A stretch of DNA of 64,000 bases from assembly GCA_026394775.1 (NCBI GenBank), contig JAPLZY010000008.1, positions 53,367-117,366 of the forward strand. Direction: 5' to 3'. The position numbers and the translations under genes were made by a program. Under the pieces are notes generated by a model. It ran no database searches and was not told the DNA's origin. It worked only from the letters and a program-made list of their open reading frames with translations. Positions 1 to 64,000 of the stretch are shown one piece after another; position 1 is the first letter of the stretch; the number at the start of each line of letters is the position of its first letter. This stretch comes from Candidatus Zambryskiibacteriota bacterium (GTDB lineage Bacteria > Patescibacteriota > Minisyncoccia > Phycocordibacterales > DATDWN01).

Positions 1-2454
1 CCTAGGGTGTCTATCAACTGCATACCGACACATAACTACACTCTCTCACTCGTTCATCGAGAAGAGGATGTGGTTTCCTTTAGTTACGGAGTTGTGGATC
101 GGCAGTACTGTGTTAACGGTGTAGTTTCGTTTAATGGGTTTAATATAAATAATCTTCTGGTAACTCATGTGGATTCGTCTTGGTGGAACCATGTTCGTAC
201 ACCTCTTGAGTATGTTATAAAAGACACAACTACTCATTATTATAACGTATGTGACGAAGATCGTTGTGATCTTGTAAATCTAGATAGTTCTTCAAATAAT
301 TATGACAAAAGCGTATATTTAGCTTCATCAACAGTGTGGACTACAGTAGGAAAAGGCCCTGTGTTTACAACAGATGATAATGTGACTTGGAAAAATGTGA
401 AAGATGTCGCGCCTGCGCCTTATGGTCTTTCCAATGTTCTTTTTCTTCCAGGTTTTGAGGCAAGTCGGCTCTATAGAACAAGAAGTCTGACATGTCAGAT
501 TAATTGTGAAGATCAGTTGTGGGAATCAAACAAAAAATCCGACGTTGAAGATTTGTACCTAAACTCCGATGGAACAAGTAAGAAAACAGATATCTATACA
601 CGTGACGCAATTAGTGAGACAAATACGCCAGTACCCAGTGGCTTTGCCGGACAAAATATCTATAAAAGTTTCTTTAAAACACTCGATGACCTGACCGACC
701 CAGCGCTACCAAAGAGAATGGCCCGATGGGAAACATATGCTTATGACTGGCGACAAAGTGTTGATGATATTGTTGAGAATGGTACTCGATATAAAGGTGG
801 TAAAAAGTCTTTGGTTGCAACTTTAGAAAATCTCGTCGCTTCTTCGACAAGCGGGAAAGTAACTATCATTGCTCATAGTAACGGAGGACTTTTGGCAAAA
901 GCATTGATGGTAAAACTACAAGCAATGAAAAATGCAGGAACAAGTGACTTGATCGATAAAATTGATGTACTTGTGCTAGTGGCAAGTCCTCAGATAGGTA
1001 CAGCAGTAGCGGTACCTGCAGTGCTTCATGGGTATGACCAGAGAATAGGTGGAGGGCTACTTATGGACGAAGAACATGCTCGAGAGTTGGGGCGCAATAT
1101 GCCGGGGGCATATGGACTCCTACCTTCTAGGGAATATATAAATAGGATAGATATTGCCCCTGTAACTTTTATTGGTTCTGGTCTACCTGGTGCGGTAACC
1201 ACTCCTTTTATACAGGCATATGGGTCTACTACAGATTCATACTCTGAGTATAGAAGTTTTCTTTTGGGACAAGAGGGTAGAGTGAATCCTTTGTCATCTC
1301 TGACAAAGTTACCAATCAACCTTTCAGAAACATTGCTCGCTAAAAGTGAAACAATGCATACAAGTATTGACTACTGGGTGCCACCAACGACTATGCGTGT
1401 GGTGCAAGTTGCAGGATGGGGACTCGATACGGTAGCAAGTCTCAGTTATGTTCCAAAATATTCACAAGTGTGCAATGGGGTCGGCTTATTTAATTGTTAT
1501 GTTCTTGATGAAAAACCTATCTTTACAATAGATGGTGACAAGACAGTGGTAGAGCCGAGTGCACATTATATGGGAGGGGAGAAGTATTGGGTGAATTTTG
1601 AACGTTATAATGGTCAAATTTTAGGAGGATTTAGGTATAACAGAGAGCATAAAGATATTTTAGAAATCAATTCACTGAATAATCTAATTAAATCAGTTAT
1701 GCAAAAGACAGAGATTGTTTTCGATGCTGTTTTAAAAAATACAAAACCAGTTGATTCTAAAAACCGACTCCGTGTCAGTATTCACTCACCAGTATCGATT
1801 GGAGCCTATGATTCATTCGGTAATTTTACGGGTAAAATCTGTTCAGATACAGAAGATTTCTGCTATATTCAAGAAGATATTCCAAACAGCTCGTATCTTG
1901 AATTTGGAGAAGGGAAGTATGTAAATATGCCTGAAGAAGATATACAAAAAATAGTACTTCAGGGCACCGGTAGTGGAACCTTCACATTTATTTCTGAAAA
2001 AGTCGCACCTACAGGGGAAACCAGCATCTCCACATTTACAGATATTCCGGTGACCACTCAAACCCAAGGAGAAGTAGTGCTAAACACTGTAACTCAGGCC
2101 CCAGAACTCAAACTCGACGTCACAGGAGATGGTACTACTGACTTTACTCTCGCCCCTACAGTAGAGTTTGATCCAATTACTTTTCTTCAAATCATGAAGA
2201 CAACCATAAACTCTTTTGATATCAAACCGGCTCGAAAGACTACACTTTCAAAACGAATTGATGGTATTATTAAATCAATACAAAAAGGGAAGATATCCAA
2301 AGCACAGCTGAAAGCAGAGCGTTTCCAGAGTGTACTTAAGGTAAAGGTGGCAAAACCTCTTCCTAAGAAACCAAAACCACAGAGATTCACCAATGCAGAT
2401 GCAGAAGTATTGATTGGAATGCTTGAAACTTTATTAAATAATTTAGAGAAATAG
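1..2454 (+). CDS. LCAT/PGAP1-like alpha/beta-hydrolase (phospholipase/acyltransferase) with large C-terminal extension, probably 5'-truncated by the window edge
   Basis: Open frame runs to position 1 without a stop. Nucleophile elbow IIAHSNGGLL and the YAYDWRQS motif are characteristic of the LCAT/PDAT family (YDWR). Length is 815+ aa. Confidence 0.55.
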   Translation, partial: PRVSINCIPTHNYTLSLVHREEDVVSFSYGVVDRQYCVNGVVSFNGFNINNLLVTHVDSSWWNHVRTPLEYVIKDTTTHYYNVCDEDRCDLVNLDSSSNNYDKSVYLASSTVWTTVGKGPVFTTDDNVTWKNVKDVAPAPYGLSNVLFLPGFEASRLYRTRSLTCQINCEDQLWESNKKSDVEDLYLNSDGTSKKTDIYTRDAISETNTPVPSGFAGQNIYKSFFKTLDDLTDPALPKRMARWETYAYDWRQSVDDIVENGTRYKGGKKSLVATLENLVASSTSGKVTIIAHSNGGLLAKALMVKLQAMKNAGTSDLIDKIDVLVLVASPQIGTAVAVPAVLHGYDQRIGGGLLMDEEHARELGRNMPGAYGLLPSREYINRIDIAPVTFIGSGLPGAVTTPFIQAYGSTTDSYSEYRSFLLGQEGRVNPLSSLTKLPINLSETLLAKSETMHTSIDYWVPPTTMRVVQVAGWGLDTVASLSYVPKYSQVCNGVGLFNCYVLDEKPIFTIDGDKTVVEPSAHYMGGEKYWVNFERYNGQILGGFRYNREHKDILEINSLNNLIKSVMQKTEIVFDAVLKNTKPVDSKNRLRVSIHSPVSIGAYDSFGNFTGKICSDTEDFCYIQEDIPNSSYLEFGEGKYVNMPEEDIQKIVLQGTGSGTFTFISEKVAPTGETSISTFTDIPVTTQTQGEVVLNTVTQAPELKLDVTGDGTTDFTLAPTVEFDPITFLQIMKTTINSFDIKPARKTTLSKRIDGIIKSIQKGKISKAQLKAERFQSVLKVKVAKPLPKKPKPQRFTNADAEVLIGMLETLLNNLEK

Positions 2455-2455
2455 A

Positions 2456-2830
2456 ATGAAAAAGAAAACAAGTTTACTCGTACTAGTCTTATTGGTAGTT
2501 AATTTCTTATTGTTTCTTCCTTGTGACAAAGATTTGTATTGTGAGGGGTATTTGGCCAATGGTGCCCAGTACCCATTCCTATGGTTTCTAATTTTACTAC
2601 CGCTCAGTTTATTCGCTTTAACCCTTAATGATCAAAAATATAAGTTCTGGCTTAAGTTTACAGGAGTGTTTTTTTTGGTGGGAATGTTTTTTGTTCTAAT
2701 TTCACCAGAAACAGCTCGGGGTATTATGTTGAATCCTGATAAGGAATCAACAAACTGGTTCTTTGCTGGGTTTTACTCTTTTGTTTCCATAATCTACTTT
2801 ATTACTCAATTTGTGAAAAATAGAAGATAA
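2456..2830 (+). CDS. small integral membrane protein (hypothetical)
   Basis: 124 aa ORF with 3-4 hydrophobic helices, tightly following the upstream gene. Confidence 0.4.
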   Translation: MKKKTSLLVLVLLVVNFLLFLPCDKDLYCEGYLANGAQYPFLWFLILLPLSLFALTLNDQKYKFWLKFTGVFFLVGMFFVLISPETARGIMLNPDKESTNWFFAGFYSFVSIIYFITQFVKNRR

Positions 2831-2845
2831 GCATATTATTACTCC

Positions 2846-3004
2846 ATGAAAGAATACGTAGATGAAAAATTTTGGCGGATGTTTTCTGGGTTTGTTACCT
2901 TACTTGTAGTGAGTGTTATTTTTCTTATTGCCATAAAGATACATAAGAATAGTAAATCGGTGCCCGTAGAAACCACCGCTTCTGTTATAAACTATAACCA
3001 ATAG
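2846..3004 (+). CDS. possible 52-aa membrane micro-protein
   Basis: ATG-initiated ORF MKEYVDEKFWRMFSGFVTLLVVSVIFLIAIK... with one TM helix. It is below the ORF-track cutoff. Confidence 0.2.
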   Translation: MKEYVDEKFWRMFSGFVTLLVVSVIFLIAIKIHKNSKSVPVETTASVINYNQ

Positions 3005-3037
3005 CTTGCACCCAAACCTCGTACGAGGTTTTGTTGT

Positions 3038-3751
3038 ATGAAAATATTATATATAGCATGTATTGCTCTCCTGTGTTGTGTCGGATTTTGCGCAAGTGTT
3101 TTTGCTGAGGTCAGTCAGTTTACTTTTGTCACAAAAGAACAGGTAGTAGCTCCGCAGAGTATTTCAGGACCACTGACAATACAGTCGCAAAGCAGTGGAG
3201 GGGTAGGTGAGTCTGTGGTTGAAACAATGGACATGTTTTTCCAGAGTTCATCGGCTACGGGGAAGTTTTTAGGGAGCTCTGGTAAGACAGCTTCTAAAAC
3301 TATGTCAAAAAATACGAGCAACCGTACTTTTTATTACACTGACCCGACTCTTGGTAAGCACACAATAACAGTGAAGGTTATGGGTCGGACATCTAAAAAA
3401 TCTTACACTACTACACAAAGTATATTTATCGGCATACCTTCGGCGACTGTGCAGACAACAGTCTTACCTAGCGTTTCAAAAAAAGAAGTACTTAAAGAAA
3501 GTAAGAAGGTTTTAGTAAAGGTACCCCAAAAGCCTGTTTCTAAAAGTTATCCTGTAGATATAAAAAATACTATCTCGAAAACCGAAGTTTCGGATGCGGT
3601 GCCGATAAGTAGTTCAACTGTACCAGAAATCCATGCCACAACTTCAAGTATTGTTGCAAATGTGCAGTACAGTACACAAAACCCCTCAGCCCTCGAATCC
3701 ATGCTTTGGCTGCCTCGTAAAATATGGAGCACTCTCTTGAGGATATTTTGA
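3038..3751 (+). CDS. secreted Ser/Thr-rich protein (hypothetical)
   Basis: N-terminal signal peptide MKILYIACIALLCCVGFCASVFA. The rest is low complexity and S/T/V-rich. Confidence 0.5.
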   Translation: MKILYIACIALLCCVGFCASVFAEVSQFTFVTKEQVVAPQSISGPLTIQSQSSGGVGESVVETMDMFFQSSSATGKFLGSSGKTASKTMSKNTSNRTFYYTDPTLGKHTITVKVMGRTSKKSYTTTQSIFIGIPSATVQTTVLPSVSKKEVLKESKKVLVKVPQKPVSKSYPVDIKNTISKTEVSDAVPISSSTVPEIHATTSSIVANVQYSTQNPSALESMLWLPRKIWSTLLRIF

Positions 3752-3775
3752 CATTTTGTTGTATTTTGGTATAGT
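3748..3775 (+). promoter_or_regulatory. sigma70-like promoter TTGACA-16-TATAGT for rplJL
   Basis: ttgaca at 3748-3753 and tatagt at 3770-3775, about 190 nt upstream of rplJ. Confidence 0.4.
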
Positions 3776-3961
3776 GGTCTTCATAAGGTCAGAGACAGTA
3801 TGGTGGCGAAAGCCTTAATCAAACCCTAAACCTTTGCTTTACTAAGCAAAGGTCGGGCGAACAATTTTACTAAATTGTTCTAGCCTGCCGAGACAAACGT
3901 GCTTTATGCACTTTTCTCCTAAACCTTGGGTCGTATTACTAGATCGTTTAAAAAATAAAAT
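3776..3961 (+). promoter_or_regulatory. structured 5' leader of rplJ (candidate L10(L12)4 autoregulatory leader)
   Basis: 190-nt untranslated region with hairpins (for example gaacaattt-actaa-aattgttc at 3859-3881) directly upstream of rplJ. Position matches the bacterial L10 leader. Confidence 0.3.
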
Positions 3962-4450
3962 ATGGCTATTTCAAAAGAAAAAAAGTCAGGGATTCTTGAT
4001 AATCTTAAAAAGATTGTAAAAGAATCAAAATCTCTCGTGTTTTTAAATTTCAAAGGTTTGCCGGTTTCGGACACCAGTGAGATCAGAAAGACGCTTCGAG
4101 AAAAAGGTGTGGGCTACATGGTGGCAAAGAAAACTCTTTCAAAGAGAGCTTTGACAGAAGGTGGTGTCACAGGAGAGATGCCTGTTATGCCAGGCGAGTT
4201 TGCAATGGTATACGGGACAGATCTTTTAGATCCTGCTCGTGAAATCTTCACTTTCCAAAAAAAGTTTGATAAGAAGATTCAGATAGTGGGAGGAGTGTTC
4301 GAAGGGAAGTTTATGGACCAGTCTCAAATGACTATGGTTGCAAATATTCCTGGTATGAAAACTCTTCAGGCTCAGTTTGTTAATCTTATTAACTCTCCGA
4401 TCCAGCGCTTCGTAGTGGCACTCGGACAAATAGCAGAAAAGAAAAGTTAA
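3962..4450 (+). CDS. rplJ: 50S ribosomal protein L10
   Basis: MAISKEKK...VFLNFKGL..VAKKTLSKRAL is a typical uL10 sequence. It is followed by rplL. Confidence 0.9.
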   Translation: MAISKEKKSGILDNLKKIVKESKSLVFLNFKGLPVSDTSEIRKTLREKGVGYMVAKKTLSKRALTEGGVTGEMPVMPGEFAMVYGTDLLDPAREIFTFQKKFDKKIQIVGGVFEGKFMDQSQMTMVANIPGMKTLQAQFVNLINSPIQRFVVALGQIAEKKS

Positions 4451-4570
4451 ACATGTGAATATGCGAATGTACGAATAATGGGAATGGTTACAAATAAAAA
4501 ACCACAAGCATTCATTCGGAAACATTCGTATATTCGGAAATTATTCGTATATTTGTATAAACTAAAAATT

Positions 4571-4969
4571 ATGGAAACAGAAAATACAGTAGTTGCTACT
4601 CCTGCGAAGTTTAAATCTATCGTAGAAGCAATCGAAACAATGTCAGTGCTTGATCTTCATGAGTTGGTAAAACACCTTGAAGAAAAGTTTGGTGTATCAG
4701 CAGCAGCAGTTGCAGCAGCTCCAGCAGCGGGCGCAGGTGCGGGTGCAGCAGAAGAGAAATCTTCATTTGATGTAGAACTTACCGACGGTGGTGCTACAAA
4801 GATTGCAGTTATCAAGGTTGTAAAAGAAGCTCTTGCTCTTGGATTGAAAGAAGCAAAAGACCTTGTAGATGCAGCGCCAGCTATGCTTAAGACAGGTATG
4901 AAGAAAGAAGATGCAGATGCTCTTAAAGCAGCTGTAGAAGGTGCAGGAGGAAAAGTTACTTTCAAGTAA
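4571..4969 (+). CDS. rplL: 50S ribosomal protein L7/L12
   Basis: [42 protein letters not shown], then an Ala/Gly hinge, then the C-terminal domain KEAKDLVD...GGKVTFK. The ATG at 4571 is in frame with track ORF 4478. Confidence 0.9.
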
Positions 4970-4999
4970 TTCACCAAATAAACTCAAAAACAGAAAAAC

Positions 5000-5029
5000 A
5001 GGATGCTCTAAGAGCATCCTGTTTTTTTA
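5000..5029 (+). terminator. rho-independent terminator of rplJL
   Basis: Hairpin aggatgctct-a-agagcatcct followed by TTTTTTT. Confidence 0.8.
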
Positions 5030-5075
5030 TATTTGTCAATTATCAGAACCACCTCAACCTGCTATAATCACCCAT

Positions 5076-5687
5076 ATGGAAATATTGTCAAAACTCTTCG
5101 GCTCAGAAGCTCGTGTGAAAATCATGCGCCTTTTTTTGTTCAATCCTGACATCGTCTATGAAGTAAACAATATTGCAGAGCGAGTAAAAGAAGATCCTGT
5201 TCGTGTCCGCAAGGAACTCAATGCTCTTGAAAAAATATCCCTGATCAAACGAAAGGTTGTTGCAAAGATTCCGGTCAAACATGGCAAAAAAACAGAGATG
5301 CGTGTCACTGCATATGGCTATCATCTGAATCGGAATTTTTCATACATGGCACCACTTCAAAATTTTCTCATAAATGCAAAACCACTTCAGCCAAAAGAAA
5401 TAGTAAAAAAAATAACACAACTTGGTACAGTAAAACTTCTTGTTATTTCCGGTGTGTTTATCCAGGACTCTGAGAGTCGAGTCGATTTGCTTGTAGTGGG
5501 GGATAATATTAAAAAAACTCAGTTGGAAAATGTCGTAAAGACACTTGAAGCTGAGATCGGTAAAGAGCTCAAGTACGCCTACTTTACAACAACAGATTTT
5601 ATCTACCGTCTCTCTATGTACGACAAGCTAATTCGCGATATATTGGATTATCCACATGACAAGATTATCAACAAGCTTGGTCTCTAA
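5076..5687 (+). CDS. hypothetical protein with N-terminal winged-helix-like region
   Basis: ATG at 5076 is preceded by TATAAT (5063-5068). The track ORF 4941 is an upstream extension overlapping rplL. No confident family assignment. Confidence 0.45.
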   Translation: MEILSKLFGSEARVKIMRLFLFNPDIVYEVNNIAERVKEDPVRVRKELNALEKISLIKRKVVAKIPVKHGKKTEMRVTAYGYHLNRNFSYMAPLQNFLINAKPLQPKEIVKKITQLGTVKLLVISGVFIQDSESRVDLLVVGDNIKKTQLENVVKTLEAEIGKELKYAYFTTTDFIYRLSMYDKLIRDILDYPHDKIINKLGL

Positions 5688-5736
5688 ATTTCGTGATAAT
5701 ATGAGTGTATTAGAAAATATTAACTAACACTATATT

Positions 5737-6426
5737 ATGATGTTTCAATCGTGGGGAGGTGTGCTTGAGACTTCCTTTCAAAGTTTGTGGTCAGGTATTC
5801 TTTTATTCATTCCAAATCTCATTGTCGCATTAGTGATCTTGGGTCTTGGTTGGGCGATCGGTGCATTGGTAGGAAAAGCTGTCACCAAATTTCTCGATGC
5901 TGTGCATTTTGATGAGGCGTTGCGAAAAACTGGTTTTGAAAATGTTGTGAAGAAAGCTGGGCTTGAGCTTCGAGCATCTCATTTTGTGGGGTGGCTTATC
6001 AAGACAGTTATTATAATTATTTTCCTTATCGCAAGCTTCGATGTGCTTGGTCTTGTGCAGGTAACACAGTTCTTGAGTCAGGTGGTGCTTGGGTATCTTC
6101 CACAGCTCATTGTTGCAGTCCTTATCCTTTTGATCGGAGTAGTAGTAGGAGATGCGATTGAGCGGATCGTGGTAGCATCTTCTCGAACCGCTGGTCTTAC
6201 TTCTTCAGCAATACTTGGAAAGGTTTCAAAGTGGGCAATTTGGATTTTTGCAATTCTCGTTGCGCTTTCTCAGATGGGTATTGCGGGTGCATTTATTCAG
6301 ACACTCTTTACTGGTTTTGTGGTAGCGGTTTCTTTGGCACTCGGACTCGCATTTGGTCTTGGAGGACAGGAGGCAGCGGCGGATGCTATTAAGAAGGTAC
6401 GAGAGGAGATTAAAGAACGACGATAG
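5737..6426 (+). CDS. integral membrane protein (hypothetical, internally repeated)
   Basis: 229 aa with 5-6 TM helices and an internally duplicated architecture. Confidence 0.5.
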   Translation: MMFQSWGGVLETSFQSLWSGILLFIPNLIVALVILGLGWAIGALVGKAVTKFLDAVHFDEALRKTGFENVVKKAGLELRASHFVGWLIKTVIIIIFLIASFDVLGLVQVTQFLSQVVLGYLPQLIVAVLILLIGVVVGDAIERIVVASSRTAGLTSSAILGKVSKWAIWIFAILVALSQMGIAGAFIQTLFTGFVVAVSLALGLAFGLGGQEAAADAIKKVREEIKERR

Positions 6427-6471
6427 CTCGCCTCTCCGGCGAGTCTGCCGATGAGGCAGAAAGCATAAAAA

Positions 6472-6497
6472 ACCACCCTAAAAAGGGTGGTTTTTTG
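6472..6497 (+). terminator. rho-independent terminator
   Basis: ccaccct-aaaa-agggtgg followed by TTTTTT. Confidence 0.75.
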
Positions 6498-6547
6498 GTA
6501 CCCAAAAAAGCCCCTGAAAACCCTTTAAAAATAAGGGGAAAAGTCTG

Positions 6548-6576
6548 TTGACAGGGGAGGTGGTCTCGTATATACT
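6548..6576 (+). promoter_or_regulatory. 23S-5S rRNA promoter TTGACA-17-TATACT
   Basis: Consensus -35 and -10 hexamers with 17-nt spacer, about 280 nt upstream of the 23S 5' end. Confidence 0.6.
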
Positions 6577-7132
6577 AGCTTCATTCGGTATGAAAAAAAC
6601 ATTAGATTTAAAAAGCGGCGTTTGAGATAACAAGCTTAATTGATTGTTACCTGGACTCCGCTTTGTGCGGATTTTTTGTTTCTCGGCCTGGCTCGATATT
6701 TGACAACTTAATTCCGCCACTTACTACTGACCAATGATGGGTCTTTTCGGGTGGGTAGGCGGAGCAATACAATGTTACTAACATCGAATAGATATTAGAT
6801 AACAGAGTATGAATGTAAGAAATATAATTGTGGTTTTTAAATTTCCTAATGGGAAATTTAAGAGCATATGGTGGATGCCTAGACTCTAAAGGGCGATGAA
6901 AGACGCGGCATGGTGGCGATACGTTTCGGGGAGGTACCTAGCAACCTTTGATCCGGAAATCTCTGAATGGGGGAACCCAACAGCTTTTGCTGTTACTCTA
7001 CAAATTATGTAGAGCGCACACCCAGGGAAGTAAAACATTTCAGTACCTGGAGGAAAAGAAAACAATGTTCGTAAGAACGACATTTCGTTAGTAGCGGCGA
7101 GCGAACACGAATGAGCCCAAACCGGCACATCA

Positions 7133-7244
7133 CATTGAGCACGGGGAAAATTTTAAATTTAAAATTCTAAATTTCAAAACAAAATGCATGTGCATCCGTT
7201 TTAAAATTTGAAATTAGAAATTTGAAATTCATCCCGCTCTTAGC
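7133..7244 (+). repeat. AT-rich imperfect palindrome inserted in 23S domain I (helix 9-type IVS/expansion)
   Basis: gaaaattttaaatttaaaattctaaatttcaaaac ... gttttaaaatttgaaattagaaatttgaaattc forms a long hairpin. It is closed by ccggcacatcac/gtgatgtgccgg. Confidence 0.55.
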
Positions 7245-7466
7245 GTGATGTGCCGGGGTTGTAAGGTAACAACGTCAAATTTATTTGAGAGAAGTTAAAA
7301 AATAGTATGTTAATGGAATGCACTGGAAAGTGCGACCCTAGAGGGTAATAGTCCCGTACATGAAAATATACTATCTTCTTTGTTGTTATTCTTGAGTACC
7401 TCGAGACATGAATAGCTCGGGGGAATCTGCCGGTACTAACCGGTAAGGCTAAATACTTTTAGAGAT

Positions 7467-7505
<39 letters not shown>

Positions 7506-8922
7506 GTCCGAGAGGACGGTGAAATAGACCTGAAACCATATGCTTACAAGGAGTCGGAGCGGGCAGCAATGTCCCGTCACGGCGTGCCTATTGAAGAATG
7601 AGCCAACGAGTTGATGGATGCAGCAAGGCTAAGTCCTTTACCGGACGGAGTCGTAGGGAAACCGAGTGTGAATAGCGCGTTAAGTTGTATGCATCAGACC
7701 CGAAGCCAGAGCGAGCTTACCATGAGCAGGGTGAACTTTGTCGAAAGATGAAGGGAGGCCCGAACAGTTTAGCCGTGCAATACTATCTGATGACTTGTGG
7801 TAAGAAGTGAAAAGCTAATCGAGCCTGGTAATAGCTGGTTCTCTCCGAAATAGCTTTTGGGCTAGCGTTAGGTGATCCCTTCCGGGGTAGAGCACTGGAA
7901 GGACTCAACAGGGAGCAATCTCGTGAGTCCTATCAAACTCCGAATACGGAAGATTACAGCCTAGCAGTTAGACGGTGGGGGCTAAGCTCCATACGTCAAA
8001 AGGGAAACAGCCCTGATCTCTATTTAAGGTCCCTAAATCTATGTTAAGTACACTTAAGGTGGTGGATTTTCTTTGACACTGAGGAGGTTGGCTTAGAAGC
8101 AGCCATCCTTTAAAGATAGCGTAACAGCTCACTCAGTAAGAGAATCTGCGCCGCAAATAATCGGGGTTAAACATAGTACCGAAACTGAGGGTTTGTATTT
8201 GTTTTTACAAGTACAAGCGGTAGGAGAGTATTCGTATCTGCGCTGAAGCCAAAGGGGTGACCCATGGTGGAGCGATGCGAAGTAAGAATGTTGGCACAAG
8301 TAACCACAATGCAGGTGAAATCCCTGCACGCCGAAAGACTAAGGTTTCCTGTTCAATGTTAATCAGAGCAGGGTTAGTCGGGCCTAAGGAAATGGAGAGA
8401 TCCGCATCCGATGGACATGAGGTTAATATTCCTCAACTTTTATGTAATGCGATGGAAGGACGGAGTGCTGTATGTAGGGCTCATTATTGGATTTGAGTCA
8501 CTGTCGTGAGAATGTGTCCCAGGTAAATCCGGGCACTCACTTTAATGTGGTATTCGAGCGGTTGCGAAACCTTGCGATTCGTCAAGAGGGATTCTACAAA
8601 GCGCGCTTCCAAGAAAAGTTTCTAAGCTTAAGTACATAAGAACCGTACCGTAAACCGACACAGGTAGTCAGGTCGAGTAGACCAAGGCGAACGAGTGAGA
8701 GATCCCCAAGGAACTCGGCAAAAAAGCAGCCGTAACTTCGGAATAAGGCTTGCCCACTTTAATGTGGGCCGCAGCTAAAGTATTTCTGGCAACTGTTTAT
8801 CAAAAACACAGCTCCCTGCGAACTCGTAAGAGGATGTATAGGGGGTGACACCTGACCAATGCCAGAAGGTCAAATATGGGAGCTAAATGTCGCAAGACGC
8901 TAGGTTGACTGTATAAGCCCTG

Positions 8923-9416
<494 letters not shown>

Positions 9417-9955
9417 GCGCACGAATGGTGTAATGACTGGAAAACTGTCTCGGGGATTTGCTCGGTGAAAATACAATACCGGTGAAGATGCCGGTTACCT
9501 GCAGTTAGACGAAAAGACCCCAGGAGCTTTACTGCATCTTGATATTGAGAATATGACTTGCATGCGTAGCATAGTGGTGAGGATTTGAAGGGCACTCCCG
9601 GGTAGCCTGGATCCGTCAGTGAAATAGCCATCTTGTTTGTTATATTTTCTAACCTCGGCGGAAAAAACGACGAGAGACAGTGTCTGGTGGGCAGTTTTAG
9701 TGGGGCGCTATCCTCCTAAAAAGTAACGGAGGAGTTTATTAAGGTCAGCTAGCCGTGAATGGAAACCATGGCGATAGTGTAATGGCACAAGCTGGCTTAA
9801 CTGTGAGACGTACATGTCAAACAGATGCGAAAGCAGAACATAGTGAACCGACGGTCCGTGTTAGAGGCGGCCGGAGATTATCGGATAAAAGCTACCCTGG
9901 GGATAACAGGCTGGTTGTGCCTAAGCGTCCAAAGCGACGGCACAGTTCGGCACCT

Positions 9956-10801
9956 TAACTCTCAATGTAAAAATTGGGAAACATCGGGGTGCCTATGGGA
10001 GTAATTCCATACAAAAAATATTTGGCTTATAACGGTGGACTCCATATACAAGCGTTGTATCAGAAATGGTATAATTAAAACAATATGGACAATACCGCGG
10101 GAAGTTTAACTCAATTACAGAAGTCATTTGTTATTGGAACTCTTTTGGGAGACGGATATATTCGTCAAGCAAAAGGGAGAAAAAACGCATTTCTTGAAGT
10201 AAATCATTCAATTACTCAAAAAGAGTATGTTGAATGGAAATATAGTATCTTGAAAAATTTGACACGAAGCGGTCCAAAATCTAGAAATGGAAATGGAACA
10301 CGCATCGCGTATAGATTTTTTACTAGACAGCATCCAGAATTTACTAAAATTATGGATTTGTTCTATAAAGATAGAAAGAAATGTATTCCTAATCTAAAAT
10401 TAGATCCTTTAATGGTGGCAGTATGGTTCATGGACGATGGAAGTAGATGTAATAAAGAAAATGTATACCTTAATACTCAACAATTTGCTAAAGAAGATCA
10501 GTATAAACTACTTGAATCTTTGAAAGAGATTGGTTTAGAGGGAACTCTGAACAAAGATAAAGAGTATTATCGCATTAGAATTAAAACATCAAGTATTCCT
10601 AAGTTGTTTGGAATAATAAAAGAATTTATTATTCCTTCCATGAGATATAAAATTGGGTTATGACCCTGTAGAGACTTGACCTGAAAGATGGTCAGAGTGT
10701 GAAGGAAAACTTCATGCTAACACGCCGAACTCCCTTTCATTTAGAGAAAGGGATGAAGATATAGTCCGATCCTTCTGGTAACAGAAGAAAAATACGACAC
10801 G
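9956..10801 (+). mobile_element. group I intron 2 in 23S (domain V, near E. coli position ~2500) carrying an intact LAGLIDADG HEG
   Basis: Exon GGCACCT|...|CGATGTCGGCTCATC. R-like gaccctgtagagacttgacc and S-like gatgaagatatagtcc elements are present. Confidence 0.75.
10085..10663 (+). CDS. LAGLIDADG homing endonuclease (double-motif, monomeric type)
   Basis: Motif 1 VIGTLLGDGYI and motif 2 VAVWFMDDGS, 192 aa, located inside the 23S intron. Confidence 0.85.
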   Translation: MDNTAGSLTQLQKSFVIGTLLGDGYIRQAKGRKNAFLEVNHSITQKEYVEWKYSILKNLTRSGPKSRNGNGTRIAYRFFTRQHPEFTKIMDLFYKDRKKCIPNLKLDPLMVAVWFMDDGSRCNKENVYLNTQQFAKEDQYKLLESLKEIGLEGTLNKDKEYYRIRIKTSSIPKLFGIIKEFIIPSMRYKIGL

Positions 10802-10896
10802 CGATGTCGGCTCATCTTATCCTGGGGGTGGAGAAGCTCCCAAGGGTTTGGCTGTTCGCCAATTAAAAAGATACGCGAGCTGGGTTCAGACCGTGG

Positions 10897-11234
10897 AGAC
10901 GAGAAACTTCGGTTTCAAGTCTCCACAATCTGAATCCTTAGAGGTTTTTTCGTTTGAAAAGGAAAAAGAAATGTAAGAAATTTCTTAAATATAAAAAGAG
11001 CTCGCCTCATCGGCGAGTCCGTCGAAGAGACGGAATAGGAACAATCACATCACGGCGGCATTTTATGGAAACATAAAATAGAGAAGCTGGGTATTTCGGT
11101 AGAATCCATTTCTAAGTGGACAATGCCGAGGGTGACTAATAATTTAGTTACTTGTAGAGACTACATACCAGCCATCCATGCAAATGGATGAGCGCATAGT
11201 CCGAACCTTCGAGTAATCGGAGTAACATAAGCGT
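10897..11234 (+). mobile_element. group I intron 3 in 23S at the I-CreI-type site (near E. coli 2593), ORF-less
   Basis: Exon GACCGTG|...|AGACAGGTTGGTCTCCTATCT (E. coli CGTCGTGAGACAGTTCGG). R-like cttgtagagactaca and S-like gcgcatagtccgaacc are present. Boundaries are ±3 nt. Confidence 0.65.
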
Positions 11235-11295
11235 GAGACAGGTTGGTCTCCTATCTACTGCAGGCGTTGATTCTTGAGAAGATTTGCCCCTAGTA

Positions 11296-12105
11296 ATTGA
11301 ATTGCTACTTCAAGGAGTAATCCTTGATGAAATAGTGGCTAATAACGGTGAAGTCTTAAGTGTATTCTAGTCTGTTGATAACTATTCTTGTGACGGTCCG
11401 TCATGAGTAGTACAATTTGTTTAGTGATAAACAAGCTTGAAGACCAGAAATAATTAAGATAATACCGTGGGAAGTCGATCTATTATTGATAGAGCATATA
11501 TGCAGGATTTCTCGATGGCGATGGAAGCTTAATGCTTCAAATTAAGAAAAGAGCAGATGGAAAAAGTAAAATTCGTTTTATGGCAACCATTTGTTTCTAT
11601 CAAGATACTCGTCACGAAAAAGAATTGATTTGGATTCAGAAAGTTCTAGGTATCGGATACATCTCGCGCAGAAATGACGGGATGTCTGAGATTAGAATTA
11701 ATGGATTTAAAACAGTTAAAGAAATTCTGGAAGACTTGATACCATATATCAGGTTTAAAAGGATTCAAGCAAAAAGTTTGCTTGAATCGTGCACAATTTT
11801 GTCTTCGACAAAATTTAATATGCTCAATCGTGAACAGCTAACTAAACTTGTTAATCTTGTCTTAGTGATTCAGAATGAAAATTACGTCACTAAGAAGAAG
11901 AAAACACGAAGTGAATTGTTACAGATAATAGGTTTGACCCCGTAACGACTTGTTTGAGTAATGTCAAACAGATTTATGTAGTACTGGAAAGTCTTGTGTA
12001 CTGAAACATGAGACAGGGCTACATTTATAATACGCCAACACCCTCAACCTTTTAAGGTCGGGTGAAGATATAGTCTGTGCTCCTGGTAACAGGGGAATAA
12101 AACGA
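11296..12105 (+). mobile_element. group I intron 4 in 23S, inserted within the sarcin-ricin loop sequence (CTAGTA|CGAGAGGACC)
   Basis: Exon ...gcccctagta|...|cgagaggaccggggtgaactgacc. The downstream exon aligns base for base with E. coli 2658-2760. S-like ggtgaagatatagtctg is present near the 3' end. Confidence 0.65.
11458..11945 (+). pseudogene. degenerate I-CreI-like single-motif LAGLIDADG homing endonuclease (start codon lost, -1 frameshift before the motif)
   Basis: Frame 1 reads DNTVGSRSIIDRAY (compare MDNTAGSLTQL of the intact HEG), but its ATG is replaced by taaGAT. The frame shifts at about 11500-11504 into AGFLDGDGSLMLQIKKRADG...GIGYISRR..., which shows the I-CreI fold pattern. Confidence 0.6.
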
Positions 12106-12452
12106 CGAGAGGACCGGGGTGAACTGACCTCTGGTGTATCTGCTGTCTTGCCAAAGGCATCGCAGAGTAGCTAAGTTGGGAAATGATAAACGCTGAAAGC
12201 ATCTAAGCGTGAAGCATACTTCAAGATAAGGAATCGTTTGAGACCCGTAAGAGATGATTACGTGATAGGCACTCGGTGTACGCACAGCAATGTGTTGAGC
12301 CAAGGTGTACTAATTAGTCGATTCTTATTAGGAAATTTACGAACCACTCCACTTCGGTGTGGAGGTTATACAAAATACATTCATGCTCTGTTATCTGATA
12401 TTAATTTGTCAGAGTTTTTTGGCATAAAAAAGAAAATAAATAATTGAATCTT

Positions 12453-12586
12453 TAGTTCTGGTGATTCGTCGCAGATGGTCCGCCCTACAGGCGCTGTACA
12501 CCTTTTACATTTTGCTATTTATTAAAATCGCAAAATGATCAAGGTCTTGCGCTTGGGTCCCATCCCAAGCTCACCTGTTCTCATTC
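12453..12586 (+). pseudogene. partial 5S rRNA pseudo-copy interrupted by a 97-nt insert containing a REP-like hairpin
   Basis: 12453-12474 is identical to 5S nt 1-22 and 12572-12586 is identical to 5S nt ~27-42. Between them lies gcttggg-tcccat-cccaagc. The 3' two thirds of 5S are missing. Confidence 0.5.
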
Positions 12587-12610
12587 AATTAATACAATCA
12601 GTTGAAAATT

Positions 12611-12725
12611 TAGTTCTGGTGATTCGTCGCAAAGGTCACACCTGTTCTCATTCCGAACACAGTAGTTAAGCTTTGTTGAGGCGATGATACTCCGCAAGGG
12701 GGAAAGTAGCTAGTCGCCAGAACTA
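12611..12725 (+). rRNA. rrf: 5S rRNA
   Basis: agttctggtg...cacctgttctcattccgaacacag...ccagaacta. Helix I pairing and the conserved CCGAACAC loop are present. Confidence 0.85.
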
Positions 12726-12793
12726 AGAATTCAACTTAAAAAAAGACTCACAGAAATGCGGTTTTTTTCTTTTAGTTACTCTTTCTTTTTGGT

Positions 12794-14179
12794 ATGATAA
12801 GAGATATGGGTTCATGGTCATTTAGACGACAGCTTATGTATCTCGCGCTCCCACTTTTACTTGTATTAGGGGCTTTTGCATATGTTTTTTTTAACTACCT
12901 CTACAAGGCACCTTCATGTAATGACGGCTTAAGAAATGGAGATGAGACTGGGAGAGACTGCGGTGGATCATGCCAGCTTTTGTGTAAAGGAGATGGGTTA
13001 AACCCACTTGTGCGATGGTCTGAATCTTTTTTGGTTGCTGGGTCTTTGTGGAATGCAGGAGCGTATGTTGAAAATCCAAACATTTCTTCATGGGCACCTA
13101 AAGCGACGTACACTTTTTATCTGTATGACGAAAAAAACTTGCTTATCACATCGGTAAGTGGAGAAACAGAGATTCCAAAAAACAAAAAGTTTTTGGTATT
13201 TTATCCGACAATAAATACAAAAGGTAAAACAGTAAAACGTACTGATTTTGAATTTACTTCACCGATACAGTGGGTAAGTACAGACACTGCTTCACCTGAA
13301 CTTAAGGTAACACATGGCTTTATAGAAAAAGAAACTACCGCACCTGTTATTTCAGGAGTTGTAGAAAACACAGAAGCCAAAAGTTCGGGGCCTGTGGAGC
13401 TTTCGGTTATTGTCTATGATGGTCGACAAGATGCTATTGGCATATCTCGCACATATGTAGACGCTATAGCTCCGAGAGAGAAAGCGGTATTTGGCTTTAC
13501 CTGGCCTCGACCATTCAAAGAAACTCAAGCAGTCTGTAGTGTACCTTCAGATGTGCTTTTGGTTCTCGATCGCTCAGGAAGCATGGCAAGTATTTCACGT
13601 AATCCACCAGAGCCTCTGACGAGTGTAAAAAACACAGCGACAAATTTTGTAAGCTCGCTAACTTCAGGAGACCAGGTGGGAGTGGTGTCTTTTGCTAATG
13701 AAGCTTCAAACCCTCTCGACCACAGTCTTTCCTCAAGTATTTCGAGTGTAAAAGAGTCTATTGGTCAGATTTTTATTGCTACCACCTCAGCTCAAAATAC
13801 AAATATTGGAGATGGTTTGACGAAAGCTACAGAAGAGTTGTTGGGTGTTCGTGCGCGTACAGACTCAAAAAAAGTTATCGTGCTTTTGACAGATGGTGAT
13901 CCAACAGATCCAAAAATGTCGGACCAGAGCAACTACCCAACACTCTTTGCAGAAAGATCTGCTCAGGTGGCAAAAGATTCAAAAATAACTTTGTTTACTA
14001 TTGGCCTCGGGTCACTTGTAAATAATGACCTTTTGTCGAGATTAGCTTCTACACCAGCACAATATTTTGAAGCTCCTACGAGTGCAGATCTTGCGAGTAT
14101 CTACAAGAAGATCAGTAAAGATATTTGTACCTTGCGTCCAAATATTATTGAGGTGATCGCTATCCCAAGACAAAGATAA
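12794..14179 (+). CDS. membrane-anchored von Willebrand factor A (vWA) domain protein
   Basis: N-terminal TM helix. MIDAS-type motifs DVLLVLDRSGSM, VGVVSFAN and VIVLLTDGDPTD. Confidence 0.7.
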   Translation: MIRDMGSWSFRRQLMYLALPLLLVLGAFAYVFFNYLYKAPSCNDGLRNGDETGRDCGGSCQLLCKGDGLNPLVRWSESFLVAGSLWNAGAYVENPNISSWAPKATYTFYLYDEKNLLITSVSGETEIPKNKKFLVFYPTINTKGKTVKRTDFEFTSPIQWVSTDTASPELKVTHGFIEKETTAPVISGVVENTEAKSSGPVELSVIVYDGRQDAIGISRTYVDAIAPREKAVFGFTWPRPFKETQAVCSVPSDVLLVLDRSGSMASISRNPPEPLTSVKNTATNFVSSLTSGDQVGVVSFANEASNPLDHSLSSSISSVKESIGQIFIATTSAQNTNIGDGLTKATEELLGVRARTDSKKVIVLLTDGDPTDPKMSDQSNYPTLFAERSAQVAKDSKITLFTIGLGSLVNNDLLSRLASTPAQYFEAPTSADLASIYKKISKDICTLRPNIIEVIAIPRQR

Positions 14180-14183
14180 TTTT

Positions 14184-15314
14184 ATGAAGCGTTTCCTTGC
14201 ACTATTTTCATGTATCGACTGGATAATTACAGGGAGTATTGTTGTTTTGGTGTGTGCAGGTCTTGTAACTATGAATTCATTTGTAGGCACAACCTCTTTT
14301 TTTGATAAACAGGTTGTTTTATTTTTTGTTTCTTTTGGAATTTTTCTTTGTGCAAGTGTCGTGGACTGGAGATTTTTACGGAGAACTCAGGTGGTGATGG
14401 TACTCTATGGTCTTGCGGTGGTATTGCTTGCATCGCTTTTCGTAGTGGGCTCTGTGTTTAAAGGTGCGCAGAGCTGGTTTAGTATCGGAGGGTTCACGTT
14501 TCAGCCTGTTGACAGTGCCAAACTTGCGGTGATTTTGCTACTGTCAAAATATTTTTCTAGACGACATGTCGAGATTGCGCATATCCGACATATTATCGTC
14601 TCAGGTATGTATGTCGGCATAATCTTTCTTCTTGTGTTTTTACAACCAGACTTTGGTTCAGCTATTATTATTTTTGCTACCTGGCTCGGCATGGTCTTGG
14701 TGTCAGGTATTTCTAAAAAACATCTTGCTTTTGTAGCAATACTCGGAGTCTGTATGTTTGGCTTTTTATGGCTTTTTATATTTAGACCGTATCAAAAAGC
14801 GCGTATCATGACTTTTGTAAATCCGCTGACTGATATTCGTGGTTCGGGATATAACGCATATCAGTCGGTGATCGCGGTGGGTTCAGGAGAAATATTTGGT
14901 AAGGGTATTGGATACGGTACTCAAAGCAAGCTTCAGTTTTTACCAGAGTACCAAACAGACTTTATTTTTGCCGCATTCGCCGAAGAGTGGGGTTTTGCTG
15001 GAGTAATTATTCTTCTTGTTTTATACACTATCGTATTTACACGAATGCTTCGTATTGCTGCTCGAGGAGAATCCAATTTTGAAGTGTTGTTCGGTACTGG
15101 ACTCACTATTTTATTTATGACACATGCCACAATTCATATTGGTATGAATATAGGACTGCTTCCTGTGACAGGAAACACCTTGCCGTTTATGAGCTACGGC
15201 GGGTCACATTTACTCAATGAGTTTCTCGCACTTGGGATCTTGATGGGGATGAACAAGTACAGTCGCGCGGTACATAAGGATTTGGCTCAAAATGAGATTC
15301 TTGGCATTAACTAA
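14184..15314 (+). CDS. ftsW: SEDS-family peptidoglycan polymerase FtsW/RodA
   Basis: Ten TM helices. Conserved LPEYQTDFIFAAFAEEWGF and YGGSHLL motifs. Confidence 0.85.
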   Translation: MKRFLALFSCIDWIITGSIVVLVCAGLVTMNSFVGTTSFFDKQVVLFFVSFGIFLCASVVDWRFLRRTQVVMVLYGLAVVLLASLFVVGSVFKGAQSWFSIGGFTFQPVDSAKLAVILLLSKYFSRRHVEIAHIRHIIVSGMYVGIIFLLVFLQPDFGSAIIIFATWLGMVLVSGISKKHLAFVAILGVCMFGFLWLFIFRPYQKARIMTFVNPLTDIRGSGYNAYQSVIAVGSGEIFGKGIGYGTQSKLQFLPEYQTDFIFAAFAEEWGFAGVIILLVLYTIVFTRMLRIAARGESNFEVLFGTGLTILFMTHATIHIGMNIGLLPVTGNTLPFMSYGGSHLLNEFLALGILMGMNKYSRAVHKDLAQNEILGIN

Positions 15315-16471
15315 AAATCACCATTGTATACATGTATTGTTTGAGCGATCTGTTGTTGGAGTGAAAAATTCTTCTCTATTTTTTGCTTTAATTTTAGACC
15401 ATACTCGGTGCGTTTTTGTTGTTGTGAGAGAAGGTGTTCGAGACCTTGTTGCATGGAGTCACTACGGGGTCTTACAAGAACTCCGTTGACTCCGTTGTCT
15501 ATTATCTCCGAGATCCCTCCAACTCTTGTGGCGAGTACTGGTAGCTCAGAGAGCCCAGCTTCAAGGAGGGTGTAGGGGAGTGCTTCGGTGCGCGAAGTGA
15601 GAGTAAAAATATCAAAAGCTTTAAGATATTTTTTTGCGTCAGGAATATTTCCAAGAAGGTATATTTTTGTTTCAAGGTTTAGTGTGCGTATAAGACTTTC
15701 AAGTTCTAGCTTTTTTTCGCCACCACCAATGATTAAAAAAATAAATGGAGTGGCGATGTGTGAAAGTGCGTGGATAGCGAGGTCGAGACCTTTGTTTGTG
15801 TGAAGTTCGGAGATAGTACCGATCCAGTGTGTACCTGGGTCTTCGTGTAGTCCAATAGTTGAGCGTATTTTTGTTCGAGCATCTTCTTTTGTATAGAGTT
15901 CAAATGGACTTATGCCGTTGTAAATAACGCATGTTTTGTCGCCTACCAAGCTGAGCCCTGCCATGTCATTTTTGGTTTTTTTGGAAACACAGATGGTTCG
16001 GTCAGAGAGTAGTATTGTTTTCCAATGTAAAAGCAAAAAGAATTTTCGGATAATCCATGGACGATCTTCGTTTGATGCCCATGCATGTCCAGTAAAAATA
16101 ATACGAGGTACACGCGCAATACGTCCAGCAAGTGCTCCCAAGAGTCCTGCTTTTGAGCTATTGGTATGAAGTACATCTGGCTTAAGCTTCTTGAGTTTTT
16201 TGATGAGTGCAAAAAAAGCACGTATTTCAGAAACAGGGTTTATGTCTCGTCCTAAATAGGGAATTGTCTCAGTCCATATACCCGAAGCTTCGAGGCGCTC
16301 CTTGAGCTCTCCATCGCCTCCCATAAGGACGATAGACTCAAACTCGGCCTTTGGAAGGTTGGTGGCGAGGGTAAAGACGTAGTTTTGGGCACCTCCGTAG
16401 GGAGAGCCTTTGGTTATCAGATGCACTACTCTCTTTGCTTTTTTGTCTTGCATATGGCGATATTGTAGCAT
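15311..16471 (-). CDS. GT4 family glycosyltransferase
   Basis: GT-B fold with EX7E-type motif ALPYTLLEAGLSELPVLATRVGGISEII. It converges on and overlaps the ftsW stop. Confidence 0.8.
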   Translation of the reverse strand: MLQYRHMQDKKAKRVVHLITKGSPYGGAQNYVFTLATNLPKAEFESIVLMGGDGELKERLEASGIWTETIPYLGRDINPVSEIRAFFALIKKLKKLKPDVLHTNSSKAGLLGALAGRIARVPRIIFTGHAWASNEDRPWIIRKFFLLLHWKTILLSDRTICVSKKTKNDMAGLSLVGDKTCVIYNGISPFELYTKEDARTKIRSTIGLHEDPGTHWIGTISELHTNKGLDLAIHALSHIATPFIFLIIGGGEKKLELESLIRTLNLETKIYLLGNIPDAKKYLKAFDIFTLTSRTEALPYTLLEAGLSELPVLATRVGGISEIIDNGVNGVLVRPRSDSMQQGLEHLLSQQQKRTEYGLKLKQKIEKNFSLQQQIAQTIHVYNGDF

Positions 16472-16488
16472 ATTATACTAACTATATT

Positions 16489-17838
16489 ATGACTATTTCA
16501 AATAAAAGAGAGGTGTTTCTTCTTTTTTTCGGTGATGTGTTTTTTTACGTTTTTTCATTATGGCTCGCTCTCTCTGTGCGTATTGGAGATACCCCTTCAC
16601 TTGCGCTTTATTTCCAGCATCTCTTGCCATTTGGTATTCTTTTTTTTATCTGGTTTTTGGTCTACTACATTGCCGGACTTTATGAAAAACACACCCTCAT
16701 CATTACGTCGCAACTGCCGAGTATTATTTTTAATGCCCAAATCGCAAATTCAGTATTAGCTGTCGTATTTTTCTATGCTTTTCCGCAGTTTGGTATCACT
16801 CCTAAAACAATCCTTCTGTTGTTTGTGGTAATCTCTTTTATTCTTGGAGTTTTCTGGAGGGTGTACGGTGTAAAGATTTTTGGTTCTAAAGAAAAAGAGC
16901 AGGTTCTTTTGATCGGCTCAGGTAAAGAAATGAAAGAACTTTTTGAAGAAGTAAATCATAAAGGGAGATATGCGGTTGAATTTGTTTCCTCAATCAATGT
17001 TGATGATGTAGGAGAACTCAATATTCAAGAAGATATCGTTCAGGCGATCTACAAAAACAATGTGAAGCTCGTCGCGATTGATTTTTCAAGCGAAAAAGTA
17101 AGGCCGCTTTTGCCACATCTCTATAACCTCATGTATTCAAAAATTCACTTCATTGATTCTCATAAGATCTACGAAGATGTGTTTAACCGTATTCCACTTT
17201 CTCTTGTGACCTACAGCTGGTTTCTTGAAAATATTTCTGTTTCGCCAAAGTTTACGTACGACTTTTTGAAACGTGTTTTTGATATTGTTCTTTCCTTTAT
17301 TCTCGGAGTTGTTTCTTTGATTGTGTATCCGTTTGTAATGCTTCTGATTAAACTCGATGATGGGGGAAAGTATTTCATTTCTCAAGAAAGAGTGGGGCAC
17401 AATAACAAACTGGTGAGGATTATTAAATTCCGAACCATGTCAGTGGATGACAGTGGAGAAGGCTCGGGCGACCGTCATATGAAAGTTACACGAGTAGGGC
17501 GCTTCTTACGTGCCAGCCGTATCGACGAGTTACCACAGTTGTGGAATGTTTTCTTCGGGGATATTTCTCTTATTGGTCCACGTCCAGAGCTCCCAAACCT
17601 CGTTAAACTCTACGAAAAAGAAATCAGCTTTTACACCGTCCGTCACCTGATCAAACCAGGGCTCTCAGGCTGGGCACAGCTCTACCAAAAAGACCCACCA
17701 AAGTTTGGTACCGACGTAGACCTTACAAAAACAAAGCTTTCCTACGACCTCTTCTATATAAAAAATCGCTCATTCTGGCTGGATATTAAAATCGCCCTAA
17801 AAACTGTAAAAACCCTCCTGTCACGAAGTGGGGTTTGA
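16489..17838 (+). CDS. undecaprenyl-phosphate sugar phosphotransferase (WbaP/bacterial sugar transferase family)
   Basis: KRVFDIVLS...RVGHNNKLVRIIKFRTM...DELPQLWNVFFGDISLIGPRPELP...GLSGWAQ. ATG at 16489 is in frame with track ORF 16435. Confidence 0.85.
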   Translation: MTISNKREVFLLFFGDVFFYVFSLWLALSVRIGDTPSLALYFQHLLPFGILFFIWFLVYYIAGLYEKHTLIITSQLPSIIFNAQIANSVLAVVFFYAFPQFGITPKTILLLFVVISFILGVFWRVYGVKIFGSKEKEQVLLIGSGKEMKELFEEVNHKGRYAVEFVSSINVDDVGELNIQEDIVQAIYKNNVKLVAIDFSSEKVRPLLPHLYNLMYSKIHFIDSHKIYEDVFNRIPLSLVTYSWFLENISVSPKFTYDFLKRVFDIVLSFILGVVSLIVYPFVMLLIKLDDGGKYFISQERVGHNNKLVRIIKFRTMSVDDSGEGSGDRHMKVTRVGRFLRASRIDELPQLWNVFFGDISLIGPRPELPNLVKLYEKEISFYTVRHLIKPGLSGWAQLYQKDPPKFGTDVDLTKTKLSYDLFYIKNRSFWLDIKIALKTVKTLLSRSGV

Positions 17839-17878
17839 CGATATTACTTTTTAGTGTTATATTCGTAATAGGAGGAGA

Positions 17879-18091
17879 GTGATGGATGCTAACACTCTAA
17901 TTGCAGGAAGTGAACTCCCTGCACGGATAAGAAATCTTTGCAGGGATTATCCCTATTTAGGTAAAACCTTTGGGGACCTTGCAACCTATAAGTCCTATGA
18001 GCTCCGCCGATGGCGTCATGTCGGAGAAGGGATTGTTGAGGAGACAAAAGTTGTCCTCAAAAAGGCAGGTCTCGAATTTACCGACAACTAA
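17879..18091 (+). CDS. stand-alone RNA polymerase alpha-subunit C-terminal domain (alphaCTD)-like protein
   Basis: 70 aa ELPARIRNLCRDYPYLGKTFGDLATYKSYELRRWRHVGEGIVEETKVVLKKAGL matches the alphaCTD helix-hairpin-helix pattern. A GGAGG lies upstream, which is rare here. Confidence 0.45.
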   Translation: MMDANTLIAGSELPARIRNLCRDYPYLGKTFGDLATYKSYELRRWRHVGEGIVEETKVVLKKAGLEFTDN

Positions 18092-18097
18092 AAAGAA

Positions 18098-18130
18098 GGA
18101 CTGGAAGCATAATGTTTCCAGTCCTTTAAA
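18098..18130 (+). terminator. hairpin, weak terminator
   Basis: ggactggaa-gcataatgt-ttccagtcc followed by ttt. Confidence 0.4.
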
Positions 18131-18171
18131 TTATTAAAATCTTCTCTCAGTAAAAGTCCTTATAAATATTT

Positions 18172-18192
18172 CCCCAAGGCCGGGCCTTGGGG
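18172..18192. repeat. REP-like palindrome upstream of the RAYT-like gene
   Basis: ccccaagg-ccggg-ccttgggg, a perfect 8-bp stem. Confidence 0.6.
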
Positions 18193-18223
18193 AAAGTACC
18201 TGCTTGGTTTATCATATTAGAAT

Positions 18224-18886
18224 ATGACGACCAGAAAAGAAAATTTTGCTGAAGGAGAGTATTATCATATCTATAATCGAGGTAATAGTAAGCAAATTAT
18301 TTTTCTTGATGATCAAGATAGGGATAGGTTTGTGAAGTTACTTTATCTTTGTAACTCAGGAAAAAATATAAATTTTAGGGATGACATTACTGAAAGGGGA
18401 ATTGACGCTTTTGACTTTGACAGAGGAGAGCAAATCGTTTCTATCGGAGCTTGGGTTTTAATGCCTAATCATTTCCATATCTACATCACCCCTAGGCGAG
18501 GCCTAGGGGTAGAAGATGATAATTTTCTTGCGAATTTTATTCATAAGCTTTGCACGAGTTATTCTATGTATTTTAATAGAAAGTATAAGAGAACAGGGAA
18601 GTTATTTGAGGGAGTTTTTAAATCGACTCATGTTGAAAGTGATGAACAGGCAAAGTATAACTGTTCTTATATTCATCTTAATCCTGTTAAATTGATTGAT
18701 TCGCTTTGGAGAGAAAATGGAATACAGGATATTAAAAAAGCACTAGAATTTTTAGATACTTATAAGTGGAGCAGTTATCTGGATTATAAAGGGACAAAGA
18801 GGTCTGAAAATAAGATTATTTTCCCAGAGGATTTTCCTGATTATTTTTCTGACAAAAAAGTTTTTGAGGAAGAGATTTTTGAATAG
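18224..18886 (+). CDS. HUH Y1 tyrosine transposase, IS200/IS605-like (REP-associated RAYT family)
   Basis: GEYYHIYNRGNSKQIIF...LMPNHFHIYITP (HuH motif) ... YIHLNPVKL (catalytic Tyr region), 220 aa. Confidence 0.7.
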   Translation: MTTRKENFAEGEYYHIYNRGNSKQIIFLDDQDRDRFVKLLYLCNSGKNINFRDDITERGIDAFDFDRGEQIVSIGAWVLMPNHFHIYITPRRGLGVEDDNFLANFIHKLCTSYSMYFNRKYKRTGKLFEGVFKSTHVESDEQAKYNCSYIHLNPVKLIDSLWRENGIQDIKKALEFLDTYKWSSYLDYKGTKRSENKIIFPEDFPDYFSDKKVFEEEIFE

Positions 18887-18915
18887 TTAAATTATGGTAA
18901 TAGGTAAAAGGTTCC

Positions 18916-18934
18916 ACCAAGGGGTACCCTTGGG
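18916..18934. repeat. REP-like palindrome downstream of the RAYT-like gene
   Basis: ccaaggg-gtac-ccttgg(gg) shares a CCAAGG/CCTTGG core with the upstream element. Confidence 0.6.
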
Positions 18935-18990
18935 GAAAAATAATACGGCGACATTGCATTTCCCCTCAAAATCCCTATAATAAGCCGCAT

Positions 18991-20337
18991 ATGTTTAAAT
19001 ATCGCATTTGGTCTGTTTTCCTTATTATTATAATCGCAGGACTCGGTTTTTTTGCTTACGACTCACAGGTTAATCCTAAGTCATATTTTGCTAAATATAA
19101 GTTTACACTTGGTCTCGACTTAAACGGTGGAACAGAGCTGGTCTATCGAGCAGATGTTTCGAAAATTCCAGCATCAGAAATCGGAGGTGCTATGTCTTCT
19201 CTTCGAGACGTGATCGAACGACGCGTCAATGTGTTTGGTGTGTCAGAGCCAATCATCCAGGTGGAAGAAGCAGGGCTTGTGTCAGGTCAAAAAGACCATC
19301 GACTTATCGTTGAGCTCCCAGGGGTGGCTGATGTAGAACAAGCAATCAAACTTTTGGGCGAGACTCCTCGTCTTGAATTTATGCTCCTTCGTCCTGAAGC
19401 AAAAGGACTCACCGAAGCTGAGCTTGCAACAAAAACAGTAGATGAGGTCTTTATGCCGACAGGTATCACTGGGGCACTCCTTTCAAAAGCAACTCTTGAA
19501 TTTTCTCAATCAAACCAAGGTATTGCAGGGAAGCCGACTGTAGGTCTTTCATTTAATGCTGAAGGGCGAGACTTGTTTGCAAAAGTAACACGAGAAAATA
19601 AAGGACAAGTACTTGCGATCTTTCTTGATGGAAGTGTGATTTCAAGCCCTGTTATCAATGAAGAAATTTCAGATGGGAAAGCAGTGATCTCTGGATCATT
19701 TACCCGAGAAGAAGCAAAAGCGCTCGTGCGAAACCTCAACTACGGAGCACTTCCTGTACCGATCGAACTTCTTTCAACTCAAACAGTTGGCCCATCACTT
19801 GGAGTAAATGCACAGCAGGCTGGCGTAAAAGCTGGTGTTGTAGGGTTTATAATCCTCACGCTTTTCCTTGTACTTTATTACCGACTCCCAGGGTTTGTAT
19901 CAGTAGTATCGCTCCTTATGTATATTGTAGTATCTCTACTTCTCTTCAAACTGATTCCTGTAACACTCACTGCAGCAGGTATTGCAGGGTTTATTCTTTC
20001 TATTGGTATGGCAGTGGATGCCAACGTGCTTATCTTTGAGCGATTTAAAGAAGAGCTTAAGAAAGGAAATACTATCAGCGATGCGATGACTCTCGGTTTC
20101 TCTCGTGCGTGGCTTTCAATCCGAGACTCAAACATATCTTCAATGATTACTGCCGGAGTGCTCTTCTGGCTTGGAACATCTGCAGTAAAAGGATTTGCAC
20201 TTACTTTTGGTATCGGTGTGCTCGTCTCAATGTTTACCGCAATCACTGTCTCTCGAACATTCCTTGCTACAATCAGCCCAAAGACAGACTCAGGTTTCAA
20301 AAGATTTCTTTTTAGTAATGGCTTTCATATCCGGTAA
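18991..20337 (+). CDS. secD: protein translocase subunit SecD
   Basis: LGLDLNGGTELVYRADVS..., a periplasmic domain and six C-terminal TM helices. Confidence 0.9.
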   Translation: MFKYRIWSVFLIIIIAGLGFFAYDSQVNPKSYFAKYKFTLGLDLNGGTELVYRADVSKIPASEIGGAMSSLRDVIERRVNVFGVSEPIIQVEEAGLVSGQKDHRLIVELPGVADVEQAIKLLGETPRLEFMLLRPEAKGLTEAELATKTVDEVFMPTGITGALLSKATLEFSQSNQGIAGKPTVGLSFNAEGRDLFAKVTRENKGQVLAIFLDGSVISSPVINEEISDGKAVISGSFTREEAKALVRNLNYGALPVPIELLSTQTVGPSLGVNAQQAGVKAGVVGFIILTLFLVLYYRLPGFVSVVSLLMYIVVSLLLFKLIPVTLTAAGIAGFILSIGMAVDANVLIFERFKEELKKGNTISDAMTLGFSRAWLSIRDSNISSMITAGVLFWLGTSAVKGFALTFGIGVLVSMFTAITVSRTFLATISPKTDSGFKRFLFSNGFHIR

Positions 20338-20366
20338 TATAAAATTTTAAAATAAAATTAAATACC

Positions 20367-21275
20367 ATGACTATCGTTAAATACAGAATTATATTTTTTA
20401 TCCTTTCACTTCTTCTCATCGCAGGGTCTTTTGGGGTGATTGCAAAGTATGGTCTTAACTATGGTATTGATTTCAAAGGGGGATCAATTCTTGGGGTGAC
20501 CTATGTTGATGTAGAAGGTTCAGTAACCCCGACACTCACTGAAGTGAAAACTATTCTTGCTGACACAGGTCTTTCAAATACACTTGTATCTCCACGAGGG
20601 GACAAAGGATATGTGATCAAAATGAGAGAGCTTTCTTCTGAAGAAAAAAATGCAACTCTTCGAGCACTTACTTTAGCGGGTAGTAATCCTGTGACAGTAG
20701 AAAAGTTTAATGCTATTGGGCCAGTGGTGGGAGATGAGCTTCGTTCAAAAGCTTATGTTGCGATCGTTGTAGTGCTCTTCTGTATTATCCTCTTTATTCT
20801 TTTTGCATTCCGAAAAGTAAAGAATCCATTAAACTACGGTATTGCAACTATTGTCGCACTTGCTCATGATGTGATTATTCCAACAGGTATTTATGTACTC
20901 TGGTCACAACATACTGGAGCAGAGATTGACTTGCTGTTCGTATCAGCGCTCCTCGCTATCCTTGGATACTCTGTGCATGACACTATCGTGGTGTTTGACC
21001 GAGTGCGAGAAAATGCCCTAAAGAATGCTGGAGTAAAAAATGGTCTTTCATTTGAAGAGGTGGTAGGTAAATCGGTAACAGAAACAATGGCACGATCTAT
21101 CAACACGTCACTGACAACAGCGATCACACTTCTTGCATTGTATTTTGTTGGAGGTTCATCAACACAAAACTTCGCATTTATTCTCCTTATGGGAATTATT
21201 GTTGGAACATACTCATCTATCTTTATTGCGAGTCCACTTCTTGTGACTCTTGAAGGTTGGAGAAAGAAAAAATAG
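20367..21275 (+). CDS. secF: protein translocase subunit SecF
   Basis: YGLNYGIDFKGGSILGV... with a C-terminal TM bundle, immediately downstream of secD. Confidence 0.9.
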   Translation: MTIVKYRIIFFILSLLLIAGSFGVIAKYGLNYGIDFKGGSILGVTYVDVEGSVTPTLTEVKTILADTGLSNTLVSPRGDKGYVIKMRELSSEEKNATLRALTLAGSNPVTVEKFNAIGPVVGDELRSKAYVAIVVVLFCIILFILFAFRKVKNPLNYGIATIVALAHDVIIPTGIYVLWSQHTGAEIDLLFVSALLAILGYSVHDTIVVFDRVRENALKNAGVKNGLSFEEVVGKSVTETMARSINTSLTTAITLLALYFVGGSSTQNFAFILLMGIIVGTYSSIFIASPLLVTLEGWRKKK

Positions 21276-21302
21276 ACGTCCATATTTGGCCAATCTCATC
21301 GT

Positions 21303-21365
21303 CTAAAATATAAAAAATATTCTCCACCGTACAACGAGTACGTCTGCAAATATTTTTTATATTTT
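21303..21365. repeat. nested perfect palindrome (17-nt arms)
   Basis: aaaatataaaaaatatt ... aatattttttatatttt, with an inner palindrome cgtacaacgagtacg. Confidence 0.6.
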
Positions 21366-21378
21366 ATACGCGACCTTG
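21361..21378. repeat. left 18-bp inverted repeat of a GC-rich single-gene cassette
   Basis: attttatacgcgaccttg is the exact reverse complement of 21982-21999. Confidence 0.7.
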
Positions 21379-21416
21379 GCTCAAATCTGAACGTCTTAGA
21401 ATTCATATTTCAATAA

Positions 21417-21438
21417 AAACCGGGCAACCGGTTTTTTG
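21417..21438 (+). terminator. terminator of secDF
   Basis: aaaaccgg-gcaa-ccggtttttt. Confidence 0.7.
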
Positions 21439-21450
21439 GTAAATGAAATC

Positions 21451-21480
21451 CCCGCCGGTTGAGCCGGCGGGGAGGTTAGG
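21451..21480 (-). terminator. GC hairpin downstream of the minus-strand cassette gene
   Basis: ccccgccggttgagccggcgggg. Confidence 0.4.
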
Positions 21481-21484
21481 AAAC

Positions 21485-21880
21485 TTATTGCTTCGGTTCG
21501 CGTCTGCGAACTCCAAGCAAAACCAGTTGATCGGGAACTTCTTGTTTAGAGTTCATAAACGGTTTAACGACAAACCGTAGTGCGTCGATGAAATCGTCGA
21601 CACTGACTCCGAACATCCAATTCCCCCAGGCGATCTTGCCTTGTTCGATATGAATCTGGTCGATTGAATCCGACCCGCTCCATTTGAAGGCGATGATTCG
21701 CTCCAGGGCGAACAGTTGCTCTGGGGTAAGACGGTGGATGAGGAATTCTTCCGTCATCCTTGCCGCATTCCAGCTCATTGTCGCGAGGTTTGCGCTGTCT
21801 GTAAGACCGCACATCTGGCGCTCAAGACGAGCAAGCTCTTGTTCAGAGAACTTGCCGATAGGGAGGGTTTGATTTGTCAT
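21485..21880 (-). CDS. hypothetical protein (131 aa) encoded in a GC-rich (~52%) island
   Basis: Clean ORF whose GC content is ~12 points above its surroundings. It has a perfect own promoter and no recognisable family. Confidence 0.5.
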   Translation of the reverse strand: MTNQTLPIGKFSEQELARLERQMCGLTDSANLATMSWNAARMTEEFLIHRLTPEQLFALERIIAFKWSGSDSIDQIHIEQGKIAWGNWMFGVSVDDFIDALRFVVKPFMNSKQEVPDQLVLLGVRRREPKQ

Positions 21881-21893
21881 ATGTTCTGTTTAT

Positions 21894-21922
21894 ACTATAC
21901 ACCCTATTAGTATACTTGTCAA
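21894..21922 (-). promoter_or_regulatory. promoter TTGACA-17-TATAGT on the minus strand driving the cassette gene
   Basis: Reverse complement reads cTTGACAagtatactaatagggtgTATAGTataaacagaacATG. Confidence 0.6.
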
Positions 21923-21981
21923 GTAGTTTTGAACCAAAAAACAAGGCTTTTAAATATAAAGAATCTCGGAGAATTTTTGGA

Positions 21982-21999
21982 CAAGGTCGCGTATAAAAT
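21982..21999. repeat. right 18-bp inverted repeat of the cassette
   Basis: caaggtcgcgtataaaat. Confidence 0.7.
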
Positions 22000-22117
22000 C
22001 GGCAAAAGGAACGGAGGCGTAGTTAGCGCTACGGTGAGTACCTTTTGCCGATTTTAGGCGATGAAATTGTGCCAAAAAGGCCCGAGCTGTAGCCATAAAA
22101 ACCACTTTCTACCACGC

Positions 22118-22145
22118 TTGACTTAGTTGGGAATATGACTATACT
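22118..22145 (+). promoter_or_regulatory. 16S rRNA promoter TTGACT-16-TATACT
   Basis: About 300 nt upstream of the 16S 5' end. Confidence 0.5.
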
Positions 22146-22393
22146 GTATGGGTGCTTAAAAAAGCACGAGTTCGTTGACATTTCAATATTGAATTAAGAA
22201 GACAGGTGGTATTTTTGCTTAGGCAGAGGTGCCACCATTGAAGAGAATGCAAGTTCTCAAATTTCTTTTAATTTCCGGATAGTAGTAACTTTCAAACTAC
22301 GATCTATACAATTCATCAATTTACAAGCAGCGCTTCCTGAGCTGTCAAAGAACAAACCAGGAATAAAAAATAAGATATCAGTTAGCAATAATT

Positions 22394-22420
22394 AGTATTC
22401 TATATTTTGTTCCGTTCTAT
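22394..22420 (+). promoter_or_regulatory. 5' strand of the 16S processing stem
   Basis: agtattctatattttgttccgttctat is complementary to 25506-25531 (tagaacggaacaaaatatagaata). Confidence 0.6.
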
Positions 22421-22744
22421 ATAAAATTTGCTTTTGCAATTTTTACCAAGAGTTTGATCCTAGCTCAGGATGAACGCTGGCGGCGTGGATAAGGCATGCA
22501 AGTCGAGCGCCTCGCAAGAGGAGCGGCGAACGAGGTAGTAACACGTTGGTACACACCCTTTAGTCAGGAATAACTAGTCGAAAGATTAGCTAATACTTGA
22601 TAGTCTCTTCGGAGTAAAGATTTATCGCTAAAGGAGTGGCCTGCGGAGTATCAGCTAGTTGGTAAGGTAATGGCTTACCAAGGCTATGACGCTTAGAGGA
22701 CCTGAGAGGGTGACCCTCACCGATGGTACTGAGACACGGACCAT

Positions 22745-22775
<31 letters not shown>

Positions 22776-22904
22776 CCGCAATGGGCGAAAGCCTGACGGA
22801 GCGACGCCGCGTGATTGATGAAGTCCCTCTGGGATGTAAAGATCTTTTATGAGGGAGAAAGTTTATTGATAGTACCTCATGAATAAGGGGTTGCTAAACT
22901 CGTG

Positions 22905-23838
22905 AGAGGCAGATTAAGCATCTGCAATCCTAATTTAGTAACAGCATTAAAAATTCGTATTTACCGTGCGCGACTTTGAACCGTAAGGTTCTTAGCAAAT
23001 TCGGCTTATATGCTGGGACTCTGTACAGAGCTGCGTTCAACACATGTTGAATTCTCTACAGACAATCAGCAGGGAAGTCGGATATAATAAAGGTAATGTC
23101 TTTATCGCAAATTCAACAATATATTCTCACAGGGCTTTTGCTTGGAGATGGTTGTCTTGAACGAAAGTCCAAGAACAGCCGACTCCAGGTCAAACAGTCA
23201 GTAGGTAAGAAAGAATATGTATTCTGGTTATATAATTATTTTTCTGAATTCGTAAAAACTCCTCCCCAACAAAGGAAGGATACAAATCAGTGGTATTTTG
23301 CCACTCGATCTTTATCTCAATTTGAAGAATGGAATGCGGTGTTTTACAAAAACAGAAAGAAAATTGTTCCAGAAAATATATCAGAGTTATTGGCTTCGCC
23401 GATAACACTTGCCGTATGGATGATGGAACTCTCGATTATCGAGAGAAATCACATTATTCATTTACCTATAGTACTGACTCGTTTAGTGTAGAAGAGGTTT
23501 CTCTTCTACAGGATGCTTTGTTAGAAAACTTTGGGATAGAATCATCGATTCAAACTCCAAAGTCGCGAGGAAAAAAATATACAAAATTGTATATTGGAAA
23601 AAATGGGCGAGAGCGATTTATAAAAATCATTCAGCCTCACATCCTCGATTGTTTTCCGTATAAAGTGCCTCCAATTATATCTTGACCCCTCAGAGACTGA
23701 TCCTGCGGACATATTAATGTATGTCTTGAGGGTGAGATAGAGAGATTTTTTTAAATCTTCTATCAGACGCCGAACCCCATTTTTTATAGAATGGGTGATG
23801 ATATAGTCCAATCCTCGTAGTGATATGAGAACAACTGG
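22905..23838 (+). mobile_element. group I intron in the 16S 530-loop region (near E. coli 516-518) with a decayed HEG
   Basis: Exon ...gctaaactcgtg|...|ccagcagcagcggtaatac. R-like ccctcagagactgatcc and S-like ggtgatgatatagtcc are present. Confidence 0.75.
23096..23685 (+). pseudogene. frameshifted double-motif LAGLIDADG homing endonuclease
   Basis: Motif 1 LTGLLLGDGCL lies in one frame and motif 2 ...LAVWMM/MDDGTLDYREK continues in the -1 frame. The break is at about 23415-23430, within the direct repeat tggatgatgga. Confidence 0.65.
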
Positions 23839-24471
23839 CCAGCAGCAGCGGTAATACGAGTGCCCCAAGCGTTATCCGGAATTATTGGGCGTAAAGGGTG
23901 TGTAGGTGGTAGTGTTAGTCTTTTGTAAAATCTCCAGGCTTAACCTGGAAACCGCGAAAGAAACGGCACAACTAGAGGGTGCGAGGGATGTATGGAACTC
24001 ATGGAGTAGGGGTGAAATCCGTTGATATCATGGGGAACACCAAAAGCGAAGGCAATACATTGGCGCATTCCTGACACTGAAACACGAAAGCGTGGGTAGC
24101 GAATGGGATTAGATACCCCAGTAGTCCACGCCCTAAACGATCTTCTCTAGCTTTTCGGAGTATCGACCCTCTGAGAGGCGAAGCTAACGCGTTAAGAGAA
24201 GCGCCTGGGTAGTACGACCGCAAGGTTAAAACTCAAAGGAATAGACGGGGACTTGCACAAGCAGAGGATTATGTGGTTTAATTCGACGATAAACGAAGAA
24301 TCTTACCAAGGTTTGAAACCTAGCTGAATATATTTGGAAACAGATATAGTCTCACAAGGACAGTTAGGCAGGTGATGCATGGCCGTCGTCAGTTCGTGAT
24401 TTGAATTGTTCCCTTAAGTGGGGTAACGAACGCAACCCTCGTTGTCTGTTACAAGTGTCAGGCGAGACTGC

Positions 24472-24612
24472 TCAGCTCTTTGCGTAGAAAAGCAAAGAGG
24501 ACATAAAACAGAAACGAGATGAAACGATAACTATAAATAATAAGTAGAAAGTAAAAGAAGGAAGTGATTCGGGACGTCCCGTTTCTGTTAGCTTTTGTAA
24601 ATAAAGAGCTGA
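24472..24612 (+). other. ~130-nt expansion of 16S helix 40
   Basis: gactgctcagctcttt...aaagagctgag-aggaaggtg replaces the E. coli CCAGTGATAAACTGG hairpin. Confidence 0.5.
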
Positions 24613-24837
24613 GAGGAAGGTGAGGATGACGCCAGGTCAGCATGTCCCTCTGATACCTTGGGCTACACACATAATACAATGGTCACTACAACGCGTCGCG
24701 ACGGGGAAACCCTGAGCCAATCGTAATAAAAGTGGCCCCAGTTCGGATTGAGGGCTGAAACTCGACCTCATGAAGTTGGATTTGCTAGTAATCGCGGGTC
24801 AGACATACCGCGGTGAATACGTTCTCAAGTCTTGTAC

Positions 24838-25257
24838 TCAAAATTAAAAGCGCCGGGCAGGTAATAAATCTAGTTGGTTAAAATCCAACCTTGAAAAAGT
24901 AGCGAAAGGGTAATCTGCTGACCGTGAGGTTGGCAGGTGAAGGATCCTAGTAGCAAAAAGCAGCCTATTTATAAAAAGAGAGGTACGACCCATCAGGTGA
25001 GTCATGGGGAAGTATCAACAAAATTAAGTTTTTGGTCTCAAGTAGGATGCAAGGAACAGAGTTATTACTGACCCCTGGGAGATCTCATGGTGTAAAAGAC
25101 AATGAATAAGTACCTTGAGAAGTCAGCTGCGTCGTAGTAGTTTCGATCTAGTATCGGAATGAAGGACAAAATCGTTAGTTTTTGAAACTAACGAACTCGC
25201 GTAGTGCGGGAAATCCGCACGCTACGTGGGAACGCGAAATATTGTTAAATTATCGCC
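24838..25257 (+). mobile_element. ~420-nt intron-like insertion in 16S adjacent to the decoding-centre sequence (TTGTAC|...|CCGCCCGTCA), ORF-less, class uncertain
   Basis: The exons align to E. coli 1385-1405 with the insert between them. R/S-like gacccctgggagatc and cgatctagtatcgg are only loosely canonical. Confidence 0.55.
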
Positions 25258-25505
25258 ATCCGCCCGTCAACTCAAGGGAGATGGGAATACCCGAAGCCTC
25301 ACGTATGTGAGTTCACGGTAAGTTCATCGACAGGGAGTAAGTCGTAACAAGGCACGGCTAGCGGAAGCTGGTCGTGGATTAATTCAATTTGAAACCTATT
25401 TCGCTTTGCGAAATATTAAGGTGTCGATATTGGAGATCTCGATCGAGTCTCTAATGGACTATGACTGTAGTCTTAAAAACAGTATGACACCAGAGAAAGA
25501 TCTGG

Positions 25506-25531
25506 TAGAACGGAACAAAATATAGAATAGT
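25506..25531 (+). promoter_or_regulatory. 3' strand of the 16S processing stem
   Basis: Complementary to 22394-22420. Confidence 0.6.
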
Positions 25532-25542
25532 ATTTTTAGAAA

Positions 25543-25568
25543 AAACGCCCATAACAAGGCGTTTTTTC
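25543..25568 (+). terminator. terminator after 16S
   Basis: aaaacgcc-cataacaa-ggcgtttttt. Confidence 0.7.
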
Positions 25569-25584
25569 TATGTAAAAACAAAGC

Positions 25585-25614
25585 TTGACTTATAGAAGTC
25601 ATGCGTTGTATAAT
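25585..25614 (+). promoter_or_regulatory. promoter TTGACT-18-TATAAT
   Basis: Upstream of a small ORF and the tRNA-Ile locus. Confidence 0.45.
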
Positions 25615-25622
25615 ATTTTCAG

Positions 25623-25865
25623 ATGAGATACCAAAAAACAATCACATGTTTGTTTATGGTTTTGGCAATCGGTCTGCTTTGCGGTATCAAGCCTGATCAG
25701 ACGGCGTTGTCATCGGTCCTGCACGTAGCAGGGATTGTCGTGTGTATTGTGGTGCTTTTCTTCAATGATGTGCTTCCTGATCTTCAGGGGGCAAAAAAAG
25801 AAGAGTGGGAGATGCGCCACCCTGCCTCAAATAATCCTTCGCGTCACCTTGTCGTGCGGAGGTAA
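25623..25865 (+). CDS. possible small membrane protein (80 aa)
   Basis: ATG sits 9 nt after the -10 box. Two hydrophobic helices are predicted. Could be spurious. Confidence 0.3.
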   Translation: MRYQKTITCLFMVLAIGLLCGIKPDQTALSSVLHVAGIVVCIVVLFFNDVLPDLQGAKKEEWEMRHPASNNPSRHLVVRR

Positions 25866-25993
25866 AATTTTGGAAGACCGCCGAGTCTTCCAACAAAGCC
25901 GGTATGCCCTGCGGGATCCGGCTTTTGTCTTGTAAAAATGACCTTTTTCTGATATATTTTTGTGGTTATTGTTTTAGAAATTGTGTTAAAAGT

Positions 25994-26017
25994 GCGCGTG
26001 TAGCTCAGCTGGTGGAG
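25994..26017 (+). pseudogene. 5' fragment of tRNA-Ile (acceptor and D arm), identical to nt 1-20 of the intact gene
   Basis: gcgcgtgtagctcagctggtGgag followed immediately by the 31-nt module tgaggttgggtagggacccaaccgcaagacc. Confidence 0.5.
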
Positions 26018-26177
26018 TGAGGTTGGGTAGGGACCCAACCGCAAGACCGGAGGCCGACGGGCCGAGGTGGGGTCGCGAGCAAAGTCAGTAGACTTTGACA
26101 TGTGGCATCGACTGACCTCTTGCAGAGGCTGTATACCTTTTGGATCTTTTTCAAAAAATAATAATAATTGATTCTGT

Positions 26178-26250
26178 GCGCGTGTAGCTCAGCTGGTAGA
26201 GCAATCGACTGATACTCGGTAGGTCCCAAGTTCGACCCTTGGCACGCGCA
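26178..26250 (+). tRNA. tRNA-Ile (anticodon GAT)
   Basis: Manual fold gives a 7-bp acceptor gcgcgtg/cacgcgc, D stem gctc/gagc, anticodon stem atcga/tcggt, loop ctGATac, T stem ccaag/cttgg, T loop ttcgacc and discriminator A. No CCA is encoded. Confidence 0.8.
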
Positions 26251-26329
26251 CAAAGTCTGGAATTATTATTTTTTTAAAAAATCTCAAAAAGTCTTGTGAA
26301 ATGAAGTCAGTCACTTTTACTCGGTAGGC

Positions 26330-26449
26330 TGAGGTTGGGGAGGGACCCAACCGAAGAACCTTTTGAGGTTTTTTATGAGTTTGCGAAATAAAAAATCCAA
26401 AAGGTATACTGCGCCTGTAGGGCGACATGTCGACCCTTGGCACGCGCAC
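26330..26449 (+). pseudogene. 3' fragments of tRNA-Ile (actcggtagg, then a 100-nt insert, then tcgacccttggcacgcgca)
   Basis: 26430-26449 is identical to the last 20 nt of the intact tRNA. A second copy of the 31-nt module lies at 26330-26360. Confidence 0.5.
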
Positions 26450-26549
26450 AAAATTCGGTATATACAAACAAAAGATTTCAGATTGCTTCAGAAATCAATA
26501 GATTGCATTATTTCTAGTTTGTGTTTATATAATAGATGGGAGGTGCCAA

Positions 26550-26732
26550 ATGTTTGCACCAGTTCCTCGATTCAACATCATTCGGAAAGTAAAAAATACC
26601 TACTTTTCCTGGTTTTCACCGCTCGAGGTTAGTGTGGGAGTAGTAATACTTCTCGTGCTCGCCTACTATGCAGTGTTACTTTTGGGACCCTGGCTCGCTG
26701 CCTTTGATCCCTCCACCTGGAAGCATGTCTAA
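26550..26732 (+). CDS. small membrane protein (60 aa)
   Basis: GGGAGG lies 7 nt upstream of the ATG. One TM helix VSVGVVILLVLAYYAVLLLGPWLAA. Confidence 0.35.
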   Translation: MFAPVPRFNIIRKVKNTYFSWFSPLEVSVGVVILLVLAYYAVLLLGPWLAAFDPSTWKHV

Positions 26733-26813
26733 ACCTTTTCAGAGGCGCCGTAGCGATACGGCGCTTTTCGCTTCCTTGCCACAAGAGCATCTAGGGTATA
26801 GGATAAAAGCTAT

Positions 26814-27455
26814 ATGAAAAAAACATTTAGTGTTGTTGAGGTTTTAAAAAGTGCTTGGCAGTTATTTTTAATACACAAGAAGTTCTATATTAAGACGGTT
26901 TTGATATATGGACTTATTGCGGTTGCGGCCGACCTGCTTTCAGGTGATAAGTCGATGCGACTTGTTGATACTATCCTCGGACTCGTGAGCACTATATCTT
27001 CATGGTATGGAACTTTTATCTTAATAAAGGCCTCTTTGTCTCTTACGCAAAACAAACCCATCCCGACAGACGTTTCCAGTCTTAGTTTGATGTCTGCTGT
27101 ATATCTTGTGCTCGCATCTATTCTAGTTGCGTGTGGTGTATTTTTGGGACTCATTTTATTTATTGTCCCAGGTCTTATCTTTGCGGTACGAAGTTCTCTT
27201 GCTCAGTACATCATCATTGATCAAAATGAAAAAGTGATCCCTGCAATCAAAAAAAGTATGGCGCTGACAAAAGGGTATTTTTGGAGTTTTGCTCGACTGA
27301 TTCTTTGTATTTGTGTTCTCGGTCTTCTTTCTATGTTTCCACTATTTGGACTCGGCTTCATTGTTCTTATTCCCGTATCAACGATAGCAATGTCTTTGGT
27401 GTATCGAAAGATAAGTAAAATGAACGAGGGATCTTTAGAACAAGTTATTGTATAA
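26814..27455 (+). CDS. integral membrane protein (hypothetical)
   Basis: 213 aa with 5-6 TM helices. Confidence 0.5.
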   Translation: MKKTFSVVEVLKSAWQLFLIHKKFYIKTVLIYGLIAVAADLLSGDKSMRLVDTILGLVSTISSWYGTFILIKASLSLTQNKPIPTDVSSLSLMSAVYLVLASILVACGVFLGLILFIVPGLIFAVRSSLAQYIIIDQNEKVIPAIKKSMALTKGYFWSFARLILCICVLGLLSMFPLFGLGFIVLIPVSTIAMSLVYRKISKMNEGSLEQVIV

Positions 27456-27482
27456 ATTTAAGTTGTGTGCTTTAATATTTTA

Positions 27483-27572
27483 ATGGATCTCGGGAAAATT
27501 ACGAAAGGCCTCCTTGTTGGGGCAAGTGTACTTTCTTGTGTCACGGCTTTCGCCTTGATACTCACCAGATAA
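27483..27572 (+). CDS. possible 29-aa single-TM micropeptide
   Basis: MDLGKITKGLLVGASVLSCVTAFALILTR followed directly by a strong terminator. Below the ORF-track size cutoff. Confidence 0.2.
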   Translation: MDLGKITKGLLVGASVLSCVTAFALILTR

Positions 27573-27576
27573 CCCA

Positions 27577-27604
27577 AGGGGTGCCCGCGAGGGCACCCTT
27601 TTTG
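27577..27604 (+). terminator. rho-independent terminator
   Basis: gggtgccc-gcg-agggcaccc followed by TTTTT. Confidence 0.7.
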
Positions 27605-27857
27605 CCGGAAGATGTTGTATACTTTACATATGATACACGCTGTCACATTGCTCGTATTAGTCTTTGGTGAGTCGGGTGCCTTGTTTTATGGCGTCTGGTC
27701 TCTCACCAAAGGCAACTGTTAACTAACCCAGGCGCCTCAACAGAGGCGCCTGTACTTTAATACACCTACTCGCATTTTTCTTCTTTTTCCTGTACAATAC
27801 CGTCTTGTGGATTAGAGTCCTCAAACATTATTTACCGTTTAATTAATAAGTTTCAGT

Positions 27858-29261
27858 ATGAAAAAAACAAAAATTGTAGCAACTATAGGTCCTGCAACAG
27901 AGAGTGAAGCAATGCTTACAAAGCTTCTAGAGGCAGGTATGAACGTGATGCGTCTCAACTTTTCGCACGGAGATTTCAAAGAACATCAGGATCGAGTAAA
28001 CAATCTTCGAAAAGCAATGAAGAAGACAGGAATGCCTGCAGCAATTCTTCAAGACCTCGGTGGACCAAAGATCCGTATTGGAATGTTTAAAACAGACTCT
28101 GTAATGTTGAAAGTAGGACAGACATTTACACTCACTACTGACAAGATTGAAGGGGATGAAAATATCGTTTCTATCAACTACCCACTTCTTCCAAAAGAAG
28201 TACAGAAAGGTCACATCATCTTTTTGCATGATGGAAAAAAGAAACTCCAGGTTACCGATATCAAAGGTAACAATGTGGTATGTAAAGTTCTCGTGGGCGG
28301 GGATATAAAAGGAAAGCGTGGAGTAAACCTCCCGGACTCTGATCTTTCTATTAAAGCACTCACTGACAAAGATCTTGCTGATCTTGAGTTTGGTATTAAA
28401 AACAAAGTAGACTATGTCGCACTTTCTTTTGTACGACGACCATCAGATATTACTGAGCTTCGTGAAATCCTTAACAAACGAAAATGTGATGCAGGTATTA
28501 TCGCAAAGATAGAGACACCACAGGCAATCGAAAACATTGATGAGATTATTGCTCTCTGTGACGGTATCATGGTAGCTCGAGGAGACTTGGCTATCGAAGT
28601 GCCCTATGCAAAAGTGCCAATGATGCAGAAAATGATGATCGAAAAGTGTAATGCACTCGGTAAGCCAATCATTACTGCAACTCAGATGATGGAGTCTATG
28701 ATCAAGTCACCTGTAGCAACACGAGCTGAAGTTTCAGACGTTGCAAACGCTATTATCGACGGTACTGATGCAGTGATGCTTTCAGAGGAAACTACTCTTG
28801 GAGAATTTTCTGTAGAGGCTGTGACTGTTATGGCGACTGTGGCAGAAGAAATCGAGTCTGAATACTCAACTGGTTTTGCAATTTCAGAAACACCAGAAGG
28901 GACTTTGTCATCTGTCGATGCACTCTCTGCAGGAGTAGTAAATGTGGCTGAAGACACTGCAAGTGAAGCGATCATTGTCCTTTCAGACGATGCATCTGCT
29001 GCTCAAATGGTTTCTCGGTTTAAAGCTTCAATGCCTGTAATCGCAGCGACAACCAATGAACGAACTTACAATAAGCTTAGTCTTTCATGGGGTGTAACAC
29101 CACTTCTTGTAAAGAAAGCAAAGACTTTCGCTGAAGCACTCAAGGGAGTAAAAGCAGAGGTTGTGAAAATGAAAGTAGGATCAAAGGGAGATACAGTTTC
29201 AGTGCTTGGATCAATGGATCAAAAAGGAGAAGCAAACATTCTTTTTGTGGACAAAATATAA
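27858..29261 (+). CDS. pyk: pyruvate kinase
   Basis: MKKTKIVATIGPATES...MNVMRLNFSHGDFKEHQ...GDLAIEVP...MVARGDL are canonical PK motifs, 467 aa. Confidence 0.9.
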   Translation: MKKTKIVATIGPATESEAMLTKLLEAGMNVMRLNFSHGDFKEHQDRVNNLRKAMKKTGMPAAILQDLGGPKIRIGMFKTDSVMLKVGQTFTLTTDKIEGDENIVSINYPLLPKEVQKGHIIFLHDGKKKLQVTDIKGNNVVCKVLVGGDIKGKRGVNLPDSDLSIKALTDKDLADLEFGIKNKVDYVALSFVRRPSDITELREILNKRKCDAGIIAKIETPQAIENIDEIIALCDGIMVARGDLAIEVPYAKVPMMQKMMIEKCNALGKPIITATQMMESMIKSPVATRAEVSDVANAIIDGTDAVMLSEETTLGEFSVEAVTVMATVAEEIESEYSTGFAISETPEGTLSSVDALSAGVVNVAEDTASEAIIVLSDDASAAQMVSRFKASMPVIAATTNERTYNKLSLSWGVTPLLVKKAKTFAEALKGVKAEVVKMKVGSKGDTVSVLGSMDQKGEANILFVDKI

Positions 29262-29324
29262 AACTACACCATACTTTTAAAAATTTGATGGGGACCATCA
29301 AATTCAGCAAATTGTGGTTATGTG

Positions 29325-29352
29325 CAAAAAACAGCTCCATTGGGGCTGTTTT
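29325..29352 (+). terminator. terminator after pyk
   Basis: aaacagctcc-attg-gggctgttttt. Confidence 0.6.
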
Positions 29353-29450
29353 TGTTAACCTAAAAAAACAATCTTGTTTATTTCAAAAAAATGTTTTCCG
29401 CTACCGTATTCACTTTTTACTTTCGACACTTGGGGCTATAATGTGACCAC

Positions 29451-29732
29451 ATGATCACATCAAGACGCAATCTTATTCTCGGTATCTGCATTGTCATTAT
29501 TCCATTTCTTGGCTTTCCTTCGCTATGGAAAACTTTTTTTGTGGTTGCCTCAGGTTTGGTGCTTGTTGGTTTTTCTGTCCAGATTAATATTCCTAAAAAG
29601 ATAGTGAGAAAAGCTCGCCGGAAAGAAACTATCGCTACTGCGTTTCGTGAAAGCATAATGAGTAGTCCTCGAAGTAAAGAAAAAAATACTGATCTTGCTC
29701 GAGTTGATACTACCGAAGAAAATGAACAATGA
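29451..29732 (+). CDS. small membrane protein (hypothetical)
   Basis: 93 aa with two TM helices. It overlaps the downstream start by 4 nt. Confidence 0.35.
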   Translation: MITSRRNLILGICIVIIPFLGFPSLWKTFFVVASGLVLVGFSVQINIPKKIVRKARRKETIATAFRESIMSSPRSKEKNTDLARVDTTEENEQ

Positions 29733-30955
29733 AAAAAGGTGCCTACTCTAAAGAGGTAATGATTGTTGGAGGAATTTTGGTTCTCGTAGCTATTGTTCTT
29801 TTTGGTTTACCACAGGTTTTCCCTGATACATATACTAACCAAGCTTTGGTGCTCGCCATTAAAGAAGAGAGTAAGGTAGAGGATATACCAGCTCCCCAGG
29901 TGGCGACTCATGTTGCTACTCCTTCTGCGGTTAAAGCAATCTACATGTCACAGTGTGTGGTAGGGACACCGAGTTTTAGAAAAAAGCTCGTTGATTTGGT
30001 GGACACTACTGAACTTAATTCGATCATGATCGACATTAAAGACTTCTCGGGGACTATTGGCTTTAAAACAACAAACCCACTTCTTGCCTCTGCTTCTATG
30101 AAAGGATGTGGAGCATATGATATGAAAGAATTTATCGCGAGCCTTCATGAAAAAAATATTTATGTCATCGGTCGCATTACCGTCTTCCAGGATCCATTTT
30201 ATACAAAAGCATATCCAGAGCAGGCTGTGCAAAGCAAGTCTTCGGGTACACCATGGAAAGACCGTAAAGGGCTTTCATTTATCGATGTCTCAAGCAGGCC
30301 CTATTGGGATGTAGTTGTGGCACTTTCCAAAGAGTCGTATGAGCTTGGTTTTGATGAATTAAATTATGATTACATTCGATATCCGTCTGATGGAAATATG
30401 ACAGATACGTCGTATGTAAACCCTAATAAGCAAGAAGCGCTCGAAACCTTTTTTAAGTATCTTCATGAGAAAGTAAGTCCACTTGGAGTGGTTACCTCTG
30501 CAGACTTGTTTGGCATGACAACAGTCGCATATGACGATATGGGTATAGGGCAGATTCTTGAGCGAGCACTACCATATTTTGATTATATTGCACCTATGGT
30601 CTACCCATCTCATTTTGCAAAAAATTTCAATGGATACGCTGATCCAAATAAAAATGTGTACGGGGTGATTGAGCATTCGATGAGTGAAGCAGTAAAGCGA
30701 ACAGAAGCGACAACAACACGCTTTGCATTTATCGGAGCAGAACCTATTGCATCTACTTCACCAAAGCTTTACAAGAAACCTGCATATCCGCGCACCAAAC
30801 TACGCCCATGGCTTCAAGATTTTAGTTATGGAGGAACCTATGGTCCAAAAGAGGTGAGAGACCAGATACAAGCAACCTATGATGTAGGGCTGACTTCGTG
30901 GATGTTGTGGGCTCCTTCGAATAACTATACAAAGGGTGCTTTGGAATCAATTTAA
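29729..30955 (+). CDS. membrane-anchored putative glycoside hydrolase (TIM-barrel GHL10/DUF4015-like)
   Basis: N-terminal TM anchor. Motifs GFDELNYDYIRYPSDGN, YVIGRITVFQDP and PWLQDFSYGG are typical of the family. Confidence 0.5.
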   Translation: MKKGAYSKEVMIVGGILVLVAIVLFGLPQVFPDTYTNQALVLAIKEESKVEDIPAPQVATHVATPSAVKAIYMSQCVVGTPSFRKKLVDLVDTTELNSIMIDIKDFSGTIGFKTTNPLLASASMKGCGAYDMKEFIASLHEKNIYVIGRITVFQDPFYTKAYPEQAVQSKSSGTPWKDRKGLSFIDVSSRPYWDVVVALSKESYELGFDELNYDYIRYPSDGNMTDTSYVNPNKQEALETFFKYLHEKVSPLGVVTSADLFGMTTVAYDDMGIGQILERALPYFDYIAPMVYPSHFAKNFNGYADPNKNVYGVIEHSMSEAVKRTEATTTRFAFIGAEPIASTSPKLYKKPAYPRTKLRPWLQDFSYGGTYGPKEVRDQIQATYDVGLTSWMLWAPSNNYTKGALESI

Positions 30956-31044
30956 AATTTAAAATTTGAAATTATTTTCTTACCTATACACAGCAACACT
31001 AAGGTGCATTGTGCATACTTTCTATTGTATAATAACTAATAATT

Positions 31045-33264
31045 ATGGACCCTCAAAAAATAACCTATTTTGGTGAGACCGATGCTCGAGGCAAAAAGAT
31101 CAAATTTGGTATCAAGGCCAAAGATCGCCTGAAGCATATGTACATTATCGGGAAAACCGGTATGGGTAAGTCGACTCTTCTTGAAAACTTAGCAATCCAA
31201 GATATTCAAAACGGCGAAGGCTTGGCTTTTGTTGACCCGCACGGAGGTACAGCAGAAAAACTTCTCGAGTATGTCCCTGAGCATCGTGTTAAAGATGTGT
31301 TGTATTTTGCACCTTTTGATATGGAGTACCCGATTTCTTTCAATGTGATGGAAGATATTGGGGCAGACAAAAGACACTTGGTGGTCAACGGTCTCATGTC
31401 TACGTTTGAAAAGATTTGGGTAGATGCGTGGTCTGCACGTATGGCGTATATTTTAAATAACACACTCTTGGCTCTTTTGGAGTACCCGGGCTCTACACTT
31501 CTTGGTGTAAACAAAATGCTTTCTGACAAAGAATACAGAAAGAGAGTGGTAGAAAATATAAAAGATACTTCAGTAAAAGCTTTCTGGGTAGACGAGTTTG
31601 GAAAGTGGACTGAAAAATTTATTGCAGAAGCGATCCCTGCAATCCAAAACAAGGTGGGGCAGTTTACTTCAAACCCGCTTGTTCGAAACCTGTTGGGTCA
31701 ACCGCAGTCATCTTTCGATATTCGAAAGATGATGGATGAGAAAAAGATCCTCATTGTAAACCTTTCAAAAGGTCGTGTGGGTGAAGGTAATGCAAACCTG
31801 ATCGGCTCGATGTTGATCACCAAAATATACCTCGCTGCTATGTCACGTGCAGATGCATCTGAAGCAGACCTCAACAAGCTTCCAAACTTCTACCTCTATG
31901 TAGACGAATTTCAATCTTTTGCCAACAAATCTTTTGCAGATATTTTGTCTGAGGCACGAAAATATAAACTCAATCTGACCATTGCTCACCAGTATATAGA
32001 ACAAATGGAAGAGGAGGTGAGAGACGCGGTTTTTGGTAACGTGGGAACCATGGTTACATTTCGTGTAGGAGCATTTGATGCGGAAGTTTTGGAAAAAGAA
32101 TTTGCTCCTGTGTTTACTGCTGAGGACTTGGTAAACCTTGGCTTTACCCAAATCTATCTGAAGCTCATGATTGACGGAGTTTCTTCGCAACCTTTTTCAG
32201 CTACCACCATGGCTCCTATTGCGCGCCCTGAAGTTTCTTTCAAGGAAGATGTTATCAATGCATCACGTCAACAGTTTGCAAACCCACGTATGGAAGTGGA
32301 AGAAAAGATCTTGAAATTTCATGAGGAAAACAGAGTAGAGTCTGGAGGCCAAAAAATGCAAGAGAGGGGGAGAAGTGACAACAGACCTAATGATCGACAG
32401 GAATTTAGAGGCGAGCGTCGAGATGAACGTCCAAATGACCGAATGAATGATAGGGGAAGTGGAGGTGCTGACCGGTCACATGATAGGCCGATGGATCGCC
32501 CTTTTGAGTCACGAGAAACTCCACGTCCATTTGAGAAAAAATTTGATACTCCGAAGCCTATATATACCGAGGTGCCACCTTTGGGAGTAGAACAAAAACC
32601 AGAAAACCCAAACGAAGATCAAAATAAAATGGCTTTTTTGAAAGTGGCAGAAGAGCTACGACAAAAAGAGTTATTGAAAAATCCTTCCCCAGAAAAAGAA
32701 GTTTCAACACCAGCATTGGAAACTCCTTCTCTACCTGCTCTTGCCTCGACCACATCTTTACCTGTTGTAAAAGCTGAAACAAGACCTGAGCCAGACCCAA
32801 AGCCTGTGGGGGGAAATATGCCTTCGACCAGTGCACCTGTTGTACCAAAAGTGTCTTTACAAGATTTGAAACCAAATCATGAAAAAGCAAAAGTACCAAC
32901 ACAAGAAAATATTTCAAGTCTAAAAAGTGCTCTTTCTTCGGTGCTTGCAAAAGCTGCGGTAGGGCAAAGTAAAGCGCCTGTAGTCCCAATAGCTCCCGTG
33001 AGGCCTGAGCCCGTGTCAGCACCTCTCGTAGCAAAAGTTGTTACCAAAGAGCCTGTAGAGGCTCCAAAGCAAGAACCAGAACGAGTCCAGCCAGTAGTGG
33101 AGACACAGAAGCCAGCACCAGAGGTAAAAGTACCAGAACCACCACAACAGAAAGAAGCGGTAGTCGAGCAGGAAAAACCTAAAGAATATGGTACTGTAAG
33201 CCAAGCTCCCTATGTGAAAGAAGTGCCAGAAGACGTATTACGCACATTGCTTAAAATGGAGTAG
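31045..33264 (+). CDS. P-loop ATPase of the TraG/VirD4/HerA (DUF87-like) clade with ~330-aa disordered C-terminal tail
   Basis: Walker A IIGKTGMGKSTL and Walker B LYVDEFQSF. The C-terminus carries DR-dipeptide repeats (RPNDRQEFRGERRDERPNDRMNDRG...) and a Pro/Glu/Lys/Val-rich low-complexity region. Confidence 0.55.
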   Translation: MDPQKITYFGETDARGKKIKFGIKAKDRLKHMYIIGKTGMGKSTLLENLAIQDIQNGEGLAFVDPHGGTAEKLLEYVPEHRVKDVLYFAPFDMEYPISFNVMEDIGADKRHLVVNGLMSTFEKIWVDAWSARMAYILNNTLLALLEYPGSTLLGVNKMLSDKEYRKRVVENIKDTSVKAFWVDEFGKWTEKFIAEAIPAIQNKVGQFTSNPLVRNLLGQPQSSFDIRKMMDEKKILIVNLSKGRVGEGNANLIGSMLITKIYLAAMSRADASEADLNKLPNFYLYVDEFQSFANKSFADILSEARKYKLNLTIAHQYIEQMEEEVRDAVFGNVGTMVTFRVGAFDAEVLEKEFAPVFTAEDLVNLGFTQIYLKLMIDGVSSQPFSATTMAPIARPEVSFKEDVINASRQQFANPRMEVEEKILKFHEENRVESGGQKMQERGRSDNRPNDRQEFRGERRDERPNDRMNDRGSGGADRSHDRPMDRPFESRETPRPFEKKFDTPKPIYTEVPPLGVEQKPENPNEDQNKMAFLKVAEELRQKELLKNPSPEKEVSTPALETPSLPALASTTSLPVVKAETRPEPDPKPVGGNMPSTSAPVVPKVSLQDLKPNHEKAKVPTQENISSLKSALSSVLAKAAVGQSKAPVVPIAPVRPEPVSAPLVAKVVTKEPVEAPKQEPERVQPVVETQKPAPEVKVPEPPQQKEAVVEQEKPKEYGTVSQAPYVKEVPEDVLRTLLKME

Positions 33265-33278
33265 GTCGCCTCAATCTT

Positions 33279-34403
33279 ATGAAAAAACGTGCGCTCATAT
33301 ATTCAATAGCTTATTATCCACTGGTTGGTGGGGCTGAAGTCGCGGTAAAAGAAATCACTGACCGAATACCAGAAATTGAGTGGCATATGGTCACTCGCCG
33401 TTTTGACCCTACTCATCCGGCATATGAAATAATTGGAAATGTTCATGTGTATCGAGTAAGTACTCCGAAAATACTTTTCCCGTTTGTTTCTTTTTGGAAA
33501 GGAAGGCAACTGCATAAGAAAAGCCAATTTGATGCGGTATGGAGCATGATGACTTTTGCAGGTTTTCCTGGACTTTTTTTTAAGATATTTTTCCCTAAAG
33601 TTTTTTTTGTACTTTCTTTGCAAGAAGGTACTCCTTTTGCTGACATAAAACGCAAAGTTTTTTTTGTATACCCACTCTTTAGACTTATGTTTAAACAGGC
33701 TGACTGTGTTCAGGTGATCTCACAATTTTTGGCTCAGATGGCGCGTGACATTGGTCGTAAAAAAGAGATTGTGGTTATACCAAATGGTGTTTATATTACA
33801 TTGTTTGGTACAGAGCCGAGTCTACCTCTTGTGCTCAGTCTTGCAGAGAGACTTGTTAAAACTGAAAAGGATATCTATATGGTAACAACCTCAAGACTGA
33901 GTAAGAAAAATGGTATTGATGATGCAATACGAGCGTTGGTATATCTACCAGAGTATGTGAAATTTTTAATTGTCGGAGTAGGGGAAGATGAAGCGAAACT
34001 TCGAGCACTTGCACAGGAAATGGGAGTACGAGAGAGGGTGTGGTTTGCTGGCTTTGTCGATCAAAAAGATATTCCTGTGTTTCTTCGTGTTTCAGATATT
34101 TTTGTGAGAGCTTCTCGTTCGGAAGGTTTTGGTAATTCATTTATTGAAGCAATGGCAGCAGGTCTCCCAGTGATCGCCACGCCTGTCGGAGGGATACCTG
34201 ATTTTATTGATGATAAAGAAACAGGTGTTTTTGCTTGTGCAGACAATCCAAAAAGTATCGCCGAAGCGGTGATGGAAATAGTGCAAAACCCAGAACTTCG
34301 AGAGAAAATAATCCGCCTAGGAAGAGAGCGTGTGCTTAGGCGGTATAGCTGGGACACAGTTGTTTCTCTTATGAAAGAAAAAGTATTCCAGGATTTGCTA
34401 TAA
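33279..34403 (+). CDS. GT4 family glycosyltransferase
   Basis: GT-B fold. RASRSEGFGNSFIEAMAAGLPVIATPVGGIPDFI. Confidence 0.8.
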   Translation: MKKRALIYSIAYYPLVGGAEVAVKEITDRIPEIEWHMVTRRFDPTHPAYEIIGNVHVYRVSTPKILFPFVSFWKGRQLHKKSQFDAVWSMMTFAGFPGLFFKIFFPKVFFVLSLQEGTPFADIKRKVFFVYPLFRLMFKQADCVQVISQFLAQMARDIGRKKEIVVIPNGVYITLFGTEPSLPLVLSLAERLVKTEKDIYMVTTSRLSKKNGIDDAIRALVYLPEYVKFLIVGVGEDEAKLRALAQEMGVRERVWFAGFVDQKDIPVFLRVSDIFVRASRSEGFGNSFIEAMAAGLPVIATPVGGIPDFIDDKETGVFACADNPKSIAEAVMEIVQNPELREKIIRLGRERVLRRYSWDTVVSLMKEKVFQDLL

Positions 34404-35413
34404 TGGTCCTATCTATGAAAATAGTCATTGCAACACCCTTGTTTCCACCACATATAGGAGGACCAGCCCTTTATGCAGAGCTTTTTTCGCGCACATGGAA
34501 GGCGGCGGGGCATGAGGTGACTGTGGTTTCTAGTGACTCTTTACGTAATATGCCAAGCGGCATACGGCATTTTTTATATGCCTGCAAACTGTTGCCAAGC
34601 ATATTTCGTGCAGATGTGGTCTATGTTCTCGATACATTCAGTGTCGCCATTCCTACTACTATTTTGTGCCATATCCTAAAGAAAAAAATTATTGTCCGAG
34701 TCGGTGGAGATTTCTTGTGGGAGTCATATGTAAACCGTACATATGAAGCAGTATTTCTGTCGGAGTTTTATACAGAAGAAAGAAACTTTACCTTTAAAGA
34801 AAATACAATTTTCGATCTAACAAATTTTGTGTTTGCGTATGCTGATAAAATTGTTTTTTCAACAAACTGGCAAAAAGATATATACCTCGATGCATATACA
34901 CTCGATACGGCAAAAGTGCATGTGGTGGAAAATCTCTATATGCAAAGAACAAAGCGAAATATTGTTCCTAAAAACAGAGTAGTGCTTTCTCCTGCACGTG
35001 ATATTTTTTTAAAAAATAAAAAAGGACTCGAAGAGGCTTTTAAAAATTTAAAAGAGAGATTTTTTGATGCAACACTGGATACAAGCACATCGACACACGA
35101 AGAACTGCTTTCGAGGATTTCTGAAGCATACTGTGTTGTCGTACCTTCTTTTTCTGAAGTAAGTCCAAACTTAGTGCTAGACGCAATCTCTCTCGGGGTC
35201 CCTGTTGTGGTGACAATGGATTGTGGGATAAAAGACCGTCTTGGAGACAGTGTGCTTTGGGTAAATCCAAAAGACCCTCAGTCAATACAAGAGGGTATAG
35301 AGACTCTCATGGATGCACGCACCTACAGTGAATACATGACTCGTATGTCCAAATTTGCCTTTGAGCGAGGAGAAGAAGTGGTGGCCCGAGATTTTTTAAT
35401 ATTAGGATCATGA
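34403..35413 (+). CDS. GT-B-fold glycosyltransferase-like protein (paralog of 37921)
   Basis: N-terminal IVIATPLFPPHIGGPALYAELF...AGHEVTVV. C-terminal VVPSFSEVSPNLVLDAISLGVPVV. Confidence 0.5.
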   Translation: MVLSMKIVIATPLFPPHIGGPALYAELFSRTWKAAGHEVTVVSSDSLRNMPSGIRHFLYACKLLPSIFRADVVYVLDTFSVAIPTTILCHILKKKIIVRVGGDFLWESYVNRTYEAVFLSEFYTEERNFTFKENTIFDLTNFVFAYADKIVFSTNWQKDIYLDAYTLDTAKVHVVENLYMQRTKRNIVPKNRVVLSPARDIFLKNKKGLEEAFKNLKERFFDATLDTSTSTHEELLSRISEAYCVVVPSFSEVSPNLVLDAISLGVPVVVTMDCGIKDRLGDSVLWVNPKDPQSIQEGIETLMDARTYSEYMTRMSKFAFERGEEVVARDFLILGS

Positions 35414-36540
35414 TACAAGTACTTTCAATCGGAACAGATAGAAAAATGTTTGAAGAAAAAAGCGCAGTCTCTCTGCGTGCGATGTTGTATGGAAAAAAAG
35501 CAGGACACATGTCTGTCATTGTATTTTCACTCGCATCACTCGGGCTTTCTAAAAAAGTGCTTTCGCCTGAAGTCACCGTGTACCCAACCAATTCTTCAAG
35601 CAGACTCGGGTATGTGTTTGACGCCATTCGTATCGGTAAAGAGATTATAAAAAATGAAAAATTTGTCAGAGGTCAGAGCGTGGTCACATGTCAAGATCCG
35701 TTTGAGTGTGGTTTGGTGGGTTGGCGTATTAGCCGATACTTTAGATTGCCACTTCATCTACAGCTACATACAGATTTTTTGAGTCCATATTTTAAAACAT
35801 CGTTTCTCCAAACTCTCCGAGTTATTTTGGGGCGTTTTTTGCTCCCAAGAGCATCTGGAGTGCGGGTGGTATCAAAACATATTGCCGAGTCTTTGGTGAG
35901 AAATAACATACATCTGAAACATAACCCTGATGTATTGCCTATACGGGTGAGTATAAAACCAGATGAAGTACAAAAAATACCAGATTTTTTTCCTCAGTTT
36001 AATTTTGTTATTTTGGTTGCGTCTCGCCTAGAAAAAGAAAAACGTATACAAGACGCCATCAATGCATTTGCTTCTGTGGTTAAACAATTTCCCAAAGCAG
36101 GGCTCTTGATAGCAGGCTCTGGGTCACAAGAATCTGCATTAAAATCCCAGGTTAGTTCTCTTGGACTATCTTCATCAGTAGTTTTTCTGGGCTGGGTCGA
36201 GTCTGTAGCTTCATATATCAAATCCGCTGATGTGTTTTTATCTACCTCAGAATACGAAGGGTATGGTATGTCAGTTGTAGAAGCCGGACTCCTCGGTACG
36301 CCGGTAGTGACCACAAAAGTAGGTCTGGCAGGTGAGATACTAATAGACAAAGTAAACTCGTTTGTCTGTCCGGTAGGTGATACACTATGTATTACACGTT
36401 CTTTAGTTGAGCTTATTGCTCACAACGAAAAACGCAATATTTTGTCTCAAGCACTACAAAGCGATGTGAGGAAGACGATACCCACAGAAGAGTCGTATGT
36501 GGATGCATTTGTGCATAGTTTCCAAAAAACATTACAATAA
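35410..36540 (+). CDS. GT4 family glycosyltransferase
   Basis: STSEYEGYGMSVVEAGLLGTPVVTTKVGLAGEIL. Confidence 0.75.
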   Translation: MIQVLSIGTDRKMFEEKSAVSLRAMLYGKKAGHMSVIVFSLASLGLSKKVLSPEVTVYPTNSSSRLGYVFDAIRIGKEIIKNEKFVRGQSVVTCQDPFECGLVGWRISRYFRLPLHLQLHTDFLSPYFKTSFLQTLRVILGRFLLPRASGVRVVSKHIAESLVRNNIHLKHNPDVLPIRVSIKPDEVQKIPDFFPQFNFVILVASRLEKEKRIQDAINAFASVVKQFPKAGLLIAGSGSQESALKSQVSSLGLSSSVVFLGWVESVASYIKSADVFLSTSEYEGYGMSVVEAGLLGTPVVTTKVGLAGEILIDKVNSFVCPVGDTLCITRSLVELIAHNEKRNILSQALQSDVRKTIPTEESYVDAFVHSFQKTLQ

Positions 36541-36546
36541 TTCTTT

Positions 36547-36963
36547 ATGAAAAGATTTACAAAACATTTGATTGTACGTTATATAATAGCCGGAGGCACG
36601 AGCGCAGCTGTAAACTTGGGGCTACTTTCTCTTTTGTACTACGTGTTTGATATCTATTACCTCTACGCATCTATTTTTTCATCAGTGGTTGCTTTCTTTG
36701 TAAGTCTTACATTGCATAAATTTTGGACATTCCAAGATTATTCTCGTAAAGATATTTATACCCAAATCGGTAAATACAGCATGACTTCACTTTTTGGTCT
36801 TTTATTGAACACGACACTTCTCTATGTGTTTGTAGACCACTTTCACTTTTTCGTATACTTCAGTCAGATTTTGGCCGGTGGTTTAGTAGCAGGTATCACT
36901 TTTTTTATTTCGCGAAGCCTTGTCTTTAAAGGCAAAACAGATTTGTTTAGTTTTAATATATAA
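36547..36963 (+). CDS. GtrA-family membrane protein
   Basis: 138 aa with four TM helices. VRYIIAGGTSAAVNLGLL...HKFWTFQD is GtrA-like. Confidence 0.65.
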   Translation: MKRFTKHLIVRYIIAGGTSAAVNLGLLSLLYYVFDIYYLYASIFSSVVAFFVSLTLHKFWTFQDYSRKDIYTQIGKYSMTSLFGLLLNTTLLYVFVDHFHFFVYFSQILAGGLVAGITFFISRSLVFKGKTDLFSFNI

Positions 36964-36969
36964 ATATAT

Positions 36970-37920
36970 ATGAAAATTTTTATTACTGGTATTGCGGGTG
37001 CGATCGGGTCTCATATGGCAGAGCGCTTGTTGGCAGAGGGACATGAGGTTGTCGGTGTCGATGCTCTCACACCTTACTATTCGCCGGACATAAAGAAGAT
37101 AAATATTTCTGACATAGAGGCAAAAGGCGCAAAAGTTTTTATCAAAGATCTTGTTGTGGATGATCTTGGCGCCTTACTTGAAGGTGTTGAATATATTTTT
37201 CACTTTGCCGCTCAACCAGGTATTTCAGCTTCTACTGCTTTCGATGAATATGTTCGTAATAATATTGTGGCAACAGAAAAATTACTTCACGTGGCACAAA
37301 ATCTGCCCACCCTCAAAGGTTTTATTCATGCATCCACCTCTTCAGTATATGGATCTTTTGCGGGAGGAGATGAAGAGACTGTGCCTCAACCAACCTCGTA
37401 TTATGGAGTAACAAAGCTGGCCGCAGAGCAACTCGCTTTGTCATATGGTCGAAACAAAGGGCTTCCTGTTTCTGTTCTTCGTTTCTTTTCTGTATATGGT
37501 GAACGAGAGAGACCAGAAAAACTTTACCACAAGCTCATCAAGGCAGTACTCGAAGACAAAGAGTTTAGTATATATGAAGGTGCAGAAAAACATATCAGAA
37601 GTTATACATATGTAAGCGACATCATAGATGGGTGCATGCTCGTGCTCAATGATTTCCAAAAAGCAAAAGGACAGATTTTTAATCTCGGAAATGACACGAC
37701 CATGACTACAGGCGAGGGGATAGATTTAATAGAAGAAATTATTGGGAAAAAAGTAAAACGTGTCGTGCTTCCTCCACGTTCAGGAGATCAGCTGGAAACT
37801 TCTGCAAATATTACAAAAATGCGAAAGACTTTTGGGTATAATCCAAAGGTGCAGTTAAAGGAAGGTTTGGAGGCGGAAGTCTTGTGGTTTAAATATAAGA
37901 TTTGGAATAAGGGTATTTAA
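36970..37920 (+). CDS. NAD-dependent epimerase/dehydratase (extended SDR)
   Basis: MKIFITGIAGAIGSHMAERLL Rossmann motif. YGVTKLAAE is the catalytic YxxxK. Confidence 0.8.
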   Translation: MKIFITGIAGAIGSHMAERLLAEGHEVVGVDALTPYYSPDIKKINISDIEAKGAKVFIKDLVVDDLGALLEGVEYIFHFAAQPGISASTAFDEYVRNNIVATEKLLHVAQNLPTLKGFIHASTSSVYGSFAGGDEETVPQPTSYYGVTKLAAEQLALSYGRNKGLPVSVLRFFSVYGERERPEKLYHKLIKAVLEDKEFSIYEGAEKHIRSYTYVSDIIDGCMLVLNDFQKAKGQIFNLGNDTTMTTGEGIDLIEEIIGKKVKRVVLPPRSGDQLETSANITKMRKTFGYNPKVQLKEGLEAEVLWFKYKIWNKGI

Positions 37921-38943
37921 ATGAGCACAGAAAAACTCTCCATCGTCATCGCAACAGGTATATATCCTCCAGAGCTTGGTGGGCCAGCAGAGTATGCAAA
38001 AAATTTAGCGCATGTGTGGAGAGCTGGAGGGCATAGTGTGCATGTAGAGGTCTTTAGTCGCTTTAACAATCTTTTGACAGGGGTTCGTCATTGTGTATAT
38101 TTTATTACTCTTTTTAAGAGTGTACGCAATGCCGATTTTGTGTATATTCTCGATACATTTAGTGCTGCACTTCCTGCACTTGTTATGTCAAAAATACTTG
38201 GTAAAACTACAATTTTACGCACGGGTGGGGATTTCCTTTGGGAAGGGTATGTAGAGCGGACAGGGGATTTGGTGTTGTTGAAAGATTTTTATACAAAACA
38301 CACACATCCATTTTCACTAAAAGAGAAAATAATTTTTACACTTATTAAGTGCATTCTGCAGCACGTTGACCTTGTTGTATGGAGTACAGCTTGGCAGAAA
38401 GATATTTTTGTAGAGCCCTATGGACTTCAGAAACAGAGGTGTGAAATTATTGAAAATTATTATGGTGAGCGATATGAATATGTCCCTTTTCAAAATAAAA
38501 ATTTCGTTGGAGGAACACGTGTGTTGAAATGGAAAAATTTAGCTATATTGAATGAGGTCTTTCAAGACACAGACGTTCTTGTTTCGGGAGCAAAACTCGA
38601 TCTAGAAAGAATGCCACATGCAGAGTTTTTAGAAAAAATAAAACAATCATACGCGGTTATTATCCCGTCTCTTGGCGATATTAGCCCAAACACTATTCTC
38701 GATGCAATTCGTTGTCAAAAACCTTTTATCGTAACAAGAGAAACTGGTCTATATGAACGCATCGCCCCGATTGCTCTTTTCGTAGACCCAAAAAACCCCG
38801 ATGATATAAAAGAAAAAGTGCTCTGGCTTTCAGACGAAGAAAATTATAAAAACCAATGTGCTAAAATAAAAGCATATACACATACACATAGTTGGGAAGA
38901 GATCGCAAAAGAATATGAAGAAGCGTATTTAAAAATTAAATGA
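37921..38943 (+). CDS. GT-B-fold glycosyltransferase-like protein (paralog of 34403)
   Basis: LSIVIATGIYPPELGGPAEYAKNL...GGHSVHV ... IIPSLGDISPNTILDAIRCQKPFIV. Confidence 0.5.
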   Translation: MSTEKLSIVIATGIYPPELGGPAEYAKNLAHVWRAGGHSVHVEVFSRFNNLLTGVRHCVYFITLFKSVRNADFVYILDTFSAALPALVMSKILGKTTILRTGGDFLWEGYVERTGDLVLLKDFYTKHTHPFSLKEKIIFTLIKCILQHVDLVVWSTAWQKDIFVEPYGLQKQRCEIIENYYGERYEYVPFQNKNFVGGTRVLKWKNLAILNEVFQDTDVLVSGAKLDLERMPHAEFLEKIKQSYAVIIPSLGDISPNTILDAIRCQKPFIVTRETGLYERIAPIALFVDPKNPDDIKEKVLWLSDEENYKNQCAKIKAYTHTHSWEEIAKEYEEAYLKIK

Positions 38944-40031
38944 AAATTCTTGTTATAACACAAACTGTCGATATTCATAGCACCACTCTTGGTTTTTTCA
39001 CGCGCTGGATAGAGGAGTTTTCAAAGCGCTTTGAGACAGTTGAGGTGGTATGTCTTTTGGAAGGAAAGTGTGTGCTTCCTACAAATGTTCGAGTTCACTC
39101 GCTCGGAAAAGAGGAGCTAGAAGGAATAGGTCACCTACCTGCGCAGGCAGGGATGTCAGAAGTTAGAAAAAAGATACAGTATATAATTAAATTCTATTCA
39201 TATATTTGGAAGTATCGAAATGAATATGATGCTGTGTTTGTACACATGAACCAAGAGTACATAGTGCTCGGTGGATTTTTATGGAAACTTCTTAGTAAGA
39301 AAATATTTTTCTGGAGAAATCATCCATACGGAAATACGTGGACACGCATAGCAGTGTGGTTTTCAGACATGGTGTTTTGTACAGCAGATAAATCTTTTAC
39401 TGCATCGTATAAAAAAACAAAGCTCATGCCAGCAGGTGTGGACACAGGAATATTTACCATTGATCCTAATGTTACAAGAGAGAAAAATTCACTGCTTTGT
39501 TTTGGGCGGATCGCTCCGGTAAAACGTATAGAGAGAGCTATCGACCTGACCGCTACCTTGTTGGCAAAAGGCATATCGGTGACTCTTTCTGTTGTAGGAG
39601 ACGCTCTTCCGAGAGATGCGGTATATGTCGAGGAGCTGAAAAAACGCGTAATGGAGGCCAAAATAGAGCCCGCAGTGCACTTTGTGAGAGGTGTAGACTT
39701 CATACGTGCCCCAGAGGCTTACCAAAGCCACGAGGTACTTTTAAACTTTACTGACTCAGGGAGTTTTGACAAAACAGTGATCGAAGCCCTGGCTTGTGGG
39801 GCAAAAGTGCTCGTCTCCAATACCTCAATGAAAGACATCCTCCCTCAAGGTTCTTTCACACCTGGGGACATAGAAGATGTCCAGGAAAAAATAAAAAATC
39901 TACTATCTTTAAATGGTGTTGAAAGTGCTCAATATGAAAACATGGCAAAGGAGTTGGTGGAAAAGCAAAGCCTTAAAGTCCTCATGGATAGATTGGCTTC
40001 ATATATTTCTAACTCAAAAATTTCTCTTTAA
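38940..40031 (+). CDS. GT4-like glycosyltransferase
   Basis: GRIAPVKRIERAID...DSGSFDKTVIEALACGAKVLVSN. Confidence 0.6.
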   Translation: MKILVITQTVDIHSTTLGFFTRWIEEFSKRFETVEVVCLLEGKCVLPTNVRVHSLGKEELEGIGHLPAQAGMSEVRKKIQYIIKFYSYIWKYRNEYDAVFVHMNQEYIVLGGFLWKLLSKKIFFWRNHPYGNTWTRIAVWFSDMVFCTADKSFTASYKKTKLMPAGVDTGIFTIDPNVTREKNSLLCFGRIAPVKRIERAIDLTATLLAKGISVTLSVVGDALPRDAVYVEELKKRVMEAKIEPAVHFVRGVDFIRAPEAYQSHEVLLNFTDSGSFDKTVIEALACGAKVLVSNTSMKDILPQGSFTPGDIEDVQEKIKNLLSLNGVESAQYENMAKELVEKQSLKVLMDRLASYISNSKISL

Positions 40032-40692
40032 TAATAATCCAGATACCTTTAACTCCATCTCGGTAGCGAATTTTTTTACCATCATCAAATGATCTTGGTT
40101 TGTGTGAGATAGGTACTTCAATAATACTAAAGTTATTTTTTACAATTCTTGCTGAAAATAAAAGTTCTGATTCAAAACCTCCGTTAGTAAAATAAGAAGA
40201 AGCTTCCTTTGGAAAAAGTTTGTAGCATGTCCAGAGGTCAGTGAGGTTGGTTTTGTAGAGTGTGTTGAAAAGAGCCGTAATAAACCACACTCCGACTCGG
40301 GGAATAAGCATCATTTTCCTGTCTTTTATTATGAGATTTCTTGAACCGTACACCACAGTGTTTTTGTTACTACCGAGTGCAGCTGTGAGTGCAGGTATCT
40401 CATCTGGGTTGTATTCCAGATCGGCATCTTGGATAAGTATATAGTCGCCTGTAGCACGCGTCAGACCTGTTGTAACCGCACTGCCTTTACCTTGGTTTTT
40501 TTCATGGTGGACTATGATGCAAGAGTCTTTGAAAGAAGCGAGTAATTCTCGTGTTCCGTCAGTTGATGCATCGTCCACAATTACAATTTCAATCGTCCAG
40601 TCTGGAATACTGAGTGACGAGACTTTGTGTACTATTTCTCTAATTGTTTTCTTTTCATTCCAGACAGGTATAACAATAGAGAGTTTTTTCAT
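40009..40692 (-). CDS. GT2 family glycosyltransferase (polyprenyl-phosphate sugar synthase-like)
   Basis: LSIVIPVWNEKKTI...VIVDDASTDGT...DADL. Confidence 0.8.
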   Translation of the reverse strand: MKKLSIVIPVWNEKKTIREIVHKVSSLSIPDWTIEIVIVDDASTDGTRELLASFKDSCIIVHHEKNQGKGSAVTTGLTRATGDYILIQDADLEYNPDEIPALTAALGSNKNTVVYGSRNLIIKDRKMMLIPRVGVWFITALFNTLYKTNLTDLWTCYKLFPKEASSYFTNGGFESELLFSARIVKNNFSIIEVPISHKPRSFDDGKKIRYRDGVKGIWIIIKEKFLS

Positions 40693-40798
40693 ATAGGGGG
40701 ATAGTAAAGAAATTTTATCAGAAAAAACTGCTTTTGGAAAAATCTTTGTACTTTTTCTTGATTTGCCTTTTTGGGTTTAATGCACTACTGTTTACTGT

Positions 40799-41512
40799 AT
40801 GTATAGAGGTAAAAAAGTAAGTGTTGTTATACCAACATATAATGAATCTCAGACTATCAGACAAGTGATCGATAGTTTTTTTGCGACAGGTTTTGTCGAT
40901 GAGGTGTTGGTGGTAGACAACAATGCAATCGGGAATACAAAAGAAGAGGTGGGTAAGACTCGGGCACGATTGATAGTGGAAACCAAGCAGGGTTATGGAA
41001 ATGCATTGATGTGCGGCCTTGCACAAGCGTCGGGAGATTTGGTTGTTATGGTGGAAGCGGATGGTACGTTTGAGCCTGCGGATTTACATAAGTTTCTACT
41101 TTACAGTGACGACTTTCCGGTAGTTTTTGGTACTCGCACATCACGTGCAGCTATTTGGTCTGGAGCTTTCATGCCGTTTCCGGTACGTTTTGCCAACTGG
41201 CTCTGGGCGAAGGTGATTGAAGTTTTGTATAATGGTCCTGTCCTCACCGATGTGGGCTGTACGTTTAAACTAATCAACCGAAACTCTCTTGAGAAAATAA
41301 AAAAATACTTTGCCTTGTCGAAAGGGGACGGCACCTTTTCTCCAGAGTTGATGATATGGCTTGTTCACCACGAAAAGAAAATCATCGAAATTCCTGTGAT
41401 TTACAAAGAACGAGTGGGTGAGTCAGGGTATACAGGTAGTGTATGGAAAGCAGGGAAGCTTGGATTTAAAATGTTGCCACTTATTATCAAATATAGATTT
41501 AAGAAAATATAA
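40799..41512 (+). CDS. GT2 family glycosyltransferase (DPM1/ArnC-like)
   Basis: VSVVIPTYNESQTI...VVDNN...MVEADG. Confidence 0.8.
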   Translation: MYRGKKVSVVIPTYNESQTIRQVIDSFFATGFVDEVLVVDNNAIGNTKEEVGKTRARLIVETKQGYGNALMCGLAQASGDLVVMVEADGTFEPADLHKFLLYSDDFPVVFGTRTSRAAIWSGAFMPFPVRFANWLWAKVIEVLYNGPVLTDVGCTFKLINRNSLEKIKKYFALSKGDGTFSPELMIWLVHHEKKIIEIPVIYKERVGESGYTGSVWKAGKLGFKMLPLIIKYRFKKI

Positions 41513-43011
41513 TGTACCTTGCTCGTATTAAAGATGTTATAAAAAATAATAAAACAGAAATTATTATTTTTTTTGTTGCAATTTTTTTCTCATTCTGCGC
41601 TTTTTATTTTAATACCGTTAAATTTCAGAACGATGATCAGTTTACTATTTACCGGTATATAGAAAACATAGCGGATGGAAAGGGTTTTGTATTTAATGAA
41701 GGTGAGCGTGTTCTCGGCTCAACCACACCGCTCTTTACACTGCTTGGTGCGATATTGAAATATATATTTCCAACTGTTTCAACTCAGTTGTTGATTGCAG
41801 TATTAAATTCACTGCTCATCTCTTTGTCGGCCGTGTGGTTTTTTAGGTTGAGCACCCTCATGATGTCACGGCAGTTTTCCTTGGCTTCAGTTTTTATTTT
41901 TATATTACATATGTCAAAAACTGTATCCGCAGGAATGGAAACCCCACTGTGCGTACTTTTCTTTTTGATTTTTCTTGCTTATGTTTTTTCGGGTCGTCAT
42001 ATGTATGCCGCACTTGCCCTCGGGGGTGCCATACTCACTCGTCCGGATGCTTTGTTGGTTGCAGCGCTTGCGTGTGTTTTTTGGCTTACAACTATTGGGT
42101 TTAAGAAAACAGTTGTGTACGGACTTGTTATGTCCGCCGTAATATTTCCGTGGACTATGTTTGCAACACTGTATTTCGGATCACCAATACCTCAATCTCT
42201 GGTAACCAAGTCGCATGTTTCTGATATTGTCTATCAACCAAGATTCCAGGCATTTAAAGGCCAACTTGCAGAAATGAGTCGAATGTATTGGGGTAAAGTT
42301 ATTGACCCAGAAAATATTCCAGTTCAGTCGGTAATAAATCTATTACCTTTTCTTGTGATGGTAGCTTTTGGTGTGCGGTATTATGGGAAGAAATATTGGC
42401 TATTGTTTGCTATTCCATTGGCGTATCTTATAAGTTATGGATATTCAAACCCGGTTATGTATCCGTGGTATATAAGTCAGCTTACTCCGTTTTGGCTCCT
42501 GTGCTCTCTTTTGGGTGTGTATAAAATTTATGAGTATGTTGTCGAGAGGGTGGGGTCACATCAGCGGTGGATATATGCAGGTGTAATTACGTTGCTTGTT
42601 TTTGGTCCTTTGTACGGCTACGCACAGCTCGCTGGCTCTCGTGGTGAAGGAAGTAAGATCACGTTATATAAAATGGCGCTCTATATTAAAGAGCATAAAC
42701 AAGTTGGTGATACGGTTGGCTTAAGTAATATTGGTATTGTAAGTCATACACTGAACGATACCTACATCTATGATTTTATTGGCCTGACACGTAAAGACAC
42801 TCTAAAATATTATCCGATCAAAGATGAGTGTCTCGTCAAAAATCAATATGTCATACCTCCACAAATGGTAAAAGATATGCAACCCGATTGGATTATTGCA
42901 GGTGAGGCTGAGTGGGTACCGTGCTTTGTGCAGAGTGAATGGTTTTTGTCTCGTTATAAACCGGTATACAATGCGGGTACGACTGCATATGTGTGGCAGA
43001 AAATAAAGTAG
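41512..43011 (+). CDS. polytopic membrane protein, putative GT-C glycosyltransferase (ArnT-like)
   Basis: 499 aa with about 11 TM helices. Lies between a GT2 and an SMR-type gene. Confidence 0.45.
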   Translation: MYLARIKDVIKNNKTEIIIFFVAIFFSFCAFYFNTVKFQNDDQFTIYRYIENIADGKGFVFNEGERVLGSTTPLFTLLGAILKYIFPTVSTQLLIAVLNSLLISLSAVWFFRLSTLMMSRQFSLASVFIFILHMSKTVSAGMETPLCVLFFLIFLAYVFSGRHMYAALALGGAILTRPDALLVAALACVFWLTTIGFKKTVVYGLVMSAVIFPWTMFATLYFGSPIPQSLVTKSHVSDIVYQPRFQAFKGQLAEMSRMYWGKVIDPENIPVQSVINLLPFLVMVAFGVRYYGKKYWLLFAIPLAYLISYGYSNPVMYPWYISQLTPFWLLCSLLGVYKIYEYVVERVGSHQRWIYAGVITLLVFGPLYGYAQLAGSRGEGSKITLYKMALYIKEHKQVGDTVGLSNIGIVSHTLNDTYIYDFIGLTRKDTLKYYPIKDECLVKNQYVIPPQMVKDMQPDWIIAGEAEWVPCFVQSEWFLSRYKPVYNAGTTAYVWQKIK

Positions 43012-43376
43012 TACTTATGGCTTATATATATCTTATATGTGCGTTTATATTGAATGCCTCAGGAAATATTTTTCTGAAGCTCGGTTCTCGGCAGGGCCTC
43101 AATTTTTCTTCGTTTGTTCCAACTGTATTTTTGTTTTCAAACTGGCAGTTTGTTCTCGGATGTGTGCTGTTTGTTTTAAACGTACCTCTTTATTTTCTTG
43201 CATTAAGAAACATAGAACTTTCTACTGCGTATCCGATCATGGTCGGAATGAGTTTTCTTATTGTAAACAGTACAGCATTCTTTTTGTTTAAAGAGTCGGT
43301 GAGTGTGTTGCAAATACTTGGGTATGTGTGTATGGTGGTGGGTATTATACTTGTGGTTGCATATGGACGTCCGTAG
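42993..43376 (+). CDS. SMR/EamA-like 4-TM transporter (ArnE/ArnF-like flippase subunit)
   Basis: 127 aa with four TM helices. NASGNIFLKLG is ArnE/EmrE-like. Confidence 0.5.
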   Translation: MAENKVVLMAYIYLICAFILNASGNIFLKLGSRQGLNFSSFVPTVFLFSNWQFVLGCVLFVLNVPLYFLALRNIELSTAYPIMVGMSFLIVNSTAFFLFKESVSVLQILGYVCMVVGIILVVAYGRP

Positions 43377-44631
43377 AAATACTATTTATACAGCAGAACT
43401 CAGATACGCACCCGAGAGTACTTTGATACTCGATATTGACGGTACTCTTGTGCCGGATAAGTCAAATCACATACCACGAGATCTTTTTCTATATATTGAG
43501 CAACTAAAATCTTCCCATCGGGTATATGTTTGCTCCAATGGTGATGTAGGGCGCACAGAAAGTATTGCCAAAAAATTAGGAGTACCGGTACTTGAAGTAC
43601 ATAAGCCGTTTGGAAAAATACCTGACTTTTGGTCACCTGAAGGTGATGTGCTGGTGGTGGGTGACAAATACCTCACGGACGGTTTGTTTGCAGAAAGATT
43701 GAATGCACGTTTTATAAAAGTTGATCATGTGAAGTCCTATACCGACTCTCGAAACATTAATATTTCATATGCACTCGATGATGTGGTTTGGTTTGCAAAA
43801 CTTGCTGTAAAACTAGCAAGACCTTTTCAGTGGGTAAAAAATATTTTAGTCTATGCTCCGTTGTTTTTTGCAAGTGAATTTTTAACGATAAAACTTGTCG
43901 ATGTTACGCTTGCATGTATTATTTTTTCAGTATCTGCGAGTGCGGTATATATATTCAATGATATAAGTGATGCAAGTAAAGATGCGCTACATCCGGTGAA
44001 AAAATACAGACCGATCGCATCTGGTCAAATGTCACATACGCAAGCATATATATTGCTTTTTGTATTGCTGTGTATTGTTGGTGTCGGTCTTTATGTATTG
44101 CCGGTACTTTTCTTACCTATACTTTTATATATAAGTGCAAACATTTTATATTCGAAGTGGCTAAAACACGTTGCTGTTCTCGACATGCTACTGGTGGCTT
44201 CTTTTTATGTTGTGCGAGTTGTGGCGGGAGGAATGGTTGCTCAGGTGCCATTGTCTCCATGGATACTCCTCTGTGTCTTTTTTGGAGCCTTGTTTATTGT
44301 GGTAGGGAAAAGAAGAGCGGAGTATGGTAGAGAGGTCAGAAGAGAGGTGCTCGAAGAATATTCAGAAAAAGCTCTAGACTATATGTTTGCCGGGTCTGTG
44401 GCGATAGCCATTCTTACCTACGGTATTTACACTATTATAGGTCACATATCTTCGTATCTTGTGTACTCAACATTTTTTGTGGTGCTTGCACTGTTTCGTG
44501 TACTCAATCGCATCTATACACACCCAGAGCAAGCAGAATCACCCGAAGTGCTCGTCTTTAAAGATCTTTTTGTACTCGGGTCTTTTGTCGCATGGGGCAT
44601 ATATGTGTTTATAGTTTTTTATATTACATAA
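43363..44631 (+). CDS. fusion protein: N-terminal HAD-superfamily phosphatase domain plus C-terminal UbiA-family prenyl-phosphate phosphoribosyl/glycosyl-transferase (DPPR-synthase-like)
   Basis: HAD motif I LILDIDGTLVPD and motif GDKYLTDG. UbiA Asp-rich motifs NDISDASKDALHP and VVGKRRAE across about nine TM helices. ATG at 43363 overlaps the previous stop by 14 nt. Confidence 0.6.
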   Translation: MDVRRNTIYTAELRYAPESTLILDIDGTLVPDKSNHIPRDLFLYIEQLKSSHRVYVCSNGDVGRTESIAKKLGVPVLEVHKPFGKIPDFWSPEGDVLVVGDKYLTDGLFAERLNARFIKVDHVKSYTDSRNINISYALDDVVWFAKLAVKLARPFQWVKNILVYAPLFFASEFLTIKLVDVTLACIIFSVSASAVYIFNDISDASKDALHPVKKYRPIASGQMSHTQAYILLFVLLCIVGVGLYVLPVLFLPILLYISANILYSKWLKHVAVLDMLLVASFYVVRVVAGGMVAQVPLSPWILLCVFFGALFIVVGKRRAEYGREVRREVLEEYSEKALDYMFAGSVAIAILTYGIYTIIGHISSYLVYSTFFVVLALFRVLNRIYTHPEQAESPEVLVFKDLFVLGSFVAWGIYVFIVFYIT

Positions 44632-44729
44632 TACTTTACAAATAGTTGTATAGGTATAGTATGGTTCGCAGAGTAAAAAACATGAATAAAATTAAGCTAT
44701 GAATCGCTACGTTAGTCGTAGGGCAATGG

Positions 44730-45185
44730 ATGCCGTGGATGGGGACTGTAGGCAGCTTCCTCTCAATTCCTCTGTGTGTAGGTGTCGTTCGTCTTGGTGT
44801 CTATACGGGACACCCCTTAGGAGTACTCGTAATAGCTAGTGCTCTTACATTGTTACTGGGAGTTTGGAGTATCCCAGTGGCTGAAAAATTGCTTGGTCCG
44901 AGGACGGATCCATTTAAAAGGGTTCGTAGTCACGATCATAACCAGATCGCTATAGATGAAACACTGGGGATGTTGGTGGGTACAATCGCACTGATACTTA
45001 CAGCGCATACCAGTTGGATTCACTACGGTTTACTTTTTATTGTATTTCGTTTTTTTGACGTCATCAAAGTGTGGCCAGCATCGTATTTCGACAACACACA
45101 AAGTCCGTGGGCTGTAATGCTCGACGATGTGTGTGCAGGTATATACGCCGCAGCTGTGCTTTACAGCTTGTTCATTTTTATATAA
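44730..45185 (+). CDS. phosphatidylglycerophosphatase A (PgpA) family protein
   Basis: MGTVGSF, DETLGM and LDDVCAG are conserved PgpA motifs. GC is about 48%. Confidence 0.6.
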   Translation: MPWMGTVGSFLSIPLCVGVVRLGVYTGHPLGVLVIASALTLLLGVWSIPVAEKLLGPRTDPFKRVRSHDHNQIAIDETLGMLVGTIALILTAHTSWIHYGLLFIVFRFFDVIKVWPASYFDNTQSPWAVMLDDVCAGIYAAAVLYSLFIFI

Positions 45186-45204
45186 CAAAAGGCAAGGGGA
45201 GTTT

Positions 45205-45765
45205 ATGAGTAAATTTCAGTTGGTATGCGGGCTTTTAAACCCTAGGCTGAAGGCGATGTATTCGAAAGATTTTGATGGTGCTACTGCAGTTATTGCGGCA
45301 CCGTTTAATCGGTATTTACCAAACGAAACACCTGATGTGTCTAATGCTCAAATTGCAGACATTGCAGGAAAAATATGTAAGCAAGTGGGGTTAGCCTTCT
45401 TAGGTCAAGGTGAACAGGTAGACATACTTGATTCACGGGTTTGTTCGGTGAGGTATCGATCACAAGCCGGAGCGTGGGTGCAGACTCATGTGCTGGTCCG
45501 CTGGATTGCCGCTGAAGTTCTTAAATTAGGCAAAGGATCAACTGTGGTACTGGTGGGACATCCACACCATGTTCGGAGGATTTCGTTACTTGCTCGATAC
45601 TATCGTTTAAACCCTTTGGTGTCTGCTAGGTGTGAATCAGTCCCGTACGATGGGTCTGATCGCGAGGGTGCTCAATGGTGGTGTAAGTCTGTGTGGAGGT
45701 ATATTCCTTGGGAGTATGCTTCCCGGGCAGTGCTTATTGCGAAGCTCTTGATGGGACAAATATGA
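45205..45765 (+). CDS. hypothetical protein (possibly DUF218/YdcF-like)
   Basis: ATG at 45205 after aagggga. GC is about 50%. VVLVGHPHHVRR. Confidence 0.4.
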   Translation: MSKFQLVCGLLNPRLKAMYSKDFDGATAVIAAPFNRYLPNETPDVSNAQIADIAGKICKQVGLAFLGQGEQVDILDSRVCSVRYRSQAGAWVQTHVLVRWIAAEVLKLGKGSTVVLVGHPHHVRRISLLARYYRLNPLVSARCESVPYDGSDREGAQWWCKSVWRYIPWEYASRAVLIAKLLMGQI

Positions 45766-45778
45766 CAAATATGAAGAG

Positions 45779-45808
45779 TGACAGGTTGGCAGTATGCCAA
45801 CCTGTTTT
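45779..45808 (+). terminator. rho-independent terminator
   Basis: acaggttggc-agtat-gccaacctgt followed by TTTTTT. Confidence 0.75.
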
Positions 45809-45834
45809 TTGTTTCTATAAAGTCGTGATATATT

Positions 45835-46875
45835 TTGACTATGAAATATTTTATAACAGGAGGATCTGGTTTTTTGGGAATAAATTTGACTCGACATCTT
45901 TTGAGTCGAGGACATGAGGTAATAATATATGACTTGTTGCCTTTTGACTACCCTGAAAAAAATAAAGTTACGTCGATAATCGGTGATATTAGAAATTTTG
46001 ATTTTCTGAAAGAAAGCATGAAGGGTGCTGATATTGTAGTGCATACGGCAGCGGCATTGCCATTGTATAGTACAGAGGATATCCGAACAACAGATATCGA
46101 TGGTACGAGAAACGTGTGTCAGGCTTCATTCGATAACGGGGTAGCGCGTATGGTGCATATTTCTTCAACAGCGGTATACGGCATTCCAGACCACCATCCG
46201 CTTTTTGAGACAGATAAACTCGATGGTGTTGGTGAGTACGGCAAAGCTAAAATAGCAGCTGAAGAGATTTGTAAAAATTTTAGAAAAAAAGGTTTGGTAG
46301 TGCCAATACTTCGACCAAAGTCTTTCATAGGTCCTGAGCGACTAGGTGTATTTGCATTGTTCTATGATTGGGCTTCGACAGGTCACGGTTTTCCTATGAT
46401 TGGTAACGGCAAAAACAGATACCAGCTCATGGATGTTGAAGATTTTTGTGAAGGAATATACCTTGCTGCAACTGTGGATGCGTCTAAAGCAAATGATGTA
46501 TTTAATTTTGGAGCGAAAGAATTTATGACAATGAAAGAAGACTACCAGGCGGTGCTCGATGAAGCAGGGTTTGGTAAAAAAATATCAGGTTTTCCTGCAA
46601 CTCCAATGATCTGGACTCTGAGGCTTCTTGAGTTGTTGCACATTTCACCACTCTACAAATGGGTCTACGAGACTGCATCTAAAGATAGTTTTGTGTCTAT
46701 ACAAAAAGCAGAGGAGGTGCTTGGATATGCACCAACATATTCAAATAAAGACGCCTTGGTAAGAAATTATAAGTGGTATCTTGAACACAGAAAAGATTTT
46801 GAAGGAAAAAGTGGAGTGTCACATCGAGTACCATGGAAGCAGGGAATACTTGGTTTTGCAAAATTGTTTTTCTAA
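45835..46875 (+). CDS. NAD-dependent epimerase/dehydratase
   Basis: YFITGGSGFLGINLTRHLL and YGKAKIAAE. Confidence 0.8.
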   Translation: MTMKYFITGGSGFLGINLTRHLLSRGHEVIIYDLLPFDYPEKNKVTSIIGDIRNFDFLKESMKGADIVVHTAAALPLYSTEDIRTTDIDGTRNVCQASFDNGVARMVHISSTAVYGIPDHHPLFETDKLDGVGEYGKAKIAAEEICKNFRKKGLVVPILRPKSFIGPERLGVFALFYDWASTGHGFPMIGNGKNRYQLMDVEDFCEGIYLAATVDASKANDVFNFGAKEFMTMKEDYQAVLDEAGFGKKISGFPATPMIWTLRLLELLHISPLYKWVYETASKDSFVSIQKAEEVLGYAPTYSNKDALVRNYKWYLEHRKDFEGKSGVSHRVPWKQGILGFAKLFF

Positions 46876-46944
46876 AAATTAAACATAAAAAATAAAAAAA
46901 GCAATACTTTGAGCGTATATGGAATGTGGTAGCATAAGAGCACT

Positions 46945-48633
46945 ATGACATCAATTAAACAGTGGTTTGTAGGCCATCAATACTGGATTATTCTCGCGGT
47001 GCTGTTTATCTCATTTTTAACACTTCGTCTCCCGGGTCTTGATATTCCGTACCATCAAGACGAATATAAATGGCCACTCTACGCCAACCCTGCAGTGTTT
47101 GCACCAGGGAGTGTGCCACATCCACCGCTTACGGAGTTGATCTATCGTGTAGGAGGTCATGCAATTGGATATGATAATTTCCGAATGATACCCCTGGGTT
47201 TTAGTGTGTTAAATTTTCTTCTTGTTGCATACGCGGGGTATCTAATGTTTGGGAAAAGAGGTTCGTTGTGGATTTCTGGATTATTCACATTTTCTTTTTA
47301 TGGGTTACTTGCGTCACTGACGGTGGATGTTGACGGTGCGGTGATGGTGTTCTTTTTTCTTTCTGCACTCGTTTGCTATTTGAATTTTAAATCAAAAGAG
47401 TATCGCGTCTCAAAAAGTACGATATTTTGGTTACTTGGTTTTATTATTTCAATAGCACTCGGTTTTCTTATAAAGCTTAGTTTTATTATTCCTATCGGAG
47501 TATTCGCAACAGATTTCTTTTTAGAAAAAGGATATTTTAAAAATAAGAAAAAGATACTGTTGTCTCTTGGGTATAGTGTCGTAGGGCTACTTAGTCTTGG
47601 TTTACTCGTGTATCTTTCTCAGTTTTTGTTTCCGTTTTTTAGACTCGGATGGTCAATAGGATATTGGGATACTTTTATTAAATTTTCACACCGCGGATGG
47701 TTTCAGACGGGGATACAGTTTGCAAAAGCGCTGATGTATCTTTCACCTTTTTTAGTACTTGTTCCATTGCTTTCCACGAAAGAGCTGTATAAGCAAAACA
47801 GAATATTCTGGTTGTTTATTGGGTACGGTCTCGTGTTTTACCTTTTTTTGTTTGATTTCTCTATTGGAGCGCTTGATCGATATTTTGCTTTTTTGGTTGT
47901 ACCGCTGTGTTTTATTGTAGGGTCTGTGTTTGCAAAAGAGTCTGAATCTTCAGATGGAAGGGTGGCTATTCAAAAAAGAGACACTGTGTTTATTTTGCTA
48001 CTCAGTTCTATCATCTTCGGTTCTCAGTTTTTGGCACACAGTGTGCCACCACAACACCCAAAGGCCGAATGGATTAATGCAATAACTTCAATGCATTGGA
48101 ACTTCCTCTTTCCGTTTACAGGAGGTTCGGGTCCTACTGGTTTCTATATGTCATTTTTTCTAATTGGTATCACCTGGGTCATTTCGTTTTTATTTGTCTT
48201 GTTTGTTCGCACTAAACCTCGATTTAAAAAGGTCATACTTTTTTTCTTGCTGGTGCTCGGTATTCTTTACAACGGAGTGTTTATAGAAGAGTACGTATAT
48301 GGACGTATTAACGGTAGTCCGTATGGTCTTTTTGCAAACGCAAAGAACTTTATTATTGAAAATAAAGATATTACGCAGGTTGTGGTTTATAATGATATCG
48401 GTGGATATGAAATACGAGAGACAGGGAAATACGCAAGACGTATGTATGCCACCCCGCAGTTTAGTGCAGAATATGAAAAATATTTCTCTACATTTAGCGG
48501 ACACGTGCTCTATATAGATATTCCGCGGATCGGAAAAGATACCATGTATATGAATTATTTTAATACATGTCAGGTGATATATTCTGATACAGACAAAAAC
48601 GTTCACGCCACAATTTACGATTGTAGAAAATAA
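46945..48633 (+). CDS. GT-C family membrane glycosyltransferase (ArnT/PMT-like)
   Basis: More than 12 TM helices. An early loop carries YHQDEYKW (DE motif). Confidence 0.55.
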   Translation: MTSIKQWFVGHQYWIILAVLFISFLTLRLPGLDIPYHQDEYKWPLYANPAVFAPGSVPHPPLTELIYRVGGHAIGYDNFRMIPLGFSVLNFLLVAYAGYLMFGKRGSLWISGLFTFSFYGLLASLTVDVDGAVMVFFFLSALVCYLNFKSKEYRVSKSTIFWLLGFIISIALGFLIKLSFIIPIGVFATDFFLEKGYFKNKKKILLSLGYSVVGLLSLGLLVYLSQFLFPFFRLGWSIGYWDTFIKFSHRGWFQTGIQFAKALMYLSPFLVLVPLLSTKELYKQNRIFWLFIGYGLVFYLFLFDFSIGALDRYFAFLVVPLCFIVGSVFAKESESSDGRVAIQKRDTVFILLLSSIIFGSQFLAHSVPPQHPKAEWINAITSMHWNFLFPFTGGSGPTGFYMSFFLIGITWVISFLFVLFVRTKPRFKKVILFFLLVLGILYNGVFIEEYVYGRINGSPYGLFANAKNFIIENKDITQVVVYNDIGGYEIRETGKYARRMYATPQFSAEYEKYFSTFSGHVLYIDIPRIGKDTMYMNYFNTCQVIYSDTDKNVHATIYDCRK

Positions 48634-48653
48634 TTATTTTTAACGTATCCACC

Positions 48654-49247
48654 ATGAACTATACACAATTTGTAGACGAGAAAATGCATGCAATAAGTAA
48701 AGAAAAAATTATCCTCGATGTGGGTGGGGGAGATAAATTTCAAAAATGGCTCAGTAAGTACAAACCTCTCTTTGAGCATACTGAATATAAAACAATGGAT
48801 TATGATGCGACGACCAACCCTACAATCGTAGGAGATATTCATGCTATCCCGCTTTTGGATGAAAGTGTTGATGCTATTATTTGTAGTTCTGTTCTTGAGC
48901 ATGTAAACAACCCAGTGAAAGCGACCGAAGAGATGTATCGAATTTTAAAGAAAAGGGGAAAACTTTTTATCTATGTACCTTCTATATATCCATACCACGC
49001 ACGTAAAGGTCATTACCCCGATATGTGGAGGTTTTTTGATGATTCGTTGAAGTATCTCTGTCGAGACTTTTCACAAGTTGAGCTCTGTAAATTTGGTGGA
49101 TATTTTAAAGCCTTGGCATTTTTTGTTCCATTCCAGCACAAGCTTCAGTGGTTATTGAAGCCAACTACAAAAGCTCTTGATACTCTTTTTTCTACCACAA
49201 CAAAAAGAAATACAACTGCCGGGTATTTTGTATATGCAATAAAATAA
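48654..49247 (+). CDS. class I SAM-dependent methyltransferase
   Basis: ILDVGGGDKF ... AIICSSVLEHV. Confidence 0.7.
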   Translation: MNYTQFVDEKMHAISKEKIILDVGGGDKFQKWLSKYKPLFEHTEYKTMDYDATTNPTIVGDIHAIPLLDESVDAIICSSVLEHVNNPVKATEEMYRILKKRGKLFIYVPSIYPYHARKGHYPDMWRFFDDSLKYLCRDFSQVELCKFGGYFKALAFFVPFQHKLQWLLKPTTKALDTLFSTTTKRNTTAGYFVYAIK

Positions 49248-49252
49248 TACAT

Positions 49253-50332
49253 ATGGACCAATCTGTTGTTTTTTTCATCAACAATTTAGGGCAAGGTGGA
49301 GCAGAGAGAGTGTTCGTAAATGATGCAAACGCACTTGCAAGACAAGGGTACAATGTTTCTTTCATTATCTTGTATGGAGATATGGATAAAAGCCCGCTTG
49401 CAAAAGACCTTGAGATCGGCTCTTCGCATATCTATTTTATAAACGCAAAAAATATTTTTGATTATCGTGCATATGTGCGGATAGTAAAAATAGTAAAACA
49501 GATTCGGACACGTGTGTTGTACGCAACACTACACGACGCTACATTTGTGGCTCGTGTGGTTGCTTTGTTTTTACCTCGTGTTCGTTTGGTGACGCGAGAA
49601 GCAAATACAACTGAATTTAAATCAGTGTTACATAAAATTTCTGATGCACTCATGAATTGGAGGGTACATTCTCTTGTTGCCGTTTCAGAAGAAGTAAAAA
49701 AGTCGATGCTTTCATATCAGATGTGGTACGCAAATAAAATAGCCATACTTTATAATGGTGTTTCTACACCCACAGTAGACTCAAACTACACTCATGAAAA
49801 AAAGATAATCCTCGCAGTGGGAAGTCTTACCCCGAAGAAAAATTATATGATGCTTTTTGAAGCGTTTGCTCAAGTTCATGCATCATTCCCTGATACTGAG
49901 CTTCGTATCGTAGGCTCTGGTGTGTTGAAAGGAGCGCTTGAAGAGTGGGTACATAAAAACTCACTAGAGGGCGCTATAGTTTTCCTCGGAAGTATGAACC
50001 ATTCTGAAGTGGAAAAACAGTACCAAGAAGCAAGTATTTTTGCGCTTTCTTCTGACCAAGAGGGGTGTCCAAATGTGCTCCTCGAGGCAATGTCTTATGG
50101 CGTGCCTTCTGTGGCTACAGCAGTGGGTGCAGTGCCTGAAATCATAGAAAACGGCATTTCAGGCTTTACAGTGCCTCGCAGGGAGAGTGCCCAGTTTGCT
50201 TCGGCACTAAAAGAACTGCTCACCTTCGAGGAGACTCGAAAACTTTTAGGTACAAACGGTAGAGAACGAGTAAAAAATATTTTTTCAAATGAGGTGCATA
50301 TACAAAAGGTAAAGGATATACTTCATATATGA
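49253..50332 (+). CDS. GT4 family glycosyltransferase
   Basis: SSDQEGCPNVLLEAMSYGVPSVATAVGAVPEII. Confidence 0.8.
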   Translation: MDQSVVFFINNLGQGGAERVFVNDANALARQGYNVSFIILYGDMDKSPLAKDLEIGSSHIYFINAKNIFDYRAYVRIVKIVKQIRTRVLYATLHDATFVARVVALFLPRVRLVTREANTTEFKSVLHKISDALMNWRVHSLVAVSEEVKKSMLSYQMWYANKIAILYNGVSTPTVDSNYTHEKKIILAVGSLTPKKNYMMLFEAFAQVHASFPDTELRIVGSGVLKGALEEWVHKNSLEGAIVFLGSMNHSEVEKQYQEASIFALSSDQEGCPNVLLEAMSYGVPSVATAVGAVPEIIENGISGFTVPRRESAQFASALKELLTFEETRKLLGTNGRERVKNIFSNEVHIQKVKDILHI

Positions 50333-51243
50333 ACAACACTCTCGTAAAACCAGAATGTCATATTTGCAACAGTCGCTCTGATTTTTTTATGAATAAAGAT
50401 CAGCATGATTTGTATCTTTGTCCTACGTGCGACCTTGTGTTTGTGTATCCGCTTGCGACACCAGAGAGTCTTCAGAAAAAATTGTATTCGTACGAATCGG
50501 GCTATCAGTCAAATAGGGTAGAGGACCTTACAGTCAGACCAGAGTATCCTCGCTGTAAGGTAGTGCTCGATTATGCACAAGAACTAAAACCCGCTTCTCA
50601 TTTTCTTGATGTGGGGTGCGGTAACGGCCAGCTTACGTATTGGGCACAAAAAAGAGGTTTTGACGCTGAGGGTGTAGAGGTAAATGAACGAACATCTGAG
50701 TATGCGAAAAGTCAGGGTCTGAAAGTGTTTACAGGTTTTCTTGAAGACGCGCCTTTGGAAAGTGCATCGTTTGATGTGGTTTTTCTAGGTGAGCTTATTG
50801 AACATGTGACAAACCCTCGTCTTATGATAGAGCAGTGTCACAAACTCTTGAATACGAAGGGGATTTTGATCATCACGACACCAAATATTGACTGTTTGTG
50901 GTCCCGTACCACATTGCAGTTTTACTATTGGTTTGGCATTCCGTGGTCTTCGGTCACACCGCCGTATCACCTTCATCAGTTCAATTCGACAAATATGGAT
51001 CTTCTCGTGGAGAAACAAGGTTTTGTTCTTGAACGCGAGTCATATTTAAGAATTCCACCTCTTAAGTATGAAATAGGGATGCTACACCTTCTTAAGCGAT
51101 ACAAAAAAAGTAAAAAAATAAGTGATTGTGTATTTATGCTCTTTTCTTATAGCCTGTACACTCTTACTCATACATTTTTCTTGCTCGCACATCCTTTCAT
51201 GAAAAAAGATTTCCAGATGATAAAGGTATATAAGAAGATATAG
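50329..51243 (+). CDS. SAM-dependent methyltransferase with N-terminal Zn-ribbon
   Basis: CHICNS...CPTCDL, then FLDVGCGNGQL. Confidence 0.7.
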   Translation: MNNTLVKPECHICNSRSDFFMNKDQHDLYLCPTCDLVFVYPLATPESLQKKLYSYESGYQSNRVEDLTVRPEYPRCKVVLDYAQELKPASHFLDVGCGNGQLTYWAQKRGFDAEGVEVNERTSEYAKSQGLKVFTGFLEDAPLESASFDVVFLGELIEHVTNPRLMIEQCHKLLNTKGILIITTPNIDCLWSRTTLQFYYWFGIPWSSVTPPYHLHQFNSTNMDLLVEKQGFVLERESYLRIPPLKYEIGMLHLLKRYKKSKKISDCVFMLFSYSLYTLTHTFFLLAHPFMKKDFQMIKVYKKI

Positions 51244-51246
51244 AGC

Positions 51247-52068
51247 ATGAAAAAACTATCAGATAAAACCTACTGGGACTCTATATATCAAGATATGCCG
51301 GAAAGAACAACACGCCACTCTTTCTCTGCTATCTTCAAAGAAAAGCTCAAGCGTCTTACGCGTGATCATAGTAATTTTGTTATATGGGAAGTGTTAGCTA
51401 AAAAATATCTCCCACACAACCCTTCGTATAAAGTTTTGGAAGTGGGCTGTGCTCCAGGTAAATATCTCATGCATTTTAATACATCATATGGTTACAAACC
51501 CTATGGAGTAGAGTATTCAGAAAAAGGTGTCCAACTGACAAAAGAAAATTTTGTAAAAGCAGGATTAGATACATCAACTATATTGTTTGCAGATTTTTTT
51601 GATACAGAGTTTCAGGAGAAAAATAGAGAACAATACAATGTTGTCTTTTCGAGAGGCTTTATTGAGCATTTTGATAATGTAAAAGAAGTTGTAGACCTGC
51701 ACGCAAACCTTCTTATGTCAGGTGGGACTCTCATGGTGATGATACCAAACCTTAGTGGGATAAATAAAATCCTAGCAAAATATCTAAATAAAAAGTCGTA
51801 CGACCTTCATAATATAAGTATTATGAATAAAGAATCTTTCAACAATCTTTTTCCAGATAAAGAATTTAAAAAAATGTATTGCGATTATGTGGGTCTTTTT
51901 AGTATAGGTCTCTTTAATACTGATGCGGTATGGAAGTATCGCTTGTACCGAGTGCTTCTCGTACTTCAGCGTCCCGTAGACTTTTTCCTTAGAGTACTTT
52001 TTAAAAGTTACAGTTCGCATTTTGCCTCCACGAGTCCGTATTTACTCTGTATCGCACAGAAAAAATAG
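51247..52068 (+). CDS. class I SAM-dependent methyltransferase
   Basis: VLEVGCAPGKYL. Confidence 0.6.
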   Translation: MKKLSDKTYWDSIYQDMPERTTRHSFSAIFKEKLKRLTRDHSNFVIWEVLAKKYLPHNPSYKVLEVGCAPGKYLMHFNTSYGYKPYGVEYSEKGVQLTKENFVKAGLDTSTILFADFFDTEFQEKNREQYNVVFSRGFIEHFDNVKEVVDLHANLLMSGGTLMVMIPNLSGINKILAKYLNKKSYDLHNISIMNKESFNNLFPDKEFKKMYCDYVGLFSIGLFNTDAVWKYRLYRVLLVLQRPVDFFLRVLFKSYSSHFASTSPYLLCIAQKK

Positions 52069-52104
52069 CTCATTGAAAGAGAGTCTTTTGGGTGATACCA
52101 TATA

Positions 52105-53016
52105 TTGTGTATGGAACCTATGAAATCATTCTTTAGACCTCTCTGGAATTCCCCGATTGTCTATCGTGTAAGAGGAGTATTGTTCGATGTTTGCGAAGTC
52201 CTGACAGGCTATAGTGTAGAGAAAAAAAGATTTGAATCCAAAGTGGGCTATGTTCCTAACATACAGCATCCACGAAGTTTTAGTGAACATATTGTGTACA
52301 AAAAACTCTATGACCGCAACCCCTTGTTGGCTGTTGTGTCTGATAAATATGCAGTAAGAGGGTATATAAAAAAAATTCTTGGAGAAGAGGAGTCGAGCAA
52401 GGTTTTAATACCACTTCTCTATGCGACAAGTGATCTGCAAACAATCCCTTTCGACACGCTCTCTGGTGAATACATTATAAAAGCAAACCACAATTCCGGT
52501 CCGCATTTTATTGTTGAGAAAAACCAAATTCCAGACAGGGAACATATTATTTCAAGTCTCGAGAAACAGATTGCAATACCCTATGGCATATTAAAGCATG
52601 AGTGGGCATACAAAAAAATAAAAAATAAAATGGTGGTGGTGGAGCGTCTTCTTCGAGATGAAGACGGTAATATACCAAAAGATTATAAGTTCCATATGGT
52701 GAAAGGCCAGTGTGTTTTTATCCAGGTAGACTTTGACCGTTTTTCTAATCATTCACGAACACTCTATGACAAAGACTGGAACTATCTGCCGGTTACTTTA
52801 AAGTTTCCACAGGGTCCAGAGAAAGAAAGACCGGAGAATTTGGATAAAATGCTCAAACTCGCAACCCTCTTGTCGGCAGGATTTGATTATATACGTATTG
52901 ATCTTTATACTATCAAAGAAGATGTATATTTCGGAGAAATGACACACTATCCTGGCTCAGGGATGGAAAAATTTACACCAGAAGAGTTTGATTTTACACT
53001 CGGAACATATTGGTAG
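52105..53016 (+). CDS. putative ATP-grasp enzyme (TupA-like)
   Basis: YIIKANHNSGPHFIV ... GEMTHYPGSG. Placement within a glycan locus supports the call. The fit is weak. Confidence 0.4.
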   Translation: MCMEPMKSFFRPLWNSPIVYRVRGVLFDVCEVLTGYSVEKKRFESKVGYVPNIQHPRSFSEHIVYKKLYDRNPLLAVVSDKYAVRGYIKKILGEEESSKVLIPLLYATSDLQTIPFDTLSGEYIIKANHNSGPHFIVEKNQIPDREHIISSLEKQIAIPYGILKHEWAYKKIKNKMVVVERLLRDEDGNIPKDYKFHMVKGQCVFIQVDFDRFSNHSRTLYDKDWNYLPVTLKFPQGPEKERPENLDKMLKLATLLSAGFDYIRIDLYTIKEDVYFGEMTHYPGSGMEKFTPEEFDFTLGTYW

Positions 53017-53025
53017 CTTATATAT

Positions 53026-54396
53026 ATGACAGAAAAACATTTTAATCCTCAAGTTTCTTGTGTACAGACGGGCGAGATGTACCCGGATTTTCCGTATGCT
53101 TCAGGTGGAGAATTAGAGAAAAACCTCAGAGATCTTTTAGAAGGTCTCGGCCTTTCAAGAGAAAATCCTTTTTCTTCATATGTAAAACCTGGTCAAACTG
53201 TATTGATCAAACCAAACTGGGTAAGAGATCGAAACCCACTCGGATACGACATATCTTCTCTTATTACCCACACATCTCTGATTAAATACGTAATTGATTT
53301 TTTGCTTGTCGCTATGGAAGGAAAAGGGAAGATAGTGATTGCTGATGCACCGCTTCAAAATTGTAATTTCTCTAACCTTAGAAAAGAAATCCGAATTGAT
53401 GAGTTGGTAGAAAGTGTGCTTAAAAAGTATCCAGATATGGATATTGTCATTGAAGACTGGAGGCTCACTACGATACGTAGTTCAGATACGCATGAACCAA
53501 AGGTTCAAAATTTTAAAGAGAGTTCAGAATACAGACTTGTTGATCTGGGTAAAGAGAGTTTACTTGAAGATGTTTCAAAATATTCAGATAGATTTAGGGT
53601 TACAAAGTATAAAAGAAGTTTGATGGCTCCGCATCATCAAAAGGGTATTCATGAATACTTGGTCTCTCGACGTATTCATGAGGCTGATTTTTTTATAAAT
53701 ATGCCAAAAATGAAGACGCATATTAAGGCAGGTCTTACATGTTCAATGAAGAACTTGGTAGGTATCAATGGTCACAAAGAGTTTTTACCACATCACATCA
53801 AAGGTTCGTATTTTGAAGGAGGAGACAACTACTCTCGCTCAAGCTGGCTTCGTGCTCGCTATGAAGATCTCTATGATTATGTATGGGAAAATATCAATAA
53901 CTTTTCGGTTCTTAAAAGAAAAATATTGATGCGAGCACTTCAGTACCTATGGGCCTTGGCAAATATTGTAGATAAAGAAAATATTTCAGCGGGAAGTTGG
54001 AGAGGGAATGATACTATATGGCGTACTACTCTCGACCTCAACCATATTGCCTATTTTGATGGAGCTAAGCCTCTAAAGATCCTTACTATAGTTGACGGTA
54101 TCATTGCAGGTGAAGGTCAGGGTCCGCTTGAGCCTACACCTAAACCTCTCGGGATTCTTTTGGCAGGAGAAAACCCTGCGTATATCGATGCTGTTGTGGC
54201 GCAGATGATGGGCTTTACTGTTGCCCGAATACCGACCGTATACAACGCTATCTATAACAGGAAATCAAAATTTTCAGATGTCTTTTTGGAAGATTTTAAA
54301 CTCGATTTCAAAGATCAAGAAGGGACTAAAAAAGTAGTGTTTTCTGAGATTCCTGATTTTAATTTTAAAAAGCCTTTGTTTTGGGAAGGGGCTTAA
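53026..54396 (+). CDS. hypothetical protein (DUF362-like)
   Basis: 456 aa, soluble, with GKIVIADAPLQNC. Confidence 0.35.
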   Translation: MTEKHFNPQVSCVQTGEMYPDFPYASGGELEKNLRDLLEGLGLSRENPFSSYVKPGQTVLIKPNWVRDRNPLGYDISSLITHTSLIKYVIDFLLVAMEGKGKIVIADAPLQNCNFSNLRKEIRIDELVESVLKKYPDMDIVIEDWRLTTIRSSDTHEPKVQNFKESSEYRLVDLGKESLLEDVSKYSDRFRVTKYKRSLMAPHHQKGIHEYLVSRRIHEADFFINMPKMKTHIKAGLTCSMKNLVGINGHKEFLPHHIKGSYFEGGDNYSRSSWLRARYEDLYDYVWENINNFSVLKRKILMRALQYLWALANIVDKENISAGSWRGNDTIWRTTLDLNHIAYFDGAKPLKILTIVDGIIAGEGQGPLEPTPKPLGILLAGENPAYIDAVVAQMMGFTVARIPTVYNAIYNRKSKFSDVFLEDFKLDFKDQEGTKKVVFSEIPDFNFKKPLFWEGA

Positions 54397-54410
54397 TATA
54401 GCTTGGCTAC

Positions 54411-55214
54411 ATGAAAATTAGCATTATTATTCCAACGTACAATCGGCCGAACCTTTTGAGTCGAGCACTTGAAAGTGTGTTTGCGCAAAAAGGTGATTTT
54501 GAGATTGTAGTGATCGATGATGCGAGTACGCCAGAAACTAAAAAAGTTGTAGATCTATATTTACAGAAAAGCCCTGTGCCTATGTTTTATATACAGCAGG
54601 AGACAAACAGAGGTGTAAATGCTGCGCGCAATCGAGGGATTAAGGAGGCAGGAGGAGAGTGGATTTTTTGTCTCGATGATGACGATGAACTTCTTTCGGG
54701 AGCAATCGCTTCTGTGTCAGAGAAGATCGATACACTTCCTCTAAACATAGATGTTATGTATTTTAATTCGATTATATACAACGGCACAACATGTGTTGAT
54801 GGAGGCTTTCAGTTTACAGAAGGTGCTCTATTGTATGACCCTACATATGAAGACACCATGACCAAGTTCGGTCTCAAAGGTGACTGCAAGCCAGTGTTTA
54901 GAAAGTCTTTATTCAAAAATCCTCGATACCTATTTCCTGAAACATTAAATGGATTTGAATCGTATACCATGAGTTTGCTTGCTCGAGACAAAAAAGGTAT
55001 TAGATACTTTAAAGAAAAAAGTACGCGTATTCACTTTAATCCAAAAGGAAATCACTTGAGCAATACTGCCCCTCGAAAAAACCCTATTCCTTTGTTTAAA
55101 ATTCACTGTAAACAACTCGGTGAGCATGCTTCTTTTTATCTTACTCATCCTATCTTCTCTCTCAAGAAAATAAAAGTAATGCTCAAGCTTTTAATTCGAG
55201 TTTTCCTCCGCTAA
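54411..55214 (+). CDS. GT2 family glycosyltransferase
   Basis: ISIIIPTYNRPNLL...IVVIDDASTPET...LDDDD. Confidence 0.75.
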   Translation: MKISIIIPTYNRPNLLSRALESVFAQKGDFEIVVIDDASTPETKKVVDLYLQKSPVPMFYIQQETNRGVNAARNRGIKEAGGEWIFCLDDDDELLSGAIASVSEKIDTLPLNIDVMYFNSIIYNGTTCVDGGFQFTEGALLYDPTYEDTMTKFGLKGDCKPVFRKSLFKNPRYLFPETLNGFESYTMSLLARDKKGIRYFKEKSTRIHFNPKGNHLSNTAPRKNPIPLFKIHCKQLGEHASFYLTHPIFSLKKIKVMLKLLIRVFLR

Positions 55215-56504
55215 CTCAGGGGAGTCGGTAAATGTCTCTGCTTTAGACCAGTAAAAAAGTATAGTCACGATAAAGAAAGATAGTGTTCTGCCGATAAGCT
55301 GAGAGTATACGGCACCCCAGAGGCCCCATATGCTAATACAGAGTATATTTAATCCAATCTGGATGGTATTACTTGATACAGTAAAAATATAAAGTTGTTT
55401 ATTGTAGCCCTTAACCTGAAGCGCTGTTTGAGGAAGTATAGATGCGATTGTACAGAGACTCAAAGCAAAAACTTGAGAAAATTTTACCGCATCGATGTAT
55501 TGTTTAAAAAATAGTGAAAATATATATGGTGCAGCAAGAGCATAGAGAGCGCCTACGGCAATAGTGGCTCCAAGTGCAAGTAAAATATATTTAAGCATTC
55601 CTTTTTTAATAGATTCGAGACTTCGTTTTTCAAAACGTGTAAAAATAAGTCGAGAAAAGCCTTTAAAAACACTACGAATTTGTTCAGGTATTGCGATTGC
55701 AAAGAGGTATTGTGCAAGAGGCATACCTCCTATTATTTGGAACACTAGAATTTTATCTATTTGTGAAGCAACAACTCCCAAAAAAGAAAGCGCACTCTGG
55801 TGAAGACCGTAGGATACAAATTCTTTTGCATTAAATTCTTGAAATTTAGTTACAAATTTTTTTATATACACGTATGCACCCGCGTTTAGTAGTATTGTTG
55901 CAGAAAGACTAACAATAATAAGAAGAAGAGGGTAGTCTACAAACCGAGTATCTTTCACTAGCAATAACCATAGTATTAAAGCTACAGAAACACCTGCGTT
56001 TATACTTCCAGCATAGAGAGAAGATTCTCTAAATTTTTGTTGACCATTTAAAAATGAAGCAAAAAAAGTGAGACCATTAATAAGTGGGTAGCTTATCCCG
56101 ATAAGACCAATGCCAAATCCAAGTGTTTGGTTTCCATGTATAAAATAATAGCCTGCAGTTGCAAGGGAGATCAAGGTGAAAGGTATACTCCATATAATAT
56201 TTTTGTTAAAACCAAATGAAAGAGAGTTGTCTGCCCCTTGAGTTGTGTACTTCATTACACTCATGGCAAGGCCAAGTGGTGCAAAGGAACTCAAGAGGGC
56301 AGCGACAGTAAACACATATTTATATTGAGCATATACTTCTGGATTTACCCAGTTTGCAAAAGCAAGTCCCGCTAGAAAAGTGCTTCCAGATGCAAGTATT
56401 TGAAAGACGAGGTTCCATTTGGTCCCGGTATAGAGGTACGGTATGTCTATACCAAATGTGTTTTGTAGTCTTTGGCCGAGTTTGTTTTTTATGTCGAGTA
56501 GCAT
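55191..56504 (-). CDS. polysaccharide flippase (Wzx/MOP-family oligosaccharide flippase)
   Basis: 437 aa with 12-14 TM helices and the typical Wzx topology. Confidence 0.65.
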   Translation of the reverse strand: MLLDIKNKLGQRLQNTFGIDIPYLYTGTKWNLVFQILASGSTFLAGLAFANWVNPEVYAQYKYVFTVAALLSSFAPLGLAMSVMKYTTQGADNSLSFGFNKNIIWSIPFTLISLATAGYYFIHGNQTLGFGIGLIGISYPLINGLTFFASFLNGQQKFRESSLYAGSINAGVSVALILWLLLVKDTRFVDYPLLLIIVSLSATILLNAGAYVYIKKFVTKFQEFNAKEFVSYGLHQSALSFLGVVASQIDKILVFQIIGGMPLAQYLFAIAIPEQIRSVFKGFSRLIFTRFEKRSLESIKKGMLKYILLALGATIAVGALYALAAPYIFSLFFKQYIDAVKFSQVFALSLCTIASILPQTALQVKGYNKQLYIFTVSSNTIQIGLNILCISIWGLWGAVYSQLIGRTLSFFIVTILFYWSKAETFTDSPELAEENSN

Positions 56505-56567
56505 ACGTTGATAGTATCACAGGAGTGACTAGCGATGAAGACATGCCTTTGATACAATACTCCTTAT

Positions 56568-58727
56568 ATGAACATCAAAAATATTTTAAAGTGGGGAGTG
56601 ATTGGAGGACTTTTTGCGGTCCCGTTTGTGCCGTTTATTGTTTCTTCAAGCATGCTCTTTCCGTTTATCACCGGCAAAGGCTTTGCGTTTCGAATTATTG
56701 TTGAAATAGTGGCGGTGTTGTATGTGCTTCTCGCACTTATCGATGTCGAGTATCGACCAAAGTTTTCTCTTATTACAAAAGCAGTGCTTGTCTTTACGGG
56801 AGTAGTCTTGTTGGCAGATCTACTCGGAGAAAATCCGTTTAAGAGTCTGTGGTCAAACTACGAGCGAATGGAAGGTTTTGTGCTTATCGCACATCTCGCT
56901 GTCTACTATATAGTGGCGAGTAGTGTCTTTCATACAAAAGAGTGGTGGGACAAATTTTGGAACACATCTCTCGTTGCTTCAGGACTCATGTCTCTCTATG
57001 GCTTTTACCAACTCTCAGGTCAAGCTGTTATAAACCAAGGAGGAGTACGTGTTGATGCTACATTTGGTAATGCATCATATTTGGCTATCTACATGGTTTT
57101 CCATATGTTTCTGTCTGCAAACTTTTTCCTCACAGCAAAAGAAAAAATGTGGCGATGGATCTACGGAGCTCTTTTTCTGGGTCAAGGTGTCATACTTTAT
57201 TTTACCGCAACTCGAGGTGCAATACTTGGACTCATTGGCGGAGCGCTCATTACTGTAGGTATTATTGCATGGAAAGAGCGAGCAAACGCTCAGGTAAGGA
57301 AAATCGCTATAGGCTTTGGGGCATGTATTGTACTCTTAGTCCTCATATTTGCAGGAATAAGAAATACAGAGTTTGTGCAAAAGAGCCCTGTGCTTTCTCG
57401 TTTCTCTACACTCTCATTTGCCGAAATCAAAACACAAGGACGATATTATGTGTGGCCGATGGCTATTGAAGGTTTCAAAGAGCGACCAATACTCGGTTGG
57501 GGACAGGAAAACTTCAACTATGTATTTAATAAAAATTACAACCCACTCATGTATGGACAAGAGCAGTGGTTTGACCGCACACACAACGTAGTGCTCGACT
57601 GGCTTATCGCAGGAGGTATCCTTGGACTTCTCTCATATCTTTCTTTGTATGGAGCACTATTGTATTTCATGTGGAAAAAGTCAGACTTTAGTCTTGAAGA
57701 AAAAGCAATCTTTACAGGATTTCTCGCAGCGTACTTCTTTCATAACTTCTTCGTATTCGACAATCTCGTAAGTTATATTATTTTCTTCTCACTTCTTGCC
57801 TATGTTCACGGGAGAAGTGTTCACCAGGGTCTCTGGGCGCGTCTTACGACACGCACATTAGGTAAAGATACCTTTACCTATGTAGCAATACCTGTAGCAG
57901 CTCTCGCACTTGTTGCATTGGTTTACTTTGTAAATGTGCCAGCGATCAGCGCATCTACTAATCTCATTTACGCTATCAGTCCTCAGAAAGAAGGTCCTGC
58001 AAAAAACCTGGAGTACTTCAAGAAAACATTTGCGTACAATTCATTTGGTCAAAGTGAAGCACTCGAACAGCTCGTGCCTGCCACTTCACAGCTACTTCAA
58101 GGTGAAGTGTCAGATGCGTTGAAACAGGATTTCCTTACCTTTACAGAAGTGCAGGTGGAAGCAAAAGTAAAACAAGCACCAGAAGATGCGCGTTACCTTC
58201 TTTTCGCAGGTTCGTTCTACAATCGAACAGGACAGTACGACAAAGCAATCGCTCATCTAGAAAATGCGGTCAAGTATTCTCCAAAGAAACCAACAATGTA
58301 CTTTGAACTCGGCTCAAGTTACTTGGGTAAAAAAGATTATGCAAAAACATTTGAGTATTTTGAAAAAGGTTACTTACTTGAACCACGTTTCCAAGATGCA
58401 GATATTATCTACACGATCGGTGCACTCTACGCTGGTAAGAAAGATGTCGCACAGAAAATGCTTGCAGAGCTCGGTTTGCGTGCGATCAGTGATGACCGAA
58501 TCTTGCGAACATTTGCAGACTTGAAAGACTATCAAACAGTAATCGCAATACTCAGTGCGCGTATACAAGCAGATCCAAAGAATCCACAAAACTTACTCAC
58601 GCTTGCAGGTGTATATGCAGAGATTGGTCAGAAACAACAAGCCATTGCGATCATTCAAAATTTGATCAAGGAGTATCCTGAATTTAAGTTACAAGGGGAT
58701 TCCTATATTAAAGAGTTGAGTAAATAA
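56568..58727 (+). CDS. O-antigen ligase/polymerase-like (Wzy_C) membrane protein with C-terminal TPR repeats
   Basis: N-terminal 10-12 TM helices with a large loop (RYYVWPMAIEGFKERPILGWGQENF). The C-terminal ~250 aa form TPR repeats. Confidence 0.65.
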   Translation: MNIKNILKWGVIGGLFAVPFVPFIVSSSMLFPFITGKGFAFRIIVEIVAVLYVLLALIDVEYRPKFSLITKAVLVFTGVVLLADLLGENPFKSLWSNYERMEGFVLIAHLAVYYIVASSVFHTKEWWDKFWNTSLVASGLMSLYGFYQLSGQAVINQGGVRVDATFGNASYLAIYMVFHMFLSANFFLTAKEKMWRWIYGALFLGQGVILYFTATRGAILGLIGGALITVGIIAWKERANAQVRKIAIGFGACIVLLVLIFAGIRNTEFVQKSPVLSRFSTLSFAEIKTQGRYYVWPMAIEGFKERPILGWGQENFNYVFNKNYNPLMYGQEQWFDRTHNVVLDWLIAGGILGLLSYLSLYGALLYFMWKKSDFSLEEKAIFTGFLAAYFFHNFFVFDNLVSYIIFFSLLAYVHGRSVHQGLWARLTTRTLGKDTFTYVAIPVAALALVALVYFVNVPAISASTNLIYAISPQKEGPAKNLEYFKKTFAYNSFGQSEALEQLVPATSQLLQGEVSDALKQDFLTFTEVQVEAKVKQAPEDARYLLFAGSFYNRTGQYDKAIAHLENAVKYSPKKPTMYFELGSSYLGKKDYAKTFEYFEKGYLLEPRFQDADIIYTIGALYAGKKDVAQKMLAELGLRAISDDRILRTFADLKDYQTVIAILSARIQADPKNPQNLLTLAGVYAEIGQKQQAIAIIQNLIKEYPEFKLQGDSYIKELSK

Positions 58728-58769
58728 AACTTTCATATCTGAAAGTCTAAGAAAAAAATAATTTTAAAA

Positions 58770-58800
58770 AATAATTCTGAGAAATCAGAATTATTTTTTA
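58770..58800 (+). terminator. rho-independent terminator
   Basis: aataattctga-gaaa-tcagaattatt followed by TTTTT. Confidence 0.65.
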
Positions 58801-58974
58801 TGTAAAATAAAAAAAAGTTATCCACAACATTTATTAAAAAAATATTGTAATGGAATCAAACTCGTATGATAATTAACGCAGGTCGGAATAATAAATGTGA
58901 AAATATTTATTACGAACTTTTAAAAATTAATTTATTTTGTGTCGACCGGCAACGGAAGATGCTAAAAAAATAAC

Positions 58975-59061
58975 ATGGCAGCAAAAAAGAAAGTTGTAAA
59001 GAAAGTTGCAAAAAAAGCAGCTCCAAAGAAGAAGAAAGTAGCAGCAAAAAAGAAAAAGTAA
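58975..59061 (+). CDS. 28-aa Lys/Ala-rich basic micro-protein
   Basis: MAAKKKVVKKVAKKAAPKKKKVAAKKKK, followed 12 nt later by a terminator (59074-59101). Confidence 0.3.
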   Translation: MAAKKKVVKKVAKKAAPKKKKVAAKKKK

Positions 59062-59073
59062 TTTCTCAAAAAA

Positions 59074-59101
59074 CCGTCCGATTTTAATCGGGCGGTTTTT
59101 T
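59074..59101 (+). terminator. rho-independent terminator
   Basis: ccgtccg-attttaat-cgggcgg followed by TTTTTT. Confidence 0.65.
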
Positions 59102-59238
59102 GTTTTACTTTTTTTAAAGCAAATTATGTGTCGAGTGCGTCTATAAGTCGAGATAGGGCAAGGGGGTCAAAGAGAGAGTGCATGGGGCTCTTTTTTGTGC
59201 TAGAATAAACCAACAAAGACAGTATAAACCCGACATAT

Positions 59239-61746
59239 ATGAGTATTTTCAGTAAAATATTTGGCAGTCAAAACGATAAAGAAATCCAGAAACTCCAACC
59301 ACTCGTGGAGCGTATAAACTCGTACGAAGAAGACTATATAAAGCTTTCATCTGAAGAACTAAAAGCAAAGACAGCTTTATTTAAAGAACGTATCACAAAA
59401 GGTGAGACCATCGACTCGCTTGTACCAGAAGCCTTTGCGCTGGTAAGAGAAATGTCTAAACGCACACTTGGTCAAAGACATTTCGATGTTCAGTTCTTGG
59501 GAGGTTTGATACTCCATCAAGGAGGTATTCCTGAAATGCGAACAGGAGAAGGAAAGACGCTTGTTGCAACACTACCGGTCTACACACAAGCACTTGCAGG
59601 TCTCGGAGTGCATGTGGTTACCGTTAACGACTATCTCTCTCGTCGTGATGCAAGCTGGATGGGGCAGATATATGATGCACTTGGTCTTTCGGTGGGAGTG
59701 ATCAACCACGACGAATCTTTTCTTTATGACTCAACTCATGTTGAAAAAGATACAGAGCGCGACCAAGTCGGTTCATTTAAAGTGGTCAATGAATTCCTTC
59801 GACCATGTACGCGAAAAGAAGCGTATGCCGCAGATATTACCTACGGTACAAACAATGAATTCGGTTTTGACTTCTTGAGAGATAATATTGAATACGAAAC
59901 AGCGCGTCTCCGACAGCGCGGTCATCATTTTGCTATTGTCGACGAAGTTGACTCTATCTTGATCGACGAAGCACGAACACCACTCATCATCTCTGCACCA
60001 TCATCTGACTCAGGAGAACTCTACGCTCGATTCGCAGACATTGCATCAAAGCTTAGTCCTGAAACAGACTATACCGTGGATGAAAAATACAAGTCCATAT
60101 CACTCACAGATGCGGGTATCACGCACGCAGAAAAACTACTCGGTGTAGAAAATATTTATACAGAAAAAGGTATCAAGTACGTGCACCATTTGGAGACTGC
60201 GGTCAAAGCTCGTGCACTCTTTATCAACGACAAAGAATATGTAGTTAAAGACGATGAGATTATTATTGTCGATGAATTTACTGGCCGTCTCCAACCAGGC
60301 CGTCGATGGTCAGAAGGACTTCATCAGGCTATCGAGGCAAAAGAAAAAGTGTCTATTCAAAAAGAGTCAAAGACTTTTGCATCGATTACATTTCAAAATT
60401 ATTTTAGACTCTACACCAGACTCTCAGGTATGACCGGTACTGCCCGCACATCTTCTGAAGAGTTTTTCAAGGTGTATGGACTTCATGTTGTTTCTGTTCC
60501 TACAAACAAACCGGTAGCACGTATCGACAAAAATGACCTTATCTTTAAAACAGAAATAGGAAAGTTTAAAGCTATTGCTCGAGAAGTAAAAGAACGATGG
60601 CAAAAAGGTCAGCCGGTACTTGTTGGTACAGTTTCTATTGAGCGCAATGAGCTCTTGTCTGAATTTTTAAAAGCAGAAGGTATTCCACATGAATTATTGA
60701 ATGCTAAAAACCATGCACGAGAAGGGGAGATTATCGCTCAAGCAGGAAAAAAAGGTTCTGTAACTATCGCAACCAACCTCGCTGGACGAGGAGTGGATGT
60801 TAAACTCGGTGGAAATCCATCGACACATGAAGAGTCTGAAAAAGTAAAAGAGCTCGGAGGACTCTTTGTGCTCGGTACCGAACGTCATGATGCTCGTCGT
60901 ATAGACAACCAACTTCGAGGGCGCTCAGGGCGCCAGGGTGACCCAGGTGAGACACAGTTCTTCGTGTCTCTTGAAGATACGCTTATGCGTGTATTTGGAG
61001 GAGATCGCTTGAAGTCAATGATGACAAAACTCGGAGTGCCCGATGATGAGGCTATTGAAAACAGCTTTATCACTCGTTCAATAGAGCAAGCTCAAGAGAA
61101 AATAGAAGGATTTAATTTTGATGCACGAAAACACGTACTTGAATTTGATGATGTACTAAACTATCAACGTAAGATTTTTTACGAACGAAGAAATAAGGTT
61201 TTGACGGGAGGGGTGGATGCTGTAGGGGAATTTGTTGAGCCGCTTCTTCACAAACTTACAGAAGAAGACAGAAAGGCGATTACAGAAAAGCTCGGCTCAG
61301 ATAAAGAGGCTGTGCTTGGTGTTGTTAGACAGATTGTACTTCAGACCATGGACATGTATTGGGTAGAACATTTGGAGGTGATGGACTATATGCGAAGCAG
61401 TGTAAACTTGCGTGCATACGGACAGCGTGACCCACTCACAGAATACAAACGAGAAGGCTTGAGGCTCTTTAAAGAGATGGAAGTTTCTATTGAAAACCAG
61501 ATCCTAAAACTCATCCCCGAAATACAGCCACAAACTTTGTTTGCACAAGAAACTACACCTGAGCTCAGGGAGACCAGAGAAGGTGCAGAGGCACTGACCA
61601 CAGAAAAACAAGTAAGTGCTGATGGGGTCGCAGATATGGTGGGGAGAAATGACCCGTGTCCATGTGGAGCAGTAAACCCGGAGACAGGTGAAGTCTACAA
61701 ATACAAAAAATGCGGAATGATAAACGCACCGCATCATAAAAAATAA
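59239..61746 (+). CDS. secA: preprotein translocase ATPase SecA
   Basis: N-terminal MSIFSKIFGSQNDKEI, DEAD-like motor, MTGTA and a C-terminal Zn finger CPCGAVNPETGEVYKYKKCG. Confidence 0.9.
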   Translation: MSIFSKIFGSQNDKEIQKLQPLVERINSYEEDYIKLSSEELKAKTALFKERITKGETIDSLVPEAFALVREMSKRTLGQRHFDVQFLGGLILHQGGIPEMRTGEGKTLVATLPVYTQALAGLGVHVVTVNDYLSRRDASWMGQIYDALGLSVGVINHDESFLYDSTHVEKDTERDQVGSFKVVNEFLRPCTRKEAYAADITYGTNNEFGFDFLRDNIEYETARLRQRGHHFAIVDEVDSILIDEARTPLIISAPSSDSGELYARFADIASKLSPETDYTVDEKYKSISLTDAGITHAEKLLGVENIYTEKGIKYVHHLETAVKARALFINDKEYVVKDDEIIIVDEFTGRLQPGRRWSEGLHQAIEAKEKVSIQKESKTFASITFQNYFRLYTRLSGMTGTARTSSEEFFKVYGLHVVSVPTNKPVARIDKNDLIFKTEIGKFKAIAREVKERWQKGQPVLVGTVSIERNELLSEFLKAEGIPHELLNAKNHAREGEIIAQAGKKGSVTIATNLAGRGVDVKLGGNPSTHEESEKVKELGGLFVLGTERHDARRIDNQLRGRSGRQGDPGETQFFVSLEDTLMRVFGGDRLKSMMTKLGVPDDEAIENSFITRSIEQAQEKIEGFNFDARKHVLEFDDVLNYQRKIFYERRNKVLTGGVDAVGEFVEPLLHKLTEEDRKAITEKLGSDKEAVLGVVRQIVLQTMDMYWVEHLEVMDYMRSSVNLRAYGQRDPLTEYKREGLRLFKEMEVSIENQILKLIPEIQPQTLFAQETTPELRETREGAEALTTEKQVSADGVADMVGRNDPCPCGAVNPETGEVYKYKKCGMINAPHHKK

Positions 61747-61752
61747 TTAAAA

Positions 61753-61776
61753 AAATCCCGTGAGGGATTTTTTTAA
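61753..61776 (+). terminator. terminator after secA
   Basis: aaatcccg-tga-gggattttttt. Confidence 0.7.
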
Positions 61777-61843
61777 TAAACAGACTTTTGATTCTATCTC
61801 CTAGGCAAAGTTATTTTTTAAAGATTCTGATATAATCAACCTA

Positions 61844-62482
61844 ATGATTTCAATAGCTGTAAATTTACTTGAAAAGTTTGTAGTACCACTCGGAGGCTGG
61901 GGTGTTTTTCTTGCCGAAGTGCTCGAAGAGGTGGTAGTGCCCATACCTTCTGCAGGTATTTTGCTTGGTTCAGGGTTTTTATTCCTGAAGGGTCCACTTA
62001 CACTAGCTCTTCTACAGACTTTATTTTTTACCGTTGTGATACCTGCAGCACTCGGCCTGACTCTTGGTTCTTTGGTCATCTATGCACTTGCGTACAAAGG
62101 AGGAAAGCCTTTTTTATTACGGTATGGAAAGTGGTTTGGTGTAGGTTGGGAAGATGTAGAGGAGGTCAATACCAAGTTTCAAAGCGGTTCATATGACGAA
62201 TGGTCCATCATACTCGCACGAGTATTTCCTATCATACCAAGTGTTTTGATAGCGGTATTTTGTGGTGTCACGCGCATGCCCGTAAAAAAATATATTGTTC
62301 TTACACTGATCGGAGCATTTTTCAAAGCATTGTTTTTAGGGGTTGTGGGTTGGCAGGTGGGAGCACTCTATATGGAGTATGCAGGGGTGATAGGAAAAGT
62401 TGAAAACCTCGTACTTCTAGTCATAATTCTCGCCTTTGGAGCCTTCGTTTTCTATAGAAAAAGAAAAAAGAAAGTGCTATAA
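61844..62482 (+). CDS. DedA/TVP38-family membrane protein
   Basis: 212 aa. FPIIPSVLIAVFCGVTRMP matches the DedA pattern. Confidence 0.55.
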   Translation: MISIAVNLLEKFVVPLGGWGVFLAEVLEEVVVPIPSAGILLGSGFLFLKGPLTLALLQTLFFTVVIPAALGLTLGSLVIYALAYKGGKPFLLRYGKWFGVGWEDVEEVNTKFQSGSYDEWSIILARVFPIIPSVLIAVFCGVTRMPVKKYIVLTLIGAFFKALFLGVVGWQVGALYMEYAGVIGKVENLVLLVIILAFGAFVFYRKRKKKVL

Positions 62483-62491
62483 TAGGGGTAT

Positions 62492-62872
62492 ATGAAAAAG
62501 CAAATCCTTATCATTTTAGCGGTGTTGGTAGTAGTGCTTGGTGGTGCTTTTTTTGCAAGAAAAAACACAGCACCGAGTATATATGACACATTTGCTCAGT
62601 GTATAACAGACAGCGGAGCAAAGTTTTACGGTGCATTTTGGTGTCCACATTGTCGAGACCAAAAGGCAATGTTTGGAAGCAGTGCCAAGCTCTTGCCTTA
62701 TGTAGAGTGTTCAACTCCAGATGGACAAAGTCAGACACCGATATGTAAAGAAAAAGAGGTGAAGAGTTATCCTACATGGACTTTCACAAATGCTTCAAGT
62801 ACCACAGGTACAGTCGAGCTCGCTGACCTTGCAACAAAAACAGGGTGCGCGCTTCCCGTAGTAACAAACTAA
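62492..62872 (+). CDS. thioredoxin-fold protein (periplasmic partner of the VKOR-like protein)
   Basis: Signal/TM anchor followed by the FWCPHC redox motif. Confidence 0.6.
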   Translation: MKKQILIILAVLVVVLGGAFFARKNTAPSIYDTFAQCITDSGAKFYGAFWCPHCRDQKAMFGSSAKLLPYVECSTPDGQSQTPICKEKEVKSYPTWTFTNASSTTGTVELADLATKTGCALPVVTN

Positions 62873-62877
62873 TTTCC

Positions 62878-63411
62878 ATGGAAGCAACTCTTTTACAATC
62901 AATCGCATCTCCCACTATAGTCACTGCGACTTTGGTGTCCAATATTATTTTTGTCGCATTTTTGATTGCGTACAATGTATCAGGAGATGTAGAGAGGGGA
63001 GCTAAAAATTATCTTAAAAAAAATATAACCCTCGTGCTCTTTGTTGTCAGCGCCACAGCATTTGTCGGAAGTCTCGCTTATTCAAATATTGTAGGCTTCC
63101 CACCGTGCGAGCTTTGTTGGTGGACACGCATCCTCATGTATCCGCAGGTACTTCTTACGGCCTGTGCATTATGGAAGAAAGATTCAAATATTGTAAATAC
63201 ACTTCTTCCTCTTTCAGTACTTGGTTTTCTTTTGACCCTGTACCACTCATTCATCCTCTGGGGAGGGAAGTCCATACTGCCTTGTACCCAAGAGGGGGCA
63301 GCATGCAGTAAGCTCTATGTCATGGAATATGGATACATCACTATTCCGGTGATGGCACTCTCATGTTTTGTTTACTTACTGACCGCTACTTACATATACA
63401 AAAAATTTTAA
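62878..63411 (+). CDS. VKOR/DsbB-like membrane thiol oxidoreductase
   Basis: Four TM helices with membrane-embedded CELCWW and a loop Cys pair. ATG at 62878 is in frame with track ORF 62845. Confidence 0.6.
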   Translation: MEATLLQSIASPTIVTATLVSNIIFVAFLIAYNVSGDVERGAKNYLKKNITLVLFVVSATAFVGSLAYSNIVGFPPCELCWWTRILMYPQVLLTACALWKKDSNIVNTLLPLSVLGFLLTLYHSFILWGGKSILPCTQEGAACSKLYVMEYGYITIPVMALSCFVYLLTATYIYKKF

Positions 63412-63414
63412 ATC

Positions 63415-63440
63415 AAATCATCCGCACATGCGGATGATTT
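63415..63440 (+). terminator. hairpin terminator
   Basis: atcatccgca-ca-tgcggatgat followed by ttt. Confidence 0.6.
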
Positions 63441-63473
63441 TAATAAGATGTATTAGTCACACAGGACTTATCC

Positions 63474-63660
63474 GGCCTATAAGACCTATCTGACTTATGT
63501 ATGTCCTATCAGCTTAAGTCCTCTATCTGACCTATGCACCTCATATGACCTATCGGTCATATCTGACCTATTGTGTCATATTGGATTAAGACCTATTTGA
63601 CCAATAAGACTTTACACAGGCACAAGACCAACTCGACTTATTTGACCAATCAGTCCTATT
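63474..63660. repeat. iteron-like array of ~10 direct heptamer repeats GAC(C/T)TAT
   Basis: gacctat at 63483, 63529, 63547, 63565 and 63590. gacttat at 63492 and 63635. gtcctat at 63503 and 63653. ggcctat at 63474. Two 16-mers, gacctatttgaccaat and gacttatttgaccaat, lie 45 bp apart. Confidence 0.6.
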
Positions 63661-63676
63661 AATTTAATTTTAAAAT

Positions 63677-64000
63677 ATGGAAAAAAATAAAATAACAATC
63701 GCAGTCCACAATGGAAGTTTTCATGCTGACGATGTCTTTGCTGTCGCCACACTTCTTCTTATGATTGAGGAAAAATATAATAAAGAATTGTCAGGGGAGA
63801 AGTATGGCGTGGAGGTGGTACGTACAAGAGACCCAGAGGTTATAAAAAACGCAACGCATGTGGTGGATGTGGGCGGGGTCTATGATCCAGAGACAAACCG
63901 CTTTGACCATCATCAGGAAGGGGGAGCAGGAGTACGAGAAGACGGCATACCATATGCCTCATTTGGGTTGGTGTGGAAGCAATACGGGGAAGAGCTTTCA
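63677..64000 (+). CDS. MYG1/UPF0160-family metal-dependent hydrolase (3'-truncated by the window edge)
   Basis: ITIAVHNGSFHADDVFAVATLLL is the typical N-terminus of the family. The ORF is open to the window end. Confidence 0.5.
   Translation, partial: MEKNKITIAVHNGSFHADDVFAVATLLLMIEEKYNKELSGEKYGVEVVRTRDPEVIKNATHVVDVGGVYDPETNRFDHHQEGGAGVREDGIPYASFGLVWKQYGEELS

Follow-up and report, generated by a model that had tools for sequence, protein, structure and literature searches.

A group I intron with a frameshifted LAGLIDADG homing endonuclease gene in the sarcin-ricin loop of a patescibacterial 23S rRNA gene

A 23S rRNA gene split by four introns

The 64,000-nucleotide stretch of DNA considered here, which we refer to as “the window,” carries a 23S rRNA gene with a 5S rRNA gene downstream and a 16S rRNA gene ~10 kb downstream (Table 1). 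A BLAST comparison of positions 6700–12500 with the Escherichia coli 23S rRNA gene returns five collinear exon blocks, from which we read the junctions of four introns by eye. The 23S numbering of the E. coli reference strain corresponds to the canonical numbering +2; we calibrated it on H69, m5U1939, the A2602 region, and the sarcin-ricin loop (SRL). Because the inserts split the 3′ part of the gene, the Rfam match for bacterial large-subunit rRNA ends at position 10013. Introns of this kind make standard rRNA models truncate the gene, with the Rfam 23S match being 2.3 kb short in this case. The protein encoded in the fourth intron and the flanking genes have their nearest relatives among entries labelled Zambryskibacteria, Paceibacteria, or Patescibacteria, from which we take the host to be a CPR bacterium. 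Here, we describe the fourth intron, which lies in the SRL, the endonuclease gene that it contains, and the relationship of both to known systems.

Table 1. Coordinates of the 23S rRNA gene, its introns, and the structural and coding elements of the SRL intron (window positions)
Feature	Position	Strand	Description and basis
23S rRNA gene	6848..12330	+	3′ end approximate; split by four introns
Intron 1	8958-9386		Site L1931; last base A rather than G
Intron 2	9956-10801		Site L2500
Intron 3	10896-11223		Site L2593
5′ exon end CCCCUAGU	11287..11294	+	Last base U2656; 5′ half of the sarcin-ricin loop (H95)
Intron 4 (SRL intron)	11295..12104	+	Group I intron, IA-like architecture, 810 nt, site L2656; core elements, relatives, junction rules, covariation
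P1	11291..11307	+	Exon UAGU and intron AA (11291-11296) with UUGCUA (11302-11307); U11294-G11304 wobble at the 5′ splice site
P2	11310..11327	+	Hairpin UCAAGGA-GUAA-UCCUUGA; 7/7 pairs compensatory; recovered by MFE folding
P3 5′ strand	11336..11339	+	UGGC, with GCCA at 12034-12037; pseudoknot with P7; 100% paired, 3/4 pairs compensatory
P4 5′ strand	11346..11349	+	CGGU, with ACCG at 11464-11467; GC to AU in 3 sequences
P5	11354..11459	+	UCUUAA (11354-11359) with UUAAGA (11454-11459), plus a variable extension; covariation alignment
Endonuclease pseudogene (LAGLIDADG_1)	11467..11945	+	GTG at 11467-11469, TAA at 11943-11945 in J6/7; 479 nt, not 480
P6 5′ strand	11469..11476	+	GGG-AA-GUC, with GAC-CCC at 11936-11941; the endonuclease ORF forms L6
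One-base deletion	11501..11502	+	One A missing, codon 12; GCATATAT followed by GCAGG in the window versus GCATATATAGCAGG in L002 and L004
LAGLIDADG motif AGFLDGDGS	11502..11528	+	Out of frame with the start codon; catalytic Asp codon at 11520-11522
J6/7 and P7 5′ strand	11942..11950	+	GUAAC and GACU; P7 with AGUC at 12072-12075; P7 invariant; Rfam alignment of the S element
P7.1 and P7.2	11952..12024	+	P7.1, 11952-11957 with 11964-11969; P7.2, 11976-11981 with 12019-12024; between P7 and the P3 3′ strand
P8	12039..12064	+	CACCC with GGGUG; covariation alignment
Conserved “S” element	12065..12075	+	AAGAUAUAGUC (J8/7 and P7 3′ strand); Rfam alignment
P9.0, P9, and terminal G	12077..12104	+	P9.0 GUG (12077-12079) with AAC (12101-12103); P9 CUCCUG-GUAA-CAGGGG (12080-12095); omega-G 12104
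3′ exon start ACGAGAGGACCGGGGU	12105..12120	+	A2657 onward, including the GAGA tetraloop
5S rRNA	12615-12722		Downstream of the 23S rRNA gene

Insertion site, ribozyme structure, and distribution

In the alignment with E. coli 23S rRNA, the upstream exon ends CCCCUAGU(A) and the downstream exon begins (A)CGAGAGGACC, which together represent the SRL. Joining the end of the 5′ exon, ...UUUGCCCCUAGU, to the start of the 3′ exon, ACGAGAGGACCGGGGUG, yields the canonical loop AGUACGAGAGGACC (A2654–C2667); a site without an intron reads, for example, TTGAGAAGATTTGCCCCTAGTACGAGAGGACCGGGGTGAACTG. An earlier note on this DNA had described an 810-nt intron inserted within the SRL. The exon mapping to E. 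coli 23S rRNA and the measured length agree with that description, and all of the sequences quoted in the note are present in the window. The note had also stated that the downstream exon aligns base for base with E. coli 2658–2760. This is close to true of the SRL/H95 part, which is nearly identical, but is overstated for the 3′ exon as a whole, where identity is 68% and there are indels.

The most probable position of the junction can be given to the base. Since an A is repeated at both borders, the boundaries 11296–12105, as first proposed, and 11295–12104 are equivalent in the DNA and give the same spliced product. Group I chemistry requires that the exon end in U and the intron in G. Placing the intron at 11295–12104, one base to the left, puts a U before the 5′ splice site and makes G the final base of the intron, in keeping with this rule. 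Moreover, there are copies in which the intron starts with G, such as one from a WWE3 genome (L083), and here the junction with U before the intron and G at its end is the only one that restores the loop. Based on the choice of junction and on the copies that start with G, we therefore place the intron after U2656, i.e., two bases 5′ of the GAGA tetraloop (G2659–A2662).

The window copy of this intron carries its ORF in L6, where ORF-less copies have just a short hairpin. We derived a full helix model, from P1 to the terminal G, from ORF-less copies, and assessed its pairings in 28 copies that had been aligned with MAFFT from sequence only, with no structural input. Standard pairs account for 96.6% of the cells in the helices, and 26 of the 49 pairs are compensatory, with both sides changed. 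The covariation score is 0.402, versus 0.141 for shuffled alignments, with none of 500 shuffles reaching the observed score. As controls, we slid the partner strand by 1–3 columns; all such models drop to 36–46% pairing, with scores of ≤0.095. An alignment of 99 sequences gives the same covariation picture. In the window copy, the core helices are all canonical, with the exception of one G-A at the edge of P9.0. The U-G pair at the splice site in P1 is found in 28/28 aligned copies. P1 includes just four exon base pairs, and P10 could contribute 1–2 bp at best; in relatives, the P1 hairpin is extended by GNRA-capped stems. When the 5′ region is folded alone, the minimum free energy (MFE) structure has a GCUACU/AGUGGC pairing and no P1; we rejected this structure because the pairing is not conserved in relatives.

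The architecture is IA-like, with two extra helices, P7.1 and P7.2, between the P7 5′ strand and the P3 3′ strand. MFE folding gives two hairpins in this region (z = −3.3), and there are compensatory differences in them between the window copy and two copies with intact genes, L002 and L004. Extra P7.1/P7.2 helices are the defining property of subgroup IA. The subgroup is defined likewise in the literature (PMC1995217, PMC3984707), and extra P7.1/P7.2 helices, together with ORFs that enter core helices, have already been described for bacterial L2593 introns (PMC1995217). Against RF00028, for which the gathering threshold is 50 bits, the window copy reaches just 25.5 bits because its core is split by the ORF; both P9 and the GAAGAUAUAGUC element can still be seen in the alignment to the model. 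The ORF-less homologue that L056 carries at this site scores 55.8 bits, with other ORF-less copies falling below the threshold. As judged from its sequence and that of its relatives, the insert is a group I intron with an intact-looking core and strong covariation support, and it is predicted to be self-splicing.

To describe the distribution of the intron, we scanned one genome per GTDB species for the pattern AGATATAGTC-N(15-45)-ACGAGAGGACC, which represents a group I “S” element shortly 5′ of the 3′ half of the SRL. At least 119 GTDB species genomes, nearly all of them from Patescibacteria, were found to have this intron at this position. Lineages among the matches listed include Parcubacteria groups, Microgenomates, WWE3, Kerfeldbacteria, Magasanikbacteria, Doudnabacteria, and others. 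Both junctions could be defined for 112 copies, a set that includes the window and five metagenome loci. In all 112, the exon ends ...AGU, the intron ends in G, and the downstream exon begins ACGAGAGGACC, such that the U at −1 and the terminal G are invariant. We classified these copies by length and by tblastn with an intact homologue of the endonuclease, P0001. Three length classes were distinguished: ORF-less (279–364 nt; 16 copies), intermediate (421–701 nt; 15 copies), and full-length (735–889 nt; 81 copies). The endonuclease gene is intact-like in 72 copies, partial or frameshifted in 13, and undetectable in 27. Although the SRL is among the most conserved of rRNA sequences, homing into it is routine in CPR bacteria, and the co-occurrence at a single site of endonuclease genes that are intact, broken, or absent makes for a clean data set on the homing cycle.

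The endonuclease gene and its one-base deletion

When the frameshift is bridged, the ORF in L6 matches LAGLIDADG_1 (PF00961) with 41–42 bits, versus a cutoff of 23.1. At E ≤0.001, the ORF has 2,683 relatives, the best of which are proteins of 159 aa that align with 98% of the query. Among solved structures, those nearest in sequence are I-CvuI (E = 1e-17), I-CreI and single I-MsoI chains (E ~1e-10 to 1e-13), and a tandem I-MsoI chain (E = 1e-24), all of them matching over the full length. The positions aligned with D20, Q47, and K98 of I-CreI are conserved, with FLDGDGS aligning with VDGDGS of I-CreI. The intact homologue P0001 is 95% identical to the ORF. Its AlphaFold model (pLDDT 87) has an alpha-beta-beta-alpha-beta-beta-alpha fold, and Foldseek comparisons to I-CvuI, I-CreI, and I-MsoI give TM scores of 0.76–0.81. 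The PF00961 score, the PDB matches, and the P0001 model all bear out an assignment to the single-motif, I-CreI-type LAGLIDADG enzymes, as had been proposed from the motif.

The gene was initially thought to have lost an ATG start codon, by comparison with a similar stretch of intron 2. This is not the case: genes of the family start at the GTG at 11467–11469, which is unchanged in the window and in the intact L002 and L004 copies. Intact 159-aa homologues begin M/VGSRSIIDRAYIAGFLDGDGS (M/V-GSRSIIDRAYIAGFLDGDGS), with the start codon being the GTG within ACCGTGGGAAGT (ACCGUGGGAAGUC). We also considered an ancestral ATG at the position where a TAA now stands, and rejected it; intact copies have the same upstream sequence, TAAGATAATACC, and start at the GTG. 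The likeness of taaGATAATACCGTGGGAAGT to ATGGACAATACCGCGGGAAGT of intron 2 stands as an observation (18 nt with two mismatches, where 0.06 chance matches are expected), but it reflects the ribozyme core rather than coding history. Indeed, the block AAUACCGUGGGAAGUC is made up of J5/4 together with the 3′ strand of P4 and the 5′ strand of P6. It persists in ORF-less copies, where a short hairpin separates it from UGACCCCGUAACGACU. In the L2656 family, core nucleotides make up both ends of the ORF: three codons at its start (GUG GGA AGU), and three codons and the stop codon at its end (UUG ACC CCG UAA).

The frameshift that had been placed near position 11500 is confirmed by comparison with L002 and L004. 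These two copies have GCATATATAGCAGGATTT where the window has GCATATAT-GCAGGATTT, such that the window lacks a single A between 11501 and 11502. In the assembled sequence, the GTG frame runs into a stop codon at 11530–11532, after 21 codons. The frame that encodes the LAGLIDADG motif contains no ATG, GTG, or TTG between the stop codons at 11488–11493 and the LAGLIDADG helix; the first ATG in this frame is at 11532, 3′ of the catalytic Asp codon.

Is the deletion genuine? If it were a sequencing or assembly error, the genome would hold an intact 159-aa endonuclease gene. This would be in line with the difference being one base within a short (TA)n tract, CATATAT(A)G, and with the remainder of the ORF being open and 95–96% identical to the intact homologue. 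However, four separately assembled Logan contigs (L126–L129), from four runs in two accession series (ERR15302172, ERR15302176, ERR15302177, and SRR20698652), are 100% identical to the window over 984–1381 nt, including the deletion, and the context of the deletion is not a homopolymer. A truncated 137-aa product is called on all four of these other public contigs. Since they carry the identical deletion, we regard it as a real allele, and an error, which the earlier note had kept as an alternative, as very unlikely. Apart from the missing base, the gene is clean. There are 12 synonymous and 6 non-synonymous codon differences between the ORF and that of L002, which indicates that the gene was under purifying selection until recently and, therefore, that the lesion is young.

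A real deletion could still be compatible with a functional gene if the endonuclease were made by ribosomal or transcriptional slippage on UAUAU, or by non-canonical initiation in the second frame. The deletion is within a (UA)3 run, and the frame downstream of it has no interruption and retains every catalytic position. Nonetheless, we identified no known slippery motif or stimulatory structure, the second frame lacks the potential start codons described above, intact relatives need no recoding, and the endonuclease gene is broken or missing in 40 of the 112 copies at this site. We consider continued production of the enzyme to be even less probable than an error in the sequence.

Proposed splicing and homing cycle, and relation to known introns

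The window very probably carries a mobile group I intron of the CPR 23S 2656/2657 class, predicted to be self-splicing, in which the endonuclease is dead and the ribozyme looks intact. The intron would be transcribed as part of the pre-23S rRNA. P1 would form between the exon end, UAGU, and the internal guide, GCUA, and the P3–P9 core would then assemble, with P7.1/P7.2 as in subgroup IA. Two guanosine-dependent transesterifications would remove the intron and join U2656 to A2657, thereby restoring the SRL. If this gene encodes the working 23S rRNA of the cell, restoration of the SRL by self-splicing is necessary. The encoded protein is presumably not needed for splicing, given that no endonuclease gene is detectable in 27 of the 112 copies. 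For copies with an intact gene, the L6-encoded enzyme is expected to act as an I-CreI-type homodimer that cuts intron-less SRL DNA, with the intron then being copied into the cut site (homing). An attempt to locate the center of cleavage from the pseudo-palindromy of the spliced SRL DNA was set aside, with two centers, one at the insertion site and one 4 nt downstream, tying at 6/11. In the window copy, loss of an A eleven codons past the GTG would leave just a 21-residue peptide made from the GTG start, and the endonuclease would be dead. The window copy may thus represent an early stage in the usual homing cycle, in which invasion is followed by decay of the endonuclease and then by loss of the ORF.

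The SRL is universally conserved, and its bulged-G motif would be disrupted if the chain were broken between U2656 and A2657. The least probable reading of the locus is that the insert is never spliced, being instead an intervening sequence excised without ligation, to give a fragmented 23S rRNA, or a tolerated expansion; bacterial 23S intervening sequences that are cut out by RNase III without ligation do exist, and some CPR inserts are of this type (PMC11270868), but the complete group I core with strong covariation, the invariant U-G pair at the 5′ splice site, the invariant terminal G, and the expected disruption of the SRL all speak for the self-splicing group I intron.

Introns at this site have been described before. 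Tsurumaki et al. (2024, J Bacteriol; PMC11270868) surveyed 348 CPR 23S rRNA genes. The authors listed position 2657 (23IS14) as a frequent site, among those that mainly encode LAGLIDADG_1 proteins in CPR, with group I introns at 2657 being previously unreported in other bacteria. They also observed that ORF-less and degenerate copies coexist at the site, with high similarity outside the ORF. The enzyme tested in that study was I-ShaI, from another site, 23IS7, and the SRL is not mentioned (PMC11270868). The intron in the window shares with the 23IS14 class its gene, its site (allowing for a one-base difference in alignment convention), a group I intron, the Pfam family, a single-domain protein, and a CPR host, as well as the occurrence of ORF-containing, degenerate, and ORF-less copies side by side. 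Nothing essential differs: the window copy has its specific 1-nt deletion, and no structure model for this class is given in PMC11270868. Thus, the comparison with catalogued large-subunit insertion sites that the earlier note had suggested identifies the site as 23IS14/2657, and the novelty that the note implied does not hold, given a catalogued site (PMC11270868) and an intron found in at least 119 species genomes. In our literature searches, we found no paper that links the SRL to a group I intron insertion site in 23S rRNA, and nothing relevant under L2655–L2658 or mL2656/7.

In short, the feature is real, its mechanism is conventional, and its site and class have already been published. 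What is added here is the exact junction, an explicit structure tested by covariation, the placement of the ORF ends in P4/P6/J6-7, and confirmation of the deletion as a real allele. The result matters mostly for annotation and completeness, and leaves current understanding unchanged. The endonuclease family represents a natural relative of I-CreI with a putative, highly conserved 23S target, and could be of interest to meganuclease engineers.

Within the window, the SRL intron can be compared with the L2500 intron (intron 2). The two introns share a scaffold that comprises J3/4-P4, AAUACCGNGGGAAGU, GACCCYGUARNGACUUG, two P7.x hairpins, GAAGAUAUAGUC, and a GUAA-capped P9, and in both cases the ORF is in L6. 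By contrast, the L2500 intron has an intact, 192-aa LAGLIDADG_2 (PF03161) gene that starts with an ATG in J5/4, a few bases upstream of the corresponding start in the SRL intron. A global alignment of the ORF-trimmed cores has 200 identical positions, versus a mean of 175 and a maximum of 192 for shuffled sequences. Because this overall identity is marginal, the case for a relationship between introns 2 and 4 rests on the shared architecture and the near-identical core blocks. A bolder reading would be that the deletion allele, which is found in several metagenomes, is not a dead gene, and that low-frequency slippage on UAUAU restores the frame to provide a deliberately throttled endonuclease or, in a milder version, that the intact family has an uncharacterized, natural I-CreI-clade specificity for SRL DNA, which arose when the IA scaffold common to this intron and the L2500 intron was transferred to a new site and acquired a different L6 endonuclease gene. 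We assign this a very slim chance, between that of a sequencing error and that of recoding in the window copy.

Further afield, the SRL intron resembles the cyanobacterial and organellar L2593 introns (Haugen et al. 2007, PMC1995217), which likewise have a short P2, P7.1/P7.2, and a LAGLIDADG ORF of ~160 aa that extends into core helices. The two groups differ in their site, and in the SRL intron the first three codons of the ORF lie in the P4/P6 strands and the last three codons plus the stop codon in P6/J6-7. The enzymes compared here, I-CreI, I-CvuI, and I-MsoI, are encoded by chloroplast 23S L2593 introns. They share with the SRL intron family a single LAGLIDADG motif, a length of ~160 aa, full-length similarity in sequence and fold, and a gene located in a peripheral loop of a 23S group I intron. 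They differ in that their identity to the ORF of the SRL intron is 25–32%, and the window copy of that ORF is frameshifted. Lastly, the SRL intron is inserted 63 nt downstream of the site of these introns (L2656 versus L2593), and the intact members of its endonuclease family are therefore expected to have a different DNA target.

Two group I introns of the 23S rRNA gene

The L2500 intron and the L2656 intron, the latter inserted in the sarcin-ricin loop, are alike in their ribozyme scaffold, sharing the P4/P6 block, the P7.1/P7.2 helices and a P9 capped by GUAA. The L2500 endonuclease gene occupies the same loop, L6, as its counterpart in the L2656 intron, and it belongs to the LAGLIDADG_2 family (PF03161) rather than LAGLIDADG_1 (PF00961). 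One scaffold is therefore found with two endonuclease families, at two sites, within a single gene. In many copies of the L2656 intron, the P5 extension (11395–11450 in the window) contains the conserved blocks CGGUCC and CUUGAGGACCAG, which are missing from L015 and L111, two copies that lack an ORF. These blocks suggest a conserved peripheral domain.

A few contigs with the L2656 intron (loci L023, L064, L088, L093, L105, L108 and L111) were binned as Elusimicrobiota, Gammaproteobacteria, Mycoplasmatales or Nanoarchaeota. The probable explanation is that Patescibacteria contigs were mis-binned or given a generic label; less probably, the intron is genuinely present beyond the CPR.

Other features of the 23S rRNA gene

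Group I introns almost universally end in G. By homology to E. coli, the final base of the L1931 intron is A (position 9386), and the close relative L002 has the same A. The related L1931 introns of loci L014, L044, L046, L069 and L119 have a final G at the equivalent position. In L004 and L089, as here, the last base is not G.

The insert at 7120–7304 gave no group I signal. It draws spurious matches to miRNA-precursor models, suggestive of a long hairpin. Its probable identity is an intervening sequence or an expansion, not an intron.

Features of the rRNA genes in the window
Feature	Window position	Details
23S insert	7120–7304	~185 nt; flanked by positions 271 and 288 of E. coli 23S
L1931 group I intron	8958–9386	3' border between ...GAAACCUAA and AGCGAAAUUCC, by homology to E. 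coli
L2500 intron	9956–10801	intact LAGLIDADG_2 gene (192 aa, 10085–10663) in L6
16S insert	22977–23688	interrupts gene after about model position 546
Group II intron D1-D4 match	25082–25167	36.7 bits, barely over gathering; close to 3' part of 16S gene

Gene order and the 16S rRNA gene

The rRNA genes are unlinked and unusually ordered, with 23S-5S (6848–12722) followed by ~10 kb of protein genes, and then 16S and a tRNA (22450–26250). The Rfam LSU match ends at 10013, within the 23S gene, which would therefore be shortened by ~2.3 kb in automatic annotation.

The LAGLIDADG_2 gene in the 16S insert is broken over two overlapping frames (ORFs 23096–23491 and 23329–23685), with the Pfam profile matched from 2 to 109 in one frame and from 109 to 164 in the other. 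It is a second frameshifted homing-endonuclease gene of the same genome. The D1-D4 match fits the LAGLIDADG-bearing, group II-like inserts reported in CPR bacteria at 16S position 1400.

Follow-up and report, generated by a model that had tools for sequence, protein, structure and literature searches.

RAYTs were the first bacterial transposases to be described as domesticated and, to our knowledge, their cellular role is still unknown. In the REPtron (E. coli YafM, 4ER8; PMC6006769, PMC5581495), an enzyme with the Y1 HUH fold, a 'Y---NP' tyrosine motif (the class-2 TnpAY1 signature; PMC6006769) and a Ser-Ser C-terminal tail is encoded by one or two divergent copies per genome, which are vertically inherited, conserved like housekeeping genes and flanked by palindromes particular to each gene lineage, every paralogue having its own hairpin. 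All of these features are shared by a locus in the 64-kb stretch of patescibacterial DNA analysed here (hereafter the window), which belongs to the known REP/RAYT type and is not a new system. Unlike the REPtron, however, this locus has no GT[AG]G tag and no detected dispersed REP/REPIN population, carries 'FE' in place of 'WQ' and scores below the cut-off of the corresponding protein family (NF047646). Patescibacteria, the host phylum here, are absent from the published REPtron surveys, and nothing specific on a RAYT-like family in CPR/Patescibacteria was found in the literature.

Co-evolution of TnpA-REP with its REPs has been described (PMC8266576), and so have in-frame REPs inside RAYT genes, namely in TnpAY1 subclass 2.4 (Quentin 2018, PMC6006769). 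This subclass (Bertels group 4) resembles our locus in having an in-frame cognate palindrome between the HuH and Tyr motifs, at beta3-alphaC in a predicted peripheral loop, and its NH[IFV]H HuH motif also fits the protein studied here. It differs by its WQ and YIxNNP motifs, its GTAG 'double-foot' REPs and its distribution in Cyanobacteria/Bacteroidetes, whereas here FE and YIHLNP are found without a tag, and the insertion occupies one fixed site subfamily-wide, its sequence staying the same as that of the flanking copies. Subclass 2.1, or TIRYT (Bertels group 1), shares NH[YF]H, Y[IV]HLNP, Phe for Trp in the 'W' motif, a length of ~220-240 aa and the SS tail, and its flanking repeats carry GGGGWSAS, which can be likened to the TTCCCC...GGGGAA foot of many of the hairpins surveyed here. 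However, it has C-terminal HTH-like domains, TIRs and reportedly no REP-like hairpins, while here there is no Pfam HTH and the hairpins are true ones. In-frame palindromes in ORFs that stay functional are also shared with Rickettsia palindromic elements (RPE) and other intragenic REPs (PMC3733652), but RPEs are scattered over numerous unrelated genes, whereas the in-frame copy here shows no dispersal and lies within the very gene that encodes its presumed cognate enzyme.

The gene and its family

The locus consists of the following features, in which A1 is an alignment of 20 sequences (at least 65% identity) and A2 an alignment of 87 sequences (down to 33% identity).

18169..18195, no strand: upstream hairpin H1, TTTCCCCAAGGC-cgg-GCCTTGGGGAAA, with a perfect 12-bp stem, ending 28 nt before the ATG
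18224..18886, plus strand: Y1 HUH nuclease/RAYT-like gene of 220 aa, stop codon TAG
18470..18478, plus strand: codons for H83-F84-H85, the HUH motif, which does not vary in A1 and hardly varies in A2
18488..18510, no strand: in-frame intragenic hairpin H2, ACCCCTAGGC-gag-GCCTAGGGGT, directly after the HUH motif
18668..18685, plus strand: codons of the Tyr motif Y149-I-H-L-N-P154, the class-2 'Y---NP' signature
18884..18907, plus strand: premature TAG (18884-18886), remnant of the ancestral C-terminus (LNYGNR) and ancestral-type stop TAA (18905-18907)
18912..18937, no strand: downstream hairpin H3, TTCC-a-CCAAGGG-gta-CCCTTGG-GGAA, with a perfect core at 18917-18933

As the initial annotation had it, the 220-aa ORF contains an HuH motif, LMPNHFHI (NHFH being residues 82-85), and a Tyr region, YIHLNP, of which Y149, H151, N153 and P154 show no variation in A1 and almost none in A2. 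When the A2 profile is compared with PDB sequences, the HUH aligns with the HMH of 4ER8, and Y149, presumed to be the catalytic tyrosine, aligns with Y115 of E. coli TnpA-REP, within DYIYINP. The HUH is on strand 83-90 of an AlphaFold2 (AF2) model, and Y149 is within helix 140-157. S184 is invariant in A2, the C-terminal tail carries the Ser-Ser (WSSY), and the 'FE' that occupies the place of the conserved 'WQ' of RAYTs is part of L-F-E-G. Proteins of the subfamily are 220-235 aa long, with a C-terminal tail, and the relatives end in ...EEIFDWLNYGNE*. In the window, TAG 18884-18886 occupies the codon of a near-invariant Trp, and this TGG>TAG change costs the protein its last ~8 residues, the Trp included.

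The Pfam family that had been put forward for this protein, Y1_Tnp (PF01797), is matched by 81 of the 87 diverse relatives at E<0.01 (best E 1.1e-11), many of which also have a precomputed match, and no other family scores better, but the window protein itself stays under the gathering cut-off (18.5 versus 23 bits). Its sole NCBIfam match is REP_Tyr_transpos (NF047646; E 3.5e-11), with 43.2 bits against an equivalog cut-off of 80. Among PDB sequences, the A2 profile finds TnpA-REP 4ER8 first (E 0.0036), then ISDra2, IS608 and IS200 TnpA, and the A1 profile has no match at E<=1. Structure prediction gave a model with a pLDDT of 92.9 when A2 was used (a useless one, with a pLDDT of 36, when the shallow A1 was used), for which the best Foldseek match in the PDB is 4ER8 (E 3.2e-7, TM 0.65 normalised to target), followed by ISDra2, IS200, IS608 and Sulfolobus TnpA, all with a Foldseek probability of 1.00. 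Pfam detects no HTH domain in the window protein or its relatives, and there are no matches to PHROGs (phage) or PADLOC (defence) profiles. The identification of this protein as a Y1 HUH (IS200/RAYT-superfamily) enzyme is therefore supported, with no better-scoring alternative.

The gene order Bac_transf, Y1, SecDF is kept in close relatives and, in relatives of 82-92% identity, the Y1 gene is as conserved as its neighbours. SecDF is downstream in just 4 of 80 distant loci; other conserved contexts exist, and in another lineage the Y1 gene has a different but stable setting. Within one genome, paralogues share 52-82% identity and in no case come close to being identical, the 64-kb window contains no second paralogue or pseudogene copy, and neither multiple near-identical copies nor insertion polymorphism were seen in the (partial) genomes covered. 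In comparisons with two relatives (L082 and L086), homology starts again precisely at 18169. The outer foot of H1 and that of H3 are the exact points at which homology with close relatives is interrupted, and the 3' hairpin of L082 adjoins a rearrangement junction. We consider it probable that this is a vertically inherited, domesticated gene of the Y1 HUH (TnpA-Y1, RAYT-like, class-2 'Y---NP') family that is widespread in Patescibacteria/Parcubacteria, and that its cognate hairpins are processed by the enzyme.

Patescibacteria have some of the smallest, most streamlined genomes known. The RAYT-like gene is kept at one or two copies in thousands of them and evolves as slowly as SecD and SecF, which argues that the enzyme is useful without a genome-wide REP population. 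For annotation, this means that a coherent family lies behind genes labelled 'hypothetical protein' or 'transposase' in CPR MAGs.

Hairpins within and between loci

The two flanking hairpins reported initially both exist and are related, with CCAAGG/CCTTGG common to H1 and H3, although the loop of the downstream one is GTA rather than GTAC; the third, in-ORF hairpin (18488-18510) was missed. As single-stranded DNA, H1, H2 and H3 have folding energies of -13.7 (z = -4.7), -12.6 (z = -5.7) and -9.3 kcal/mol (z = -2.6), respectively. H1 is identical to the upstream hairpin of L082. H2 translates in-frame as T-P-R-R-G-L-G and falls in the sole internal low-confidence loop of the AF2 model (residues 90-100). 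H3 begins ~30 nt past the stop, at a position homologous to that of the relatives' 3' hairpins, which often overlap C-terminal codons. The 64-kb window contains three matches to the pattern CCWWGG-N3-7-CCWWGG, all of them within the 770-bp locus, against 0.12 expected per 64 kb in simulated sequence of the same dinucleotide make-up. The window's own system looks slightly eroded, since H1, H2 and H3 are no longer identical and the C-terminus has been lost by the TGG>TAG change. The small ORFs adjoining H1 are variable and have no significant match in Pfam.

The hairpin-gene-hairpin layout recurs in more than 80 Patescibacteria loci, so that the arrangement of a gene between cognate palindromes, for which the initial annotation had used the term REPtron, holds well beyond the window; what was not found is the rest of a REPtron, namely dispersed copies and a GT[AG]G tag. 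There are no further hairpin copies elsewhere in the 64-kb window and no dispersed ones in the loci surveyed over +-10 kb. Across loci, 9 copies in 52 kb, 11 in 65 kb and 3 in 62 kb lie within 1.5 kb of the gene, compared with 1 in 276 kb beyond that distance. A metagenome-wide scan for CCCCAAGGCCSGGCCTTGGGG matched at least five contigs, with one match 3' of a Y1 gene (L087) and the others unrelated (two of them high-GC). As for the tag, GT[AG]G or CGTC is found at the foot of hairpins at about the frequency expected by chance (5 GTAG, 2 GTGG and 2 CGTC among 274 strand-feet); TnpAY1 subclasses 2.6 and 3 are likewise without a guide tag (PMC6006769). A dispersed 'REP' half of the REP/RAYT pair is thus not supported, no such population being found in the window and the surveyed loci (partial genomes), although one of low copy number may exist elsewhere in these genomes.

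Within loci, the hairpins resemble each other closely. The 7-nt inner stem is the same in the upstream and 3' hairpins of 48 out of 67 loci (72%), versus 0.8% between loci, and the upstream hairpins of 75 loci display 60 distinct stems. Because stems are alike within loci and different between them, we regard the hairpins as cognate elements that co-evolve with the gene. Paralogues of one genome, which are 44-48% different, carry different hairpins. Loops within a locus are the same or reverse-complement (save one or two cases) and occur in both orientations at every hairpin position, while most stem positions are occupied by all four Watson-Crick pair types and almost never by G-T pairs, a near-absence to be read with the fact that the hairpin finder scored G-T as a mismatch. 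Recent duplication was considered as the whole cause of within-locus identity and is excluded by loci that combine 18% flanking divergence with identical hairpins. Homogenisation is not universal, however, because hairpin types in the window's own clade form a mosaic.

An in-gene hairpin at the site of H2 (nt 263-278 of the gene) is present in 37 surveyed loci. Its 7-nt inner stem is shared with the upstream hairpin at 25 of 36 loci and with the 3' hairpin at 23 of 34. This region is an insertion of 7-20 residues relative to the hairpin-less subfamily. Across the 20 sequences of A1, at least 90% of rows agree at P90, R91 and G95, which makes these residues nearly invariant, and most rows have Leu at position 94. 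Across the wider subfamily, the peptide varies with the hairpin (SPKPGLG, NAEARL, SHQSDWW, PAGNPVTG and others), while the stem remains perfectly paired and the same as in the flanking hairpins. In a second clade, an in-frame copy of the hairpin is found elsewhere, at aa 53-59. Perfect palindromes inside ORFs are therefore not necessarily assembly or frameshift artefacts.

What the hairpins might be for

On the reading that we consider probable, that of a domesticated, vertically inherited gene, the conserved unit is the ~770 bp (18169-18937) formed by a cognate palindromic hairpin, the gene and another cognate hairpin, and the third, in-frame copy encodes a predicted loop at the protein surface that joins the HUH strand to the next helix. 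If it works like E. coli TnpA-REP and IS200/IS605 TnpA, the protein would bind the hairpins in single-stranded DNA, and cleavage and rejoining would take place beside or within them, using an HUH-bound metal and Tyr149; that proteins of this clade cleave hairpins is likewise something we infer from these better-known enzymes. Such an activity, possibly with palindrome-driven template switching or short-tract conversion, would keep the hairpins of a locus identical, their sequence meanwhile drifting between lineages. The hairpins of a locus probably form a private local set, unlike the genome-wide repeat family of classical REP/RAYT. What speaks against this reading is that, with no dispersed population to re-seed the locus, homogenisation lacks an explanation.

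A more far-reaching and tentative proposal, in which we have little confidence, is that the locus is a 'REPtron without REPs', in which a phylum-wide domesticated HUH nuclease of Patescibacteria would act on nothing but the two or three hairpins beside and within its own gene (one of them fixed in-frame in its own CDS) and would actively keep them identical. If true, this proposal could make the locus a cis-acting DNA-level device rather than a disperser of genomic repeats, which could (i) switch or limit its own expression through self-cleavage or excision between H1, H2 and H3, or alternatively (ii) mark a replication- or repair-associated site. It would also offer a tractable minimal system for finding out what domesticated RAYTs do. 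Whichever the role, a system reduced to one gene and two to three hairpins, identical within a locus and changing between lineages, is a natural experiment in protein-hairpin co-evolution and in the homogenisation of short palindromes.

A doubtful alternative is that the locus is an autonomous IS of the IS200/IS605 type, with the outer hairpins as subterminal left and right ends of a 770-bp unit that would move by single-strand peel-and-paste. IS200, IS608 and ISDra2 do share the catalytic fold, subterminal hairpins bordering the gene and a unit of ~0.7-0.8 kb, so that both layout and size fit IS200; the breaks in homology at the feet of the two outer hairpins, the junction next to the 3' hairpin in L082 and the different gene contexts of different lineages (SecDF in those 4 of 80 distant loci) point in the same direction, although breakpoints at palindromes could also stem from general palindrome instability. 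However, IS200 TnpA is ~130-150 aa long, has a 'Y---Q' motif (PMC6006769), is repeated almost unchanged several times per genome and often comes with tnpB, whereas our locus shows none of this: the Tyr motif is of the class-2 'Y---NP' type, tnpB is absent, no genome, as far as covered, has near-identical copies (paralogues diverging to 52-82% identity, with one copy in 64 kb), and synteny is kept with a divergence equal to that of neighbouring housekeeping genes at 82-92% identity.

It is unlikely that the hairpins act in RNA or transcription, as bidirectional terminators, an in-ORF attenuator, or mRNA-stability or autoregulatory sites, and are alike through ordinary gene conversion rather than enzyme cleavage. 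REPs are known as RNA elements elsewhere (PMC3733652), on the minus strand H1 is classed as terminator-like, and A-runs and T-runs flank the hairpins of many relatives in the manner of bidirectional intrinsic terminators, as in AAAAACGGAAGC-ctt-GCTTCCGTTTTT (L006, L025). However, H2 and H3 of the window have no T-runs and the upstream ORF already has a terminator-like hairpin of its own (18096-18126). The stems are strictly Watson-Crick, G-T pairs being essentially absent (with a finder that scored them as mismatches), and both loop orientations are found at every position, which a one-strand RNA signal would not tolerate. Lineage-specific stems that track paralogue identity point instead to a specific protein partner. 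An RNA-level role would nevertheless be compatible with the enzyme-hairpin explanation and would not exclude it.

That there is nothing special about the locus, with a conserved PRxxLG peptide giving rise to the in-ORF palindrome incidentally and the hairpins on either side due to chance or to terminators of neighbouring genes, has a negligible probability: the near-invariance of P90, R91 and G95 with a majority Leu94 in A1, and the restriction of the hairpins to this locus within the window, would suit it, but it is refuted by peptides that vary with the hairpin across the wider subfamily, the stem staying perfect and matching the flanks, by three occurrences of the pattern within 770 bp versus 0.12 expected per 64 kb, and by within-locus stem identity (72% versus 0.8%). 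The possibility that the hairpins are merely the neighbours' terminators, raised in the initial annotation against its own reading, is ruled out by the recurrence of the layout, with lineage-specific stems, in more than 80 loci. The additional related hairpin that the same annotation had placed in a 5S pseudo-copy has to be withdrawn on both counts, since this element, GCTTGGG-tcccat-CCCAAGC at 12551-12570, has a 6-nt loop and no CCWWGG core, and Rfam finds no 5S there even at E<=1, detecting only the real 5S at 12615-12722. The hairpin at 12551-12570 is followed by 15 nt that duplicate part of a 5S.

The Y1 enzyme and the three hairpins at its locus

The initial annotation described a Y1 HUH gene flanked by related hairpins; both hairpins were found, as were the HUH and YIHLNP motifs of the protein, and this observation is confirmed and extended by a third hairpin (H2) that was absent from that annotation. 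The features of the locus are as follows.

18169-18195, H1, hairpin upstream of the gene, perfect 12-bp stem TTTCCCCAAGGC-cgg-GCCTTGGGGAAA, 28 nt before the ATG
18224-18886 (+), Y1 ORF, 220 aa, with LMPNHFHI (HUH = H83-F-H85) and YIHLNP (Y149-P154)
18488-18510, H2, hairpin ACCCCTAGGC-gag-GCCTAGGGGT inside the ORF, directly after the HUH motif
18884-18907 (+), late nonsense TAG for TGG and remnant frame LNYGNR, then TAA
18912-18937 (core 18917-18933), H3, weaker downstream hairpin CCAAGGG-gta-CCCTTGG, ~30 nt after the stop

Folded as ssDNA, H1, H2 and H3 reach -13.7, -12.6 and -9.3 kcal/mol (z = -4.7, -5.7 and -2.6), and the pattern CCWWGG-N3-7-CCWWGG is seen three times in the 64-kb window, always at the Y1 locus (0.12 expected). 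The window copy may be slightly eroded, since TAG replaces the near-invariant Trp of the relatives' ...EEIFDWLNYGNE (the ancestral-type stop being the TAA at 18905-18907). This late nonsense mutation takes away about 8 residues of an ORF that is otherwise intact and 91-92% identical to full-length relatives.

Searched alone, the window protein is sub-threshold for Pfam Y1_Tnp (18.5 bits, cut-off 23) and for NCBIfam REP_Tyr_transpos (43 bits, cut-off 80, E = 3.5e-11), and has no match among PHROGs and PADLOC profiles. The proposed check against PF01797 therefore returns Y1_Tnp as the best family, without a competitor, at a score below its cut-off. Family-level evidence for the Y1 assignment is stronger than these individual scores: there are >7,800 close homologues, a search of 1.84 billion cluster representatives (50% identity) gives 11,056 (E<=1e-3), 2,557 (1e-10) and 164 (1e-30) matches, and 81 of 87 diverse family members match Y1_Tnp. 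In a family profile search, E. coli TnpA-REP (PDB 4ER8, a RAYT in complex with a REP hairpin) came top, followed by ISDra2, IS608 and IS200 TnpA, and the profile alignment pairs HUH with HMH and Y149 with Y115 of DYIYINP. An AlphaFold2 model (pLDDT 92.9), which needed a deep alignment (a shallow one gave no usable model), retrieved 4ER8 as its best Foldseek match in the PDB (E 3.2e-7) and IS200/IS605 transposases next. Alignment and modelling together show a conserved, catalytic-type HUH/Tyr enzyme with a predicted TnpA-REP fold.

The 'Y---NP' motif of the protein, common to TnpAY1 class 2 (RAYT-like), places it in that class and not with IS200, which has 'Y---Q' instead (PMC6006769). Its motif set (NHFH, F-E replacing W-Q, YIHLNP, and WSSY in the tail) is nearest to subclass 2.1 and fits no published subclass exactly. 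The classification survey did not include Patescibacteria (PMC6006769).

Hairpins as cognate elements of the Y1 gene

We surveyed 80 loci drawn from species-representative genomes, whose titles are almost all those of Patescibacteria/Parcubacteria-type MAGs, and also fetched those of the closest relatives. Nearly all loci have one GC-rich hairpin 15-60 nt 5' of the ATG and a second that coincides with the C-terminus or lies a little beyond it, to which the window's subfamily adds one within the gene (nt 263-278). Stems are alike within a locus and completely different between loci, as in these examples.

Hairpin stems at loci of related Y1 genes
L001: TCCCAGGT
L003: TCCCCTAAAC
L005: TGCGGAAGC
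L018: CCGGTAAC
L021: CCACCAGT
L071: CAGCCCTAGGC

The 7-nt inner stem is the same in the upstream and 3' hairpins at 48 of 67 loci (0.8% for different-locus pairs), and 60 distinct stems occur among 75 upstream hairpins. Unpaired loops co-vary within a locus too, being the same or reverse complements with 1-2 exceptions. All four Watson-Crick pair types are found at most stem positions and G-T pairs are nearly absent, in hairpins for which the finder required pairing. Same-genome paralogues that are 44-48% different have different hairpins (L005 vs L049, L019 vs L071), and a pair 82% identical (L022/L024) has one hairpin in common. That the flanking hairpins are merely the neighbours' terminators is refuted by these locus- and paralogue-specific stems, by a separate terminator-like hairpin belonging to the window's upstream neighbour (18096-18126) and by the in-ORF copy.

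This in-ORF copy, translated in-frame in the window as T-P-R-R-G-L-G, accounts for a 7-20-residue insertion that the window's subfamily carries exactly after HFHxxxT/S when compared with a hairpin-less subfamily (HFHILVTE--KTEGGISKF). Conservation is thus of the palindrome rather than of its translation, as the residues encoded vary along with the hairpin (PRRGLG, PKPGLG, NAEARL, SHQSDWW, PAGNPVTG and others). Internally, the model is of low confidence at one place only, residues 90-100 (block mean pLDDT 68), which link the HUH strand (83-90) to helix 101-120. In a separate clade, formed by L051, L062 and L080, the in-frame copy falls at aa 53-59 instead, and such intragenic copies have published precedent (Quentin et al., PMC6006769).

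Comparison of the loci shows lineage-specific hairpins at fixed positions, with concerted evolution of the hairpins within a locus, and supports a specific, co-evolving partnership of protein and hairpins; co-evolution of TnpA-REP and REPs has been described (PMC8266576). By analogy with E. coli TnpA-REP and IS608 TnpA, the enzyme would bind the hairpins on ssDNA, cleave and rejoin them, and either its activity or palindrome-driven template switching/short conversion tracts would homogenise them. H1, H2 and H3 of the window differ from one another: H1 is of the L082 type (CCCCAAGGC-cgg), the H2 stem of the L081/L098 type (CCCCTAGGC) and H3 is CCAAGGG-gta. In this clade the distribution of hairpin types is a mosaic at odds with the protein tree.

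REPtron likeness, dispersal and mobility

The Y1 locus belongs to the RAYT/REPtron kind, of which it is a Patescibacteria-wide representative, and like subclass 2.4 it has a cognate hairpin within the gene. The initial reading as a REPtron is supported in part, by the cognate flanking hairpins and the predicted TnpA-REP fold. Classical REP elements have a GT[AG]G or CGTC tag and are dispersed, whereas these hairpins are atypical in being untagged and apparently non-dispersed within the window and the fetched loci. No tag of either kind is present at the hairpins, and no other copy exists elsewhere in the 64-kb window or in loci with ±10-kb flanks. Extra copies in the fetched loci usually lie in the adjoining intergenic gap; there are 9 within 0-0.5 kb of the gene (in 52 kb of sequence), 11 at 0.5-1 kb (65 kb), 3 at 1-1.5 kb (62 kb) and 1 farther out (276 kb). 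REPIN-like inverted doublets forming a larger palindrome flank the Y1 gene in L014, L040 (TCTGCACAGGC-aag-GCCTGT-gtac-ACAGGC-ctt-GCCTGTGCAGA), L052 and L059.

An IS200-like past, or rare mobility, is kept alive as a rival by the edges of the unit. Homology with close relatives stops precisely at the outer foot of H1 (18169) and of H3 (~18909), the DNA from Bac_transf to H1 differs in every relative, and a rearrangement in L082 (86% protein identity) has its junction at the hairpin, which makes the 770-bp unit discrete and its edges rearrangement hot spots. Against mobility, relatives of 82-92% protein identity keep the window's order glycosyltransferase, Bac_transf, small ORF, Y1, SecD, SecF, the Y1 gene diverges as its neighbours do (86-90%), and near-identical copies within one genome were found in none of the genomes examined. 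These three traits match the housekeeping-like behaviour by which domesticated RAYTs are defined (PMC5581495). A sister lineage (69-70% identity; L094-L097, 10001-10705, and L092) keeps the gene in conserved surroundings of another kind: RecJ, RNase H, ComEC, Sod_Fe_C(-), Y1, a 302-303-aa gene (Lactamase_B match in L096/L097 only), Peptidase_M50, S12, S7, EF-G. L092 (protein P0075), with no perfect hairpin found at the locus and an in-ORF peptide without the PRxxLG pattern, may represent a lineage with decayed hairpins.

The stretch from the Bac_transf stop to H1 (17840-18168) is unique to the window and holds a 70-aa ORF (17879-18091, no Pfam match) and the terminator-like hairpin; unrelated small ORFs (48, 82 or 89 aa) occupy that place in close relatives. 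In L082, the 3' hairpin remnant TTTCCCCTAGGGGAA is directly followed by a second copy, 86% identical, of the Bac_transf end (~119 nt; 4215-4333 vs 5472-5590), and after it by a different small ORF and by a terminator that is also duplicated (94%; 4623-4670 vs 5896-5943).

The neighbouring rRNA region

A related hairpin claimed within a 5S pseudo-copy did not hold up.

12551-12570, hairpin GCTTGGG-tcccat-CCCAAGC, outside the CCWWGG pattern and unrelated to the Y1 hairpins

Rfam detects no 5S copy at 12551-12570 even at E<=1; within 12551-12587 the hairpin is followed only by CACCTGTTCTCATTC, 15 nt that repeat a segment of the genuine 5S, 45 nt upstream of that gene. The rRNA genes are unlinked and unusually ordered, with 23S (6848-10013), 5S (12615-12722, ~2.6 kb later) and 16S (22450-24889, ~10 kb on) in succession and protein genes, including the Y1 locus and secDF, in between. 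Intervening sequences and introns in rRNA are common in CPR bacteria. The 16S matches its model in two pieces ~710 nt apart (22450-22976, model positions 9-546; 23689-24889, annotated 1-1533 in only 1,201 nt), and the gap appears to be an intron or another intervening sequence. The 23S gene probably also carries insertions, its match being longer than the model (3,166 vs 2,925 nt). After the 16S lie a group II intron D1-D4 match (25082-25167) and a tRNA (26178-26250).

Follow-up and report, generated by a model that had tools for sequence, protein, structure and literature searches.

The inverted repeat around an orphan gene beside a 16S rRNA promoter consists of two copies of a dispersed CPR/Patescibacteria hairpin family

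Results

The window analysed here is a single stretch of 64,000 nucleotides from a Candidatus Zambryskiibacteriota genome, and the locus of interest is the spacer between secF and a 16S rRNA gene that starts near position 22450 (Table 1). A previous, sequence-only reading of this spacer had described a small mobile cassette, MITE-like with a passenger gene and bounded by perfect 18-bp inverted repeats, and all of the individual features on which that description was built are present at the stated positions. The left arm reads ATTTTATACGCGACCTTG and the right arm is its exact reverse complement; a search of all 64 kb allowing up to three mismatches returns these two matches and no others, against 0.02 expected from shuffled sequence. 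Between the arms lies a single minus-strand open reading frame encoding 131 amino acids (ORF131), with a promoter-like TTGACA-17-TATAGT site upstream that matches at 11 of 12 positions, a leader of about 6-13 nt in which no Shine-Dalgarno sequence is visible, and a GC-rich, terminator-like hairpin downstream. The gene is indeed GC-rich relative to its surroundings, although the initial figure of about 52% was slightly high: we measured 50.3%, with a sliding-window peak of 0.535, compared to 39.7% for secF and 40.3% for the whole window, and third codon positions differ further (57% GC in ORF131 versus 30% in secF). A palindrome on the left side has perfect 17-nt arms (21303-21319 and 21349-21365), as first described, and can be lengthened to arms of 33 nt with 82% complementarity. 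What holds of the earlier description is a self-contained gene unit of foreign composition with its own promoter and terminator; what does not hold is the role of the 18-bp repeats as the termini of that unit.

Table 1. Features of the secF-16S rRNA spacer and related genes, with positions in the 64-kb window
Feature	Position	Strand	Remarks
secF	20367..21275	+	stop codon TAG (21273-21275) overlaps left element end
Left hairpin element, ~122 nt	21275..21396	-	covariance model 135 bits at 21266-21402(-)
Central stem P2 and terminal stem-loop P3 of left element (the 'nested palindrome')	21303..21365	.
Left 18-bp arm, invariant 5' core of left element	21361..21378	-	invariant alignment columns
Bidirectional terminator-like hairpin AAAAACCGGGCAACCGGTTTTTT, conserved left slot border	21415..21437	.	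kept in L001, L087-L089, L091, L092
Variable slot, secF terminator to 16S -35 box	21438..22117	.
GC-rich terminator-like hairpin downstream of ORF131	21449..21473	-	also in L087/L088, after a different gene
Orphan gene ORF131, 131 aa	21485..21880	-
Promoter-like site of ORF131, TTGACA-17-TATAGT	21894..21922	-	conserved in L001
Right hairpin element, ~122 nt	21965..22086	+	covariance model 102 bits at 21958-22095(+)
Right 18-bp arm, invariant 5' core of right element	21982..21999	+	invariant alignment columns
16S rRNA promoter-like site TTGACT-16-TATACT, conserved right slot border	22118..22145	+
RAYT-like HUH-Y1 gene	18224..18886

The resemblance between the two arms extends well beyond 18 nt. 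Inverted similarity spans 79 nt (21300-21378 against 21982-22060) and reaches about 122 nt per arm when the outer stems are included; an alignment of the two arms runs for about 100 nt, and within it the central stems differ in sequence and keep their pairing. A covariance model of the structure detects two copies in the window and no more, each corresponding to one of the arms and scoring far higher on one strand than on the other (135 versus 53 bits for the left copy, 102 versus 26 bits for the right). The left element, whose sense strand is the minus strand and reads CAAGGTCGCGTATAAAAT, folds into a hairpin with a minimum free energy of -55.4 kcal/mol and is flanked by TA at 21273-21274, within the secF stop codon, and at 21397-21398. 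The right element is of a different subtype, with the outer stem CTCGGAGAATTTTTGG / CCAAAAAGGCCCGAG, and sits between the ORF131 promoter and the 16S promoter.

Searches for the 18-mer outside this genome, which the sequence-only reading had proposed, show that it is dispersed through CPR/Patescibacteria genomes and metagenomes, where the family has about 160 occurrences and often several per genome. Over the genome loci plus the window (85 genome stretches), the 18-mer gave 91 matches, and the element's 3' core lies close to 74 of these; on 117 metagenomic stretches it gave 120 matches, of which 90 are compact elements whose 3' core is no more than 75 nt away. The covariance model recovers about 85 sense copies in 86 loci, some of them lacking an exact 18-mer. 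Matches outside CPR (Agaribacter, Phaeobacter, Tannerella, a human-gut contig and others) share no common flanking sequence and their number is within the chance range, estimated at ~17 for an 18-mer in 596 Gb; these were set aside, and viral contigs gave no match to the 18-mer.

The hairpin has a median length of 124 nt and contains no open reading frame. From the outside inwards, its architecture (~122 nt) comprises an outer stem, P1; a nearly invariant and asymmetric core, with CAAGGTCGCGTA on the 5' side and GACGATGAGATTG on the 3' side, closed by TAAAAT/ATTTTA; a central stem, P2, that is free in sequence and always paired; a GA/GA internal loop; and a short terminal stem-loop, P3. In the alignment 91% of cells are paired and both sides have changed at 32 of 47 pairs (445 cells), counts that include inherited subfamily differences and whose cells are not independent events; none of 500 shuffles reaches the observed values and slid controls are far lower. 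No Rfam 15 family matches at its gathering score, with only chance-level matches resembling miRNA precursors at E<=10, and our literature searches found no earlier description of the element in CPR. Two likenesses were considered and dropped: a K-turn or box C/D reading of the GAUGA core, rejected by eye as the opposite strand lacks the partner GA, and TIGR arrays, which are tandem, unlike the dispersed single copies seen here. We regard the element as a new MITE/REPIN-like repeat family; its consensus is clear, its structure is well supported and its covariance model works.

Selection maintains the hairpin on just one of the two strands. In all 84 copies compared, the more stable fold is that of the sense strand (mean -53.7 kcal/mol, versus -41.0 kcal/mol for its complement), and in the variable stems G.U pairs outnumber A.C mismatches by 206 to 36 on the alignment and by 207 to 8 on the minimum free energy folds. 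We also considered mutation bias as a source of this asymmetry and set it aside by reasoning, given that C-to-T change on the coding or the lagging-template strand predicts the opposite sign.

Placement of the element is also asymmetric. In 55 of 84 copies the 3' edge of the element carries the stop codon of an antisense open reading frame (70 codons or more), while a co-directional gene ends at the 5' edge in only 2 (p=2e-14); the stop codons involved are TAA in 32 cases, TAG in 22 and TGA in 1. Neighbouring genes are housekeeping genes, often highly expressed, within co-directional operons, and in other genomes pairs of elements flank tuf, gap, ftsZ and rplO. Variable regions identical or 92-96% identical to one another occur at non-orthologous loci, both within and between genomes. 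Taken as a whole, this is a dispersed and gene-free CPR/Patescibacteria family that shows insertion polymorphism and prefers the TA of a TAA or TAG stop codon, antisense to the gene. The folded strand is almost always absent from host mRNA, and a MITE-like model does not explain the orientation.

In several respects the element corresponds to a MITE. It lies within the MITE size range of about 50-500 bp and has no coding capacity, P1 and the core form an imperfect terminal inverted repeat whose outermost pairs covary rather than being fixed, and the secF stop site is filled, empty or occupied by a remnant in different relatives. Under a strict pattern, 23 of 66 copies have TA at both ends; this is only suggestive of a TA target duplication, as TA is self-complementary and so cannot separate duplication from stem extension, and the spacers differ between relatives. 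A longer, gene-carrying version or autonomous parent with the same ends was absent among ~210 18-mer matches in genomes and metagenomes, which yielded compact copies, truncated copies or chance matches only.

The geometry of these sites is that of integron attC sites: position right after a stop codon, a folded strand antisense to the upstream gene, a conserved asymmetric core with unpaired bases and a variable distal structure. If the elements were attC-like sites, each gene together with the following element would be a cassette; same-orientation arrays, such as the five copies in L083, do occur. The would-be cassettes are, however, core genes in conserved operon order (rpsM-rpsK-rpsD-rpoA-rplQ, tuf, ftsZ), neither a transposase nor an integrase occurs among the 136 proteins neighbouring the elements, the consensus lacks the R and L core motifs (GTTRRRY/RYYYAAC), and it is the element alone that comes and goes between relatives. 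An integron-like system is thus exceedingly improbable, and in our view attC membership is excluded.

The spacer of close relatives bears directly on whether the two copies in the window act as the ends of a mobile unit. A 640-bp cassette, whether a MITE or a composite element with a passenger gene, that moves as a unit with the 18-bp repeats as its termini is suggested by a perfect and non-random inverted repeat, by an enclosed orphan gene of foreign composition, and by the fact that the 64 kb contain just two element copies, one on each side of this gene. Yet in L001, where the gene, its promoter and the terminators occupy the same position, the right copy is present and the left one is missing. 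The sequence-only reading had itself named as refuting evidence a relative with the gene in place and without the inverted repeats, and L001 is such a relative in that it keeps the right repeat only. The left element is also present in L093, where the contig ends inside it, persists as a 16-nt remnant in L091 beside a different gene, and is absent from L001, L087-L090 and L092, whereas the right element is present in L001 and absent from L087-L092. Ends and passenger are therefore not present or absent together, as those of a composite transposon would be; each arm is a whole, independent hairpin element with its own history of presence and absence, the two are of different subtypes, and the same elements flank core genes elsewhere. 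In our view L001 refutes the cassette model, and we regard a repeat-bounded mobile unit as very unlikely.

The two copies arrived independently. Since L001 holds the gene with the right copy only, they are not the ends of a cassette, and an inverted repeat is seen because a short hairpin repeat that is not autonomous has two independent copies, oppositely oriented, around the orphan gene. Two copies within 700 bp of each other, with no others in 64 kb, are unlikely under random placement, and we attribute this clustering to scarce intergenic space as a candidate cause. The right copy is part of a block common to the window and L001 at 92-97% identity, and this single copy may have a role in moving the gene block.

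ORF131 has a single relative among about 15 billion proteins (P0002, 89% identity). It has no match in Pfam, NCBIfam or PADLOC, PDB sequences match at E>1 only, comparison to PHROGs gave a marginal match over 22 residues (E=0.019), and tblastn against phages gave none. The gene has a pN/pS of 0.35 and a synonymous excess (p=0.0065); an AlphaFold2 model built from the two-sequence alignment has a mean pLDDT of 40 and is not usable. Nucleotide identity between the window and L001 is 92% for ORF131 (pS 0.16) and 74% for secF (pS 0.62), a low divergence that fits recent transfer, and horizontal acquisition, as first proposed, is probable. ORF131 is a true orphan and a variable, probably horizontally acquired single-gene module.

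Across close relatives, the content of the slot next to the 16S promoter varies. ORF131 occupies it on the minus strand in the window and L001, an unrelated minus-strand open reading frame of 101 aa in L087/L088, and an unrelated family of plus-strand open reading frames of 155-158 aa in L089, L091 and L092, whereas in L090 the slot measures about 100 nt and holds no gene. The other occupants show no similarity to ORF131 and match no known family. The module resembles phage 'morons' and small genomic islets, in which a single gene likewise brings its own promoter and terminator, deviates in GC content and is variably present at a fixed position with conserved flanks. Unlike morons, it has no prophage context and no phage match, and its flanks are the secF terminator and an rRNA promoter.

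The window also encodes a RAYT-like protein of the HUH-Y1 class (NF047646, E=3.5e-11; Pfam Y1_Tnp), which raises the possibility of a strict REPIN: two REP-like sequences in inverted orientation would form a doublet, and this single-copy transposase would replicate it by acting on folded single-stranded DNA. The architecture is that of the REPINs of Pseudomonas and E. coli (PMC3116915), with two inverted invariant blocks of ~16-19 nt, ~70 nt apart, and a variable spacer whose hairpin is kept by compensatory changes; elements of both kinds are about 100-120 nt long, extragenic, gene-free and present several times in a genome that holds a single-copy RAYT-like gene. Selection on one strand is what a single-strand-specific HUH enzyme would be expected to produce. 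RAYT-like genes belong to a large family conserved in CPR and were also found in the element-bearing genomes SMAG_U8111 (same contig as L059) and RIFCSPLOWO2_02_FULL_39_26, and so in all three of the element-bearing genomes examined, although the family may be near-universal in the clade.

Several observations speak against so direct a relationship. The RAYT-like proteins score 43 and 51 bits against an NCBIfam cut-off of 80, and tblastn over all element loci matches only the window and its two syntenic relatives. In five RAYT-bearing loci (L095, L097, L099, L100 and L101) the covariance model places no element closer than 6 kb to the RAYT-like gene, and the nearest element in the window lies 2.4 kb away. 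Rather than adjoining our element, the RAYT-like genes are flanked by short GC-rich palindromes of their own (CCCCWAGG...CCTWGGGG), which look more like cognate REPs. Classical REPs are lineage-specific, unlike the core described here, which is invariant across many divergent genomes. If genes are co-oriented with replication, the folded strand would be the leading-strand template, opposite to the expectation for IS200/IS605. The TA flanks, the precise position on stop codons, the near-absolute orientation and the small number of copies in the sampled DNA, rather than hundreds, are further differences from REPINs. Overall, we consider a strict REPIN unlikely.

Discussion

CPR genomes are tiny and tightly packed and are usually thought to be very poor in repetitive DNA. 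Our analysis of one spacer in such a genome supports, with high probability in our judgement, the interpretation that two independent copies of a hairpin repeat flank a variable single-gene module by chance and that they do not bound a cassette. The element would be MITE/REPIN-like and mobilised in trans by a putative enzyme that probably recognises the folded single strand. A recent sub-lineage would have gained the left copy by insertion at the stop codon of secF, and the right copy seems to travel with the orphan-gene block. ORF131 itself is best seen as a self-expressed module in a replacement hot spot that has the secF terminator on one side and the 16S promoter on the other; its exchange probably took place through recombination in these conserved flanks and not via the repeats.

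Other palindromic repeats offer partial parallels. TA is found at the insertion sites of the Correia elements and of ERIC/IRU. Like the element described here, Correia elements (Neisseria) and ERIC/IRU (Enterobacteria, Vibrio) are palindromic sequences of 100-150 bp that form long hairpins in transcribed intergenic regions and at the 3' ends of genes, and ERIC too is conserved across genera. Their sequences are unrelated to ours, which also differs from them in a central stem that is hypervariable and always paired and in having its pairing kept on the strand that is not in mRNA. The palindromic elements of Rickettsia are similar in spreading through small, reduced genomes and being tolerated at gene ends; these often insert in frame within coding sequences, whereas the CPR element stays just outside, on the stop codon.

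Correia and ERIC elements have orientation-dependent effects on mRNA (PMC10969869), and an alternative is that our element is primarily a structured RNA useful to the host, with its spread being secondary. One such RNA would be a cis-acting structure in the operon mRNA that stabilises the 3' end, offers a site to RNase III or slows translation termination right after the stop codon; another would be a separate antisense RNA. Its position directly after stop codons in co-directional operons of highly expressed genes is compatible with such a function, as are compensatory changes at orthologous sites, of which the right copy has two in the central stem between the window and L001, and the analogous ability of REP, ERIC and Correia elements to alter the fate of mRNA (PMC10969869). 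Set against this, host mRNA lacks the strand whose pairing is preserved, the element is missing from the corresponding site in close relatives, and Rfam holds no match. No conserved upstream promoter for a sense transcript is evident: a promoter scan found none for the copies in the window, and a possible TTCAGA-17-TATAAA promoter in one subtype is not conserved in the other. A primarily RNA-based role is, in our estimate, improbable.

A broader possibility, to which we likewise assign a low probability, is that the element is the visible part of a CPR-wide system in which a hairpin on the strand opposite the mRNA is either directed to stop codons of highly expressed genes or kept there. The hairpin would then serve either as single-stranded DNA for a strand-specific recombinase or HUH enzyme, or as a dedicated antisense RNA. 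Such a system would jointly explain the invariant asymmetric core across divergent genomes, selection on one strand and the 55-to-2 bias in orientation.

Returning to the interpretation we favour, in which independent copies of a dispersed repeat flank a variable module, the repeat-bounded mobile cassette was a false lead, and its place is taken by a repeat family and a replacement hot spot. The slot, with different orphan genes in near-identical backgrounds, is a natural system for studying gene gain in CPR. Elements of this kind break assemblies and confound the annotation of gene ends. Their rule of placement, on stop codons, antisense to the gene and often after highly expressed genes, is unusual, and if the elements act on mRNA or DNA, they would represent a lineage-wide regulatory or recombination feature.

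The inverted repeats between secF and 16S do not bound a cassette

The sequence-only reading had described a single-gene cassette bounded by perfect 18-bp inverted repeats, with secF to its left and the 16S gene to its right, and the features it drew on are present: an exact 18-mer, ATTTTATACGCGACCTTG, and its reverse complement, a palindrome with 17-nt arms, and a single minus-strand ORF of 131 aa (ORF131) with a TTGACA-17-TATAGT promoter recovered in a scan and a GC hairpin downstream. ORF131 is GC-rich, at 50% GC and 57% GC3 compared with 40% and 30% for secF, and the 18-mer, at up to three mismatches, matches in the window only at the two arms, against 0.02 matches expected. As cassette ends, however, the repeats do not hold up. 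Locus L001, from a relative with the same gene order (secF, an opposite-strand ORF, 16S), carries ORF131 and the right arm without the left arm; its terminator directly follows the secF stop codon, and it lacks the ~122-nt segment to which the left arm and "nested palindrome" belong. A relative thus has the gene in the same place without the inverted repeat, which the reading itself had listed as counting against it. Sites empty of the left element do occur in relatives (L087-L090, L092 and L001), but gene and element are not lost together, as seen in L001. There is no repeat-bounded cassette as such; what survives of the proposed horizontal acquisition is that ORF131 is a separate, variable and probably acquired module.

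Features of the window discussed in the text
Feature	Position	Strand	Remarks
23S rRNA gene	6848-10013		match ~240 nt longer than model
5S rRNA gene	12615-12722		2.6 kb beyond 23S
RAYT-associated palindromes	18169-18195, 18489-18509, 18912-18941		form CCCCWAGG...CCTWGGGG, short, GC-rich
RAYT-like HUH-Y1 transposase gene	18224-18886	+	NF047646 43 bits (below cut-off), weak Pfam Y1_Tnp match
Left element copy	21266-21402	-	covariance model, 135 bits
Palindrome, 17-nt arms	21303-21365
18-mer, left arm	21361-21378
ORF131	21485-21880	-	131 aa
Right element copy	21958-22095	+	covariance model, 102 bits
18-mer, right arm	21982-21999		reverse complement
16S-leader hairpin	~22203-22238
16S rRNA gene	22450-22976, 23689-24889		Rfam matches, split by ~710-nt insertion (22976-23689)
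ORFs in 16S insertion	23096-23491, 23329-23685		overlapping
Group-II-D1D4-1 intron domain	25082-25167	+	Rfam 36.7 bits, just above gathering score 35
tRNA-Ile	26178-26251		after 16S

ORF131 occupies a variable slot upstream of 16S

A search covering 5.8 billion clustered proteins and 1.84 billion cluster representatives gave ORF131 a single relative, P0002, encoded on L001 (89% identity). The slot in which ORF131 lies is bordered on the left by the conserved secF terminator AAAAACCGGGCAACCGGTTTTTT and on the right by the 16S -35 box, and its content varies among close relatives: minus-strand ORF131 in the window and L001; in L087 and L088, an unrelated 101-aa minus-strand ORF that has a promoter of its own and the same pair of terminators; a plus-strand family of 155-158 aa with promoter, Shine-Dalgarno sequence and terminator in L089, L091 and L092; and ~100 nt with no gene in L090. 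These ORF types are mutually unrelated, and no family match was found for any slot protein. ORF131 is absent from the window's nearest secF relatives and present in the more distant L001. The window and L001 share 74% identity in secF (pS 0.62) and 92% in ORF131 (pS 0.16), whose N-terminal half reaches 97.5%; the sequence leading to the 16S promoter is nearly identical. Together with the deviant GC3, this distribution and this contrast in divergence point to recent transfer, or exchange by recombination, of a ~0.7-kb block comprising ORF131, its promoter and the right element. The same comparison supports ORF131 as a real protein-coding gene, since pN/pS is 0.35, synonymous changes are in excess (p=0.0065) and there are zero indels and zero stop codons, with the caveat that its leader is very short and has no visible Shine-Dalgarno sequence. 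Its predicted structure gave an unusable model.

The window's rRNA genes are unlinked and lie on one strand in an unusual order: 23S, 5S, secDF and other genes, 16S, tRNA-Ile. The sequence of the two ORFs in the 16S insertion (LLGDGCL...) resembles that of a LAGLIDADG homing endonuclease with a frameshift; 16S genes of CPR bacteria are known to carry insertions of this kind. The group II intron match lies ~190 nt past the 16S gene end. In the 16S leader, a hairpin flanked by blocks identical in the window, L001, L087 and L090 varies in sequence among these loci with pairing kept (GGTGGTA...TGCCACC versus GATGGTT...ACCATC), and the stem probably serves in processing or antitermination.

The 18-mer is the core of a hairpin element dispersed in CPR bacteria

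When the left region is reverse-complemented and aligned to the right region, similarity extends beyond the 18 nt to a whole unit. The 18-mer recurs elsewhere, as the earlier reading had proposed to check: scanning a single genome for each species returned 85 stretches, and all collected loci plus the window contain 91 matches, of which 74 have the element's 3' core close by. The matches come almost entirely from CPR/Patescibacteria MAGs, where a genome often has several of them, under the labels Zambryskibacteria, Paceibacterota/Parcubacteria, Minisyncoccia and "uncultured Candidatus Saccharibacteria". Metagenomes gave 120 matches, 90 of which are compact elements, and viral contigs gave none. 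Matches outside CPR were rejected as copies, having no common flanking sequence and being few enough for chance. The gammaproteobacterium Agaribacter flavus has the 18-mer four times (L006, L009, L016, L045), each between identical flanks, TTTCTGTCC before and TTATTCTTTC after, in a different repeat of its own; this has no likeness to the CPR element beyond the 18-mer and was taken as coincidence. A covariance model trained on 73 copies detects two copies and no more in the window's 64 kb; in 86 searched loci it detects ~85 sense copies, some lacking the exact 18-mer.

The element reads, in order, outer stem P1; 5' core CAAGGTCGCGTA; TAAAAT and central stem P2 (~10-12 bp); GA, terminal stem-loop P3 (5-7 bp), GA; the P2 return arm and ATTTTA; 3' core GACGATGAGATTG; and the P1 return arm. 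The central stem differs in sequence between the window's two copies yet pairs in each, and two double, compensatory changes in this stem distinguish the right copy from its L001 orthologue. Across a model-guided alignment of 77 copies, 91% of cells of a 47-pair structure are paired and 32 of the 47 pairs change on both sides (445 cells), counts that include inherited subfamily differences, measure consistency rather than independent events and are uninformative for the invariant core. None of 500 shuffled controls attains the observed pairing and covariation values, and all pairing measures collapse when partners are slid by 1-3 columns.

In 84/84 copies, RNA folding of the strand reading CAAGGTCGCGTATAAAAT gives a more stable structure than folding of the complement (mean -53.7 versus -41.0 kcal/mol). 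The variable stems have 206 G.U pairs to 36 A.C mismatches on the alignment, and 207 to 8 on MFE folds. Because a double-stranded palindrome drifting under symmetric mutation would yield equal numbers of the two, the hairpin matters as a single strand, whether RNA or DNA, on the CAAGGTCGCGTATAAAAT-reading strand.

Most elements sit antisense at the stop codons of housekeeping genes

In 55 of 84 copies the element has an opposite-strand stop codon (ORFs of 70 codons or more) at its 3' edge, whereas a co-directional gene ends at the 5' edge in only two (p=2e-14). These stops are TAA (32), TAG (22) and TGA (1); in gene orientation the element starts with TA plus a purine, which leaves the stop codon intact. 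The far end, too, often has TA, which fits insertion into TA plus duplication without proving it. The window's left copy conforms fully to the rule, as the secF TAG runs into its end, and the right copy departs from it because it sits between two divergent promoters.

Neighbours are housekeeping genes, including EF-Tu, ribosomal proteins, NusA, FtsZ, FtsW and ribonucleotide reductase, with no transposase or integrase among them. Element pairs flank tuf, gap, ftsZ and rplO, and L083 has five copies between rplM, rplQ, rpoA, rpsD, rpsK and rpsM. Orthologous 489-aa genes in two genomes each end on an element (L013 6286-6421 and L014 4837-4973), but the outer-stem subtypes differ; either insertion has recurred at one stop codon or the element has changed extensively where it stands.

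Gain and loss of the element

Among relatives found through secF, the left element is filled in L093 (92% secF identity to the window; the contig ends inside it) and empty in L092 (91%), L087, L088 and L089 (90%), L090 (85%) and L001 (74%, nucleotide level). L091 (91%) retains a 16-nt remnant, TAGACGTCCACATTTGGAC, joined to the terminator, which we read as imprecise loss of the element with no clean excision; at L091 3112-3140 the remnant (GACGTCCACATTTGGAC) directly abuts the secF terminator. Some loci with unrelated flanks share variable regions that are identical or match at 92-96%, within one genome (L033, L035) and between genomes. No longer, gene-carrying version was seen among 18-mer matches in genomes and metagenomes. 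One copy, at L046 ~6050-6257 (-) and as the same sequence at L152 1417-1700, holds two nested ~85-nt inserts from another small repeat (GTGAGAAGT...GTGTACTG.TCCTGTAAGGA), one in the terminal loop and one in the 3' core; this looks like a second small-insertion family targeting the hairpin element.

Relation to known systems and a proposed mechanism

The element matches no Rfam family and groups with bacterial MITE/REPIN-type palindromic repeats such as Correia, ERIC, REPIN and RPE; our partial coverage of the literature found no published account tying such repeats to CPR bacteria, and an earlier description is possible. The best candidate among known mechanisms, mobilisation by a REPIN-RAYT-like system, seems to us unlikely on mixed evidence: the architecture agrees point for point with the published REPIN description (PMC3116915), and a RAYT-like HUH-Y1 gene is present in the window, 2.4 kb upstream of the left element, as well as in two further genomes that carry the element, but in the loci scanned that gene never adjoins the element, and it scores below its family cut-off and is flanked by different palindromes of its own. 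Five of the window's six CCCCWAGG sites cluster there, one palindrome lies inside the gene, and the gene's homologues in L087, L097 and L099 have similar palindromes at their flanks. Integron attC sites share the element's geometry, with the preserved strand opposite to the gene, but all other defining features of integrons are absent.

We propose that the element would be mobilised in trans and recognised as a folded single strand, and that host-level selection would then mainly retain insertions that put the weaker hairpin version into the mRNA and leave the stop codon intact. The preserved strand almost always lies opposite the host gene, for which this mechanism gives no reason. The family is a MITE/REPIN-type repeat with unusual properties: a non-coding, dispersed and polymorphic hairpin whose pairing is under selection on one strand and which is placed antisense at stop codons.

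Follow-up and report, generated by a model that had tools for sequence, protein, structure and literature searches.

An old tRNA-Ile gene broken by small structured elements, one of which encloses an intact copy, in a Zambryskiibacteriota genome

In the genome of a Candidatus Zambryskiibacteriota bacterium, an intact tRNA-Ile gene is surrounded by pieces of another, which raises the question of what broke the second gene and how the cell keeps a working tRNA. We analysed this locus within a 64,000-nt stretch of contig JAPLZY010000008.1 (the window). A preliminary description had noted the intact gene, a 5' and a 3' fragment of it, each tied to a 31-nt direct repeat, and had offered three explanations: a gene interrupted by an insertion that supplied a replacement copy of it and left integrase att-site footprints, a permuted or intron-containing tRNA, or recombination scars.

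The intact gene is as described. ARAGORN and Rfam agree on a single call, a tRNA-Ile(GAT) at 26178-26250/51, which scores 67.6 bits against RF00005 (threshold 29). Partly complementary A+T-rich arms (26147-26177 and 26252-26282) flank this gene and lengthen its acceptor stem. The fragments also proved real. The first 20 nt of the tRNA (GCGCGTGTAGCTCAGCTGGT) occur exactly twice, at 25994 and 26178, with no copy expected in shuffled sequences, and the 5' repeat extends over 25992-26017 (26 nt) with one mismatch. The last 19 nt (TCGACCCTTGGCACGCGCAC) likewise occur exactly twice, at 26232 and 26430, within an exact repeat of 23 nt, and the 11-nt anticodon-arm piece TACTCGGTAGG is found at 26213 and 26318 (0.01 expected). 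This last piece had been described as fused directly to the second 31-mer; the piece is there, but C 26329 lies in between. A fourth outer fragment, ATCGACTGA, adds to the earlier list. The outer fragments are exact, collinear and free of overlap, they abut at 35/36, and the spacing between the tRNA repeats is 158 nt and 178 nt. The sole promoter-like site found by a promoter scan upstream of the entire locus is sigma-70-like, and the upstream flank AATTGTGTTAAAAGT of the outer copy is homologous to the flank of the gene at an empty site in a relative, L021. The locus is thus an old tRNA-Ile(GAU) gene at its native place, with native promoter and flanks kept, that three inserts have divided into four collinear pieces (nt 1-24, 27-35, 36-46 and 55-76). 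Because the locus is 100% identical across six independent public assemblies, it is not an assembly artefact.

Table 1. Positions of the tRNA-Ile pieces, elements and 5S features in the window.
Feature	Position	Strand	Description
Promoter	25930..25958	+	sigma-70-like, TTGTAA-17-TATATT, extended -10 TG
Outer tRNA-Ile nt 1-24	25994..26017	+	23/24 identity to inner gene; A21 -> G
Element X, 90 nt	26017..26106	+	GUGAG; H1 26018-26043; H2x 26046-26068; long hairpin H4x 26072-26106
Outer tRNA-Ile nt 27-35	26107..26115	+	ATCGACTGA; ends within anticodon
Element M, Z-type, inverted	26115..26320	-	H2/H3 loop holds the intact tRNA
M 3' module		-	H2 3' strand 26135-26142; AUAC; H4 26116-26128
Inner intact tRNA-Ile(GAU)	26178..26251	+	presumed working gene; ARAGORN, Rfam
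M 5' module		-	H1' 26299-26316; CACAAGAC; H2 5' strand 26285-26292
Outer tRNA-Ile nt 36-46	26318..26328	+	TACTCGGTAGG
Element Z, 97 nt	26329..26425	+	CUGAG; H1 26330-26355; H2 26358-26405 around H3; AUAC; H4 26412-26424
Outer tRNA-Ile nt 55-73 and 4-nt trailer	26430..26452	+	exact 23-nt copy of 26232-26254
5S rRNA pseudo-copy locus	12452..12586
Copy of 5S nt 1-29	12452-12480
Z-type element at 5S	12481-12574		antisense; R2 103 bits
Short run matching next 5S stretch	12575-12586		followed by 23-nt spacer
Intact 5S gene	about 12610-12722

The three inserts, X, M and Z, belong to one family of small ORF-less elements with two subtypes. Its members, 80-110 nt long, share a plan of a 5' GUGAG, a hairpin H1, CGCAAGACC, a second helix around a variable hairpin and a terminal hairpin, with H1 and the terminal hairpin occupying the two element ends. 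The X subtype has a GC-rich middle and a terminal hairpin of 35 nt, and the Z subtype has ACCUU(UU)G...CAAAAGGU, GUAC and a hairpin with the loop UGUAAG (UGUAG in H4 of Z itself). X is inserted between tRNA nt 24 and 25/27, and Z stands in place of nt 47-54 (break 46/55). The 31-mer, whose core lies at 26018 and 26330 only (one mismatch; none expected), does form the hairpin proposed for it; it is a real repeat but not a self-contained unit, being merely the shared 5' module, or first third, of X and Z.

The hairpins of these elements are conserved as structures. X scored 108 bits with covariance model R1; of its 31 pairs, 12 changed on both sides, and 97.8% of cells were paired. Z scored 93.5 bits with model R2, with 8 of 18 pairs changed on both sides and 99.1% of cells paired. 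None of 500 shuffles did as well in either case. Seven differing H1 stems are each perfectly paired, and G.U pairs are confined to the element's own strand. Compensatory changes in relatives, named in the preliminary description as grounds for refuting its view, since they would imply a functional structured RNA, are thus present in the elements themselves, and the 31-mer is therefore part of a structured element rather than a scar. Rfam 15 gave no match to the X region (26010-26112) at E<=10, and matches over 25500-27000 were at chance level, the tRNA excepted; an Rfam search of the whole window likewise identified only the tRNA at this locus. The two covariance models now define a structured element family that is absent from Rfam and common to distant CPR lineages; it is possibly a mobile element or ribozyme of a new kind. 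These ~90-nt hairpin-rich elements are apparently undescribed; searches of the full-text literature turned up no account of them.

The intact gene lies within the middle insert. M, which is of the Z type, interrupts the anticodon loop at 35/36 in antisense orientation, and its H2/H3 loop contains the A+T-rich arms and the complete tRNA-Ile gene, which is antisense to M and so oriented like the broken gene. Model R2 matched 26114-26192 on the minus strand with 24.9 bits. Orthologous copies of M are present in L018, L019, L025 and L026, and their H1' stems differ yet stay paired.

Related genomes, with 86-94% identical pyruvate kinase, revealed intermediates and a sporadic distribution of the elements. 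The synteny comparison that had been suggested did find an empty site: L021 and L022 have only the promoter, 34 nt, the tRNA and the next gene, with no fragments or elements, and L024 likewise lacks an element. X and M are present and Z is absent in L018; L019 and L025 have M alone, in a locus that is inverted as a whole; and L026 has M and an extra Z within the outer T-loop. The promoter sequence CTTGTAAAAA..TTTTTCTGATATATT also lies 5' of the tRNA in L018, L021 and L024 and occurs in inverted form in L019, L025 and L026. L018, L019 and L025 retain the ATCGACTGA piece (nt 27-35), and the L019 genome has its X at a different tRNA (L005). In L019 and L018 the outer copy shows visible decay, and in the window and L018 the outer and inner copies have lineage-specific substitutions in common. 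The idea of a split gene with its own replacement copy thus survives in part: the outer sequence breaks off after nt 35 and continues from nt 36, promoter and flanks are native, and relatives have an empty site. Recombination holds only as a force reshaping the locus, through the inversion and through inner and outer copies staying alike, and the 31-mer is no recombination scar.

With moderate confidence, we favour a history in which protein-less elements broke the old tRNA-Ile gene, the inner copy is the working one, and the elements are non-autonomous mobile DNA of stable-RNA genes. M, together with its tRNA, would have split the old gene at 35/36, and X (24/25) and Z (46/55) would be later strikes on the dispensable dead halves. 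Transcription would start at the old promoter, pass through the 5' remnant and X and reach the inner copy, which normal tRNA end-processing would free, leaving the outer pieces as a dead gene. We read the locus as the product of an undescribed small mobile element of stable-RNA genes and not as a split, permuted or intron-bearing tRNA.

The same elements occur at other stable-RNA genes. Blastn-short and model searches of the window returned only the three elements at tRNA-Ile and a fourth at the 5S rRNA locus, where an antisense Z-type element lies in a pseudo-copy upstream of the intact gene (Table 1). The 5S site is empty in L032 and L035-L039. L034 has an orthologous insertion, with X nested in the H1 loop of Z; its broken 5S piece is of the L032 sequence type and its intact 5S of the window/L035 type, so that the intact, working copy would be of foreign origin. 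In a scan covering 185,579 species genomes, together with metagenomes, the H1 motif was found in CPR contigs only inside tRNA-like pseudo-copies adjoining intact tRNA-Asn, Thr, Ile(UAU), Gln and Glu genes. The elements occur in either orientation relative to the host gene. An intact gene is always beside the element-bearing pseudo-copy, and no pseudo-copy is complete at any locus. Copy number is low (four per 64 kb here, and one exact-motif match per genome elsewhere). In four different host genes GGTGGAG precedes the element where the intact neighbours carry GGTAGAG, and CGACTGACC follows the element in the window and in L001 alike; these patterns indicate that flanking sequence moves along with the element. 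The 5' flanks are purine- and G-rich (AGAG, GGAG, GAAG, AAGG, GGGG, CAGG) with no single fixed word. Neither phage records (blastn) nor viral contigs (two patterns) contained a match to the elements.

We consider unlikely an explanation in which the 460-nt transcript acts in its entirety as one composite functional RNA: X and Z would form, with the tRNA fragments, a selected precursor scaffold guiding maturation of the inner tRNA, or X would be a small RNA cut from the tRNA leader by RNase P, or a tRNA-half mimic matching tRNA-Ile. One promoter does lie upstream of everything, with no terminator within the locus, and the fold of the plus-strand RNA is a nest of long-range helices, closed by the outer acceptor stem (-194.5 kcal/mol, z = -10), although the duplicated tRNA pieces partly build in so negative a z-score. 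X covaries and is more conserved than the tRNA (94-96% identity between genomes whose tRNA-Ile identity is ~90%), the outer fragments follow the inner gene's lineage-specific sequence, and at upstream-type loci the element is always in the leader of the intact gene. However, the close relatives L021 and L024 manage without the arrangement, X is missing from this locus in L019, and Z is found only in the window, the extra Z of L026 being in the outer T-loop. The same elements also occupy 5S and unrelated tRNAs, often in antisense to the transcript of the host gene, and the G.U pairs of M are on the strand antisense to the pre-tRNA. The decay of the outer copy in L019 and L018 also argues against a selected scaffold.

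Phage and ICE integrative elements, which use tyrosine integrases, also target tRNA genes. Like the locus described here, they use anticodon-loop and T-loop targets, leave a displaced tRNA fragment as a direct repeat and carry sequence that keeps a working tRNA after insertion. It is quite improbable, in our view, that the fragments are attL/attR-type footprints, or scars of integrase- or Campbell-type integration followed by decay of larger elements, with the 31-mer regions as leftovers of element arms. Short foreign DNA does lie between direct repeats of tRNA 5' and 3' segments (26 nt and 23 nt), and the breaks are in the anticodon loop and T-loop, reportedly the classic sublocations of integrase crossover. 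Moreover, L001 has a perfect 66-nt duplication (upstream flank and tRNA nt 1-9) on both sides of its insert, as from a single circle crossover, and the tRNA-Ile locus is inverted in one clade. But the repeats enclose only 62-206 nt, and neither an integrase nor any other gene; the 158 nt and 178 nt between the repeats here contain no ORF with a recombinase domain, and the neighbouring ORFs are unrelated. What they enclose is a conserved, covarying three-hairpin unit, in inserts of 90-206 nt. This unit is found in more than one kind of gene, 5S rRNA included, and at sites in the D-arm and the variable loop; it occurs in either orientation and also nested within a copy of itself. A gene piece follows the element in the pseudo-copy, so the element is inside one repeat rather than between repeats. 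In addition, a whole tRNA is supplied here rather than a 3' part, and 5' and 3' remnants are both left. The att-site footprints of the preliminary description thus found no support.

Could the outer gene instead be a genuine tRNA gene, with several introns, split or permuted, from whose transcript the inserts are taken out, as a group I intron at 35/36, an archaeal-type intron or a mini group II/III-like intron? Patescibacteria tRNAs have group I introns at position 35/36 (PMC13011429), exactly the middle break here, in the same phylum and likewise at loci that standard tools mis-annotate. The elements begin with GUGAG, X terminates in AC with a hairpin of D5-like dimensions, elements nest in a twintron-like manner, and the genome is rich in rRNA introns. 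Nevertheless, we regard this explanation as very improbable indeed. The outer pieces joined without the three inserts make 68 nt; they lack one residue at nt 26 as well as nt 47-54, which include the T stem's 5' strand. ARAGORN found 0 tRNA genes in them, and its intron mode called the inner gene alone. Incomplete pseudo-copies at every locus, an intact copy always next door and the antisense orientation of half of the Z-type copies also argue against splicing.

The intron classes were also compared one by one. RF00028 gave no match in 25500-27000 at E<=10, position 35 of this tRNA-Ile is A, not U, and the insert is an antisense hairpin element with a tRNA rather than a group I core. X has its 3' end within its own hairpin H4x, unpaired with the 5' junction, and inspection of the junctions found no bulge-helix-bulge (3-4-3) motif. 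As for group II/III introns, X has GUGAG and AC at its two ends, and its H4x hairpin measures 35 nt, has a bulge of 1 nt and closes in a loop that is not GNRA; X was matched by no group II model even at E<=10, and elements of 80-110 nt are too small for a catalytic group II/III core. There are parallels in archaea, as outlined for the transposable tRNA introns of Thermoproteales (Fujishima 2010, cited in PMC10714607) and in the tRNA-disruption model of Caldiarchaeum (PMC3293823): different tRNA genes carry related short sequences at many non-canonical positions, tRNA fragments adjoin intact or interrupted genes, and a mobile element is invoked for both. As these accounts outline them, archaeal introns have intact exons, a bulge-helix-bulge and EndA splicing, whereas the exons here are incomplete, the motif was not seen, and a bacterial host has an intact copy alongside.

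Several other known classes were compared. REP/BIME/REPIN sequences and the PATEs of IS200/IS605 are ORF-less, ~100 nt long, built of hairpins and strand-specific, with the enzyme (Y1 HUH) encoded elsewhere; they lack terminal inverted repeats and target duplication, and a short conserved head (GTAG in REPs) directly precedes the hairpin foot. The present elements share the subterminal hairpins, the one-strand G.U pairs, the lack of terminal inverted repeats and of target duplication and a short head at the hairpin foot (GTGAG). REPs and PATEs, however, are extragenic and of high copy number or insert 3' of a fixed tetranucleotide, whereas here there are few copies, in stable-RNA genes only, with three hairpins and conserved junctions, and no Y1_Tnp domain was found in the ORFs scanned around the elements. 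MITEs and classical IS were rejected: neither X nor Z has ends that are inverted repeats of each other, and 1-8 nt are missing at the junctions rather than duplicated. H1 contains GTTGGGT/ACCCAAC, as an integron attC site might, but its sequence is not conserved across subfamilies. No model match was obtained for SRP RNA, tmRNA, RNase P RNA or known classes of self-cleaving ribozyme, and both orientations occur within one replichore, unlike an IS608-like replication-strand bias. Dada DNA transposons (PMC8869645) and eukaryotic R2 retrotransposons, which specialise on tRNA, snRNA, 5S or rRNA genes, are likewise mobile elements dedicated to stable-RNA genes, but they have their own enzymes, multicopy targets and target duplications, and the targets here are single-copy genes of a reduced genome.

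We propose that the elements of this family target loops and junctions of stable-RNA genes, in tRNA and 5S as well as in the hairpin loops of the elements themselves, and that the usual site lies directly 3' of a short run rich in G. An insertion would survive only with an intact copy of the essential gene beside it or, here, inside it. The elements may pass between lineages with short flanking gene stretches via recombination in highly conserved genes. Mobility is suggested only by their distribution. Pfam searches of the ORFs around the elements, in the window and at seven other loci, found no transposase, integrase, reverse transcriptase or HUH gene, and the elements have neither terminal inverted repeats nor target-site duplications, which speaks against mobility, as do the low copy number and the slight imprecision of the junctions. 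The only finds of the same Pfam scan were LAGLIDADG genes in rRNA introns. The high identity of X and the kept hairpins of orthologous M copies fit a selected function as well as recent spread, and the substitutions shared by outer and inner copies need either gene conversion or independent events that copied the resident gene. A simple scan detected no minus-strand promoters for the antisense element copies. The mobile-element reading itself offers no route for a resident gene into an element loop.

A bolder proposal, which we hold to be rather doubtful, makes X, Z and M a new class of mobile elements that have RNA structure but no protein and that home into exposed loops of stable-RNA genes as well as, like twintrons, into one another; in one lineage a whole tRNA-Ile gene would have been captured in antisense, in an act of selfish gene replacement. 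If so, an antisense tRNA would shield the element's RNA intermediate from RNase P, and an element that destroys an essential gene while replacing it would be impossible to lose. The elements might also be miniaturised ribozymes or group II/III-like relics mobilised in trans.

On the history that we favour, single-copy essential tRNA and 5S genes of a minimal genome would survive invasion through a working copy kept beside the wreck or, here, inside the invader. It would also explain tRNA and 5S "fragments" that confuse annotation and break CPR assemblies. CPR rRNA genes carry IVS, or insertion sequences, that are group I/II-like introns, often LAGLIDADG-bearing, in host genes that remain functional (PMC11270868), and the window's 16S and 23S genes contain several. 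These are also sporadic structured inserts in stable-RNA genes of the same bacteria, but X, Z and M are far shorter, no intron model matches them, and they lie in non-functional copies. The two 5S sequence types of L034 would add recombination-driven exchange of stable-RNA loci to this picture of intron-rich CPR genomes. A weak match to model R2 (20 bits) was also seen at positions 10358-10441 of L010.

Within the tRNA-Ile locus, an intact gene lies inside the broken remains of an older copy that is interrupted by three small hairpin-built inserts, X, M and Z (see table). As the preliminary description had claimed, the inner gene is tRNA-Ile(GAU); it is the sole tRNA of the window (ARAGORN; Rfam, 67.6 bits). 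Exact second copies exist of its first 20 nt, of its 3' end (19 nt, with 4 nt of trailer) and of the anticodon-stem piece TACTCGGTAGG (nt 36-46), and the core of the reported 31-nt repeat is found at two positions only. The 5' repeat extends to 26 nt with one mismatch, and a fourth tRNA piece, ATCGACTGA (nt 27-35), had gone unreported. In the shuffle controls the value was 0.00 for each 20-mer and for the 31-mer core, and 0.01 for the 11-mer; the fourth piece (9 nt) is supported instead by its position and its conservation in three relatives (L018, L019 and L025). The surrounding 3.3 kb are 100% identical across six independent public assemblies. A promoter graded good (TTGTAA-17-TATATT) lies 35 nt ahead of the outer 5' fragment, and no terminator-like site was found within the locus.

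The outer gene does not qualify as a split or intron-bearing tRNA. An intron-containing or permuted tRNA had been raised earlier as a possibility and did not hold up, as ARAGORN's intron mode sees the inner gene alone. Removal of the three inserts leaves 68 nt, in which ARAGORN calls no tRNA, and the joined pieces are missing nt 47-54 as well as a residue at nt 26. No complete pseudo-copy was found at any locus compared.

Coordinates of features at the tRNA-Ile and rRNA loci and in comparison genomes
Feature	Sequence	Position
Promoter	window	25930-25958
Outer tRNA, 5' repeat	window	from 25992 (exact 20 nt, 25994-26013)
X	window	26017-26106
31-mer core	window	26018 and 26330
Outer tRNA, nt 27-35	window	26107-26115
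M	window	26320-26115, minus strand
H1' of M	window	26316-26299
Inner tRNA-Ile(GAU)	window	26178-26250/51
Outer tRNA, nt 36-46	window	26318-26328
Z	window	26329-26425
Outer tRNA, 3' copy	window	26430-26452
Outer/inner stretches sharing substitutions	window	25992-26017/26176-26201
Outer/inner stretches sharing substitutions	L018	576-600/761-785
Inverted unit	L019	2360-2680
Inverted unit	L025	70-380
Inverted unit	L026	3220-3580
Inverted repeat around tRNA-Ile	L021	2023-2127
Inverted repeat around tRNA-Ile	L022	2061-2165
42-nt insert in T-loop of tRNA remnant	L018	919-960
Related copy, opposite orientation, in tRNA debris	L024	about 835-870
Weak Z-model match (20.4 bits)	L010	10358-10441
5S locus	window	12452-12722
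Copy of 5S nt 1-29, upstream of intact 5S	window	12452-12480
Antisense Z-type element (R2, 103 bits)	window	12481-12574
X nested in Z, antisense to 5S	L034	2085-2260, minus strand
16S insert, ORF-less	window	24848-25262
Group-II D1-D4 match (36.7 bits)	window	25082-25167
Domain-V-like hairpin	window	near 25198-25228
Second 16S-splitting insert	window	22977-23688
LAGLIDADG_2 ORF	window	23096-23491
Weak group I match	window	23703-23830
23S rRNA	window	6848-12330
23S pieces	window	to 9026, 9108-9157, 9387-9955, 10802-11295, 12105-12330
23S insert (LAGLIDADG ORF)	window	9956-10801 (10085-10663)
23S insert (LAGLIDADG ORF)	window	11296-12104 (11532-11945)

Using homologues of the downstream membrane protein, we collected the locus from six further lineages, whose pyruvate kinases are 86-94% identical. 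The empty site for which a synteny comparison had been suggested is present, in clean form, in L021/L022, where the promoter is followed by 34 nt, a tRNA-Ile within a perfect 15-bp inverted repeat and the next gene. Ahead of the outer 5' fragment lies a flank homologous to that of the empty-site gene, which identifies the outer copy as the resident gene. A further relative, L024, has antisense tRNA debris downstream of an intact gene that is free of M, X and Z. L018 resembles the window in having the 5' fragment, X, ATCGACTG, M enclosing the tRNA and a 3' remnant, with no Z. In one clade the whole unit, promoter included, is turned round with respect to the protein genes on either side; here L019 and L025 lack X but have M enclosing the tRNA, with a 3' remnant that is decaying, and L026 carries in addition a small Z in the remnant T-loop. 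This sporadic, site-specific yet variable distribution is the outcome expected of mobile elements. As separate observations, the inverted repeat of L021/L022 (AATTCTGTTCAAAGT / ACTTTGAACAGAATT) lengthens the acceptor stem to >22 bp and could either serve in processing or indicate mobility of the tRNA cassette itself, and L018 has a distinct 42-nt insert built on a 13-bp hairpin (GTATTTTCAAAAT-GACG-ATTTTGAAAATAC).

The 31-mer forms the first part, or head, of a larger conserved element. When one genome per species was scanned for the motif, GGTTGGGNAGGGACCCAACC turned up in four CPR genomes, and a relaxed pattern run on metagenomes added three CPR contigs. All CPR motif matches lie within a tRNA-like fragment adjoining an intact tRNA of the same identity: Asn (L001, L009, L010), Thr (L004), Ile(UAU) (L005, which is the X site of the L019 genome), Gln (L006) and Glu (L008). 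The sequence 3' of the 31-mer is of two types. X, which measures exactly 90 nt in all but one of its six copies, consists of GUGAG, hairpin H1, CGCAAGRCC, a GC-rich helix around a hairpin, GAGGYGGGG and a 35-nt hairpin with a GUGAC end. Z (79-97 nt) shares this head and continues with ACCUU(UU)G...CAAAAGGU around a variable hairpin, GUAC and a 4-bp hairpin with the loop UGUAAG. Covariation is strong: X has 31 pairs, 12 with two-sided changes, with 97.8% of cells paired and no equally good shuffle in 500, and pairing collapses to 32-43% in slid controls; Z has 18 pairs, 8 with two-sided changes, with 99.1% paired; and the seven different versions of the H1 stem are each perfectly paired. Neither type has a match in Rfam 15, even at E<=10, and literature searches yielded no description of X, Z or M elements. 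One weak match to the Z model, in L010, is intergenic, without a nearby tRNA, and may be a decayed Z copy outside a stable-RNA gene.

M is a Z-type element on the minus strand, partially matched by the Z covariance model R2 and inserted at 35/36 of the outer gene, within its anticodon loop. On that strand, GUAAA, H1', CACAAGAC, the 5' strand of H2 and an A+T-rich arm precede the antisense of the whole tRNA, which is followed by a second A+T-rich arm, AUCCAAAAGGUAUAC, H4 (CCUC UGCAA GAGG) and CAGUCGAU. This order places the intact tRNA within the loop of the second helix of M.

A less likely but live alternative is that the tRNA-Ile locus as a whole makes a composite or functional RNA. It is kept alive by the complete, resident-type tRNA within M and by X being more conserved than the tRNA itself. 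In the fold of the plus-strand transcript, moreover, helices are nested and the outer acceptor stem closes them (z = -10), although duplication alone inflates this score. Template-switch mutation can also yield compensatory changes in DNA hairpins, so that covariation alone is no proof of RNA function. Lineage-specific substitutions are common to the outer and inner copies both in the window and in L018, which also fits a functional RNA; the pattern implies that very short repeats evolve in concert or that local events arose independently, with gene conversion or repeated local events as possible causes.

The same family is found at the 5S rRNA gene, where an antisense Z sits in a truncated 5S copy; the family is thus not tRNA-specific. 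This Z is followed by 12 nt matching the next 5S stretch, a 23-nt spacer and the intact 5S. The 5S sites are empty in L032 and L035-L039. L034 shares the insertion seen in the window and, within the H1 loop of that Z, also carries an X (92 bits). Its broken 5' piece has the L032 type of 5S sequence, whereas its intact 5S and the 12 nt upstream are of the window/L035 type, and the dead and working genes therefore have different origins.

Both orientations relative to host transcription are seen, which makes insertion independent of the host transcript. X has G.U pairs on its own strand (columns 59/107 and 61/105), and so does M in H1', H2 and H4, where this strand is antisense to the tRNA; therefore one specific strand folds, as RNA or single-stranded DNA. 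In tRNAs, insertions fall at the D-arm/anticodon-arm junction (24/25) and in the anticodon loop, the variable loop and the T-loop; others lie in a loop region of 5S and in the H1 loop of the element itself. In nearly every case (G)UGAG is preceded by a 5' flank with AG or GG at its end. Short flanks move along with the element: four host genes carry GGTGGAG where their intact copies read GGTAGAG, CGACTGACC is present in two host genes and GCAGATGGTC at both 5S copies. At L001 a perfect 66-nt duplication surrounds the insert, the pattern expected from one crossover with a circular molecule or from rescue by incoming DNA. No mobility enzyme was found near the elements. We propose that X, Z and M are small non-autonomous mobile elements, specialised on stable-RNA genes and moved in trans by a putative activity, that recombination in the very conserved stable-RNA genes may carry them between lineages, and that an insertion would be kept only where an intact gene copy exists, because a hit on a sole copy would be lethal. 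Some behaviour is shared with each of the nearest known systems: tRNA-targeting integrative elements, transposable archaeal tRNA introns, rRNA intervening sequences, Patescibacteria group I introns at 35/36, eukaryotic Dada and R2 elements, and REP/REPIN and IS200/IS605-derived mini-elements. X, Z and M appear to lack at least one tested defining feature of each.

The window genome belongs to the CPR/Patescibacteria, and its nearest MAGs carry a Saccharibacteria label. At NCBI, a VWA protein identical to that of the window is assigned to Candidatus Zambryskibacteria. Its rRNA genes are unlinked and insert-rich, with LAGLIDADG genes in three inserts. Near the 16S 3' end, an insert of ~415 nt interrupts CTTGTAC(TCA)...CCGCCCGTCA and contains a group-II D1-D4 match and a domain-V-like hairpin (CGCGUAG-UGCGG-GAAAU-CCGCA-CG-CUACGUG); a recent survey reported group II introns to be absent from complete Patescibacteria genomes (PMC13011429). 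A weak group I match follows the second 16S insert. The 23S rRNA gene is in at least five pieces, a fragmentation hidden by the single Rfam match, which ends at 10013.
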